DNA of 39,985 bases from an uncultured Methanosarcinales archaeon. GTDB lineage: Archaea; Nanobdellota; Nanobdellia; Woesearchaeales; GW2011-AR9. The notes under the pieces were generated by a model. It had not been told where the DNA came from. It saw nothing but the letters and a program-made list of their open reading frames with translations, and ran no database searches. The translations under genes were made by a program, and so were the position numbers. Shown piece after piece: positions 1 through 39,985 of the stretch. The stretch covers positions 1 to 39,985 of the forward strand of contig CAZQLW010000005.1 of NCBI GenBank assembly GCA_964594395.1, in the 5' to 3' direction. Position 1 is the first letter of the stretch; each line of letters starts with the position of its first letter.

Positions 1-28
1 CCATAAACAATTAATTCTTTGTTCATTT

Positions 29-42
29 AAAAAACTTTATAT
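29..42 (+). promoter_or_regulatory. Archaeal BRE-TATA promoter of gap
   Basis: AAAAACTTTATATA upstream of gap; the same A-rich+TTTATA motif recurs at about 3649, 18648, 19136, 27458, 28679, 32244 and 39539; GAGGTG SD before the ATG. Confidence 0.6.
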
Positions 43-104
43 AAGAGTCTTTCTTTATTCTGATTATTATAATAATTGGATTAGTGTAAAAGAGGTGTAT
101 CGTA

Positions 105-1100
105 ATGATAAATGTTGCAATTAACGGTTTCGGTCGGATAGGGAGGATGGTTCTTCGAGCAGGTTGGAAAGATAAAAAAATTAATTTTGTTGCTATTAAT
201 GATTTAACAGATACTAAAAATTTAGCTTACCTTTTACAATATGATTCTGTTCATGGAGTTTTTGAAGAGAAAGTTTCTTACACTAAAGATTCTTTAATTA
301 TTGGTAAGAAAAAAATTAGGGTTTATGCAGAAAAAGAACCAGCAAAATTACCTTGGAAAAAACATAAAGTAAATGTTGTTGTTGAAAGTACGGGTAGATT
401 TAGAACTAAAGAATTGTGTCAGCCACATATCAAAGCAGGAGCAAAAAAAGTTATTTTATCAGCACCTTGCAAAGGCAACAACATTCCAATGTATGTTTAT
501 GGTGTTAACCACAAGAAATATAAGAAATCTGAAAAAATAATTTCTAATGCTTCTTGTACAACAAACGGACTTGCCCCTTTAATAAAAGTTATCCATGAAA
601 AGTTTGGAATAAAACGTGGATTGATGACTACAGTACATGCCTACACTAATGGACAGAAATTGTTAGACTTACCCCATCAAGATTTAAGAAGAGGAAGGGC
701 GGCTGCATTAAACATTATTCCAACTTCGACAGGAGCAGCAAAAGCTCTTGGAAAAATCATTCCAGAACTTAACGGAAAACTTAACGGCATGGCAATCAGA
801 GTTCCTGTAGCAGACGGTTCTTTAATTGATTTAACATTAGAACTTAAGAAAAAGATTAAAGGTTGTGGAATTGTGAATGATGCTTTGATAAACGCTTCTA
901 AAAAAGAAATGAAAGGGATTATTGAACATAGTGAATTTCCCTTAGTTAGCAGTGATATAATTGGTAATTCCCATTCTTGCGTTTTTGAATCTGATTGCAC
1001 TATGGAAATGGAAGGTAACATGATTAAAATAATTGCTTGGTATGATAATGAATGGGGTTACAGTAGTAGAATGGTAGACATGATAAAACTTATTGCATAA
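105..1100 (+). CDS. gap: Type I (bacterial-type) glyceraldehyde-3-phosphate dehydrogenase
   Basis: INGFGRIGR NAD-binding motif, catalytic ASCTTN, WYDNEWGYS. Confidence 0.97.
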   Translation: MINVAINGFGRIGRMVLRAGWKDKKINFVAINDLTDTKNLAYLLQYDSVHGVFEEKVSYTKDSLIIGKKKIRVYAEKEPAKLPWKKHKVNVVVESTGRFRTKELCQPHIKAGAKKVILSAPCKGNNIPMYVYGVNHKKYKKSEKIISNASCTTNGLAPLIKVIHEKFGIKRGLMTTVHAYTNGQKLLDLPHQDLRRGRAAALNIIPTSTGAAKALGKIIPELNGKLNGMAIRVPVADGSLIDLTLELKKKIKGCGIVNDALINASKKEMKGIIEHSEFPLVSSDIIGNSHSCVFESDCTMEMEGNMIKIIAWYDNEWGYSSRMVDMIKLIA

Positions 1101-1181
1101 TAAAATACATTACATAAAAAGAAAACAAATATAAATAATCACTAATTTTGGAATCAATTATAGTAATTTGAGGTATTCAAA

Positions 1182-1418
1182 ATGGTTAAATGGAAAATAT
1201 TACATTTTAAAGAAGAATGTATCAGTTGTGGTGCTTGTGCAGCAATACTTCCTGAGTTTTGGGAAATGGATGATGATGGTATGGCACAACTTAAAGGGTC
1301 AACAAAAGTTGAAGATCACTGGGAAAAAATTGTTGAAACTGAAGAAAATCGGGCTCGAAATCAAGAAGCTGTTGATGTTTGTCCTGTACAAATAATTAAA
1401 TTAGAACCTGTTGAATAA
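1182..1418 (+). CDS. Mono-cluster ferredoxin
   Basis: CISCGAC plus distal CP; GAGGT SD and TATA upstream. Confidence 0.88.
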   Translation: MVKWKILHFKEECISCGACAAILPEFWEMDDDGMAQLKGSTKVEDHWEKIVETEENRARNQEAVDVCPVQIIKLEPVE

Positions 1419-1706
1419 TTATGATTTTTTAATACTATGTTCTTTTTTTAATGCGTGCAAGTAGTTATTATGGTGATGTCTTAATTTTTTTAAAATTCTG
1501 TTATGTTGTTCTATTAAATCTTTAATTTTTCCGGTAGCTTTCTGATGTCCTAATTTATGTCGGCTTTTTTTCTCTTCAGTTTTTGCTTTACGGTGTTTGT
1601 GGACATACTTTTCGGCTTTCTTACTATGTCGTTTAACTTTTTTATTAATTTTTATCAGTTCTCGAGAATAATAGTACATGTAATAAGCTTCGCTAAGTAA
1701 ATTCAT
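1419..1706 (-). CDS. Hypothetical basic, His/Lys-rich helical protein
   Basis: 95-aa ORF with TATA-like element upstream on the minus strand; no recognisable motif. Confidence 0.6.
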   Translation of the reverse strand: MNLLSEAYYMYYYSRELIKINKKVKRHSKKAEKYVHKHRKAKTEEKKSRHKLGHQKATGKIKDLIEQHNRILKKLRHHHNNYLHALKKEHSIKKS

Positions 1707-1750
1707 GAGTAAGAAGGATAATTTTAATGTTTATAAATTCTACTCCAGTT

Positions 1751-2425
1751 TTATTTTTTTACAATGATCATACAATGATCTTTTTCCATCGGATCAAGAG
1801 TTTTATAATCAATCACTGTAAAGATTTTTTCTAACTTTTGCCTGATTTCAACAAAAATACTTTTAGGTTTTCTTTTAACATCAATACTTCTTGCTTTTAC
1901 TGCAAATAACCCATAACCACCTTTTTTCAAAAAAGTATTACAATTTTTAACAAAAATATCAAATTGATTTTTTTGTGCAAGATCTTGGTAAACAATGTCT
2001 GTTTGACAAACTCGTTCTGTATATTCTTCTGGATGATTAGCACTTGCTAATATTGGAACAAGATTTTTTCTTTCTTCTGCTAGGAAAACAAAATCTCGCA
2101 TAACTCTTGGAGCAGGATCAATGCCGAAAACTAATCCTTCTTCCCCTACAATATCCGAAACAAAACTTGGAGTATAACCATGTGAACTGCCTAAATACAG
2201 TACAACATCGTTCTTTCTGAGTCCTATATTAGTACACCCTTTGAAGATCATTGCCGCTAACTTACTTCTTCGAGGATCAAATTCTCGGAATTCTTCTTTA
2301 CCTTGTCGAGTAACTCTTTCTTCAAAATGTATTCTTCCGGGAAAAATAGATTTAGTAAATATCTTTCTACCACGAGGTTCCTGATAAATTTCAAACAGTT
2401 TATGTTCTTGTATTTTCCTACTCAT
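1751..2425 (-). CDS. flpA: Fibrillarin-like rRNA/tRNA 2'-O-methyltransferase
   Basis: DPRRSKLAA, VLYLGSSHGYTPSFVSD, YQDLAQ, KARSID. Confidence 0.95.
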   Translation of the reverse strand: MSRKIQEHKLFEIYQEPRGRKIFTKSIFPGRIHFEERVTRQGKEEFREFDPRRSKLAAMIFKGCTNIGLRKNDVVLYLGSSHGYTPSFVSDIVGEEGLVFGIDPAPRVMRDFVFLAEERKNLVPILASANHPEEYTERVCQTDIVYQDLAQKNQFDIFVKNCNTFLKKGGYGLFAVKARSIDVKRKPKSIFVEIRQKLEKIFTVIDYKTLDPMEKDHCMIIVKK

Positions 2426-3309
2426 TTCCTTTTCCCTTCCAATTTTCTATCTAGTTCTTCCTGATACTCTTTAGCTTTAAACTCGCCTTTAAAATAATCT
2501 AATCTTGCACAAAGAGATAATTTATCTGCTAAAATTCTGGCAGCTTTACCTCTAAGTTTTCTCTCTGCCTTTTGAATGAACGGATGTTGAAAAATGATTC
2601 CATACTTTGGACTCCTATCTCCAGTTTTAATATGACGGAAAAGTGCTTTTTCTGCTCCTAATAATTGAATGGTAGAAGCAGGTAGCATCGCAAGATGTTT
2701 CAAACTTCTTCCTAACTCAATAAGTTTAGCACCAATAGTTGTTCCTGCTAATCCCAAGATGTTGGGACAATATTTACTCATAACTTTTTCTAAATAATTT
2801 TCGTGCTCCTTCCTTAATAATTGTAATCGTTTAATTTCTTTAGCTAACAGTTTAACCTCTTTAAGATGAATTTCTTCTAAATCTGCACCCATGCTTTCTT
2901 TTATTTTCATCTCTTTCATTAATTCTTTTTTATTTTTTTCAATAACCATTTCTACAAATTTTTCTTGATTATGCATGGAATGTTCAAATTCTGGTAAATA
3001 AAGGCCGACCCACTCTCTTAATCTCTTAATTAAAATGTTATTTATCTTATCTAATTCACTAACATTGGCCATAGCTTGAATTATTAACCAATCTTCAGAT
3101 ACAGATTCTTTAATTCCCTTTTTAGTAATTTTCAAATTTTGGGCATAGAATTCTGAAAAATACTTTTTATCTTTAAACAATTTTAAGACTTTACTTAATT
3201 TTTCGTGAGGTAATTGTTCAAATTTATCTTTAGATTGAGCTTTACTTAATTCGTTTGTTTTGCTATCATAAACAAACTTACCTATGGCATTAGTAAATAA
3301 GTATTTCAT
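2422..3309 (-). CDS. nop5: Nop5/Nop56/Nop58 C/D-box sRNP protein (short N-terminal domain)
   Basis: LAMLPASTIQLLGAEKALF, SPKYGIIF; 4-bp overlap with flpA. Confidence 0.95.
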   Translation of the reverse strand: MKYLFTNAIGKFVYDSKTNELSKAQSKDKFEQLPHEKLSKVLKLFKDKKYFSEFYAQNLKITKKGIKESVSEDWLIIQAMANVSELDKINNILIKRLREWVGLYLPEFEHSMHNQEKFVEMVIEKNKKELMKEMKIKESMGADLEEIHLKEVKLLAKEIKRLQLLRKEHENYLEKVMSKYCPNILGLAGTTIGAKLIELGRSLKHLAMLPASTIQLLGAEKALFRHIKTGDRSPKYGIIFQHPFIQKAERKLRGKAARILADKLSLCARLDYFKGEFKAKEYQEELDRKLEGKRK

Positions 3310-3366
3310 CTCTAGTTTACAAAATCGTAAGCTATATAAATCTTATCAAAAGTATCCGGGTTCGGC

Positions 3367-3621
3367 ATGAACAAGTCAGTTGATGAATCTAGAAAAATTA
3401 ATTTCTTGCGCTGTCGCCGGTGCGGGAATGAACTTGAAAAAGAGGGATGGGTTTCTGAATGGGATAGTCTTAACCATACTGAAGGTCATTATAAGTCCAT
3501 TCGTTGTGAATGTGGAAAGAAATCTTGGTTAAAAGTTGATTTCTCTGGTTCTGGTCACGATAACTTGTTTGATAATGTTGATTTGATTGAATCGGCTGTA
3601 AGAAAAGTTAGAGAAGGTTGA
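3367..3621 (+). CDS. Small Zn-ribbon hypothetical protein
   Basis: CRRCG ... CECG. Confidence 0.7.
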   Translation: MNKSVDESRKINFLRCRRCGNELEKEGWVSEWDSLNHTEGHYKSIRCECGKKSWLKVDFSGSGHDNLFDNVDLIESAVRKVREG

Positions 3622-3698
3622 ATCTGACTTAAAACCTTATTCTACCGTAAACTTTATAAACCACCTAGGTTCTCAAGCTGTAAACACAATCGATTATG

Positions 3699-3810
3699 GT
3701 TAAACTGCTTCACTTGAGGAAGTAAATAATTATGATCAGGATTGGCCTGAAAAGGTGACCATCATCAACCTCATGGTTCTTAGATGGAAACCAGGTAAAG
3801 GCTGTTTAAA
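3699..3810 (+). promoter_or_regulatory. Candidate structured 5' leader of the rpl3 operon
   Basis: Promoter AAACTTTATAAA at 3649-3660; closing stem TTAAAC/GTTTAA encloses four hairpins (folded by eye). Confidence 0.45.
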
Positions 3811-3827
3811 TGCAAAGGAAATAAAAT

Positions 3828-4793
3828 ATGACTAAAAGACATCATCCAAGACGAGGTAGTACACAATTTTGGCCTCGGAAAAGAGCAAAACATTCTTTAG
3901 CTAGAATTAGGGCTTGGGCAAAAGAAGATAAAACTAAACTTTTAGGTTTCATTTGTTATAAAGCTGGGATGACTCGGGTTCAAGTTGTTGATAATCGACC
4001 AAAATCGACAACAAAAGGCGAAAAAATTGCTGTTCCGGTAACAATTATTGAATGTCCACCAATGAAAGTTATGGGCATTGCGTTTTATAAAAAATCATTT
4101 TGGAAAATTAAAAAAATTACTTCTGTTTTGGCAACAAATTTGGATAAAGAATTGAAAAGGAAAATGCCATTACCAAAAAAGTCTACAAAAAATGTAGATG
4201 ATGTTAAAGAGTTTGACGATTTACGTTTACTTGTTCATTCTAATCCAAAACTTACTGGGATTGGAACAAAAAAACCAAAAGTATTAGAAATCGCTTTAGG
4301 CGGTTCAAAAGAAGATAAATTTAATTTTGCTAAAGAACATCTTGGTAAAGAACTGAAAATTAATGACGTTTTTGAATCTGGTGTACTTGTAGATATTCAC
4401 GGTATTAGTATTGGAAAAGGTTATCAAGGTACAGTAAAAAGGTACGGGGTCCCAATTAGACAACATAAAGCTGAGAAAACTAAACGGGGAATCGGTAACT
4501 TGGGTGCTTGGACACCAAAACGGGTAGATTTCCGTGTACCACAACCTGGAAAAATGGGTTACCATTTAAGAACAGAATATAATAAACAAATACTTAAAAT
4601 TGCCGAAAATGGTCAAGAAATCACTCCTAAAGGAGGAAAGTTACGGTACGGAATAGTAAAAAACTCTTACTTATTAATTAAAGGCACAGTTATTGGTCCT
4701 AAGAAGAGAGCAATAGTATTAACACAAGCAATTAGGCCTAATCCAAAAACTCATAAAGAAGCGCCAGAAATAGCGCATATCAGGATAAAATGA
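3828..4793 (+). CDS. rpl3: 50S ribosomal protein L3 (uL3)
   Basis: PRRGSTQFWPRKRA, YKAGMT, GKGYQGTVKRYG. Confidence 0.98.
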   Translation: MTKRHHPRRGSTQFWPRKRAKHSLARIRAWAKEDKTKLLGFICYKAGMTRVQVVDNRPKSTTKGEKIAVPVTIIECPPMKVMGIAFYKKSFWKIKKITSVLATNLDKELKRKMPLPKKSTKNVDDVKEFDDLRLLVHSNPKLTGIGTKKPKVLEIALGGSKEDKFNFAKEHLGKELKINDVFESGVLVDIHGISIGKGYQGTVKRYGVPIRQHKAEKTKRGIGNLGAWTPKRVDFRVPQPGKMGYHLRTEYNKQILKIAENGQEITPKGGKLRYGIVKNSYLLIKGTVIGPKKRAIVLTQAIRPNPKTHKEAPEIAHIRIK

Positions 4794-5596
4794 AATTAGC
4801 AGTTTTTAATTTGGAACAGAAAAAAGTCAAAGACGCAGAATTACCTAATCAGTTTACTGAAGAGTATCGGCCTGACTTGATCAAACGTGCAGTTCATGCT
4901 TTACAATCTGTAGCAAGACAAGCTTATGGTGCTAGTCCAGATGCTGGTCAGAGACATTCTTCAGAGTTAAGTAAAAGAAGAAGAAAGTATCGTGGTTGTT
5001 ATGGTTTTGGAATTAGTAGAGTTAACCGAAAAATTCATTCTCGAAGAGGAACAAGGATGCATTGGGTTGGTGCTACTTCACCACAAACTGTTGGTGGAAG
5101 AAGGTCTCATCCTCCAAAAGCTGAGAAAATATTTAAGAAGGATATTAATAAAAAAGAAAATAGGAAAGCTATTCGATCTGCAATTGCTGCTTCTGTGAAT
5201 AAGACTTTTGTTTCAGAAAGAGGTCACAATTTACCAGAAAATTATCCTTTTATTTTAGATTCTTCATTTGAAAACGTTGCAAAAACAAAAGAGTTAAAAG
5301 AAATTTTGTTAAACTTTGGGTTTAAAGAAGAAATTGAACGATCATTAATCAAAAAAATCAAATCAGGTGTAGGGAAATTAAGAGGAAGAAAATATCAGCG
5401 AAGAAAAGGTCCTCTTGTTGTTGTAAGTGACGATTGCCCTTTACAAAAAACAGTAAACAATTTGCCTGGTTTTAATGTTGTTAAAGTTAAAGCATTAAAT
5501 GCTGAATTGTTAGCTCCTGGTGCAATGCCTGGAAGGTTAACTTTGTGGACAGAAAAAGCAGTAGAATTAATGAATACTGAGAATCTGTTTAATTAA
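4790..5596 (+). CDS. rpl4: 50S ribosomal protein L4 (uL4)
   Basis: RPDLIKRAV, GGRRSHPP, LAPGAMPGRLTLWT. Confidence 0.98.
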   Translation: MKLAVFNLEQKKVKDAELPNQFTEEYRPDLIKRAVHALQSVARQAYGASPDAGQRHSSELSKRRRKYRGCYGFGISRVNRKIHSRRGTRMHWVGATSPQTVGGRRSHPPKAEKIFKKDINKKENRKAIRSAIAASVNKTFVSERGHNLPENYPFILDSSFENVAKTKELKEILLNFGFKEEIERSLIKKIKSGVGKLRGRKYQRRKGPLVVVSDDCPLQKTVNNLPGFNVVKVKALNAELLAPGAMPGRLTLWTEKAVELMNTENLFN

Positions 5597-5613
5597 ATAA
5601 AAAATATTGAAAA

Positions 5614-5937
5614 ATGGCTAAAGAAAAAGTTGAAAAAACTGCAACTGAACAAAATTTAGTTAAAACTAATGACAATTTTGATCCTTACGAAATAATTAAG
5701 TATCCATTATCAACAGAAAAAATAATTAGACAAATTGAGTTTGATAATAAGTTAGGTTTTGTTGTTCATGCTCGATCAACTAAAGCTGATATTAAACGTG
5801 CAGTTGAAGAACTGTTTAAAGTAAGAGTAGTGAAAGTTAATATTCAAAATTCATTCACAGGAAAAAAGAAAGCTTACGTAAAATTAGGTCCTGAAAATAT
5901 CGCGTCTGATGTAAGTGCAGATTTAGGATTGATTTAA
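5614..5937 (+). CDS. rpl23: 50S ribosomal protein L23 (uL23)
   Basis: IIKYPLSTEK, KKKAYVKL; operon position. Confidence 0.97.
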   Translation: MAKEKVEKTATEQNLVKTNDNFDPYEIIKYPLSTEKIIRQIEFDNKLGFVVHARSTKADIKRAVEELFKVRVVKVNIQNSFTGKKKAYVKLGPENIASDVSADLGLI

Positions 5938-6027
5938 AATGATAATTAAAAAACAAATTAAAATTAAGGGGACTAAGCTTACGGAGTAAGCGCATGTCGC
6001 GTGTCGCTCTTAGTTGGCGAAAGAACT

Positions 6028-6729
6028 ATGGGAAAACGAATAATTTCACAAAGACGGGGAAGAGGAACCCAAACTTATCGTTCACCTAGTCATCGCTTTA
6101 AAGGTAGAATTAAACATCTTCCTTTAGAGGGCGAGGGTGTAGTTACTGATTTGGTACATTGTGCTGGTCATAGTGCACCGTTAATGGAAGTTGTTTACCT
6201 TAGTAAAGAAAAGAATTTAGTTCCTGCTCCTGAAGGGATCAAAGTTGGCGATCCAATTAGTGTTGGTGCTAAAGAAATTAAACCAGGAAATGTTTTATTA
6301 TTAAGTGATATTCCTGAAGGTACTTTGGTTCATAATATTGAACTTAAACCTGGCGATGGTGGTAAACTTGTTCGTTCAAGTGGAACTTTCGCTAAAGTTA
6401 TTGCTAAGACAGAAACGTCAGTTCGAGTAAAATTACCTTCAAATAAAGAAAAAATATTTTTACCTAATTGCCGAGCGGCAGTAGGATCAATTTCCGGTTC
6501 TGGAAGGTTGGATAAGCCTTTCTTAAAAGCTGGAACAAGGATGAAAAAGATGAGAGTTAGGAATAAACTATATCCTAAAGTATGTGGTATTTCGATGAAC
6601 GCAGTTGACCATCCGTTCGGTGGAAAATGTTCACATGTTAAAGGTCGTCCAACACAAGCTTCAAGACATGCACCACCAGGAAGAAAAGTTGGTAAAATAG
6701 CTCCAAGAAGAACAGGTAAGAGGAAATAA
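6028..6729 (+). CDS. rpl2: 50S ribosomal protein L2 (uL2); start set at ATG 6028
   Basis: MGKRIISQRRGRG, MNAVDHPFGG, PPGRKVG. Confidence 0.98.
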   Translation: MGKRIISQRRGRGTQTYRSPSHRFKGRIKHLPLEGEGVVTDLVHCAGHSAPLMEVVYLSKEKNLVPAPEGIKVGDPISVGAKEIKPGNVLLLSDIPEGTLVHNIELKPGDGGKLVRSSGTFAKVIAKTETSVRVKLPSNKEKIFLPNCRAAVGSISGSGRLDKPFLKAGTRMKKMRVRNKLYPKVCGISMNAVDHPFGGKCSHVKGRPTQASRHAPPGRKVGKIAPRRTGKRK

Positions 6730-6745
6730 ACTCAAATAATCTAAA

Positions 6746-7126
6746 ATGGCAAAAGAATTATTGTGGCACGGAAAAACTGAAGAAGAAGTTAAAGAGATGG
6801 ACTTGAAAGAGTTCATGGGACTAGTTCCAGCTAGACAAAGAAGATCTTTAAAACGTGGTTTTTCTGAACAGCAGAAAAAATTATTGGAAAATATTGAAGC
6901 TGGTGGAAGTAATATTAAAACTCATTGCCGTAATATGATTATTGTACCTAAAATGTTGGGTAAAATGATTAAAGTTTATAATGGTAAAGAATTCAAGATA
7001 ATTGAAATAACTTTAGAAATGCTTGGCCATTATTTAGGCGAGTTTTCACATTCACGTAAAACTGTAACTCATAGTTCAGCTGGTGTTGGTGCAACAAGAT
7101 CAAGTAAAGCAATATCTGCAAGGTAA
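6746..7126 (+). CDS. rps19: 30S ribosomal protein S19 (uS19)
   Basis: KTHCRNMIIVP, GHYLGEFS, GVGATRSS. Confidence 0.98.
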   Translation: MAKELLWHGKTEEEVKEMDLKEFMGLVPARQRRSLKRGFSEQQKKLLENIEAGGSNIKTHCRNMIIVPKMLGKMIKVYNGKEFKIIEITLEMLGHYLGEFSHSRKTVTHSSAGVGATRSSKAISAR

Positions 7127-7154
7127 AAATAAAATAACAAAACAAAATAATAAA

Positions 7155-7883
7155 ATGGCTGAAATTAAAAAAACAAATAATCCTGAACATTTTGCTAGTG
7201 CTAGTGCTAAAAATTTAGCAATATCAACTAAGGATTGTATTGAAATCAGTAATTTTTTACGTTATAAAAATACGGCTCACGTTAAAAGTTTATTAGAAGA
7301 AGTTATTTCATTAAAAAGAGCAGTTCCGTTTAAAAGATTTATTCGTGATACTGGTCATAAAGCGGGTATGTCTGCCGGTAAATTCCCTCAGAAAGCTGCT
7401 AAATCATTTTTACAATTAATCAATTCAGTTGAAGCTAATGCTCATTATAAAGGGTTAAATGTTTCAAACTTAAAAATTACTAAATTGATTGCTAACAGAG
7501 CTTCAATTCCTCTTACTGGCGGTAGAAGACGGGCAGGTACAAAGAGAAGTCATCTTGAAATTGAAGTTAAAGAAATGGCAGTTAAGGAAAAGAAAGATAA
7601 AAAGAAAACAGTAAAGAAAACAGAAGAGAAGGTTAATAAACAGGCAGTTAAAGAAGAAGTTAATGGTCCTAAAGTGGAAGATAAAAAAGTTGAAACGAAA
7701 GTAGAAGAAAATAAAAAAGGACAAGAAGCTGAAGAAGTTAAAGAAGTTACAGAACAAAGCAGCGAAGCTGCTAGTTCCGAGCCGAAAGTTCCGGAATCAG
7801 AAGATTCTGAATCCTCGAACAAGCCTGCGGAAGTTAAAACTGATAATCCTAATGAAGATAATGAAGGTGATAAAACAAAATGA
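7155..7883 (+). CDS. rpl22: 50S ribosomal protein L22 (uL22) with long Lys/Glu-rich tail; start set at ATG 7155
   Basis: AVPFKRF, GKFPQKAA, SHLEIEV. Confidence 0.96.
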   Translation: MAEIKKTNNPEHFASASAKNLAISTKDCIEISNFLRYKNTAHVKSLLEEVISLKRAVPFKRFIRDTGHKAGMSAGKFPQKAAKSFLQLINSVEANAHYKGLNVSNLKITKLIANRASIPLTGGRRRAGTKRSHLEIEVKEMAVKEKKDKKKTVKKTEEKVNKQAVKEEVNGPKVEDKKVETKVEENKKGQEAEEVKEVTEQSSEAASSEPKVPESEDSESSNKPAEVKTDNPNEDNEGDKTK

Positions 7884-8797
7884 TGGAGAAAAAATTTATT
7901 GCCCAAAAAACTAAAGAGTTTTACATTAAGAGATATATTGAGTCTAAACTAAACAAAGTTGGAATCTCTAAAATTAAACTTAAAAAAATTCCTTTAGGTG
8001 AAAAAATAATTATTGATACTAGTAGACCCAGTTTAATTGTTGGTTCAAAAGGAGCTAATATTAAAGAATTAACAAGGGTACTGAAGAAAGAATTTAAATT
8101 AGAAAATCCTCAAATTGAAATTAATGAAGTGAAAAACTTTTTCCTTGATGCTAATGTTGTTGCAGAAAGAATTGCTGGTTCATTAGAACGGTTTGGTTCA
8201 CAACGTTTTAAAGGTGTTGGACATAAAATGCTTGCAAATGTTATTAGTGCAGGTGCTTTAGGTGTAGAAATTATAATTTCAGGAAAATTACCTAGTTCAA
8301 GAGCAAGGAATTGGAGATTTTATGAAGGTTATTTGAAAAAATGTGGGGATGTTTCCATCTCCGGTGTAAAAAAAGCTCAATCCGTAGCTTTACTGAAAAG
8401 TGGAATTATTGGAATTAAAGTTTCGATTATGCCACCAGATTTAGTACTTCCAGATCATGTTGAAATCCTTAAAGAACCTGAACAGGTGATTGAAGAAATT
8501 AAACCCACTGAAGAAACAGACACAGAAATTAAAACTAAAAAAGAAGATAAAAAAGAAACTGCTACTAAAAAAACTAGTAAGAAAAAATCTTCAACTAAAA
8601 AGAAAGCTAAAAAAGAAGATCCTGTAGCTGAAGAAACAAAAGAAGAACCTGTTGAAGAAGTTAAAAAAGAAATTTCAAAAGAAGTTGCAGAAGAACCAAC
8701 TGTTGAAGAAGATAAAAAAGAAGAAACTCAAAATCAAGAAATTACTGAACAACCTGAACAACCTGAACAACCTAAAGATGAGGGTAAAGAGTCATGA
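7880..8797 (+). CDS. rps3: 30S ribosomal protein S3 (uS3) with charged tail
   Basis: KH domain RPSLIVGSKG, GVEIIISGK, GIIGIKVSIMPP. Confidence 0.98.
   Translation: MMEKKFIAQKTKEFYIKRYIESKLNKVGISKIKLKKIPLGEKIIIDTSRPSLIVGSKGANIKELTRVLKKEFKLENPQIEINEVKNFFLDANVVAERIAGSLERFGSQRFKGVGHKMLANVISAGALGVEIIISGKLPSSRARNWRFYEGYLKKCGDVSISGVKKAQSVALLKSGIIGIKVSIMPPDLVLPDHVEILKEPEQVIEEIKPTEETDTEIKTKKEDKKETATKKTSKKKSSTKKKAKKEDPVAEETKEEPVEEVKKEISKEVAEEPTVEEDKKEETQNQEITEQPEQPEQPKDEGKES
8745..8771 (+). repeat. 9-bp coding tandem repeat (CTGAACAAC x3) in the rps3 tail
   Basis: Read directly; encodes EQPEQPEQP. Confidence 0.85.
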
Positions 8798-8994
8798 AAT
8801 ATACTAAAGAATTGAAAGGTCTTTCCACTGAGGAATTAAAGAAAAAGTTAGTGGAACTTAAGAAAGAACTTTTAAAACTTAATGTCCAGGTAGCAACCGG
8901 CTCTAATCCTGAAAATCCAGGAATGTTAAGATTGATTAAAAAGAATATTGCTCGCATATTAACTTTACTAAAAATGAAGGAGGACAGTTCATAA
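8794..8994 (+). CDS. rpl29: 50S ribosomal protein L29 (uL29)
   Basis: NPGMLRLIKKNIARILT; operon position. Confidence 0.96.
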   Translation: MKYTKELKGLSTEELKKKLVELKKELLKLNVQVATGSNPENPGMLRLIKKNIARILTLLKMKEDSS

Positions 8995-8998
8995 TAGG

Positions 8999-9301
8999 AT
9001 GGATGTATGCAATCAATGCGGGTTACCGCAAGACCTTTGCGTTTGTGAAACAATCGCACGGGAACAACAAAAAATTACCGTTAAAATTGAGAAAAGGAAA
9101 TTTGGTAAAAAGTATACAATTGTTACCGGAGTGCAAAAAGAAGCAAATCTGGAACAAATCACTCGGCAATTAAAGTTAAAATTTGCGTGTGGAGGAACAT
9201 CGAAAAGTGGCCAAATTGAATTACAGGGCAACCATAAACTGAGAATTAAACAGGCTTTAATTGATCTTGGTTTTCCTGGAGAAGCAATTGAGTTACGGTA
9301 A
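8999..9301 (+). CDS. sui1: Translation initiation factor SUI1/aIF1
   Basis: CNQCGLPQDLCVC, KFACGGT, IELQGNH. Confidence 0.96.
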   Translation: MDVCNQCGLPQDLCVCETIAREQQKITVKIEKRKFGKKYTIVTGVQKEANLEQITRQLKLKFACGGTSKSGQIELQGNHKLRIKQALIDLGFPGEAIELR

Positions 9302-9318
9302 TAGATGTTAACTAAGAA

Positions 9319-9570
9319 ATGAAAAAATCCATTTACCCTCATGAATTAATTGGAAAAGACGTGTTGGTAATTAGTTCCAATAACGAAAGTAGCGTGGGGA
9401 TTGAAGGGAAAATAATTGACGAGACAAAATCAACAATTAAAATTGAACAAAACAAAAAAATTAAAGTTTTGTTGAAAAACAATATCACTATCAAAATTAA
9501 ACAAACTGGGCAAGTCCTTGTCGGCAAGGATTTGGTTAAAAGGCCAGAAGACCGGCTTAAAGGAAAATAA
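9319..9570 (+). CDS. rnp1: Ribonuclease P protein subunit Rpp29
   Basis: HELIG, GIEGKIIDETK, RPEDRLK; conserved position. Confidence 0.93.
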   Translation: MKKSIYPHELIGKDVLVISSNNESSVGIEGKIIDETKSTIKIEQNKKIKVLLKNNITIKIKQTGQVLVGKDLVKRPEDRLKGK

Positions 9571-9593
9571 ACATAAACTAACTGAAAAATAAA

Positions 9594-10046
9594 ATGAAAA
9601 AAGAAATACTTGGCGTTAAAGCGCCAAAAAATAAATGTACTGATAACAAATGTCCGTTTCATGGATTGATTAATGTAAAAAATGAACCTTTGAAAGGTAC
9701 AGTTGTGAAAAAAGATATTAGTAGATCTGCAACTATTGAATGGTCCAAATCTCATTATGTTTCAAAGTACGAAAGATACGAGTTAAGAAGGTCTAGACAA
9801 AGAGTTCATAATCCTACTTGTCTCAATGCAGAGCTTGGTGACGAAGTATTAGCAGTTAAAACTCGTCCATTAAGTAAAACTAAAAATTATGTTATTATTG
9901 ATATTATTAAAAAAGGATCTGCTTCAACAGAACCTGTTGAAGAGAAAAAACCTAGTAAAAATAAAAAACAAACAGAAAAAAAAGTAGAATCTGAAACAGT
10001 TAAACCTACTGAAAAAAATGAAAAAGTTGAAGAGAGTGAAAATTAA
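9594..10046 (+). CDS. rps17: 30S ribosomal protein S17 (uS17)
   Basis: CTDNKCPFHG, KYERYE, RPLSKTK. Confidence 0.97.
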   Translation: MKKEILGVKAPKNKCTDNKCPFHGLINVKNEPLKGTVVKKDISRSATIEWSKSHYVSKYERYELRRSRQRVHNPTCLNAELGDEVLAVKTRPLSKTKNYVIIDIIKKGSASTEPVEEKKPSKNKKQTEKKVESETVKPTEKNEKVEESEN

Positions 10047-10447
10047 TGAAAGCTGTAAGTAGTAAAATTACCAAATCGCTTCCTGTACAAGCTCATGTAA
10101 ACACTTGCGATAATTCGGGCGCTAAAGTGCTTAAAATTATTGCTGTTAAAGGTCATAAGACTGTTAGGGGAAGAATTCCTGCAGCAGGTGTAGGTGATTT
10201 AATCTTTGTTTCAGTTAAAAAAGGAAAATTAGAAATGAGAAAAACAGTAGTTCCTGCAGTAATAGTTCGACAAAAGAAAGAATATCGTAGAGTTGATGGA
10301 ACGAGAATCAAATTTGAAGATAATGCGGCCGTAGTCCTTAAAGATGTTAAAGGTAATCCTAAAGGAACAATTTTTAAAGGGCCCATTGCTAAAGAAGCTG
10401 CTGAAAGGTGGCCTGCAGTTGCTAAAGTGGCAAACATGATTGTTTAA
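10046..10447 (+). CDS. rpl14: 50S ribosomal protein L14 (uL14)
   Basis: DNSGAK, FEDNAAV, GPIAKEAAERW. Confidence 0.98.
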   Translation: MKAVSSKITKSLPVQAHVNTCDNSGAKVLKIIAVKGHKTVRGRIPAAGVGDLIFVSVKKGKLEMRKTVVPAVIVRQKKEYRRVDGTRIKFEDNAAVVLKDVKGNPKGTIFKGPIAKEAAERWPAVAKVANMIV

Positions 10448-10449
10448 AA

Positions 10450-10944
10450 ATGGTAAATAATAAATTCACAACATCCTGGAAAAGTAGCGTTCAACCTAGA
10501 AAGCAACGTAAATACACTTACAATTTACCTTTACATCTTAAACAGAAACAAATGCACGTGCATTTATCTGCTGATTTAAGAAAAAAGTACGGGTATAGAA
10601 ACATCCTTGTTAGAAAAGGCGATAAAGTAAAAATCCTTAAGGGACAATTTGCAAAGAAGGAAGGTAAAATTGAAACAGTGAACTTGAATCGGGGTAAAGT
10701 TTTTGTTATTGGTATTGAAATAATTAAGAAAGATGGGACTAAATTACCTTATCCATTATTACCTTCAAATTTAATGATTACTGAACTCGATTTAAGTGAT
10801 CGTAAGAGAAAAGATAAATTAGAATTAAAAAATAAAAATCCAGTAAAAAAAGAAACTTCTAAAACTGTGTCGAAGTCAGAACCAGTAAATGAAGAAGTTA
10901 AAAAATCAACAACTGATAATCAAAATAATGAGGATAAAAAATGA
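10450..10944 (+). CDS. rpl24: 50S ribosomal protein L24 (uL24)
   Basis: QPRKQRK, KOW motif RKGDKVKILKG, PSNLMIT. Confidence 0.97.
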   Translation: MVNNKFTTSWKSSVQPRKQRKYTYNLPLHLKQKQMHVHLSADLRKKYGYRNILVRKGDKVKILKGQFAKKEGKIETVNLNRGKVFVIGIEIIKKDGTKLPYPLLPSNLMITELDLSDRKRKDKLELKNKNPVKKETSKTVSKSEPVNEEVKKSTTDNQNNEDKK

Positions 10945-11630
10945 AACAACATCTTAAACGAATAGCTTCACCAAAAACATGGACTATTGACCGTAAAAAG
11001 CGAACTTTCATTACTAGGCCTAGGCCCGGTGCACATTCATTTTCGTTCGGTTTACCTTTAGGCGTTGTTTTAAGAGATTTTTTGGGTTTATCTTCAACCA
11101 TGGCTGAAGCAAAAAAAACTATTAATAATAAAGACATTTTGGTAGACGGTAAACGGAGAAAAGATTATCGTTACATTGTTGGTCTTTTTGACGTTTTAAG
11201 TATCCCTGAAATTAAAAAATCATGGCGAGCATTATTTGATAAGAAGGGAAGAATTATTTTTAACGAAATCACTGCTACTGAAAGTGGCTTGAAACCTTGC
11301 AAAATTGTGGGTAAAAAAACAATTGCTGGAAATAAAATCCAGTTTAATTTGCATGATGGAAAAAATATTATTGCTGATGCAAAAGCAAATGTTGGAGATA
11401 CCTTATTATTAACTTTACCAAAACTTGAAATTAAAGATGTGTTATCATTAGAGAAAGGCGTTGCTGTTTTTTTAACTAATGGTAAACATAGTGGTGATAA
11501 TGGTAAATTCAAAGAAATCAAAAATAATGAAGCAATTTATGTTCGAGAAAAGCAGGAAATTGAAACTGCTAAAAATTACCTTTTTGTTATTGGTAAAGAT
11601 AAACCTGTAATTGAGGTTAAAACTGAATAA
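10941..11630 (+). CDS. rps4e: 30S ribosomal protein S4e
   Basis: HLKRIASPKTW, PRPGAH, NLHDGKN. Confidence 0.97.
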   Translation: MKQHLKRIASPKTWTIDRKKRTFITRPRPGAHSFSFGLPLGVVLRDFLGLSSTMAEAKKTINNKDILVDGKRRKDYRYIVGLFDVLSIPEIKKSWRALFDKKGRIIFNEITATESGLKPCKIVGKKTIAGNKIQFNLHDGKNIIADAKANVGDTLLLTLPKLEIKDVLSLEKGVAVFLTNGKHSGDNGKFKEIKNNEAIYVREKQEIETAKNYLFVIGKDKPVIEVKTE

Positions 11631-11632
11631 AA

Positions 11633-12148
11633 ATGGAAGACGGAAAAACAAACCCATTAAGAAAAATCAAAATCAGTAAGATTACTCTAAATGTAGGTTC
11701 AGGAAAAAATGAAGAAACGTTAAAAAGAGGTTTAGTCTTGTTACAAAAGTTTTCCAAACTTAAACCTGTTAAAACTCTTACTTCAAAGAGGATTCCTGCT
11801 TGGGGTTTAAGACCAGGATTAGCTATTGGTTGTAAGTTAACTATTCGTGATAATACTGAACAATTATTAAAAAGACTTTTAGTAGCAAAAGAGAATGTTT
11901 TGAAAGAATCTTGTTTTGATACACAAGGCAACTTTTCTTTTGGCGTACCAGAATATATTGATGTTGAAGGTCTTGAATATGATCCTGACTTAAAAATCAT
12001 GGGTTTTGAAGTTGCTGTAACTTTGGAACGGCCAGGATTTAGAGTTAAGAAAAGGAAAATCAATCCAAAATTAATTGGTAAAAAACATATTATCACTAAA
12101 GAAGACGCAATTGAGTTTGTTAAACAGTTTGGTGTTGAGGTTAAATGA
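11633..12148 (+). CDS. rpl5: 50S ribosomal protein L5 (uL5)
   Basis: [27 protein letters not shown]. Confidence 0.98.
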
Positions 12149-12155
12149 AGATAAA

Positions 12156-12386
12156 ATGACTACTAGCGATTATAAAAAAGCGTTTAAACAATTGGACGCT
12201 AAACCTGTAAAGAAGGAGAAATATATTAAATTTAATCAACCTAAAGAAAGATCTTGCGGAATTGCATTAAAAAAATGTAGAAACTGTGGTCGGAATAGAG
12301 GACATATTAATAAGTATGGTTTGCATTTATGTCGACAATGTTTCCGTGAAATGGCTTTAGGATTAGGGTTTAAAAAATTTAGCTAG
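12156..12386 (+). CDS. rps14: 30S ribosomal protein S14 (Zn-binding); start set at ATG 12156
   Basis: CRNCG...[13 protein letters not shown]...GFKK. Confidence 0.96.
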
Positions 12387-12486
12387 CGCTAAATTTTGAC
12401 CTTGCCTATGGCAAGCTTTAAAAAATTCAGCTGAAACTGAAATGAAAATTAAAACAATAATAATCAAATGATGAGGAAAACAAAAA

Positions 12487-12876
12487 ATGCTTAATGACCC
12501 ATTGGCTGCGGCCTTAGCAAAAATATTGAACGCAGAGAAAGTAGGTAAGAAAGAAGTAGTTATTAAACCAGCTTCAAAAATGATCCAAAAAGTCTTATCA
12601 ATCATGAACGAGAACCATTATATTGGTTCATTTGAAGTTATCGATGATGGTAAGGGTGGGATACTAAAAATTAACCTATTGGGAAATATTAACAAATGTG
12701 GAGTTATTAAACCAAGATTCTCTACTAAAAATAATACTTTTGAAAAGTGGGAAACTAGATATTTGCCTGCTAAAGATTTCGGAACTATTATTGTTTCAAC
12801 ATCCAAGGGGATTATGCCTCATTATCAAGCTAAAGAAAAGAAAATGGGAGGTAAGCTTTTAGCCTACTGTTATTAA
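12487..12876 (+). CDS. rps8: 30S ribosomal protein S8 (uS8)
   Basis: [27 protein letters not shown]. Confidence 0.98.
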
Positions 12877-12878
12877 AA

Positions 12879-13424
12879 ATGAAAATTGATTTACAAGAAG
12901 AAATTGTACTTCCTGAAGGAGTTAACGTAGATTTGAATGGTGCTATAATTAATGTTAAAGGGCCAAATGGAGAAATTAAAAAAACGTTTACTCATCCTAG
13001 GGTGTCTATTGTTGTTGATGCTGGGAAAATAATTTTAAGTTCAAGTAAAGCAACTAAGAAAGAGAAAGTTATGGTGGGTACATTTACTGCTCACATTAAA
13101 AACATGATTAAAGGTGTCCAAGAACCTTTTGTTTATAAACTTAAAATTTGTTCAGGTCACTTCCCGATGACTGTGTCTGTATCTGGTAATGAAGTGATTA
13201 TTAAAAACTTTTTAGGTGAAAGTGTACCACGGAAAGTTACTTTATTGGACGGTTCAGAGGTTAAAGTTAACGGGACAGAAATAGTAATTACTAGTCCTGA
13301 TAAAGAAGTTGCAGGACAAAATGCAGCTAAGATTGAAAGTTTGTGTAGGATCACTAATAGAGATATTAGAATATTTCAAGATGGATGTTACATTGTCCAT
13401 AAAGCTGGTAAAGATATATCCTGA
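12879..13424 (+). CDS. rpl6: 50S ribosomal protein L6 (uL6)
   Basis: VKGPNG, HFPM, DIRIFQDGCYI. Confidence 0.98.
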   Translation: MKIDLQEEIVLPEGVNVDLNGAIINVKGPNGEIKKTFTHPRVSIVVDAGKIILSSSKATKKEKVMVGTFTAHIKNMIKGVQEPFVYKLKICSGHFPMTVSVSGNEVIIKNFLGESVPRKVTLLDGSEVKVNGTEIVITSPDKEVAGQNAAKIESLCRITNRDIRIFQDGCYIVHKAGKDIS

Positions 13425-13463
13425 TTAAATCAAAAATAGTAAGAAAAATAAAGATAAAAAAAT

Positions 13464-14111
13464 ATGACATCAACAAAACCATTATTGGAATTGCGGAAGA
13501 AAATTAAGAAAGCTAAACCTACTTTTGTAGTTAAAGAGTCAAAATTTTCAGCTAAGGTTAAATCTCGTTGGAGATATCCGCGAGGTAAACATTCGTCTAC
13601 TAGACAGTATCATAAAGGTAGACCTAAAATGGTTAATCCGGGTTATGGTAGTCCTACAGCTGTAAAACATTTACATTCTTCAGGTTTGAAAACGGTTTTA
13701 GTAAATAATAATGCCGATTTATCAAATTTGGACATTGAGAATGAGGGTGCTATAATTTCATCTAAAGTTAGTAAAAAAAACAAATTAGTTTTACTTAAAT
13801 TTGCTAAAGATAAGAAAATCACTGTTTTAAATTATACTGATAAATCTATTGAAAAAATAGAATCTGAATTTGCTCAACGTAAAAAAATTAAAGCTGAAAA
13901 ACTTAAAGAAAAAGGCAAAAAACAGGAAGAAAAGAAAAAGAAAGCTGAAATTAAAGAAAATAAAGAAGATAAAGAAGATAGTAAAGAAGATAAGAAAGCC
14001 AATAAAGATTCAGATAATGTTGATGCAAAAATTGAAAATGTTGAAAAAGTTGAAAAAGAACGAGAAGAGCAACAAAAAGCTGTTGAGAAAGAAATTATTA
14101 AAAAACAATAA
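13464..14111 (+). CDS. rpl32e: 50S ribosomal protein L32e with long charged tail
   Basis: WRYPRGKHS, GYGSP, HSSG. Confidence 0.94.
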   Translation: MTSTKPLLELRKKIKKAKPTFVVKESKFSAKVKSRWRYPRGKHSSTRQYHKGRPKMVNPGYGSPTAVKHLHSSGLKTVLVNNNADLSNLDIENEGAIISSKVSKKNKLVLLKFAKDKKITVLNYTDKSIEKIESEFAQRKKIKAEKLKEKGKKQEEKKKKAEIKENKEDKEDSKEDKKANKDSDNVDAKIENVEKVEKEREEQQKAVEKEIIKKQ

Positions 14112-14143
14112 ATGAAAAATAATACTAATTTGAGACTATAAAA

Positions 14144-14614
14144 ATGAAAAATAAAAAACAACTTGCAGCAAAGATTATGAAAACATCTCCGAAGAAGGTG
14201 GTTTTTTTAGTTGAGGCTCTCGAAGATATCAAAAAAGCAATCACGCGATCAGATTTAAGAGGATTAATTGCTATTGGTAAAATTGGTCAGGCTAAAAGTA
14301 ATCATTTGTCTCGTGTTAGGGCAAGGAAAATTCAATCTCAAAAACGTAAAGGTCGACAAAAAGGAAGAGGGAGTAAAAAAGGAAGTAAAAATTCCGTTAT
14401 TACTAAGAAAGATAAATGGATGGCAAGAGTAAGAATTCAAAGAAAGTTCATCAAAGAATTGAAAGAGAGAGGTTTAATTGTTACTGCAGATTACCAAATG
14501 CTTTACAGAAAAGTTAAAGGTGGTTATTTTAGGAATAAGAGACACATAAAATTATACTTAACTGAATATAAATTAATTAACAAAAATGAACAACCTCAGG
14601 AGCTGAAAAAATAA
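14144..14614 (+). CDS. rpl19e: 50S ribosomal protein L19e
   Basis: AITRSDLR, GRGSKKG, LYRKVKGGYF. Confidence 0.97.
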   Translation: MKNKKQLAAKIMKTSPKKVVFLVEALEDIKKAITRSDLRGLIAIGKIGQAKSNHLSRVRARKIQSQKRKGRQKGRGSKKGSKNSVITKKDKWMARVRIQRKFIKELKERGLIVTADYQMLYRKVKGGYFRNKRHIKLYLTEYKLINKNEQPQELKK

Positions 14615-14616
14615 AA

Positions 14617-15126
14617 ATGGCTAGTAAAAAACCTAAACAAGTATTGTACCGTAGAAAAATGGAAGGAAGGACTAACTATTCAAAACGTTTAAGTCTATTA
14701 TTATCTAAGAAATTACGTTTAATTGTTCGTTTTACTAACCAGCGTGTAATTGCTCAAGTTTGTGAATTTAATAGTCAGAGTAAGGGTGATAAAATTTTAG
14801 CAGCAGTTGATTCGTTTGCTTTAAAGAAATATGGTTGGACATCTTCCCATAAAAATTTACCTGCAGCATATTTAACTGGTATATTAATTGCTAAAACTGT
14901 TTCAAGTAAAGGTCGTCAAGAAGCAATATTGGATACTGGTTTACGTACTCCTGTTAAGAAAGGAAAAATTTATGCTTTTTTGAAAGGTGCACTTGACGGT
15001 GGAATGGACATTCTTCATGGTGGAGAAGATATTTATCCAGTGGAAGATCGTCTTTTAGGAAAACATATTAATAAAGACTTACCTGCTCAGGTTGAAAAAG
15101 TTAAAGAAAAAATAATGAGTAACTAA
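14617..15126 (+). CDS. rpl18: 50S ribosomal protein L18 (uL18)
   Basis: RRKMEGRTNY, NLPAAYLTG, LKGALDGG. Confidence 0.97.
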   Translation: MASKKPKQVLYRRKMEGRTNYSKRLSLLLSKKLRLIVRFTNQRVIAQVCEFNSQSKGDKILAAVDSFALKKYGWTSSHKNLPAAYLTGILIAKTVSSKGRQEAILDTGLRTPVKKGKIYAFLKGALDGGMDILHGGEDIYPVEDRLLGKHINKDLPAQVEKVKEKIMSN

Positions 15127-15127
15127 A

Positions 15128-16174
15128 ATGGTTGAAAAAAAATCAGACTCAAACAATAAAATGAATAATAACAATAATAATAGTAATCGAAATAATCGGA
15201 ATAGTGGTGGCAAGGATAAAAAATTTAACAGAAATCCTCGTCAATTTGTAGAACCGGAAGTAGTTTGGGTACCAAAAACTGTTTTGGGTAAAAAAGTTAA
15301 AGATGGTACTATTACCGAAATTGAAGAAATCTTTAATACTGGTCAAAAAATTCTTGAATCAGAAATTGTTGATACTCTTTTACCTAACCTTGAAGAAGAA
15401 TTACTTCTAGTTGGTCAGGCTAAAGGTAAGTTTGGTGGTGGTCAGAAAAGGATTTTTAGACAAACTCAAAAGAAAACTAAAGAAGGTAACAAAATTCATT
15501 TTTTAACATTTTCTGCTGTTGGTAACAAAAACGGTTATGTTGGAGTTGCAATGGGAAAAAGTGGAGAAACTGTCCCTGCTCGAGAAAAGTCAAAAAGGAA
15601 AGCAAGATTAAATATATTTAGGGTTAGACGTGGTTGTGGTAGTTGGCAATGTAACTGTAAACAACCTCACACTATCCCTTTTACTATTACTGGAAAATGT
15701 GGTTCGGCCACTATTAAATTAATGCCGGCACCAAAAGGTAAAGGTCTTTGTATTGAAAGTGAATGTGGAAAAATATTAGCTTTGGCAGGAATAAAAGATG
15801 TTTGGTGTAAAACTTCTGGCCAGACAAAGACTAAAGTTAATTTACTTCATGCTCTTATCAGTGCTTTAAAAAAGAGTTCTGAGATGAAAATTCAACCAGA
15901 AGACATTGTTAATTTAGGTATTGTTGACGGAAAATTAAAAGCCGATGACGAACCTGATCAAGAAGAATTAGAATTTTTACAAGCAAAACCTTCTGAAGAA
16001 GTTCCTGTTGAAGGTGAAGTAGTAGCAATAGAAGAAACTGAAGAAACTGAAGAAAAAGTTAAAGAAGAAGTAGCTGAAGAAGCTAAAAAAGTAGAATCTG
16101 AAGAAGCAACAAAAGAAGTTGTAACAGAAGAATCACAATCACAACCAGATGAAGTAGTAGAGGAAAAACAATAA
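15128..16174 (+). CDS. rps5: 30S ribosomal protein S5 (uS5) with Asn-rich N-terminus and acidic tail
   Basis: WVPKTVLG, RRGCGSW, PAPKGKGL, LAGIKDVW. Confidence 0.97.
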   Translation: MVEKKSDSNNKMNNNNNNSNRNNRNSGGKDKKFNRNPRQFVEPEVVWVPKTVLGKKVKDGTITEIEEIFNTGQKILESEIVDTLLPNLEEELLLVGQAKGKFGGGQKRIFRQTQKKTKEGNKIHFLTFSAVGNKNGYVGVAMGKSGETVPAREKSKRKARLNIFRVRRGCGSWQCNCKQPHTIPFTITGKCGSATIKLMPAPKGKGLCIESECGKILALAGIKDVWCKTSGQTKTKVNLLHALISALKKSSEMKIQPEDIVNLGIVDGKLKADDEPDQEELEFLQAKPSEEVPVEGEVVAIEETEETEEKVKEEVAEEAKKVESEEATKEVVTEESQSQPDEVVEEKQ

Positions 16175-16680
16175 TGACAGAAAAAACTGAAACCGGACCT
16201 AGTACTCCAGCAGACGTTGAAGTTAAAAAAGAAACTTCACCCGTAACAAAAAAATCAGGAAAAATTGCGGTGATTTTAGTTAGAGGTATGGTTGGTTTAA
16301 GTAAGAAAGTTAAAGATACTTTATTAATGTTAAATTTATCAAGAAAAAATCATTGTGTGGTTATTGTTGATAACCCTGTTAATCGAGGGATGATAAATAA
16401 GGTTAAAGATTTTACTACTTGGGGAGAAATTACTGATGACACTTTTAAAGAATTATTAGATAAGAGGGGTCAACTTTTCCAGGGAAGAGAAACTGATTTG
16501 AATAATAAATATCATTATAATTTGTTTGAACATGAAGGTAAAAAGTATAAAAAATATTTTACTCTTAGCCCACCCCGTAAAGGTTTTGGCCGGAAAGGAA
16601 TAAAAATGCCATTCAAACTTGGTGGTGCTCTTGGAGATCGAGGAGATAAGGTTAACGATTTGATTAGGAGAATGTTATAA
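16174..16680 (+). CDS. rpl30: 50S ribosomal protein L30 (uL30, archaeal long form)
   Basis: KVKDFTTWGE, LSPPRKG, GGALGDRG. Confidence 0.96.
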   Translation: MTEKTETGPSTPADVEVKKETSPVTKKSGKIAVILVRGMVGLSKKVKDTLLMLNLSRKNHCVVIVDNPVNRGMINKVKDFTTWGEITDDTFKELLDKRGQLFQGRETDLNNKYHYNLFEHEGKKYKKYFTLSPPRKGFGRKGIKMPFKLGGALGDRGDKVNDLIRRML

Positions 16681-16687
16681 TTATAAA

Positions 16688-17212
16688 ATGGTTGTAAGCA
16701 AACGTAAGAAAGTTGGAAAATATCGTGCTCATACTACTCACGGTGGTGGACATCGAAAGAAAAGGCGTGGCGCTGGTAGTCGTGGCGGTAGAGGTAATGC
16801 TGGAACTGGTAAACGTGCTGGGCAGAAAAAAGCTGGAATTTCTCGTAAGTTGGGGAAAAAAGGGTTCACTAGTAAAAGGGCCAATGATGAGAACGGGATA
16901 AATGTTAGCTGGTTTAGTGTTAAGATGGTTAACAAGTTATTGGAAAAAGGAAAAATCACTAAGGAAGGTGATGTTTTTGTATTAAACTTAAACAAGTTAG
17001 GTTACCAAAAATTGTTAGGTACAGGAACAACTAATTTAAAACTTAGAATTACAGTTAATAATTGTAGTGCTTCAGCTGAAGAAAAGATTGTTGCTGCTGG
17101 CGGAGAAGTAGTTAAAACTAAAAAAGTAGCTAAATCTGGATCAGATAAAAAAGAAGTAGCTGAAGAAGTTAATAAAGAACAACCACAAAAAAATAATCAG
17201 GAAGAAAACTAA
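16688..17212 (+). CDS. rpl15: 50S ribosomal protein L15 (uL15)
   Basis: RGAGSRGGRGNAG, KLLGTG, KIVAAGG. Confidence 0.97.
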   Translation: MVVSKRKKVGKYRAHTTHGGGHRKKRRGAGSRGGRGNAGTGKRAGQKKAGISRKLGKKGFTSKRANDENGINVSWFSVKMVNKLLEKGKITKEGDVFVLNLNKLGYQKLLGTGTTNLKLRITVNNCSASAEEKIVAAGGEVVKTKKVAKSGSDKKEVAEEVNKEQPQKNNQEEN

Positions 17213-17214
17213 AA

Positions 17215-18603
17215 ATGTCCCTCTTGGATAAAATTATTTTAAACCTGCCCGAAGTTCGAGGCCCGAAACAAAAGAGGTTACCGTTTAAAGAGAAACTTAA
17301 ATGGACTTTAATAATTCTAGTAATTTTCTTTGTCATGGGTTTAATACCTTTGTACGGTCTTGGAGAAAACGCTTTACAACAGTTTGAATTTCTTTCTATC
17401 ATTTTAGGTGCTTCATTTGGTTCGATAATTAGTTTAGGTATTGGTCCAATAGTTACTGCTTCTATTGTTTTACAATTATTGTCTGGTACGGGAATTTTAA
17501 ATTTAGATCTTACTAGTATTGAAGGTCGACAAAGGTTTCAGGGATTACAAAAATTATTAGCCATATTTTTTATCATTTTTGAAGCTGCAATTTATGTTTT
17601 AATGGGCGGTTTAGCTCCTGCAGCAAATCTTATGGGGACACCATTATATTCCCAGTTTCAAATTGTATTAATCTTTCAACTTTTCTTAGGTGGGATAATT
17701 ATCTTGTTTATGGATGACGTTATTAGTAAATGGGGTTTTGGTTCAGGAATTAGTTTATTTATTGCTGCTGGTGTAGCGCAACAGGTTTTTATTAGAGCTT
17801 TTAATTTTTTACCTTCTCCTACTAACCCAGAAATTGCTGCTGGTGCAATCCCTGCTTTGTTTCAATTTTTATCAATGGGAGATGTAACTAATGCAGCTAG
17901 ACAAATAGCGGCAGTTGTTTCAACTTTGTTAGTGTTTGCCATTTGTGTTTATGGTCAATCTATGAAAGTAGAAATACCATTATCTTTTGGTCGTGTTCGT
18001 GGTTACGGAATGAGATGGCCACTGAATTTCTTTTATACTTCTAACATCCCAGTTATTTTAGTCGCTGCTTTAATGGCTAATATTCAATTAGTAGCAAGAT
18101 TATTAGAACGATGGGGACATCCCATTTTGGGGACGTTTTCGGGTAATAGTCCTATTACTGGTTTAGTTTATTGGATAAATTCTCCAGACATTGTGCAAAC
18201 AATTATTGGTGGTGGATTTACGATTAGTATGTTGGGCCAGGCTGCAATTTATATTCTTTTAATGGTTGGCGGATCAGTAATGTTTTCAGTATTTTGGATG
18301 CAGACAGCAAACATGGATGCTAAATCGCAAGCTAAACAGATATTAAGTTCCGGGTTACAAATTCCTGGTTTTAGGAGAGATGAACGAGTTCTTGAGAAAA
18401 TTTTAAGTAGATATATTTGGCCATTAACAATCGTAGGTGGAGCTGCTGTAGGTTTGTTAGCAGCACTTGCAGACCTTACTGGAGCTTTATCACGTGGAAC
18501 TGGAATTTTGTTAGCCGTAATGATTGTCTATAAACTGTATGAAGAAATCGCTAAACAGCACATGATGGACATGCATCCTGCAATGCGAAAGTTTATGGAA
18601 TAA
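17215..18603 (+). CDS. secY: Preprotein translocase subunit SecY
   Basis: LGIGPIVTASI, GSGISLFI, YTSNIPVIL, IPGFR; many TM segments. Confidence 0.98.
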   Translation: MSLLDKIILNLPEVRGPKQKRLPFKEKLKWTLIILVIFFVMGLIPLYGLGENALQQFEFLSIILGASFGSIISLGIGPIVTASIVLQLLSGTGILNLDLTSIEGRQRFQGLQKLLAIFFIIFEAAIYVLMGGLAPAANLMGTPLYSQFQIVLIFQLFLGGIIILFMDDVISKWGFGSGISLFIAAGVAQQVFIRAFNFLPSPTNPEIAAGAIPALFQFLSMGDVTNAARQIAAVVSTLLVFAICVYGQSMKVEIPLSFGRVRGYGMRWPLNFFYTSNIPVILVAALMANIQLVARLLERWGHPILGTFSGNSPITGLVYWINSPDIVQTIIGGGFTISMLGQAAIYILLMVGGSVMFSVFWMQTANMDAKSQAKQILSSGLQIPGFRRDERVLEKILSRYIWPLTIVGGAAVGLLAALADLTGALSRGTGILLAVMIVYKLYEEIAKQHMMDMHPAMRKFME

Positions 18604-18682
18604 GTTAGTTTTTTGTAGTTATTTTAATTAATTATTTTTGGTGATGCAAAAGTTTATATATTTATTTGAATTATTAATTTTT

Positions 18683-19084
18683 ATGGTTAACGCAAAAATA
18701 TTTGGTTATATGATTCTTTGTATTCTTGTTTATTTGGCAATATTAATTCCTTTTGGAATTTTGTTTAACATAAAAACTATAGCTTTAGTACTTAGGGGCA
18801 TTTTTGGATCAATTTTTGTTGCAATTGCTTGTTTTGTATACTTTAAGAATAAAAGTAGTTCTAATGGTAAATTAGACATTTTTAAAATATATCTTTTGTA
18901 TTTTAAATTTCTTATACCAATAGCTTTGGTTTTGGGAATAATTAGTTTGGTTTTTGGTTTTGGCGGTTTAATCAATGTAGGATTTAACAAAGGATCCGGA
19001 TTTTTCTTAGGGATGGGTTTTTTTTTAGTATTGGTATCAATAATACTATATTTCGTGATTAAAAAACATAAAACAAAGAATTAA
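18683..19084 (+). CDS. Hypothetical membrane protein, about 4 TM; start set at ATG 18683
   Basis: Four hydrophobic stretches; TATA AAAAGTTTATATA at about 18648-18660 favours this start. Confidence 0.7.
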   Translation: MVNAKIFGYMILCILVYLAILIPFGILFNIKTIALVLRGIFGSIFVAIACFVYFKNKSSSNGKLDIFKIYLLYFKFLIPIALVLGIISLVFGFGGLINVGFNKGSGFFLGMGFFLVLVSIILYFVIKKHKTKN

Positions 19085-19173
19085 TATCTTCTGGTTTTTA
19101 TCAATTAACCACTATTAATCAACACGAAAATCCATAAGCTTTATATACAATACGTTAAATAAATTAGATTAAA

Positions 19174-19935
19174 ATGGCATTTTTAGACCCTGTATTTGAT
19201 CCGATTCTTCAACCTTTAATTAATCTTAGTCCTTTCTGGGCAATCATTATTCTGGCAGTAGTAGTTTCTTTACTGATTACTTTAGTTTACAAATTGGCTA
19301 CTGATCAGAAGAAGATGAAAGATATGAAAGAGAAACAAAAGGATTATCAGAAAAAGATGAAAGAACTTCGTAGTAATCCAGAAGAAATGATGAAAGTTCA
19401 AAAAGAAGCAATGAAACTTAACATGGAATACATGAAAAGTTCATTCAAACCAACTTTAATAACAATGATTCCTATTCTGCTTATTTTTGGTTGGATGGCT
19501 GGTCATCTTAGTTTTGAACCAATTTATCCCGGAGAAACTTATAGTGTCTCTGCAGAATTCTTGGAAGGGGTTAAGGGTGAAGCTGAACTTATTGCTGATC
19601 AAGGGACGGAACTTATTAGTCCTGCTGAACAAGAAATTGTTGAAGGTAAAGCGAATTGGAAATTGAAAAGTTCTAATGGTGAACATTTCTTAACCGTAAA
19701 AGTTGACGATGTCGAGGAATCAAAAAAAGTTTTGATTACTAAAGAATTGAAAACTGAAGAAGCAGTTACAATTTTTCAACATTCTGATATCAAACAAATT
19801 ACTATCAATTATAATAAATTAAGACCTTTAGGAACATTTGAAATATTTGGCTGGCAACCTGGCTGGTTAGGGTTATACATTATCTTTTCATTAGTTTTTA
19901 GTATGGTTTTAAGGAAATTGTTAAAGATATATTGA
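19174..19935 (+). CDS. DUF106/EMC3/TMCO1 (Oxa1 superfamily) membrane insertase
   Basis: TM, coiled coil, MKSSFKP, WLGLYIIFS; usual neighbour of secY. Confidence 0.88.
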   Translation: MAFLDPVFDPILQPLINLSPFWAIIILAVVVSLLITLVYKLATDQKKMKDMKEKQKDYQKKMKELRSNPEEMMKVQKEAMKLNMEYMKSSFKPTLITMIPILLIFGWMAGHLSFEPIYPGETYSVSAEFLEGVKGEAELIADQGTELISPAEQEIVEGKANWKLKSSNGEHFLTVKVDDVEESKKVLITKELKTEEAVTIFQHSDIKQITINYNKLRPLGTFEIFGWQPGWLGLYIIFSLVFSMVLRKLLKIY

Positions 19936-19974
19936 TTAGTTTTAAAATTAATTTAATAAAAAGGAGGAAATAAA

Positions 19975-21132
19975 ATGACACATTTTGAAAAAGAAGAAAA
20001 AAGTGATGGAAATCATCATGAACCGCATAAATCTCATGAACATCATAAACCTCAAGTTTATCATGAAAATCATGAACATAGTCATAAACATAGGTCAGAA
20101 GAGGTTCATAAGGAACATCATAAGGAACACCATAAGGAACACCATAAACCAAAAGAGCACAAAAAAGTTAAATTAGATTATTGGAAAGTTGCTAGTTATG
20201 TTTTAGCAGTATTATTATTACTTTCTTTGTTTACTGGTTTTAAATTGTTTGACTTAGGTTCAAATAAAGATGGTGTTGCTTCTGAAACATTAGAATACAT
20301 TAACACCAATATGTTACAGGGCCAAGCTTCGGCTAAACTTCAAGCTGTAACTGAAGAGCACGGACTTTACAAAATGACCCTTGCACTTAGCGGGAATAAT
20401 GTTGATGGTTACGTTACAAAAGATGGTGCTTTATTTTTCACACAAGCCATTGATACTAGCGGTGCTGGACCACAAGTAACTCCTCCATCTGCACAACCAA
20501 CTCCTGAAGTTGTAAAGTCTGATAAACCGATAGTTGAACTGTTTGTAATGAGCCATTGTCCTTTTGGTACTCAGGCAGAGAAAGGAATGTTACCGATCGC
20601 TAATTTATTGGGAGATAAAATTGATTTTGAATTGAAGTTTGTTTATTATGCTATGCATGGTAAAGAAGAGTTAGATGAACAATCTAAACAAGTTTGTATC
20701 CAAAATGAACAGAATGATAAGTTTAGTGATTATTTATCATGCTTCTTAGAAGCAGGTGATACTGAATCTTGTTTAAAAGATGCTAAAATTAATACTGCAA
20801 AATTAACAAAATGTGTGGCTCAGCTGGATAAGGATTATAAAATTACAGAAAAGTTTAACCAAAAATCTACTTGGTTAAGTGGTAAATTTCCATTATTTGA
20901 TGTCCATAAAGCAGAAAATGACAAATATCAAATTAAAGGGAGTCCTGGCTTGGTTATTAATGGTGCACAAGTAAACTCAGCAAGATCACCAGCAGCTTAT
21001 TTAGCAACAATCTGTGGAGCATTTAACGACGCTCCTGAAGAGTGTGAAAGTTCTGAAGGTGTTAGTACTGAAACTTATCAACCTGGTTTTGGTTATGATA
21101 AGGGTGCAGCTACTGCGGCAACTTGTGGTTAG
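19975..21132 (+). CDS. Membrane-anchored thioredoxin/DsbA-fold protein with His-rich cytoplasmic N-terminus
   Basis: His-rich first ~63 aa, one TM, FVMSHCPFG, GSP cis-Pro-like motif, multiple Cys. Confidence 0.75.
   Translation: MTHFEKEEKSDGNHHEPHKSHEHHKPQVYHENHEHSHKHRSEEVHKEHHKEHHKEHHKPKEHKKVKLDYWKVASYVLAVLLLLSLFTGFKLFDLGSNKDGVASETLEYINTNMLQGQASAKLQAVTEEHGLYKMTLALSGNNVDGYVTKDGALFFTQAIDTSGAGPQVTPPSAQPTPEVVKSDKPIVELFVMSHCPFGTQAEKGMLPIANLLGDKIDFELKFVYYAMHGKEELDEQSKQVCIQNEQNDKFSDYLSCFLEAGDTESCLKDAKINTAKLTKCVAQLDKDYKITEKFNQKSTWLSGKFPLFDVHKAENDKYQIKGSPGLVINGAQVNSARSPAAYLATICGAFNDAPEECESSEGVSTETYQPGFGYDKGAATAATCG
20107..20147 (+). repeat. 12-bp coding tandem repeat CATAAGGAACAY x3 (HKEH)
   Basis: Read directly. 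Confidence 0.8.
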
Positions 21133-21178
21133 AATTTAATTAATTTTTTTAATTTTCTTTTTCTTGATTTATTTAGAA

Positions 21179-21469
21179 TTATTGAACTGGAGGTTGTTGT
21201 CCGGGTTGAACTGGTTGAATCTCAGGCGTTGCAGGCGGAGTTTGTTGTTGTTCTGGAGGAAGTTGTGTTTCTCCAACAGGAGCAGTTACTTCTTCTCCAC
21301 TAGCTTCTCTTTTCTTTTCTAAGAAGAAGACTGTACCAAAAATAACCAGTGTTAATACTCCAATAATGATTACTCCCAATGTTGAACCTTTAGGAATAAC
21401 AAAAATTATTAATCCTAAGTATAATACAATTAAAGCAAGTTCAATTGCCATATAAACAGCTTTATTCAT
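21179..21469 (-). CDS. Small 2-TM protein with Pro/Gln-rich tail
   Basis: Two hydrophobic helices then low-complexity PQ region. Confidence 0.7.
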   Translation of the reverse strand: MNKAVYMAIELALIVLYLGLIIFVIPKGSTLGVIIIGVLTLVIFGTVFFLEKKREASGEEVTAPVGETQLPPEQQQTPPATPEIQPVQPGQQPPVQ

Positions 21470-21526
21470 ATGACGAAGGTTATCTTAATCATTTATATTA
21501 TTTTCTGTGTTATAAAGAATAAAAAA

Positions 21527-21635
21527 TGGCCCCGCGGGGATTTGAACCCCGGACCTCACGATTTCTTTCCTAAACAGGATATCAGTCGTGCGCTCTATTA
21601 CCCAAAATAAATTTTCCAGGCTAAGCCACGGGGCC
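21527..21635 (-). tRNA. tRNA-Ile(GAU) with two introns (D-loop and 37/38)
   Basis: Acceptor GGCCCCG/CGGGGCC-A, D stem GCTT/GAGC, anticodon stem CACGA/TCGTG with GAT at 21581-21583, T arm CGGGG-TTCAAAT-CCCCG; inserts at ~21599-21614 and 21563-21579. Confidence 0.9.
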
Positions 21636-21687
21636 GTATTTTATCAGAAATAAGATGTATTTTTAAAGGTTTTGGATGAATTCCTGT

Positions 21688-22062
21688 TTAAGAAAAATAT
21701 TCAACATCATCGGTAGTTATTGTAGTTTCTTTTCTTTCTTTATTATCAGTAAATTCATTTTTCCGTTTTTCTTTTCCTTTATTTTCTTCTTCATTAAAAC
21801 TTGTTGGTTTTACACTTTGGATAACTTCCATTCCCTTACTGAAATTCTTATTACCACACTTTTCACAATGAAAATAAGGTCCGAATTTACCTGATCTTAA
21901 TTCTAACCAACTGCCACAAATACATTTACTTTCTTCTAACATGGATTTTGTATGTTGATGACAAACGTCTAATCCCTGTTCGTTTTTGGAAGTCGCAGTT
22001 CTATTGCAGAATGGACAAGTACTAGTTTTGTAAGAACCGTAAACTTTCTTTTTAAATCGCAT
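21688..22062 (-). CDS. Zn-finger protein resembling the topoisomerase IA C4 zinc ribbon
   Basis: CPFC, CHQH, CICG...RSGKFGPYFHCEKCG. Confidence 0.7.
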   Translation of the reverse strand: MRFKKKVYGSYKTSTCPFCNRTATSKNEQGLDVCHQHTKSMLEESKCICGSWLELRSGKFGPYFHCEKCGNKNFSKGMEVIQSVKPTSFNEEENKGKEKRKNEFTDNKERKETTITTDDVEYFS

Positions 22063-22103
22063 TGTTATGATAAAAATAAAAAAGAAAAAGCTATTAAAGC
22101 TTT

Positions 22104-22931
22104 CTAATTGTAAATAATTTTTAACGCTTCTTTAACAGATTTTACTGTGTATAGTTGTCCTTTACTGTTACTTGAATCACCGACTTCTAAAGAATCTTGG
22201 CCTAAAGTTAAAATTGGCCCTGAATAAAAATCTTTTAAGAAATTTTCAAAATTTTCATACTGTAGGTGTAAGGCATGATAAAAATCTCTAGGTAATCCAA
22301 CACCTTTACCTGCATCTTCTCTAACTTCTATCCCTCTTTGTCTTTCTTGGACTCTTTCCCAACCTTTTTCTTCACTAGATTTTAAAATAATAATTAAATC
22401 TGGATCAAGACCTTTATTTCCCAAGGTTGATTTTTCTATTCTTTCAATTTGTTTCTTTTTCATTAAAAAATAGTCCTGACAGAATTTTAAAGAATCTTCT
22501 GACATATGTCCTTCATTTCTTAGAACGTTGCTGAAAATTAAATCTTCATAAGTTGTCCTGTCAAAAATTAATGATTGATTTGGGTATCCTCTCATTTTCG
22601 AAACCATCTGTTGTGATCTGGTAGAAATTAAATCAACTTGTAATCTTTCAGCATATTTTCCCATGTCTCCATAATACCATTTTAATAATTCATTCTCAAC
22701 ATCTTCTTTGATTACTTTAATTCCACCATAAACTCCGATTAATTTAGTGGTACTGGTTTTACCTAAACCAATATTTGCTCCCAGGTGAATAATTGTTTGA
22801 TCTTCTTTCAGTAATTTGGTTAATTCTTCACCTTCTTCAAAAACTGCAGTCATTGCTTCTGTCTGACTCATCTGAGAAATTTCTTCCTCAACTTCTCTTG
22901 TTCTTTCTTTTATTTTATCATTAATTTCCAT
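22104..22931 (-). CDS. Deoxynucleoside kinase family protein
   Basis: Walker A ANIGLGKT, FDRTTYED, PDLIIILK, lid ERVQERQRGIE. Confidence 0.82.
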   Translation of the reverse strand: MEINDKIKERTREVEEEISQMSQTEAMTAVFEEGEELTKLLKEDQTIIHLGANIGLGKTSTTKLIGVYGGIKVIKEDVENELLKWYYGDMGKYAERLQVDLISTRSQQMVSKMRGYPNQSLIFDRTTYEDLIFSNVLRNEGHMSEDSLKFCQDYFLMKKKQIERIEKSTLGNKGLDPDLIIILKSSEEKGWERVQERQRGIEVREDAGKGVGLPRDFYHALHLQYENFENFLKDFYSGPILTLGQDSLEVGDSSNSKGQLYTVKSVKEALKIIYN

Positions 22932-23628
22932 TTTGTATTTCTCCTAGTTCTTCAACTATTTGATCTAATATTTTCTGATGGTAATTCTTATCTTCGTTAA
23001 AATCCCTTGTAGCGTCAACGGTAATTACTTTTGGTGCTTTTACTGCATATTTTGCATAAACAGTTTCAATGTTGTCAAAGAAAGATTCATACATTCTGTT
23101 AATTGTTTTCAAATATTCAACCGGAATATTTTCTCCGGGTGTTGCTCTTTGTTTTTGTCTTGTTACTAAAACATCTTCATCATCAATTCTCAAATAAACA
23201 ATTAATTGCTCTAACCACTTGTGTTGTTGAGTTCTGTCAAGTTGGTCTAGTCCTCTCTTAATATCTTTTTGATAATTTTCATAATCATTATGAGATAAGT
23301 ATCCTTCTAAAAAAGAGTTTTTAGAAAATGTTTCTGCACCACCAATCATGCTTCTATCAAAGATATAAATCCCAGATCCTTCTTTAGCTTTCAAATGGCG
23401 GTTAAGTCTTCCGATCCGACAACTTTGTTCAAAAATCCCACTATATTTTTTACGATCATGGTAAAATAATTCTGCGCCAATTGGATCAATAAATTCAGAG
23501 AGAGTTGTAACGTGTTCTCCATTTTCTAGGAATTGGTTAAATTGTTCTTTATTATCATCTAAATATCTCACTGTTTCAGTTTTTCCAGCACAAATATTGC
23601 CTTCAATTAAGATTACCTGTTTCGCCAT
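22921..23628 (-). CDS. Deoxynucleoside kinase family protein
   Basis: IEGNICAGKT, IFDRS, IVYLR, RQKQR, EYLKTINRMYE. Confidence 0.85.
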   Translation of the reverse strand: MAKQVILIEGNICAGKTETVRYLDDNKEQFNQFLENGEHVTTLSEFIDPIGAELFYHDRKKYSGIFEQSCRIGRLNRHLKAKEGSGIYIFDRSMIGGAETFSKNSFLEGYLSHNDYENYQKDIKRGLDQLDRTQQHKWLEQLIVYLRIDDEDVLVTRQKQRATPGENIPVEYLKTINRMYESFFDNIETVYAKYAVKAPKVITVDATRDFNEDKNYHQKILDQIVEELGEIQNGN

Positions 23629-23629
23629 T

Positions 23630-24241
23630 TTATTCTATGAAATATTCTTCTGGTTGGTTAAGATCTGTTAAAGTTTGGTTAAGAATGATTTTTTTCCAAA
23701 GATTTCTGAAATTGTTTTTTGGAGAGAGAGGAGGTAATTCTTGATGTTCTATTTTGTATTCTTGCAGGAATTCTCTGATATTTTGGTCCATTTCCAATTG
23801 AAACTTTTTATCTAATGCTCTTGTTCCAGTTCCTTTTACTATCTTAGATTCTGTGATTGGTAACAAATAAATCCTATCATAAGGAAACATTTCTAAATGG
23901 TCCAAAGTCATGTTTAGTGCTGGTTGATTTTTTCCAACTTTATTCTCTAAGTAACAGTAATTATCTGGCCCTCGGTCACAAATCAGGACATCATAATTTG
24001 GACGGTTAGGTGAGTGTTTACTGTACAATAATTCTCTGGCAAAATGAGTATGTAAAATCCACAATTGTGCTTCTAAAGTAGTTTCTAGATTAATTGGTAA
24101 GCCAATTTCTTGAGCTTTTGTAGATACTTCTTCAATTCTTTTGGCTTCTATGCCTCTTTGTTTAAGCTTAGATTCTATTGAACTCATTAAAGCAGTTTTA
24201 CCCACTGAGTGCGAACCAACTAATCCTATTTTATACACCAT
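23630..24241 (-). CDS. AAA_28/NadR-like P-loop kinase
   Basis: GSHSVGKT, CDRGPDNYCY, YDRIYLLP. Confidence 0.78.
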   Translation of the reverse strand: MVYKIGLVGSHSVGKTALMSSIESKLKQRGIEAKRIEEVSTKAQEIGLPINLETTLEAQLWILHTHFARELLYSKHSPNRPNYDVLICDRGPDNYCYLENKVGKNQPALNMTLDHLEMFPYDRIYLLPITESKIVKGTGTRALDKKFQLEMDQNIREFLQEYKIEHQELPPLSPKNNFRNLWKKIILNQTLTDLNQPEEYFIE

Positions 24242-24346
24242 CTTTTTTCAAAATTTGTGATGATGGGCTTATTAAAAAGGATTGTTGTGGTAGGAGTTAT
24301 ATGTTATAATGGTATATTTTATAAAAAATAAAGAATTATTATAATT

Positions 24347-25807
24347 ATGAACATTACAATACTTGATTGTTACACAGATGAAGCTTCTGGGCTAGGTGTG
24401 CCTCCATATTTAGGAACATATCCTAGATATTTGTTTGGTAAGTTTGTTACTGAGGAAGATAAAGTTACTTACCTCACTATTGATGATTTACGGTTATGGA
24501 AACAGTTGAAAGGAATCAAGAAAGAAACTGAAGAACATCAGAAAACTAATATTTTTGTTCATAACCTGACGAAAAACCAAGCTAAAGATGTTTTACCCGA
24601 AACTGATTTATTAGTTGTTGTTCTGGGCGTACATGTTCCAGGCAAATATCTCTCTGCCGTACCTGGAACTTTGAAAGAAGTCATTCCAATGTTAAACAAT
24701 CTTAATTGCAAAAAGATACTTACCGGTCCTGCTATTTTTGGGACACAGTTAGAGGGCGGTAAATTCTTTGAGAAGGAAGACCTTTCTATTTTTAATCAAA
24801 TTAAAGATTATCCATTTTCGTTTGAAGAATTGAAAAATACTTCTACTTCTAGTGCAGAAATTCTAAAACAAATCCCTGATCAACGAGTGATTGAAATTGA
24901 AACCTCTCGTGGTTGTAAATTTGGCAAGTGTAGTTTTTGTACAGAAGGGATAAAAAATAAGTTTTGTAATAGGAAGATGGAAAATGTTCTTGAAGAGATT
25001 GTTGCTTACTATAAAGTTGGTGCTCGACATTTCCGGATTGGTAAACAAGCAGATTTTTATGCGATTGACAGACCAATTGAGTTATTAAAACAAATTAACA
25101 AAAAATGTCCAAAGATTGAAGTTTTACATATTGATAATGTTAATCCGAATTCTGTTATTTCTGAAAATGGTGAAGAGATAACGAAAGCGATTGTTAAATA
25201 TTGCACTTCAGGAAACATTGCTGCTTTTGGAATTGAATCTTTTGATCCGGAAGTTGTTAAAGCGAACAGAATGAATACTTCTCCAAAAGTTGCAATGAAA
25301 GCGATTGAGATTATTAACAAATTCGGAGCTGAAAGAGGGAGAAATGGAATGCTCAAATTTCTTCCTGGGTTAAATTTAATTTTCGGATTAATTGGCGAGA
25401 ATAAGGGAACGCATCAGAAAAACATGGAAGCCTTACAGAAAATATTAGACTCTGAATTGATGTTAAGACGGATTAATCTGCGGCAAGTTGTTGTCATGCC
25501 GGGAACTTATTTGGAACAAGAAGCAGGTAACAAATATTGGCGGAAAAATAAGAAATATTATTGGAAATGGCGAAACGATATTCGTCAGAAGATAGATTTG
25601 CCAATGTTAAAGAAAGTTGTTCCTGTTGGAACTATTTTGCAAGATGTTTACACTGAAATTTATGACGGGAAAACTACGTTTTGCCGGCAAGTTGGAACTT
25701 ATCCTTTGATTGTTGGTGTTAAAGGCAGAATTCTGCTTGGTAAGAAGATTAAAGTTAAGATTGTTGGTCATATGTTAAGAAGTTTAGTTGGAGAGGTAGT
25801 TCAATAA
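24347..25807 (+). CDS. Archaeal radical SAM protein with C-terminal TRAM-like domain (COG1031-like)
   Basis: GLGVPPYLGTYPRY, HVPGKYL, EIETSRGCKFGKCSFC, RQVGTYPLIVG. Confidence 0.85.
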   Translation: MNITILDCYTDEASGLGVPPYLGTYPRYLFGKFVTEEDKVTYLTIDDLRLWKQLKGIKKETEEHQKTNIFVHNLTKNQAKDVLPETDLLVVVLGVHVPGKYLSAVPGTLKEVIPMLNNLNCKKILTGPAIFGTQLEGGKFFEKEDLSIFNQIKDYPFSFEELKNTSTSSAEILKQIPDQRVIEIETSRGCKFGKCSFCTEGIKNKFCNRKMENVLEEIVAYYKVGARHFRIGKQADFYAIDRPIELLKQINKKCPKIEVLHIDNVNPNSVISENGEEITKAIVKYCTSGNIAAFGIESFDPEVVKANRMNTSPKVAMKAIEIINKFGAERGRNGMLKFLPGLNLIFGLIGENKGTHQKNMEALQKILDSELMLRRINLRQVVVMPGTYLEQEAGNKYWRKNKKYYWKWRNDIRQKIDLPMLKKVVPVGTILQDVYTEIYDGKTTFCRQVGTYPLIVGVKGRILLGKKIKVKIVGHMLRSLVGEVVQ

Positions 25808-26271
25808 ATAAAAGGAATTAGTTTCTTAGTGTGTTTCATATAATCTTCATAACGATCTTTAGTTTTCTTTTTCAAATGATATTCTTCACGACGAATTCTA
25901 ATCAATGTTACGGGAAGAATTAAAACAAATGTTGAAATGATTCCTAAGATTGATGAGAGTACTCCTGCAAAACCAATGAACATGAAAAGTGTGGATAAGT
26001 ACATGGGATGGCGGATATATTTATACAATCCCTTTCTAACAATCTCATGGTCTTTTCTGATAACAATGTTGATGTTAAAGAATCTTCTTAACCACATTTT
26101 ACATAATATTCTAATTACAACTCCTCCAACAAGAATAATGCCAAAAAGTATTTCTAAATTAAATGATAAAATTTTAAGTTTTAAATAGTCTAAGAATGTT
26201 AATCCTACTGTTATTAAATATGCAAACAAGAATAACCAAAATGTTAACCATTCTTTGGGTTTATATTTCAT
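25801..26271 (-). CDS. Isoprenylcysteine carboxyl methyltransferase (ICMT/PEMT) family membrane protein
   Basis: GLYKYIRHPMY, RIRREE, YEDYM, IPFIY. Confidence 0.9.
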   Translation of the reverse strand: MKYKPKEWLTFWLFLFAYLITVGLTFLDYLKLKILSFNLEILFGIILVGGVVIRILCKMWLRRFFNINIVIRKDHEIVRKGLYKYIRHPMYLSTLFMFIGFAGVLSSILGIISTFVLILPVTLIRIRREEYHLKKKTKDRYEDYMKHTKKLIPFIY

Positions 26272-26306
26272 ACATTAGATGTTATTTGTTAAGTTTTTAA
26301 ATGTAT

Positions 26307-27356
26307 TTATTTGTTGATTAATTTTTTAACTTTTTCAACTAACTTAGGTTCAATATAATGGCTAACTGTAACATTAAAATTTTCTTTCCAAAGATTATCT
26401 TTCTTAGAAAATTTTTTATGTCCAAGGGAACCAGCAATTTCTAAATACAATCCGTTAACTTCTTTTTTGTCAAGTTTACTTTTTCCTTTAATAAAATTTT
26501 TAACTTTGCTTGTAGCATAATGTGATCTCACTATATGCGGATAAAATTCTTTTCCACAATATTTTTTGAAAGCTGCTTTGAAATATTTTTCCGGTAATGG
26601 TTTTCCAGTATTGGAAACAAAAACAAAATCGTTTATTTTTAATGATGCTAAATGTTTTTTTAGACGTTTAAGATACAGTTTGGGAAACTTCTTTTTAATG
26701 TCTTGTGGGACACCATCTTTACCAATAAATTTAAATTCAATCTCTTTATCTTTGATTTTAATGTTCTTTTTTTTTAATGTTGTTAATCCTTTATGGTTAT
26801 GTAACTTATAATAAATTTCGTTACCAATTCTCATTCTTGTTCTTAACAGTGTATACATCGGTAAAACTAGATTATCGTTCTTATTTTTTAATGCCAAAGA
26901 AACATTTTTCATAAGTTGCAAATAAATTTTATCAAATTGATTAACTTTTTTATATTTTGCAATGGTGTTCTTTGCTTTTTTCTTTAGTGAATAACAGTAT
27001 GACCAGGTTCCACCCGGATTTTGAAACAAAACATCCCAATGTTCAGCAGAACTTTGATCATGGACAGTTAAATGTTTTGCAAACAGGGAATAGGCTTTAT
27101 CTATTTGAGTTCCATCCGGTAAAATATTGATTCTTGCTCCTTGAACTTTACCTTTAAACAGTTGTCCTTTAAGAAAAGCTGGATCTTTCTTATCAATTAA
27201 CGCTTTTAAATTATTATGAGCTTTGAAAAGTTTGACAATATTATTAATTTCAGGAAATTGTTGAGCAGATTTTTTCCATGATTTGGCTGTCTTTTGGTAA
27301 GCTAACAAGTTTTTTGCTTGAATTCTAACAGTTCCAACAGTAATCTCTTTTTTCAT
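26307..27356 (-). CDS. DNA topoisomerase IB-like (DNA breaking-rejoining) enzyme
   Basis: RIGNE...GLTTL, FKFIGKDG, HIVRS, LGH, SHY match the R-K-R-H-Y pentad of poxviral/bacterial TopIB. Confidence 0.75.
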   Translation of the reverse strand: MKKEITVGTVRIQAKNLLAYQKTAKSWKKSAQQFPEINNIVKLFKAHNNLKALIDKKDPAFLKGQLFKGKVQGARINILPDGTQIDKAYSLFAKHLTVHDQSSAEHWDVLFQNPGGTWSYCYSLKKKAKNTIAKYKKVNQFDKIYLQLMKNVSLALKNKNDNLVLPMYTLLRTRMRIGNEIYYKLHNHKGLTTLKKKNIKIKDKEIEFKFIGKDGVPQDIKKKFPKLYLKRLKKHLASLKINDFVFVSNTGKPLPEKYFKAAFKKYCGKEFYPHIVRSHYATSKVKNFIKGKSKLDKKEVNGLYLEIAGSLGHKKFSKKDNLWKENFNVTVSHYIEPKLVEKVKKLINK

Positions 27357-27494
27357 TATGGCTAGGAATGTGTTAATATATTTAAATCTATTTTATTATA
27401 ACTTGGTAGTTTAAATTTGATTTCTTAATATCTATCCAAAATAGCTTTAATTCACTAGAAAACTTTATAAATGCCCCACTTAATTAGAAGAAAC

Positions 27495-27944
27495 ATGACT
27501 CATATCTTAGCGGTGGAACCAAATGAATTGGTAAATCAGGCAGCTGAAAGCTTAAAAAAGCAAAAGTTGGTAGAACCTACTGAATGGAGCAAGTTTGTAA
27601 AAACAGGGCATCATAAACAAAGGTTACCTGATAACGACGAGTGGTGGTATTACCGTTCAGCAGCAATCTTGAGAAGTATTGCTAGGCTTGGTCCAGTAGG
27701 AACACAAAAGTTAAGAACAAAGTTTGGCGGTAAAAAAAACCGGGGTCATAAGCCTGAACACGTTTACAAAGCTTCAGGATCAATTATTAGAAAAATATTA
27801 CAACAGCTTGAAAAATCAGGATTAATTAAACAAACTGAGAAAGGTATCCATAAAGGCCGAGTTTTAACGCCACAAGGTGTTTCTTTCTTAGACAAAATAG
27901 CTGTTCAAATCGCTAAAAAAGCGTATAAAGAATCTAAAGAATAA
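27495..27944 (+). CDS. rps19e: 30S ribosomal protein S19e; start set at ATG 27495
   Basis: FVKTG, WWYYRSAAILR, SGSIIRKILQQLE; TATA at ~27458-27471. Confidence 0.97.
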   Translation: MTHILAVEPNELVNQAAESLKKQKLVEPTEWSKFVKTGHHKQRLPDNDEWWYYRSAAILRSIARLGPVGTQKLRTKFGGKKNRGHKPEHVYKASGSIIRKILQQLEKSGLIKQTEKGIHKGRVLTPQGVSFLDKIAVQIAKKAYKESKE

Positions 27945-27948
27945 GAAA

Positions 27949-28122
27949 ATGGCACGAAATAAACATCCTTCCAGAAAGAAACGGTTAATTAAGTTATCTA
28001 AAAAAACTAAATGGGCACCTTTTTGGACAGTTTTTAAAATTTATGGTAAAGGTAGAAAGGTTCATCCTTCTCGACATACCGAAGTTAAACGTTCTTGGAG
28101 AAGAGGTAATACTAAAGCTTAA
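27949..28122 (+). CDS. rpl39e: 50S ribosomal protein L39e (57 aa, absent from the ORF track)
   Basis: Manual translation MARNKHPSRKKRLIKLSKKTKWAPFW...KRSWRRGNTKA; lies directly before rpl31e. Confidence 0.92.
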   Translation: MARNKHPSRKKRLIKLSKKTKWAPFWTVFKIYGKGRKVHPSRHTEVKRSWRRGNTKA

Positions 28123-28124
28123 AA

Positions 28125-28604
28125 ATGGTGGCCAAGAAAGAAGCAGCTAAAGTTCTTGAACGAACATACACTATTCCTCTTAGAAAGGAGTTCATGAAAG
28201 TTCCTCGTTGGAAAAAGTCAAAAAAAGCAGTTACTGCTTTAAGACAATTCTTGGTTAAACATATGAAATCTGAAGATGTTAAGATTGGTAAAGAAGTTAA
28301 CGAATATGTTTGGAATCATGGAATTAAGAATCCACCACACCATGTTAAAGTTACCGTAACTAAAGATGATAAAGGGGTAGTAAACGCTGAATTATTTGGT
28401 AAGAAAAAAAATAAAGCTACTAAGAAACCAGCTAAGAAAGAAGGGAAGAAAGTTGCTGAACCAAAGAAGGAAGAGAAGGTAGAAGAGAAGAAGCCAGAAG
28501 TTAAAGAAGAAGTTAAAGTGGAAGAAAAAGTAGAGCCAGTAAAAGAAACAGTAGAAGTGCCTAAAACTGAAGAAAAATCAGTTGAAGAAGCTAAAAAAGA
28601 ATAA
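28125..28604 (+). CDS. rpl31e: 50S ribosomal protein L31e with charged tail
   Basis: ERTYTIPLR, KHMK, NEYVWNHGIKNPP. Confidence 0.96.
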   Translation: MVAKKEAAKVLERTYTIPLRKEFMKVPRWKKSKKAVTALRQFLVKHMKSEDVKIGKEVNEYVWNHGIKNPPHHVKVTVTKDDKGVVNAELFGKKKNKATKKPAKKEGKKVAEPKKEEKVEEKKPEVKEEVKVEEKVEPVKETVEVPKTEEKSVEEAKKE

Positions 28605-28738
28605 TTCTTATTTATTATATTAATTAATTTTATTTATCTGTTTATTTGTAAAGCCACTAGCCACTGGACAGGTGCGGGAAAGACTTATAAACAAGCAGTT
28701 TTCTAAAATAATCATGAGAAAAGAGAGGTTCTATTAAA

Positions 28739-29557
28739 TTGGCTAAGCGAGTTGAATCACCATCATCAATTAATACATTTAAACAGTGTAAACGAAAATA
28801 TTATTATAGTTATATAGAAAAACTTCCTACCGTTCCTAACATTCATCAAGTTCGGGGAAATATTGCTCATTCTACGTTAGAACATTTCTATGATATTGAT
28901 GTAAGTAAATTCAATTTAGAAAATTATGAAATTGAATACAAAAAAGTTGTTCAGAAACTTTTATTGTTTCAATGGAACAAGTACCAACCTAAACTTGATG
29001 GACTTGGTCTTAATCAAGATAAACTTAAATTTTATTTTGAAGAAACAATGTTGATGGTCATGAATTGGTGCAATCATTTCTTGAAAGACATTAAATCTAT
29101 GGTTGAAAAAGAAAATATTTCTATCCCTGAAGCGTTCATGAAACTTACTCCGATCAGAGAACAGAAATATGCTTCTGAGAAATATTCTATTCGCGGTTTT
29201 ATTGACGCTATTCACCATTGTGGTGATGAAATACATATTCTTGATTATAAAACTAATTCTCGGTTTGATATGAAAGATGCAATCAAACTACAGTTAGCAA
29301 TTTATTCGTTGCTGTACCAAGAAAAGAGAGGAGTTTTACCTCATAAAGTAGGGATTTTCTTTTTACGACATAAATCAAAGTATCTTAATGTTGAACCAGA
29401 AATGATTGAATTAGCAAAAAGAGAAATTAATGCTATTCATGCTCATACTTCTAGCACCGAAAAGATTGAAGATTATGAAAGAACTATTACTCCGTTATGT
29501 AAATGGTCCACTGGCAAATGTGATTACTACGATACATGTAAACCTCATGATGATTAA
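28739..29557 (+). CDS. Stand-alone PD-(D/E)xK nuclease, RecB/Cas4-like, probable Fe-S cluster; TTG start
   Basis: SPSSINTFKQC, GNIAH, RGFIDAI..DYKT, QLAIY, three C-terminal Cys. Confidence 0.85.
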   Translation: MAKRVESPSSINTFKQCKRKYYYSYIEKLPTVPNIHQVRGNIAHSTLEHFYDIDVSKFNLENYEIEYKKVVQKLLLFQWNKYQPKLDGLGLNQDKLKFYFEETMLMVMNWCNHFLKDIKSMVEKENISIPEAFMKLTPIREQKYASEKYSIRGFIDAIHHCGDEIHILDYKTNSRFDMKDAIKLQLAIYSLLYQEKRGVLPHKVGIFFLRHKSKYLNVEPEMIELAKREINAIHAHTSSTEKIEDYERTITPLCKWSTGKCDYYDTCKPHDD

Positions 29558-29558
29558 A

Positions 29559-30224
29559 TCATGATCTTTGAGTGGCTTTAAGAACAAATGAAGATGAAGC
29601 TGTTTCTGGAATCTTTAAAGGTTGATTTAACAATTCAAATGAAAAATTATGTTGATTGAATGCTTGTTGATAACTTTCTAAAATGATTTTAGGATCGTTG
29701 TTTCCATAAATTGTTTGTATTAAAATAATATTTTCACTGATGTGACAAATTCTTTCAAGCATTTCAGAGTTTACAGAAGTTCTTTTTTTGTTTATGACAT
29801 GTCTGCCAATAAGTGCTTCATGTTTATTTTCGTACTGGAAAACTTCTTCTTGTTGAAATATATTTTCATTAAGATTGTTATCTTTTGCTCTTTGTTTTGC
29901 TTTTTCTATTGCTAATTGGTTAATGTCAATTCCTTTGTAAGTACCATTATGGTCACTAGCAATATAAGAACCAAAAATACCTGATTGACAACAGGGTTCA
30001 AATAAATCTTGAAATTCTTTTACTGCTGAAGAGATTACTGAAAAGAGTCTTTTATTAGGATAAAAATTGATACATTCAAAAAACTCGTCTAAATTAGTTT
30101 TATAATATTCATTATAATAAATATCATCATCTACAATTTCAGTTATACGAACATATTCCGGAGTAATGTCATAAAGACCTTTTGGAATAATTCCATTTTC
30201 TTTGAAGTAATCTGTTATTTCCAT
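29559..30224 (-). CDS. Putative class I SAM-dependent methyltransferase
   Basis: Degenerate motif I FEPCCQSGIFG followed by GIDIN. Confidence 0.65.
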   Translation of the reverse strand: MEITDYFKENGIIPKGLYDITPEYVRITEIVDDDIYYNEYYKTNLDEFFECINFYPNKRLFSVISSAVKEFQDLFEPCCQSGIFGSYIASDHNGTYKGIDINQLAIEKAKQRAKDNNLNENIFQQEEVFQYENKHEALIGRHVINKKRTSVNSEMLERICHISENIILIQTIYGNNDPKIILESYQQAFNQHNFSFELLNQPLKIPETASSSFVLKATQRS

Positions 30225-30318
30225 GAAATATATTGGAAAGTAAGTGATTTATAAAATTTTCTGTAAGTTTCCCCTGTTTAGTAGTAATTAGTGAAAAGAA
30301 AATAAAAAAAAGAAAAAT

Positions 30319-31203
30319 CTAACCGCTTAGCCCCATCATACTCATTCTAATTATTTCTTGATACAGGCCAACATGTTCTAAAACAAATGTTTCTACTAAT
30401 GCTCCTAAAAGAAGGAATACTAATGCAAAAAATAGTAAATACAAATTGAAATAGAATACTTCAAAGAACCGTTCCGAGGCAAATTTTTCCAAGATCACAT
30501 CTTTAGATATTACCGATCCCGATATGGCGGCGAGGAAATAAGATAGGCCTTCAATAATCATGTGTGGGAAAACTATTAACATAATTAGTCCAAATAAGTA
30601 GAACGGGTTTTGGCCAGAAAATTGAGCGGCACCTTTAGCAGTTAAACCAAATATTGTTCCCCAGACCGAGGCGTTCCAAGTTATCAGGAATATTGCTCCA
30701 TCGCCTGTCAGAAGGGCCATAATAAAACAAGCTAACATTACTAAAAAATTGTTACTTAACAAATCTAAAAATAAATCTGTAGAAAACATTCCACCAGCAA
30801 CTGCTTGACCAGCAAAACCTTGTCCTAACCTAATTTCTAATTGTTCTCTGAACAAAGTGTTAGCTTGCATTTGTGGTAATACCATTGTTCCAATAGAATA
30901 TACTAACAAAATACCTAAAAATAAAAATATATAAATTTTTATCACGCCAAGATCATCTTTCCATAAATTTCTGAAACTGACCTTCTTTTCCATACTTTCT
31001 TGTCTTTCTTCTATGGAAAATATTTTGTACAGTTCGGGTAAAAGTAAGAGCGAAGTAAACGCTACTGCTACCAACGCTGGATCACCCGGAAAAAGTACGG
31101 ATGCAATAAGTATTCCTATCATTGAATAAAGTATACCTAGAAAGAAAGCGTACCTACCTTTCTTTTCTAACCAATCTTCAGGAAAAATATGTTCTAAAAC
31201 CAT
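30319..31203 (-). CDS. SpoIIM/DUF95-like membrane protein
   Basis: Multi-TM; NN motif, WNASVWG, FPHMIIE, ALVET. Confidence 0.8.
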   Translation of the reverse strand: MVLEHIFPEDWLEKKGRYAFFLGILYSMIGILIASVLFPGDPALVAVAFTSLLLLPELYKIFSIEERQESMEKKVSFRNLWKDDLGVIKIYIFLFLGILLVYSIGTMVLPQMQANTLFREQLEIRLGQGFAGQAVAGGMFSTDLFLDLLSNNFLVMLACFIMALLTGDGAIFLITWNASVWGTIFGLTAKGAAQFSGQNPFYLFGLIMLIVFPHMIIEGLSYFLAAISGSVISKDVILEKFASERFFEVFYFNLYLLFFALVFLLLGALVETFVLEHVGLYQEIIRMSMMGLSG

Positions 31204-31345
31204 AATATGATCACCTCTTTTTTTGTTAAGGAAGTAGTTTTTGTTTATATATCTTTTCGTTAATTAAATAAACATTATCGGAGAACACTTGATTTTTTAT
31301 AAGTAATCCGTAATATTTTTAAAGTATGCCTGTTAATAAAGTAGG

Positions 31346-32206
31346 ATGATCAAGAATCAAGTTAAAACGGTTATACTTTTAACCTTATTAGCAGTATTAT
31401 TAATTTTTATTGGCAGATTAGTTGGTGGACCAACAGGAATGTTGATTGGTTTAGTTTTTGCTTTAGGGATAAACTTTGTATCGTACTGGTGGTCGGACAA
31501 AATTGTTCTTAAAATTTATCGAGCAAAGGAAGCTGACCAAAATGAATATTCTAATCTTTATACAATGATGAAAGAAATTGTTCATGCAGCAAAATTACCA
31601 ATGCCAAAACTTTACATTATTAATATACCACAAGCTAACGCTTTTGCTACTGGTCGTAATTATAAACATTCAGCAGTAGCAGTTTCTACAGGTATTTTAG
31701 AAGTACTTAACGATAACGAACTGAAAGGAGTTCTTGCCCATGAAGTTAGTCACATAAAAAACAGAGACGTTCTTATCGGAACAGTAGCGGCAACAATTGC
31801 AGCAGTAATTTCTTATGTAGCAATGATGGCTCGATGGGCAGCAATCTTTGGTGGTGTTGGTGGCAGAGACAGAAACGGTGGCGGTTTGTTAGAACTATTA
31901 GTGTTAGCTGTTGTTGCACCAATCATGGCAATGATAATTCAGTTTGCTATTTCTAGAAGTAGAGAATACCTTGCTGATGAAACCGGGGCAAAGTTGGTAA
32001 AAGACCCTTACAGTTTAGCTTCTGCTTTAGAAAAAATTCATAAAAATGTTTCTCATCATCCGTTAAGAAAACAAGGTACAACTGATGCTACTGCCCACAT
32101 GTTTATTTCTAATCCTTTCCGGGGAAAGAATTTGTTGAACTTGTTCTCAACTCATCCACCAATGGAAAAGAGAGTGAAAAAACTTCGAGCAATGAGAAGT
32201 TTCTAA
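31346..32206 (+). CDS. htpX: Zinc metalloprotease HtpX (M48)
   Basis: NAFATG, HEVSH, SRSREYLAD, FSTHPP. Confidence 0.96.
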   Translation: MIKNQVKTVILLTLLAVLLIFIGRLVGGPTGMLIGLVFALGINFVSYWWSDKIVLKIYRAKEADQNEYSNLYTMMKEIVHAAKLPMPKLYIINIPQANAFATGRNYKHSAVAVSTGILEVLNDNELKGVLAHEVSHIKNRDVLIGTVAATIAAVISYVAMMARWAAIFGGVGGRDRNGGGLLELLVLAVVAPIMAMIIQFAISRSREYLADETGAKLVKDPYSLASALEKIHKNVSHHPLRKQGTTDATAHMFISNPFRGKNLLNLFSTHPPMEKRVKKLRAMRSF

Positions 32207-32278
32207 AAAATCAAGAATTTTTCAACTTTATTCACTTTACTCAAAAACTTTTTAAATACGCTTAGTTTCTAGATAATT

Positions 32279-32338
32279 AACCCCAACGTTGCACTTCCTT
32301 TGTGAGACTATGATCAAAGGCGTTATGCGTTGGGTTCA
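32279..32338 (+). ncRNA. Candidate ~60-nt hairpin small RNA
   Basis: BRE-TATA at 32244-32258, GC-rich two-stem hairpin, oligo-T tract after it, no ORF. Confidence 0.45.
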
Positions 32339-32371
32339 TTTTTCTTTTAGAATTTTATAAATTTGATTTTT

Positions 32372-33724
32372 TTACAATTCTAGATCTTTCAACTTTTTTA
32401 TTGTATCACTAGTCTGTCCTTTACGTTCTCTGATAGCTGTTGGACTTCCACCACCGTGCCAAGTAAAACGTGGTCGCATCTGGACTGGAAACAACCTTTC
32501 GTTAGCGTCATCAAAAAGTACTGCCGCGCCTTTCAATCTTGGTAATCCGTTAATCTCTTCATCTAATCCGGAACGCATATAACTTTGCATTAACATTCCT
32601 AGAGCTTCAGTATCCATCTTTGCAGTAAGACGATGAGCAATAACCGTATCAGACTGAGTCATGACATCGGTATGGATTTTTGCTGGCTGTTGTGTTGCTA
32701 GGATTAAACTGATCCCTGGCTGACGACCTTCACGAAGAATAGTAATCAAAGCATCTGAAGCAGCAGTTTTACCTTCATGGGGAAGAGCTTCGTGCGCTTC
32801 GTCAATCGCTACCCAGACTAAAGGTTCTTCCATTTTTTCTTTAACATCTTTTGAGAAGTAATGCATCGCTGCGTCCACAGATTTAAACTCTTCACTTTTT
32901 CTGGCTAACATTCGTTGCTGGAATAAACTTCTACAAATAATTCCGATAACTAAATTTTTTATTTCCCAACCAGAAGCCATTGTAGCGTAAGGACTTACGT
33001 CTAAAACTGTAACTTGGCCACCAGCAACAATATCTTTTAGTTCTGTCCCCTCTTTAGAAAAGATTTGCCAGCCTTTAGCTTTCTCAAATTCGTTCATGAC
33101 AACGCTAATGGTTACTCTATCACTTTCTGAATCATTTTTAACAACTTCCATTAATTGGTCTAAATCGTAACTTTCTTCTTTTTTGTTAAGAATTTGGACA
33201 GATTTAGTGATTAAAACTCCTGCAGCTGAGTTTGGATCCAGATTGAATGAGGTACACCAATCATTAGGTGAAACTTCTATTGGTCTTAACGAAAATGGAA
33301 AATCTGTTGGAATCCCCTCATCTTTATATTTGTAATAAAATCCGGAGGGAGTATAAATCTTTACATCTAACCCTTTCGTTTCAAAACCCCATTTTTTTAC
33401 TAATTCTGCATCTTGAAAGTTTGGATATTTCATTGTCCAATAAATTCCCATTGTATCTAAAAGGACAATAGAAAGGTTTTGTTTAATTTCTTGCGGTAAG
33501 TCTGCGAGACCTTCCGCGATACTTCCCATGGTGTAAGACTTTCCCGATCCTCTCTTACCTACAATAAAAACTACGTGCGCACCAGCAACATCTAAGTAAA
33601 CAGGATTAGAAAGGGCAGTAGTTTGACCCATTTTAACATACTGTTTTGCAAGAAAAACTGTTCCCCTTTTTCCGTATTTGGCAACATCTTTTTTACTTCT
33701 GCCAATTATAACATCAAACACCAT
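32372..33724 (-). CDS. HerA/FtsK-superfamily ATPase (DUF87-type)
   Basis: Walker A GKRGSGKS, Walker B VAIDEAH, REGR, LATQQP. Confidence 0.88.
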   Translation of the reverse strand: MVFDVIIGRSKKDVAKYGKRGTVFLAKQYVKMGQTTALSNPVYLDVAGAHVVFIVGKRGSGKSYTMGSIAEGLADLPQEIKQNLSIVLLDTMGIYWTMKYPNFQDAELVKKWGFETKGLDVKIYTPSGFYYKYKDEGIPTDFPFSLRPIEVSPNDWCTSFNLDPNSAAGVLITKSVQILNKKEESYDLDQLMEVVKNDSESDRVTISVVMNEFEKAKGWQIFSKEGTELKDIVAGGQVTVLDVSPYATMASGWEIKNLVIGIICRSLFQQRMLARKSEEFKSVDAAMHYFSKDVKEKMEEPLVWVAIDEAHEALPHEGKTAASDALITILREGRQPGISLILATQQPAKIHTDVMTQSDTVIAHRLTAKMDTEALGMLMQSYMRSGLDEEINGLPRLKGAAVLFDDANERLFPVQMRPRFTWHGGGSPTAIRERKGQTSDTIKKLKDLEL

Positions 33725-33797
33725 TAAAGTAGATAAAAACAGATGAGAATAAAAAGATTATGGTTATTTAGCTTTCTTTTTGGTTATAAATTGAGTT

Positions 33798-34550
33798 TTA
33801 ATTTACTTTTGCTTTACTTTTTTTGTTCATTAATTTGACATTGATCTCTTTAAATGGATCTGTTTGTTTTGTAGAAATTTTTTGTTGATTTTCTAAATGT
33901 AATAACGGGATAAATGTGTACACTTTATCTCGCTTTTTTGCTTCAGGCGGTAATAACTGTGAGAAAGTAATATTTTTCCTTTCTTTTTTATGGGTATAAT
34001 AAGCAATTTTGTGATACAAGTCACGGATAACTTCCATAATGTCCATCGTTCTTTTAGGAAGATTATACTTCACTGGTTTTTGTTTAGCAAGAATTCTTTT
34101 TCTGCTTTGCATTGCGTTTTGTAGTGCGTTAACTAAATCATGGATAGAAACTTTTCTATCTCTTGGTTGAGGTTGTCTTGGAATTAACGTAAACTGATGT
34201 TTCTCTCTTTTCTTTTTATCAGAAACGTAGCCTAACTCAGAGAAATCAAGTAAATCATCCTCCCACTGATTTTCAGTTTGTTGCATTAATTTATCAAGGT
34301 TAGTAATGTCATGATCTAGAAAGTGAGCAGATTTAATTTTTAACAAAAATGCAGCTGCAAGGAGAACTTTTCCAGATATTTTTAAGTCATGTTCTTGCAT
34401 CTCTTTGATTAAATCAATATATCTTTTTGTAAGTAAACTTAAATTAACATCCCAGGGGTCCATTTGTTCAGTTTTAACAAGATCAAATAGAATTGTTCTC
34501 CAGGTAACGTCCTCTTTTTCAATAAGCAAATCTAATATTTGTTCTTGCAT
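33798..34550 (-). CDS. scpA: Segregation and condensation protein A (kleisin)
   Basis: MDPWDVNLSLLT, GKVLLAAAFLLKIKS, winged-helix FIPLLHL. Confidence 0.88.
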   Translation of the reverse strand: MQEQILDLLIEKEDVTWRTILFDLVKTEQMDPWDVNLSLLTKRYIDLIKEMQEHDLKISGKVLLAAAFLLKIKSAHFLDHDITNLDKLMQQTENQWEDDLLDFSELGYVSDKKKREKHQFTLIPRQPQPRDRKVSIHDLVNALQNAMQSRKRILAKQKPVKYNLPKRTMDIMEVIRDLYHKIAYYTHKKERKNITFSQLLPPEAKKRDKVYTFIPLLHLENQQKISTKQTDPFKEINVKLMNKKSKAKVN

Positions 34551-34652
34551 TGTTGTTTATGAGGAAATTATGGGATTTTATAAGGTTTTGGTTTTTATTG
34601 AGCTTGTTTTTTCCAAAAAGTTAATAAATGGAGTAAATAAAACAACGTTTGT

Positions 34653-34669
34653 GCCCCGGTGGCTTAGTG
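34653..34669 (+). pseudogene. Orphan tRNA 5' fragment (positions 1 to ~17)
   Basis: GCCCCGG-TG-GCTT-AGTG fits acceptor strand, U8, D-stem 5' strand and A14G15; 12/17 identical to the start of the downstream tRNA-Thr; promoter-like AAAAGTTAATAAA at 34616-34628. Confidence 0.7.
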
Positions 34670-34719
34670 TAACCACATTTTTACTTTAAATTATATCATC
34701 ATAAATTGTAATCAATAAA

Positions 34720-35340
34720 ATGATTAATTTGAACTTAAAATCCCCTGAACTTGCCGAATTTATTGGTGTTCTTATTGGAGATGGTTTTATTGGTTCTTAT
34801 GGAAGAACTACAAAAATGATTCAGATAACAGGTCATAAAATAAATGACAAAAAATATTATTATCAATATCTTAATCCCTTAATTAATAATATATTTAATA
34901 CGAAAACACACATTTATGAACAAGAAAATGGTCTTAGATTAACAATTTATTCTAAAAAGATTTTTGAAACATTAAGAGATCAACTTGATTTTCCTGTGGG
35001 GAAAAAAGGCCAAATTACAATTCCAAAATCTTTAATCGTAACTAATGAATGTAAACTAAGATTGATAAGAGGATTATTTGATACTGATGGGAGCATACAT
35101 CTGCAAAGAAACAAATATCCTGTAATTGCTATAACCACAACCAGTGAAAAATTAGCTAAACAAGTCCAAGATTTATTAAATGAATTTAATTTTGGCGCTT
35201 ATATCTGTAAAAGTAAAGGCAAGATTAGAGATGCTTTTAGGGTAACAATCTTTGGAAAACAGAAAGTTTTAAAATGGAAAGAGTTAATAGGATCTTCAAA
35301 TCCTTATCATATCAAAAGGATTAATGCCTCTGTAGCATAG
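34720..35340 (+). mobile_element. Two-motif LAGLIDADG homing endonuclease gene overlapping the tRNA-Thr 5' end
   Basis: LAEFIGVLIGDG and LIRGLFDTDG; no intein splicing residues; last 15 nt are tRNA positions 1-15. Confidence 0.88.
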
Positions 35341-35443
35341 TAGCTATTGCGTCAGCCTTGTAAAATCGAACTGAGTGAGATTTGCTCAGAAATCTTTGAT
35401 TTCAGACAGCTGAAGGTCGTGGGTGCAATTCCCACCAGGGGCT
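35326..35443 (+). tRNA. tRNA-Thr(UGU) with 45-nt intron at 37/38
   Basis: Acceptor GCCTCTG/CAGGGGC-T, anticodon stem TCAGC/GCTGA with TGT at 35359-35361, T arm GTGGG-TGCAATT-CCCAC; intron 35363-35407 forms a near-canonical BHB. Confidence 0.88.
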
Positions 35444-35455
35444 CTTTCTTTTAAT

Positions 35456-36262
35456 TTATACTAAAACACTAATCACTCTTGATGATAAACTATACATATT
35501 TTCTAATAAAGAACCGAGAATTGCATTATTATTTTTCTTAAGAAGTTTTTTTCTCTTTTCAAAGATTTCTTCAAAAGCTTTTGTGGCTAGTGATAAATCT
35601 TTTTTTAGATAAGCTGTATTGATTTTGTCAAATAATTCTTTGGTTTCTGTATTACTTTTTTCAAGGAATGTTAAAGAGCCAGATACTTTCTTCAACATTA
35701 AAATTAGGGAACTGTATTCATAAGTCTTATCTTTACCAAAATTAGTTGTAAAAACTAACCTTTGGCAATAATTACCTATTTTTAACACAGATTTTCTTAA
35801 TTCTAATATTTCCTCCTTTTCACCGGTTTTAGAGAACATATATTTTATTGTTGTAAATAATTTGTTAATAATTTTATCAACATCTTCAAATTTTTCTGTT
35901 GATGTATTTTGGATAATAATACTTTTATCAGATTGTTCAGTAATTATCAAACCTATATAACTGTCTATTAGACGATTAATCATGACAAAGGAAAATTTCT
36001 TTTTTGTTGTTAGTTTAATTTTGTTATAGCCTTGCCAGTAAACTGAGGATAAAGCAATTCTTAATGAAGAAGAGTTCATATCAGTAGCGTTGATAGTAAT
36101 AACTTTGTCTTTGAGGATGGTTTCTGGGGTTAAAATTAAATTGTTACCATCTTCATTAACTGAAACTTCATCGCCCGGTTTTAGATGTAAACGATCAACC
36201 CATTTTTTAGGAACATACATAGTTAATCCAGTTCCACCTTGTTTGATTAGTTTTCTGTTCAT
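35456..36262 (-). CDS. AbrB-domain, PhoU-like archaeal regulator
   Basis: RKLIKQGGTGLTMYVPKKWV...LKPGDEV swapped-hairpin domain, YWQGYNKI, helical C-terminus. Confidence 0.8.
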   Translation of the reverse strand: MNRKLIKQGGTGLTMYVPKKWVDRLHLKPGDEVSVNEDGNNLILTPETILKDKVITINATDMNSSSLRIALSSVYWQGYNKIKLTTKKKFSFVMINRLIDSYIGLIITEQSDKSIIIQNTSTEKFEDVDKIINKLFTTIKYMFSKTGEKEEILELRKSVLKIGNYCQRLVFTTNFGKDKTYEYSSLILMLKKVSGSLTFLEKSNTETKELFDKINTAYLKKDLSLATKAFEEIFEKRKKLLKKNNNAILGSLLENMYSLSSRVISVLV

Positions 36263-36389
36263 GTGTTGTTTTTGTTTTATTGTTATTTAAACTTTTCTAT
36301 TTTAATATCTAAGATATGGAAGATAGTGAAAAGATAGTTAAACTAATTACGTTACTACTGACGTATAACAAACAAAGGAGTAAACTAAA

Positions 36390-36674
36390 ATGAAAAAAAT
36401 GATTTTAACCGGACTTGCTGCTTTATTACTAGGTGGCTGTGCAACTACATTAAAACCAGAAATTAAAAAAGTTAACAATGGTATTTTTGCAAGATATTGT
36501 ACTGACATGGGAGATGTTTCTACAAAAAGAGATATTTCAGAACATCAAGCAAAAGCAATGATCGCAGATTATCTTACTGAAGGTAAAGGTGGAACTGTAG
36601 ACATTTCAGGAACAATGACCAGATACAAAAGACAAGGAGACGAAATATGTGCTGAGGTGTATTTGAAAAAATGA
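36390..36674 (+). CDS. Small putative lipoprotein
   Basis: MKKMILTGLAALLLGGC lipobox; GGAG SD. Confidence 0.8.
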   Translation: MKKMILTGLAALLLGGCATTLKPEIKKVNNGIFARYCTDMGDVSTKRDISEHQAKAMIADYLTEGKGGTVDISGTMTRYKRQGDEICAEVYLKK

Positions 36675-37060
36675 CATTATTAAAAATATTAAAAGTTGAA
36701 AATGTTGAAGGAGATTATTCATTCTTAGCTAAGCATCCAAATTCAAGCCCAGAAAATTATGCTTATGGGATATTTAGTGAAATTGATACAGAAAATGAAT
36801 CAAATTCTTTTGCAAGATTAAGACAAGAATCGCCATTGTTTAGTTTGTCCTCGCAAATGGGGTCTTACATTAAAAATCAGGGACTTGAGAAACAAGTAGT
36901 TGCAGTTGTAAATAAAAACGATAAAGATTACATTTCTGGTGATAGTATCTATTTTTTTAATAAGGATCAAACAGAATTATTCTCTGCTAAAGTAGAATCA
37001 TTAGTTTATCCACAATATGCAATTATGAAAAGATTTAATGAAAATTTAAAATCAGAATAA
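36671..37060 (+). CDS. Hypothetical protein without signal peptide
   Basis: ATGA-coupled ORF within the operon. Confidence 0.7.
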   Translation: MTLLKILKVENVEGDYSFLAKHPNSSPENYAYGIFSEIDTENESNSFARLRQESPLFSLSSQMGSYIKNQGLEKQVVAVVNKNDKDYISGDSIYFFNKDQTELFSAKVESLVYPQYAIMKRFNENLKSE

Positions 37061-37073
37061 AGGTGAAACTAAA

Positions 37074-37508
37074 ATGAAATATATGAAAATGATAGTACCG
37101 GTTGTTGCATCAGCTATAACAGCTTTGAGCGGAACTGCTTGTGTAACTGCTGGTTTAGAGAAAACAATGAGCGGAAATGATTCTTATAATCATTCTGTTC
37201 AGGATAGTGAAATGCAACCTTGGCAAGAGATGGCTCAAGAAGCAATTTCTTTATACGGTCAGAACGGAAAAATTAGTGAATCACATGCCTGTTTCTATTT
37301 ACAAGGAAAAGCTGCTGAACAATCTCCATTCAAAAATACTGATGAAATAAAAGCTATGATGGAATCAGTAGGAGTTGCTAGGAAATGTATGTCTGAACGT
37401 GATTTGATTTCTGGTGATGGGTTTGTAGATTCTGGAAAAAAATTAGATAATCTTGCAACCGCTGAATTGATTAGACACTATTGGAAAGCTAGCGAATTTA
37501 TGGATTAA
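37074..37508 (+). CDS. Putative secreted protein or lipoprotein
   Basis: Basic N-terminus, hydrophobic core, SGTAC; AGGTGA SD. Confidence 0.72.
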   Translation: MKYMKMIVPVVASAITALSGTACVTAGLEKTMSGNDSYNHSVQDSEMQPWQEMAQEAISLYGQNGKISESHACFYLQGKAAEQSPFKNTDEIKAMMESVGVARKCMSERDLISGDGFVDSGKKLDNLATAELIRHYWKASEFMD

Positions 37509-37512
37509 GAAA

Positions 37513-37740
37513 ATGTCATTAGTTGATACAATAAAAAAAATGTCTTTGATTATTGCAGTTCCGGCTTTAATGGCTGGTTGTGGTGGAAATCTTAGTGCTT
37601 CTTTCGGAGGCATGGGTTTTCGTTATAACCAAAAGAAAGAATGCCATTATCATTGTAATGAAAAACAATGTCACCCGCACGATGGTTGGCATAGTCACAA
37701 TAACACTTGTAATAGTTATCACCAACGAAAGAGTTGGTAA
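37513..37740 (+). CDS. Small His/Cys-rich putative lipoprotein
   Basis: LMAGC lipobox; CHYHC..CHPH..HSH. Confidence 0.75.
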   Translation: MSLVDTIKKMSLIIAVPALMAGCGGNLSASFGGMGFRYNQKKECHYHCNEKQCHPHDGWHSHNNTCNSYHQRKSW

Positions 37741-37760
37741 TATTTGGAGGTAAAAATAAA

Positions 37761-38099
37761 ATGAGTTTAGTTGAAAAAGTTAAAGCAAACATTGGAAAAG
37801 CTGCTTTAGTAGCTGCAATTCCAGTTATAATGGGTGGTTGTTTGCCAGTAAGAGTTCATGTACCAACGCCTGTATCATATGTTGTAAGTGTGGGCAATGG
37901 GAGATGCCATAAGCATGGGAATTATAAACATTGTCATGGGACTCACGGACCGCATAGTCATGGACATAAAAAAAAGTATCATCACGGACATAAATATCAT
38001 GGACATAAACATGGATATCATCATGGTCACGGACACAAGCATGGACATAAACATGGATATCACCATGGACATAAACATAGGATTAGAATACGTTGGTAA
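37761..38099 (+). CDS. His/Gly-repeat putative lipoprotein; start set at ATG 37761
   Basis: IMGGC lipobox; HGHK/HGYH repeats; GGAGGT SD. Confidence 0.8.
   Translation: MSLVEKVKANIGKAALVAAIPVIMGGCLPVRVHVPTPVSYVVSVGNGRCHKHGNYKHCHGTHGPHSHGHKKKYHHGHKYHGHKHGYHHGHGHKHGHKHGYHHGHKHRIRIRW
37959..38078 (+). repeat. Imperfect coding repeats CATGGACATAAA (HGHK)
   Basis: Several near-identical units read directly. Confidence 0.75.
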
Positions 38100-38116
38100 T
38101 TAGGAGGGAAAATAAA

Positions 38117-38335
38117 ATGTTAGATAAAATCATGGAAAAACCAAAAATGTACGTTGCTGCTGTTGTGGTTGCTGCTTCATTAGTTGGTTGTGGACCTAAC
38201 CAATATGAAATAATGCAGAAACAACAAGAAGAGCAAAGAAAAATCTATCAAACTGAAAGAATTAGATCTCACGCAAACGAAGATCATAAAGATTTAGACA
38301 GCCAATTTGAAGAAAAGAAAGATTCATGGAAATAA
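38117..38335 (+). CDS. Small putative lipoprotein; start set at ATG 38117
   Basis: SLVGC lipobox; AGGAGG SD. Confidence 0.75.
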   Translation: MLDKIMEKPKMYVAAVVVAASLVGCGPNQYEIMQKQQEEQRKIYQTERIRSHANEDHKDLDSQFEEKKDSWK

Positions 38336-38706
38336 AAAATAAACTTTTAAAACCAGTAGTTCTTGGATTAACTTATCTAGTTTTAGCTACTGGTTGTTCT
38401 TCAAATCAAGTTTCTAAACAACAAAATTTTGATTTTCGCGCTTACCAAATGCAGGAGGAGATTATTCGGATCAGAAATGAACGGACTAGATTTTATTTAC
38501 AAACTTCTGCTGGGATGAAAAGTGGTACTGTAAAAACCAGAAAATGGAAAAATGGTTACGTTGTAATTGAAGGAGACTGTTCTCCAGTAAAAAGTAGAAG
38601 TTACAGAGAAGCTTTACATCAAGCTGACACAAATGGTGACGGTTGGGTTTCTCTTAATGAAGCGAAGAAATATTATCGTCAAACAATTGAGGATCGAATA
38701 AGATGA
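38326..38706 (+). CDS. Putative lipoprotein with EF-hand
   Basis: LATGC lipobox; DTNGDGWVSLNE Ca-binding loop. Confidence 0.78.
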   Translation: MEIKNKLLKPVVLGLTYLVLATGCSSNQVSKQQNFDFRAYQMQEEIIRIRNERTRFYLQTSAGMKSGTVKTRKWKNGYVVIEGDCSPVKSRSYREALHQADTNGDGWVSLNEAKKYYRQTIEDRIR

Positions 38707-38999
38707 AATATTTTGATATTGTTAATAAAATACCTAGTTATGAATTGGTTGGGGAAGATTGTAAGATTTTTGCTAAAGATTATTTGGATTATATTTTAAA
38801 GTATGATCTTTCTCATGAGGATAGTAGGACATTGGATTTAGGTAAGATTGTTGGATGTTTAAATGAAAAAGTTAATGAAAAAGTTAAGATTCCTGGTTCT
38901 TATACTAGTAGTAGAAGGCCATTAGTAACGATTAAAGTTAACCTTGAAAGAAAAAAGAAAGCTCAACAGATGTTAGAATTATTAAATGAGTATTGTTAA
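38703..38999 (+). CDS. Hypothetical protein without signal peptide
   Basis: ATGA-coupled ORF. Confidence 0.65.
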   Translation: MKYFDIVNKIPSYELVGEDCKIFAKDYLDYILKYDLSHEDSRTLDLGKIVGCLNEKVNEKVKIPGSYTSSRRPLVTIKVNLERKKKAQQMLELLNEYC

Positions 39000-39001
39000 A
39001 A

Positions 39002-39514
39002 ATGTTAAAAAAAATATTACCCCTTTGTATGACTGCTTTAATGTTAACTACTTCTTGCGCTAGCATTAACAAATATTTGCATCGAAATGTTACACATAAA
39101 AAAGTTGGTTTTGGTTACAGTTTATCACAAACTCCAGAAGATTGGAAACAGGGCGGAGAAATAATGGTAAAAATGTATCGTAATAATCGTAACACTAGTA
39201 AAAACAAAAATATTAATTCTTCAGGAGAATATTCGGTTAATTTGTTATCGACCGGTTCTGAGATTGATTTATACGAATTTGGTTTAACTCATGGTTTTGG
39301 TAAATATAATCCTAAATCTAAAGATTCTTTAGAATTATTGGTTGGTGTTTTAAGGATGGGGATTAATTCTGAAAGTAAAATAATGTGGACTCCGGAAGTA
39401 AAATTAGGTATGGATTTGTATCCTTTTTACTTACAGACAGGAGTAGATTTTTATTTACATGAAAGTGGAGATTTTAATGCTGGTTTTGGTTTTAACGGCG
39501 GGTTATTATTTTAA
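39002..39514 (+). CDS. Putative lipoprotein with beta-strand-rich C-terminus ending in Phe; start set at ATG 39002
   Basis: LTTSC lipobox; alternating Gly/aromatic strands. Confidence 0.72.
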   Translation: MLKKILPLCMTALMLTTSCASINKYLHRNVTHKKVGFGYSLSQTPEDWKQGGEIMVKMYRNNRNTSKNKNINSSGEYSVNLLSTGSEIDLYEFGLTHGFGKYNPKSKDSLELLVGVLRMGINSESKIMWTPEVKLGMDLYPFYLQTGVDFYLHESGDFNAGFGFNGGLLF

Positions 39515-39602
39515 CTATTAATTAGTAGTAATAAAACGAAAAATTTATAAATGAAACTTGCTTCTAGATTATATATTAAGATGATTATGAGGAATATATA
39601 AA

Positions 39603-39842
39603 ATGGCAATGAAAAAAATATTTACAGGATTAGCATTAATTGCTGCTTTAGGTGGATGTAATGGAGATTCAACACATAAATTAAATGCAAGTTCAATAAA
39701 CTTACAAATTCCAGCAACACTCTACAGAGGAAGTGCCATTGCTGCTGCTGATATGGATAATGATGGAGACATTGATATTTTAGCTACAGATGGAGAAGGA
39801 AATGTTTCTTTGTATAAGAACAAAGGAAATAATCAATTTTAA
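39603..39842 (+). CDS. Small putative lipoprotein with one FG-GAP/VCBS-like repeat
   Basis: ALGGC lipobox; ADMDNDGDIDIL...YKNKG; own TATA at ~39539-39551. Confidence 0.8.
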   Translation: MAMKKIFTGLALIAALGGCNGDSTHKLNASSINLQIPATLYRGSAIAAADMDNDGDIDILATDGEGNVSLYKNKGNNQF

Positions 39843-39860
39843 TTACGAGGAATAAATAAA

Positions 39861-39985
39861 ATGAAAATAAATGATATTGTTAATAGTGGAAAAAAATTAC
39901 TAGTTGGAATTACAGCTTTAACTGCTTTAGGTGGCTGTGCAACTACTGCAACTTATGACGTTAATCAATTCTGTGGAACTAATCC
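39861..39985 (+). CDS. Putative lipoprotein, truncated by the window end (absent from the ORF track)
   Basis: Manual translation MKINDIVNSGKKLLVGITALTALGGCATTATYDVNQFCGTN; GAGG SD. Confidence 0.75.
   Translation, partial: MKINDIVNSGKKLLVGITALTALGGCATTATYDVNQFCGTN

Follow-up and report, generated by a model that had tools for sequence, protein, structure and literature searches.

A LAGLIDADG endonuclease gene that ends inside a complete tRNA-Thr(UGU) gene in a Woesearchaeota-type archaeon, and its probable movement as one cassette

A free-standing LAGLIDADG homing endonuclease gene, neither intron nor intein, probably travels together with a complete tRNA-Thr(UGU) gene, as a single cassette, in the DPANN genome considered here (G000). 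It lies in the window, the whole stretch of 39,985 nucleotides that was analysed, and has no stop codon of its own; the reading frame runs into the tRNA gene and terminates at tRNA nucleotides U13-A14-G15. Introns and inteins are considered the hiding places that let homing endonuclease genes persist in essential genes. The window locus would represent a third solution, suited to an RNA gene, in which a full spare copy is brought and the resident is overwritten. In the mechanism that we propose, the enzyme would cut the D-loop of a resident tRNA-Thr gene near nt 17–18, and repair off an occupied allele would copy the ORF together with its linked tRNA. The first 17–18 nt of the resident gene would remain behind the native promoter as a dead orphan, the remainder of the resident gene would be replaced, and the cell would thereafter be dependent on the tRNA of the cassette. 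That the enzyme cuts tRNA-Thr DNA, that it does so at this place, and that the linked tRNA allele escapes cutting are predictions drawn from sequence comparison; since the linked tRNA retains the nt 17–18 region, the enzyme would have to discriminate between alleles or need flanking bases.

The locus and its two tRNA types

The features of the locus are as follows.

33798–34550, − strand: scpA, left flank and synteny anchor (Pfam SMC_ScpA, 2.4e-18)
34615–34629, + strand: putative tRNA-type archaeal promoter AAAAAGTTAATAAAT, read from the sequence
34653–34669, + strand: orphan tRNA 5' piece GCCCCGGTGGCTTAGTG (nt 1–17), an exact 17-mer of the start of family-type tRNA-Thr(UGU)
34685–34695, + strand: TATA-like box TTTAAATTATA of putative function, 25–35 nt 5' of the ATG, conserved in loci L109 and L117
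34720–35340, + strand: LAGLIDADG homing endonuclease ORF of 206 aa, stop included in the coordinates (ORF call; Pfam LAGLIDADG_3)
34750–34788, + strand: LAGLIDADG motif 1, LAEFIGVLIGDGF, aa 11–23 of the translation
35059–35094, + strand: LAGLIDADG motif 2, RLIRGLFDTDGS, aa 114–125 of the translation
35326–35340, + strand: ORF/tRNA overlap of 15 nt, the four final sense codons and TAG being tRNA nt 1–15
35326–35443, + strand: complete tRNA-Thr(UGU) of order-typical type (Rfam and ARAGORN)
35363–35407, + strand: canonical 37/38 tRNA intron of 45 nt (ARAGORN i(38,45)), with a near-perfect bulge-helix-bulge
35456–36262, − strand: right flanking gene with an AbrB/MazE-type N-terminal domain (Pfam MazE_antitoxin, 3e-09)

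An earlier, sequence-only reading of this DNA had described the order of promoter, tRNA 5' fragment, LAGLIDADG ORF and tRNA-Thr(UGU), and had equated the A-S-V-A-stop tail of the ORF with tRNA nt 1–15, its TAG being nt 13–15; each feature was found where that reading had placed it, and the ORF and Rfam calls agree on the overlap. The end of the orphan and the start of the tRNA are separated by 656 nt that hold a single ORF, with a non-coding stretch of 50 nt between the orphan and the ATG. The promoter box lies approximately 25–35 nt before the orphan, matches the AAAACTTAATAAA box upstream of the tRNA genes of relatives and aligns with its counterparts in four related loci (L109, L117, L110, and L118; alignment A1). 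It is probably the native promoter of the displaced tRNA-Thr gene. The TATA-like box downstream of the orphan is a candidate promoter of the endonuclease gene's own, which would yield a leaderless mRNA. The ORF and the tRNA may also be co-transcribed, and RNase P processing of the tRNA would remove the stop codon of the mRNA, which the sequence-only reading had proposed as a limiter of expression. RNase P RNA is present in the G000 genome; a look through RNA runs turned up none that contains the locus.

All genomes compared here are metagenome assemblies. Contigs of four DNA runs from two studies, some of which are possibly the source samples, span the orphan, the ORF and the tRNA as far as nt 28, and also the ORF end, the tRNA and the 3' flank, with 0 differences. 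An assembly artefact is unlikely.

The product of the ORF, which ends in K R I N A S V A, matches Pfam LAGLIDADG_3 (PF14528) with 68.1 bits against a cut-off of 22.5 (E 8e-19). Two acidic-residue motifs occur in the one chain, LIGDGF (aa 18–23) and FDTDGS (aa 120–125), and both align to intein endonuclease domains of archaeal V-ATPase. The GDG of motif 1 and the FDTDG of motif 2 are retained in all six orthologues (L109, L110, L111, L112, L117, and L118), which are 60–87% identical. With both catalytic motifs kept and dN/dS at 0.08–0.20 in 6/6 orthologue pairs, the ORF is evidently under purifying selection.

The linked tRNA matches the Rfam tRNA model at 52.3 bits (cut-off 29; model positions 1–71), and ARAGORN, with introns allowed, identifies tRNA-Thr(tgt) interrupted at position 38 by an intron of 45 nt, the bulge-helix-bulge (BHB) of which scores 11/12 in our own scoring. 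It is the sole tRNA-Thr(UGU) found in the G000 assembly. According to the sequence-only reading, the element supplies just a recoded 5' end that rebuilds the resident gene. This part of the proposal is not supported: the whole linked tRNA is of another allele type, differing from the family's usual type in acceptor 3' strand, anticodon stem, T-arm and intron, and its 5' end is an ordinary start, the 5' 21-mer being present (at up to 3 mismatches) in 91 of the 121 genomes of the order, a tally that includes G000 and the unpublished G135. The cassette therefore carries a complete tRNA. Such a "foreign" tRNA is another allele type and not necessarily that of another family, since the order-typical D-arm also occurs within the family, in tRNA-Thr(CGU) of G000 (contig C6), G006, and G153 and in tRNA-Thr(UGU) of G144, G014, and G020; no endonuclease gene lies directly upstream of these family tRNAs.

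The orphan is identical to the linked tRNA at 12 of nt 1–17, exactly the count given earlier, and shuffling the 150 nt upstream of the ORF produced a match of at least 12/17 in 16 of 2000 trials. More telling, complete genes for tRNA-Thr(UGU) begin with exactly this 17-mer in G001, G003, and G013. The body of the family-type tRNA (GGCTATAGCACCTGACTTGTA, at up to 2 mismatches) was found in 21 of 40 other family genomes, with 0 copies in G000. Judged by these comparisons, the orphan and the linked tRNA clearly come from two different allele types, and the orphan represents the leftover 5' end of a displaced family-type resident tRNA-Thr(UGU). This agrees with the earlier proposal, which placed the insertion in a tRNA-Thr D-loop, with the displaced resident 5' end persisting upstream.

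An allele lacking the element was sought at the syntenic scpA site of G001, a genome of the same genus. As anticipated, the tRNA-Thr(UGU) there begins with the 17 nt of the orphan and is not accompanied by an orthologous endonuclease gene; the best LAGLIDADG match to the window ORF in G001 is only 31% identical. Synteny with G001 extends along the left flank to position 34667, at 88.9% identity, and scpA is 93% identical at the amino acid level. On the right, the AbrB/MazE-type gene is 56% identical in amino acid sequence; positions 35444–35671 have no match in G001 by blastn, and identity in the next gene is 74%, compared with 88% on the left, although identity varies along the entire window. 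The G001 site itself consists of an orphan-like 17-mer, an 83-nt spacer and then a complete tRNA. It is not a clean empty site, and the history of the scpA site is more complex than one insertion.

Intron and integrase readings of the insert

The locus could also be read as a tRNA gene interrupted in its D-loop by a very long non-canonical BHB intron that contains the ORF, with the 17-nt piece as its real 5' exon and the other 5' end as part of the intron. Non-canonical introns do occur in archaeal tRNAs and in G000 especially, where the tRNA-Cys on contig C4 has an intron in the D-loop, and G001 has a tRNA intron in the T-loop at 59/60; the finding of only 11 Rfam tRNA matches in G000, a genome that is 93% complete, also points in this direction. 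The pairing of the two candidate 5' ends with the rest of the tRNA bears on the question from both sides. The downstream copy pairs 7/7 with the acceptor 3' strand CAGGGGC, including one G-U, and putting the orphan in its place creates G6.A67 and U12.U23 mismatches. The earlier argument that the orphan would make a worse tRNA is upheld as far as these mismatches go, but in forced cloverleaf folds the downstream copy (−25.7 kcal/mol) is better than the orphan hybrid (−24.9 kcal/mol) by merely 0.8 kcal/mol, and the argument is not relied on here.

Twelve in-register splice pairs reached a BHB score of 8/12 at most, the best candidate forming 1/4 central-helix pairs, whereas two control introns scored 11/12 each; the best of all 3484 splice-site combinations (67 × 52) scored 10/12 and was out of register. 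Cofolding of the orphan region with the ORF end gave no informative structure. Moreover, a complete tRNA (52–74 bits) follows the ORF in every orthologous locus, the orphans vary independently of the 3' acceptor strand (giving G6.A67 in G000 and C4.A69 in L110), and two remnant loci, L113 and L119, have lost the upstream part and retained the tRNA. A BHB intron carrying the ORF was rejected, given that the junctions form no BHB, the joined exons mispair and a better-paired tRNA lies downstream, and we consider this reading very improbable. A group I or group II intron was likewise rejected, covariance models detecting no ribozyme core: a Rfam search of 34300–35700 at E≤1 returned the tRNA and a weak snoRNA-like match only, and no intron match was obtained in 35 related loci. 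The free-standing, non-intronic character that the sequence-only reading assigned to the gene is in keeping with these results.

Integrase-borne islands offer a more familiar way of flanking an insert with a complete and a partial tRNA copy, the insert restoring the gene, and archaeal integrative elements typically leave such a pair; these islands measure 9–23 kb, employ a site-specific recombinase, and have identical repeats that usually comprise the tRNA 3' part (PMC9897764). If the orphan and the complete tRNA were attL/attR-like ends of an island of this kind, the endonuclease would be its cargo. The insert, however, has only 656 nt (0.66 kb) between orphan and tRNA, the LAGLIDADG gene is the single ORF of 60 aa or longer on its strand, and no integrase is nearby; what stays behind is the 5' part of the tRNA, which differs in sequence and allele type from the complete copy. 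An origin by integrase seems barely credible on these grounds.

Related loci, transfer and decay

The sequence-only reading had predicted that the fragment-ORF-tRNA arrangement would recur in other genomes, and it does. In 10/10 loci (alignment A2) the ORF end joins a tRNA-Thr at its nt 1, always in the same frame; these loci are G000, the six orthologues, the remnants L113 and L119, and a distant pseudogene, L047. The tRNAs of the eight new loci score 52–74 bits in Rfam, and that of L047 scores 36 bits, in a stretch shared with L008. Seven loci retain the ORF start and upstream DNA, and six of these (G000, L109, L117, L110, L118, and L047) have an orphan directly behind a tRNA promoter; none was found upstream of the ORF in L111. 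The orphan differs from the linked tRNA in 5/6 orphan loci, two resident types being represented among the orphans, and is identical to it in L047, where the ORF is a pseudogene. In the five loci where the ORF is intact and the orphan differs, nt 7–12 read GTGGCT in the orphan and GTAGCA in the linked tRNA. As the linked tRNAs share descent, this contrast is only a hint of how an occupied allele might be immune.

Beyond these loci the association with tRNA genes is broader and looser. Among 31 loci of relatives with LAGLIDADG homologues, 14 have a tRNA overlapping the ORF stop or within 30 nt of it (ARAGORN), nine on the same strand and five on the opposite strand, with Rfam confirming 9/14. 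Related ORFs adjoin tRNAs for Cys, His, Leu, Lys, Gly, Asn, and Gln in either orientation, and L004 and L008 have duplicated tRNA ends on either side of the ORF. In L005, L036, and L123 a related ORF lies beside tRNA-Thr with no detectable orphan, in the latter two without overlap as well, and orphans were not found in L009, L010, L013, L016, and L003 (best 10/20). This variety of neighbors, together with the related ORFs that have neither overlap nor orphan, would suit an enzyme that targets something else and for which tRNA genes, being conserved and highly transcribed, serve as a safe harbour, the duplicated pieces being by-products of imprecise repair. The junctions of the tRNA-Thr loci are nonetheless precise. 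On the left, resident tRNAs of two different types are broken at the same point of the D-loop, which follows nt 17 in G000, L109, and L117 and nt 18 in L110 and L118; on the right, the break is exactly at tRNA nt 1 in 10/10 loci. Such precision fits a defined cut inside the tRNA gene, and we judge the harbour account to be quite improbable.

Movement of the unit is apparent in L109 and L117. Over the ORF and the tRNA these loci are 95–100% identical per 100 nt, and their flanks are 63–91% identical; the endonucleases are 99% identical and the flanking proteins 71–76%. On its left side, the tract of identity starts within the orphan (A1). This island indicates that the ORF and tRNA were recently transferred as a unit, and it is a comparative signature of unidirectional transfer with co-conversion. 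No flanking ORF is common to G000 and L109, L117, L110, L118, or L111. Decay products of the element also exist, in the form of the L047 pseudogene and of L113 and L119.

These observations bear on whether the endonuclease might instead be a fixed resident, immobile or domesticated, with the orphan and the tRNA swap arising through ordinary recombination between tRNA-Thr alleles and not from its cleavage. The copy in G000 differs from its nearest relative, that of L109, by a dS of 0.67 and is hence no fresh arrival and may no longer be mobile; strong purifying selection would equally fit a host function, and both tRNA-Thr allele types coexist in the family. A resident of this kind is hard to reconcile, however, with an identity island limited to ORF and tRNA, with the presence of the ORF-tRNA unit in at least four unrelated gene neighbourhoods, with a patchy distribution that excludes the same-genus G001, or with a pseudogene and remnants of the sort expected from the gain and decay cycle of homing genes. 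We think it unlikely, and retain the mobile cassette as the preferred reading.

Several candidate features of related genomes were set aside. An apparent orphan 3' piece in L028 belongs to a second, intron-bearing tRNA-Gln, and a pair of tRNA-Thr 5' ends 847 nt apart in G131 represents two complete genes with an unrelated ORF between them, irrelevant to the element. A CCACTGG.CAA motif upstream of many cassettes is general, occurring beside TATA boxes (10 sites in G000), and is absent from the window's cassette; for these reasons it is not considered part of the element. Nearby pairs of tRNA-Thr 5' ends, 112–215 nt apart, were located in G066, G107, and G080.

Precedents and wider reading

A literature search, which left subscription journals mostly uncovered, found no archaeal case described in which a LAGLIDADG gene is fused to a tRNA and a tRNA 5' piece is displaced. 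The closest precedents are SegB of phage T4 and fungal mitochondrial endonuclease genes with duplicated host-gene ends. The classic example of the latter is reportedly atp6 of Allomyces, where the element is said to bring a replacement gene end. Mitochondrial LAGLIDADG and GIY-YIG genes of fungi resemble the window element in that the host gene is complete on one side of the ORF and partly repeated, as a displaced piece, on the other, but their hosts are protein-coding and the duplicated end is the 3' (C-terminal) one; in the window the displaced piece is the 5' end of a tRNA gene, the tRNA is provided in full and the ORF terminates within it. In Endoconidiophora resinifera, for instance, endonuclease ORFs of cob and atp6 are described as lying between the complete gene and a displaced partial copy of the gene end (PMC6279837). 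The fungal type of host-gene-end duplication is an analogue of the window element, not a member of the same group by descent.

SegB is described as a free-standing GIY-YIG homing endonuclease of the T4 tRNA gene cluster, with a recognition site that includes a conserved tRNA motif (T-psi-C), and as driving co-inheritance of itself and neighbouring tRNA genes (PMC2330249). It shares with the window element a tRNA-associated endonuclease gene outside introns, but it is GIY-YIG and phage-borne, whereas the window element is LAGLIDADG and resides in a cellular genome; a duplicated tRNA piece, an ORF-tRNA overlap and the replacement of a single essential tRNA go unmentioned for SegB in that paper's abstract. 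Intron-encoded LAGLIDADG enzymes of archaea belong to the same protein family and to the same kind of organisms. Of 39 archaeal group I introns, 21 have LAGLIDADG ORFs, several of them in Woesearchaeota, and all 39 reside in rRNA genes and are spliced out (PMC6125680). The window element differs from such spliced introns in having neither ribozyme nor BHB, its host gene being kept intact by duplication.

If the proposed mechanism is true, a selfish gene can drive horizontal sweeps of essential tRNA alleles, and small (~205 aa) single-chain LAGLIDADG enzymes are available whose tRNA-gene target is predictable and easily tested. The mechanism would also give a concrete origin to the orphan pieces and odd inserts of tRNA genes in DPANN archaea, which have been a long-standing puzzle tied to the origin of disrupted and split archaeal tRNAs. 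Since standard finders detect no more than the 11 tRNAs noted above in a nearly complete genome, annotation pipelines will miss most of such biology.

Tentatively, and with considerable doubt about the reading as a whole, the window element may belong to a DPANN (Woesearchaeota-type) LAGLIDADG family that homes into tRNA genes without splicing, carries a replacement tRNA or tRNA end, drives alleles, leaves scars, and is coupled to RNase P. Were this so, essential tRNA alleles would be replaced horizontally between lineages, with hosts becoming dependent on the copy of the element, and, through the ORF-tRNA overlap, endonuclease output would vary inversely with the maturation of the tRNA by RNase P. 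The scars would be orphan ends and ORF-less inserts of 60–85 nt flanked by duplicated 5' ends (found in G001 and twice in G159), and might have supplied the material from which the unusual introns and fragmented tRNA genes of these archaea arose. The spacers of G001 and G159 have no match to any endonuclease cassette; the sole match outside their own loci is one of 21 nt between the G159 spacer and a second tRNA-Thr locus of G159.

Layout of the locus and origin of its two tRNA copies

The order of fragment, open reading frame (ORF) and tRNA described in the sequence-only reading was confirmed in G000, the genome of the window. The features are in place, and all junctions are spanned by contigs from four DNA runs with 0 differences.

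Features of the G000 locus, in order
34615-34629, + strand: tRNA-type promoter box
34653-34669, + strand: orphan 17-mer GCCCCGGTGGCTTAGTG, a displaced tRNA 5' piece downstream of the promoter box
Between orphan and ORF, + strand: AT-rich spacer of 50 nt containing a TATA-like box (34685-34695)
34720-35340, + strand: ORF of 206 aa (Pfam LAGLIDADG_3, E 8e-19)
35326-35443, + strand: complete tRNA (Rfam 52.3 bits, model positions 1-71)

The ORF carries two LAGLIDADG motifs, each of which can be aligned to the endonuclease domains of archaeal V-ATPase inteins. ARAGORN calls the tRNA as tRNA-Thr(UGU) with a 45-nt intron at 37/38, and its nt 1-15 are the final ORF codons GCC TCT GTA GCA TAG. The orphan is identical to tRNA nt 1-17 at 12/17 positions; when the 150 nt upstream were shuffled 2000 times, 16 shuffles gave a match at least as good. 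ARAGORN run with introns also reports a 'tRNA-Stop(tta)' whose intron would lie at position 33 (21527-21635, minus strand); it has no Rfam support and is probably a false positive.

The first 21 nt of the linked tRNA, allowing up to 3 mismatches, occur in 91 of 121 genomes of the order (a tally that takes in G000 and the unpublished G135), where they are the ordinary start of tRNA-Thr; a reversed control pattern gave 2 matches. The usual tRNA-Thr(UGU) of the window's family begins with the exact 17 nt of the orphan, continues GGCTATAGCACCTGACTTGTA, and differs from the linked copy in the anticodon stem, T-arm and acceptor 3' strand. Its body is present as one copy in 21 of 40 other family genomes; neither it nor four further type-specific strings were found in G000, in whose assembly no tRNA-Thr(UGU) other than the linked copy was detected. 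In the same-genus relative G001, whose ScpA is 93% identical, synteny with the window extends as far as 34667 at 88.9% identity, a family-type tRNA occupies the site, and the closest LAGLIDADG match to the window ORF is only 31% identical. The G001 locus is not a clean empty site, as its promoter is followed by an orphan-like 17-mer, a spacer of 83 nt and a complete tRNA. Taken across the order, the family and G001, these allele types indicate that the orphan is the remnant of a resident tRNA-Thr gene and that the complete tRNA, from nt 1 through the 3' end and including the intron, is part of the cassette. The earlier proposal, in which the element brings a recoded 5' end, therefore does not hold; the start is the ordinary one of the order, and the whole tRNA came with the cassette.

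The order-type D-arm is also found inside the family: tRNA-Thr(CGU) has it, and so does the tRNA-Thr(UGU) of three genomes (G144, G014 and G020) in which no endonuclease gene lies directly upstream. The order-typical tRNA-Thr has the D-loop AGUAGCUA, without the usual GG (window 35326-35443; loci L047, L113, L104 and L125-L131), and the T-loop UGCAAUU, in which position 55 is G, not U; these oddities may reflect co-variation of the G18-psi55 tertiary contact. Elsewhere, identity to G001 ranges from 74% to 88% along the window, and an indel at 31293-32246 separates these two same-genus genomes (0.95 kb in the window vs 2.2 kb in G001).

An ORF-bearing intron, spliced so as to join the 17-mer to the downstream tRNA, was considered and rejected on account of a weak in-register bulge-helix-bulge motif (BHB), the lack of a group I or II match and a mismatched product. 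BHBs were scored out of 12, on a central helix of 4 bp, two bulges of 3 nt and two outer helices of 4 bp each. By this measure the tRNA's own 37/38 intron reaches 11/12, as does the clean BHB of the T-loop (59/60) intron in the G001 tRNA-Thr. No good BHB was found among 12 in-register joins (≤8/12), and the top score among 3484 splice combinations, 10/12, is out of register. Rfam gave no match to group I or II introns at the G000 locus or in 35 related loci, and the non-coding part of the insert is 50 nt only. The joined product would carry G6.A67 and U12.U23, at a small energy cost (-24.9 vs -25.7 kcal/mol).

Recurrence, transfer and decay of the cassette

Genome and metagenome contigs were scanned for recurrence; all genomes are metagenome assemblies.

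Loci related to the window ORF
L109, L117: orthologues, 87% identity
L112: orthologue, 77% identity, partial contig
L110, L118: orthologues, 71-72% identity
L111: orthologue, 60% identity
L113, L119: remnants keeping the final 30-43 codons alone
L047 (= L008): more distant, frameshifted copy at tRNA-Thr in another family

In 10 of 10 aligned loci the ORF enters tRNA-Thr nt 1 directly and in the same frame, ending A-S-V-A-stop in nine and A-S-V-A-Q-R-stop in L111. The linked tRNA scores 52-74 bits in Rfam in eight new loci and 36 bits in L047, scored in the same stretch as L008. Upstream DNA and the ORF start are both retained in seven loci, and in six of these an orphan 5' piece lies directly behind a tRNA promoter; none was found upstream of the ORF in L111, whose ORF (locus 1141-2127) has an N-terminal extension of ~120 aa. 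Family-type orphans (G000, L109, L117) end after nt 17 and those of a third type (L110, L118) after nt 18, junctions which, by D-loop numbering, would be one place, G18|G19. In L047 orphan and linked tRNA are identical.

L109 and L117 are syntenic, with flanks 63-91% identical per 100-nt window and 95-100% identity from just after the orphan to ~20 nt beyond the tRNA. Their endonucleases are 99% identical, vs 71-76% for three flanking proteins, and their orphans differ at nt 6, placing the left edge of the transferred tract within the orphan. No flanking ORFs are common to G000 and any of L109, L117, L110, L118 or L111. The dN/dS of the ORF is 0.08-0.20 in six of six pairs, and decay is seen in pseudogene L047 and the 5'-deleted remnants L113 and L119. 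The identity island, the differing contexts, selection and decay are together the marks expected of a homing gene repeatedly transferred and then lost. The dS of 0.67 between the G000 and L109 copies indicates that the G000 copy itself is not recent.

Proposed mechanism and known systems

Given the established layout, two allele types, precise junctions, transferred unit and selection on the ORF, we propose that the enzyme cleaves unoccupied tRNA-Thr genes within the D-loop. Repair would use the recipient's own tRNA 5' part (in relatives, with the promoter) as left arm and the tRNA 3' end or downstream flank as right arm, copying ORF and tRNA and leaving resident nt 1-17 stranded. The linked tRNA would have to escape cleavage. 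In five loci whose ORF is intact and whose orphan differs from the linked tRNA, nt 7-12 read GTGGCT in orphans and GTAGCA in linked tRNAs; this contrast would fit allele discrimination, but shared descent of the cassettes confounds it. The tRNA promoter, the cassette's TATA box, or both could yield one RNA with ORF and tRNA. An archaeal RNase P RNA is present in G000 (128 bits), so maturation at tRNA nt 1 would strip the ORF's last five codons with the stop; the earlier suggestion that this processing would limit endonuclease expression is a plausible hypothesis.

Among known systems, T4 SegB is a free-standing endonuclease that recognises a tRNA motif and spreads itself with tRNA genes (PMC2330249). 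In fungal mitochondria, LAGLIDADG ORFs occur with a gene on one side and, on the other, a displaced partial copy of that gene's end (PMC6279837), and partial tRNA copies are left behind by integrase-borne islands (PMC9897764). LAGLIDADG genes of archaea are known to reside in rRNA introns, and a survey of archaeal group I introns placed all 39 in rRNA genes (PMC6125680). A full-text literature search turned up no cellular LAGLIDADG gene described as overwriting a tRNA gene with its own complete copy and ending inside it.

Other LAGLIDADG genes and inserts at tRNA genes

LAGLIDADG homologues occur in 23 of 41 genomes (G000 and 40 relatives), and in 14 of 31 loci ARAGORN predicts a tRNA that either overlaps the ORF stop or lies no more than 30 nt from it, on the same strand in nine and the opposite strand in five. 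Rfam confirms nine of these 14 and gave no match at the ARAGORN site in L014, L015, L029, L023 and L030. By eye, L005 (37-nt overlap with a twice-interrupted tRNA-Thr), L008 (a pseudogene) and L028 (an intron-bearing tRNA-Gln starting 13 nt after the stop) also qualify. Chance adjacency is estimated at ~0.2% per site, from 11 predicted tRNAs in 1.12 Mb of G000. L004 is a mirror image: its ORF is antisense, with final codons complementary to the 3' end of the tRNA, and past the ORF start lies a second copy of that 3' end, 29 nt long (27/29 identical).

The three LAGLIDADG genes of G000 all adjoin tRNA genes: Thr (window), Cys (contig C4) and Gln (C30). The third (L002, G000:C30:75-3656) adjoins ~230 nt of GC-rich DNA (locus ~2200-2440) without an Rfam match, which can be read by eye as a tRNA-Gln interrupted by three introns (one after nt 8, one in the anticodon loop and one in the T-loop); next to it is a possible orphan 5' piece, and the ORF is flanked by a perfect 16-nt direct repeat, TTTATAAAATTTTTGG. 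The motif (G)CCACTA(C/G)CCACTGG(A/T)CAAGT(A/G)CGG is conserved and stands directly upstream of a TATA-like box before several genes, many LAGLIDADG genes among them, with 10 sites in G000 (e.g. C4, C23, C30, C37, C38, C59) and occurrences in 10 of 31 LAGLIDADG loci of relatives; it is absent in front of the window's LAGLIDADG gene and resembles an operator or promoter element.

In the 93%-complete G000, standard tools detect just 11 tRNAs, eight above the Rfam cut-off, and many of its tRNA genes have non-canonical or multiple introns. These include an 18-nt D-loop intron in tRNA-Cys (L003, G000:C4:37702-37794) and a long T-loop (59/60) intron in the tRNA at the end of C77 (L108), like that of G001 tRNA-Thr (L075). 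ORF-less inserts of 60-85 nt lie between a duplicated tRNA-Thr 5' piece and a complete tRNA in L075 (G001:C1, ~28650-28860, minus strand), L062 (G159:C11) and L122 (G159:C8), and may be miniature relatives or scars of endonuclease cassettes. They start with a hairpin motif, CAAATG..CATTTGATA, whose same 21 nt appear at two tRNA-Thr genes of G159 (UGU and CGU); the motif also opens the T-loop intron of G001.
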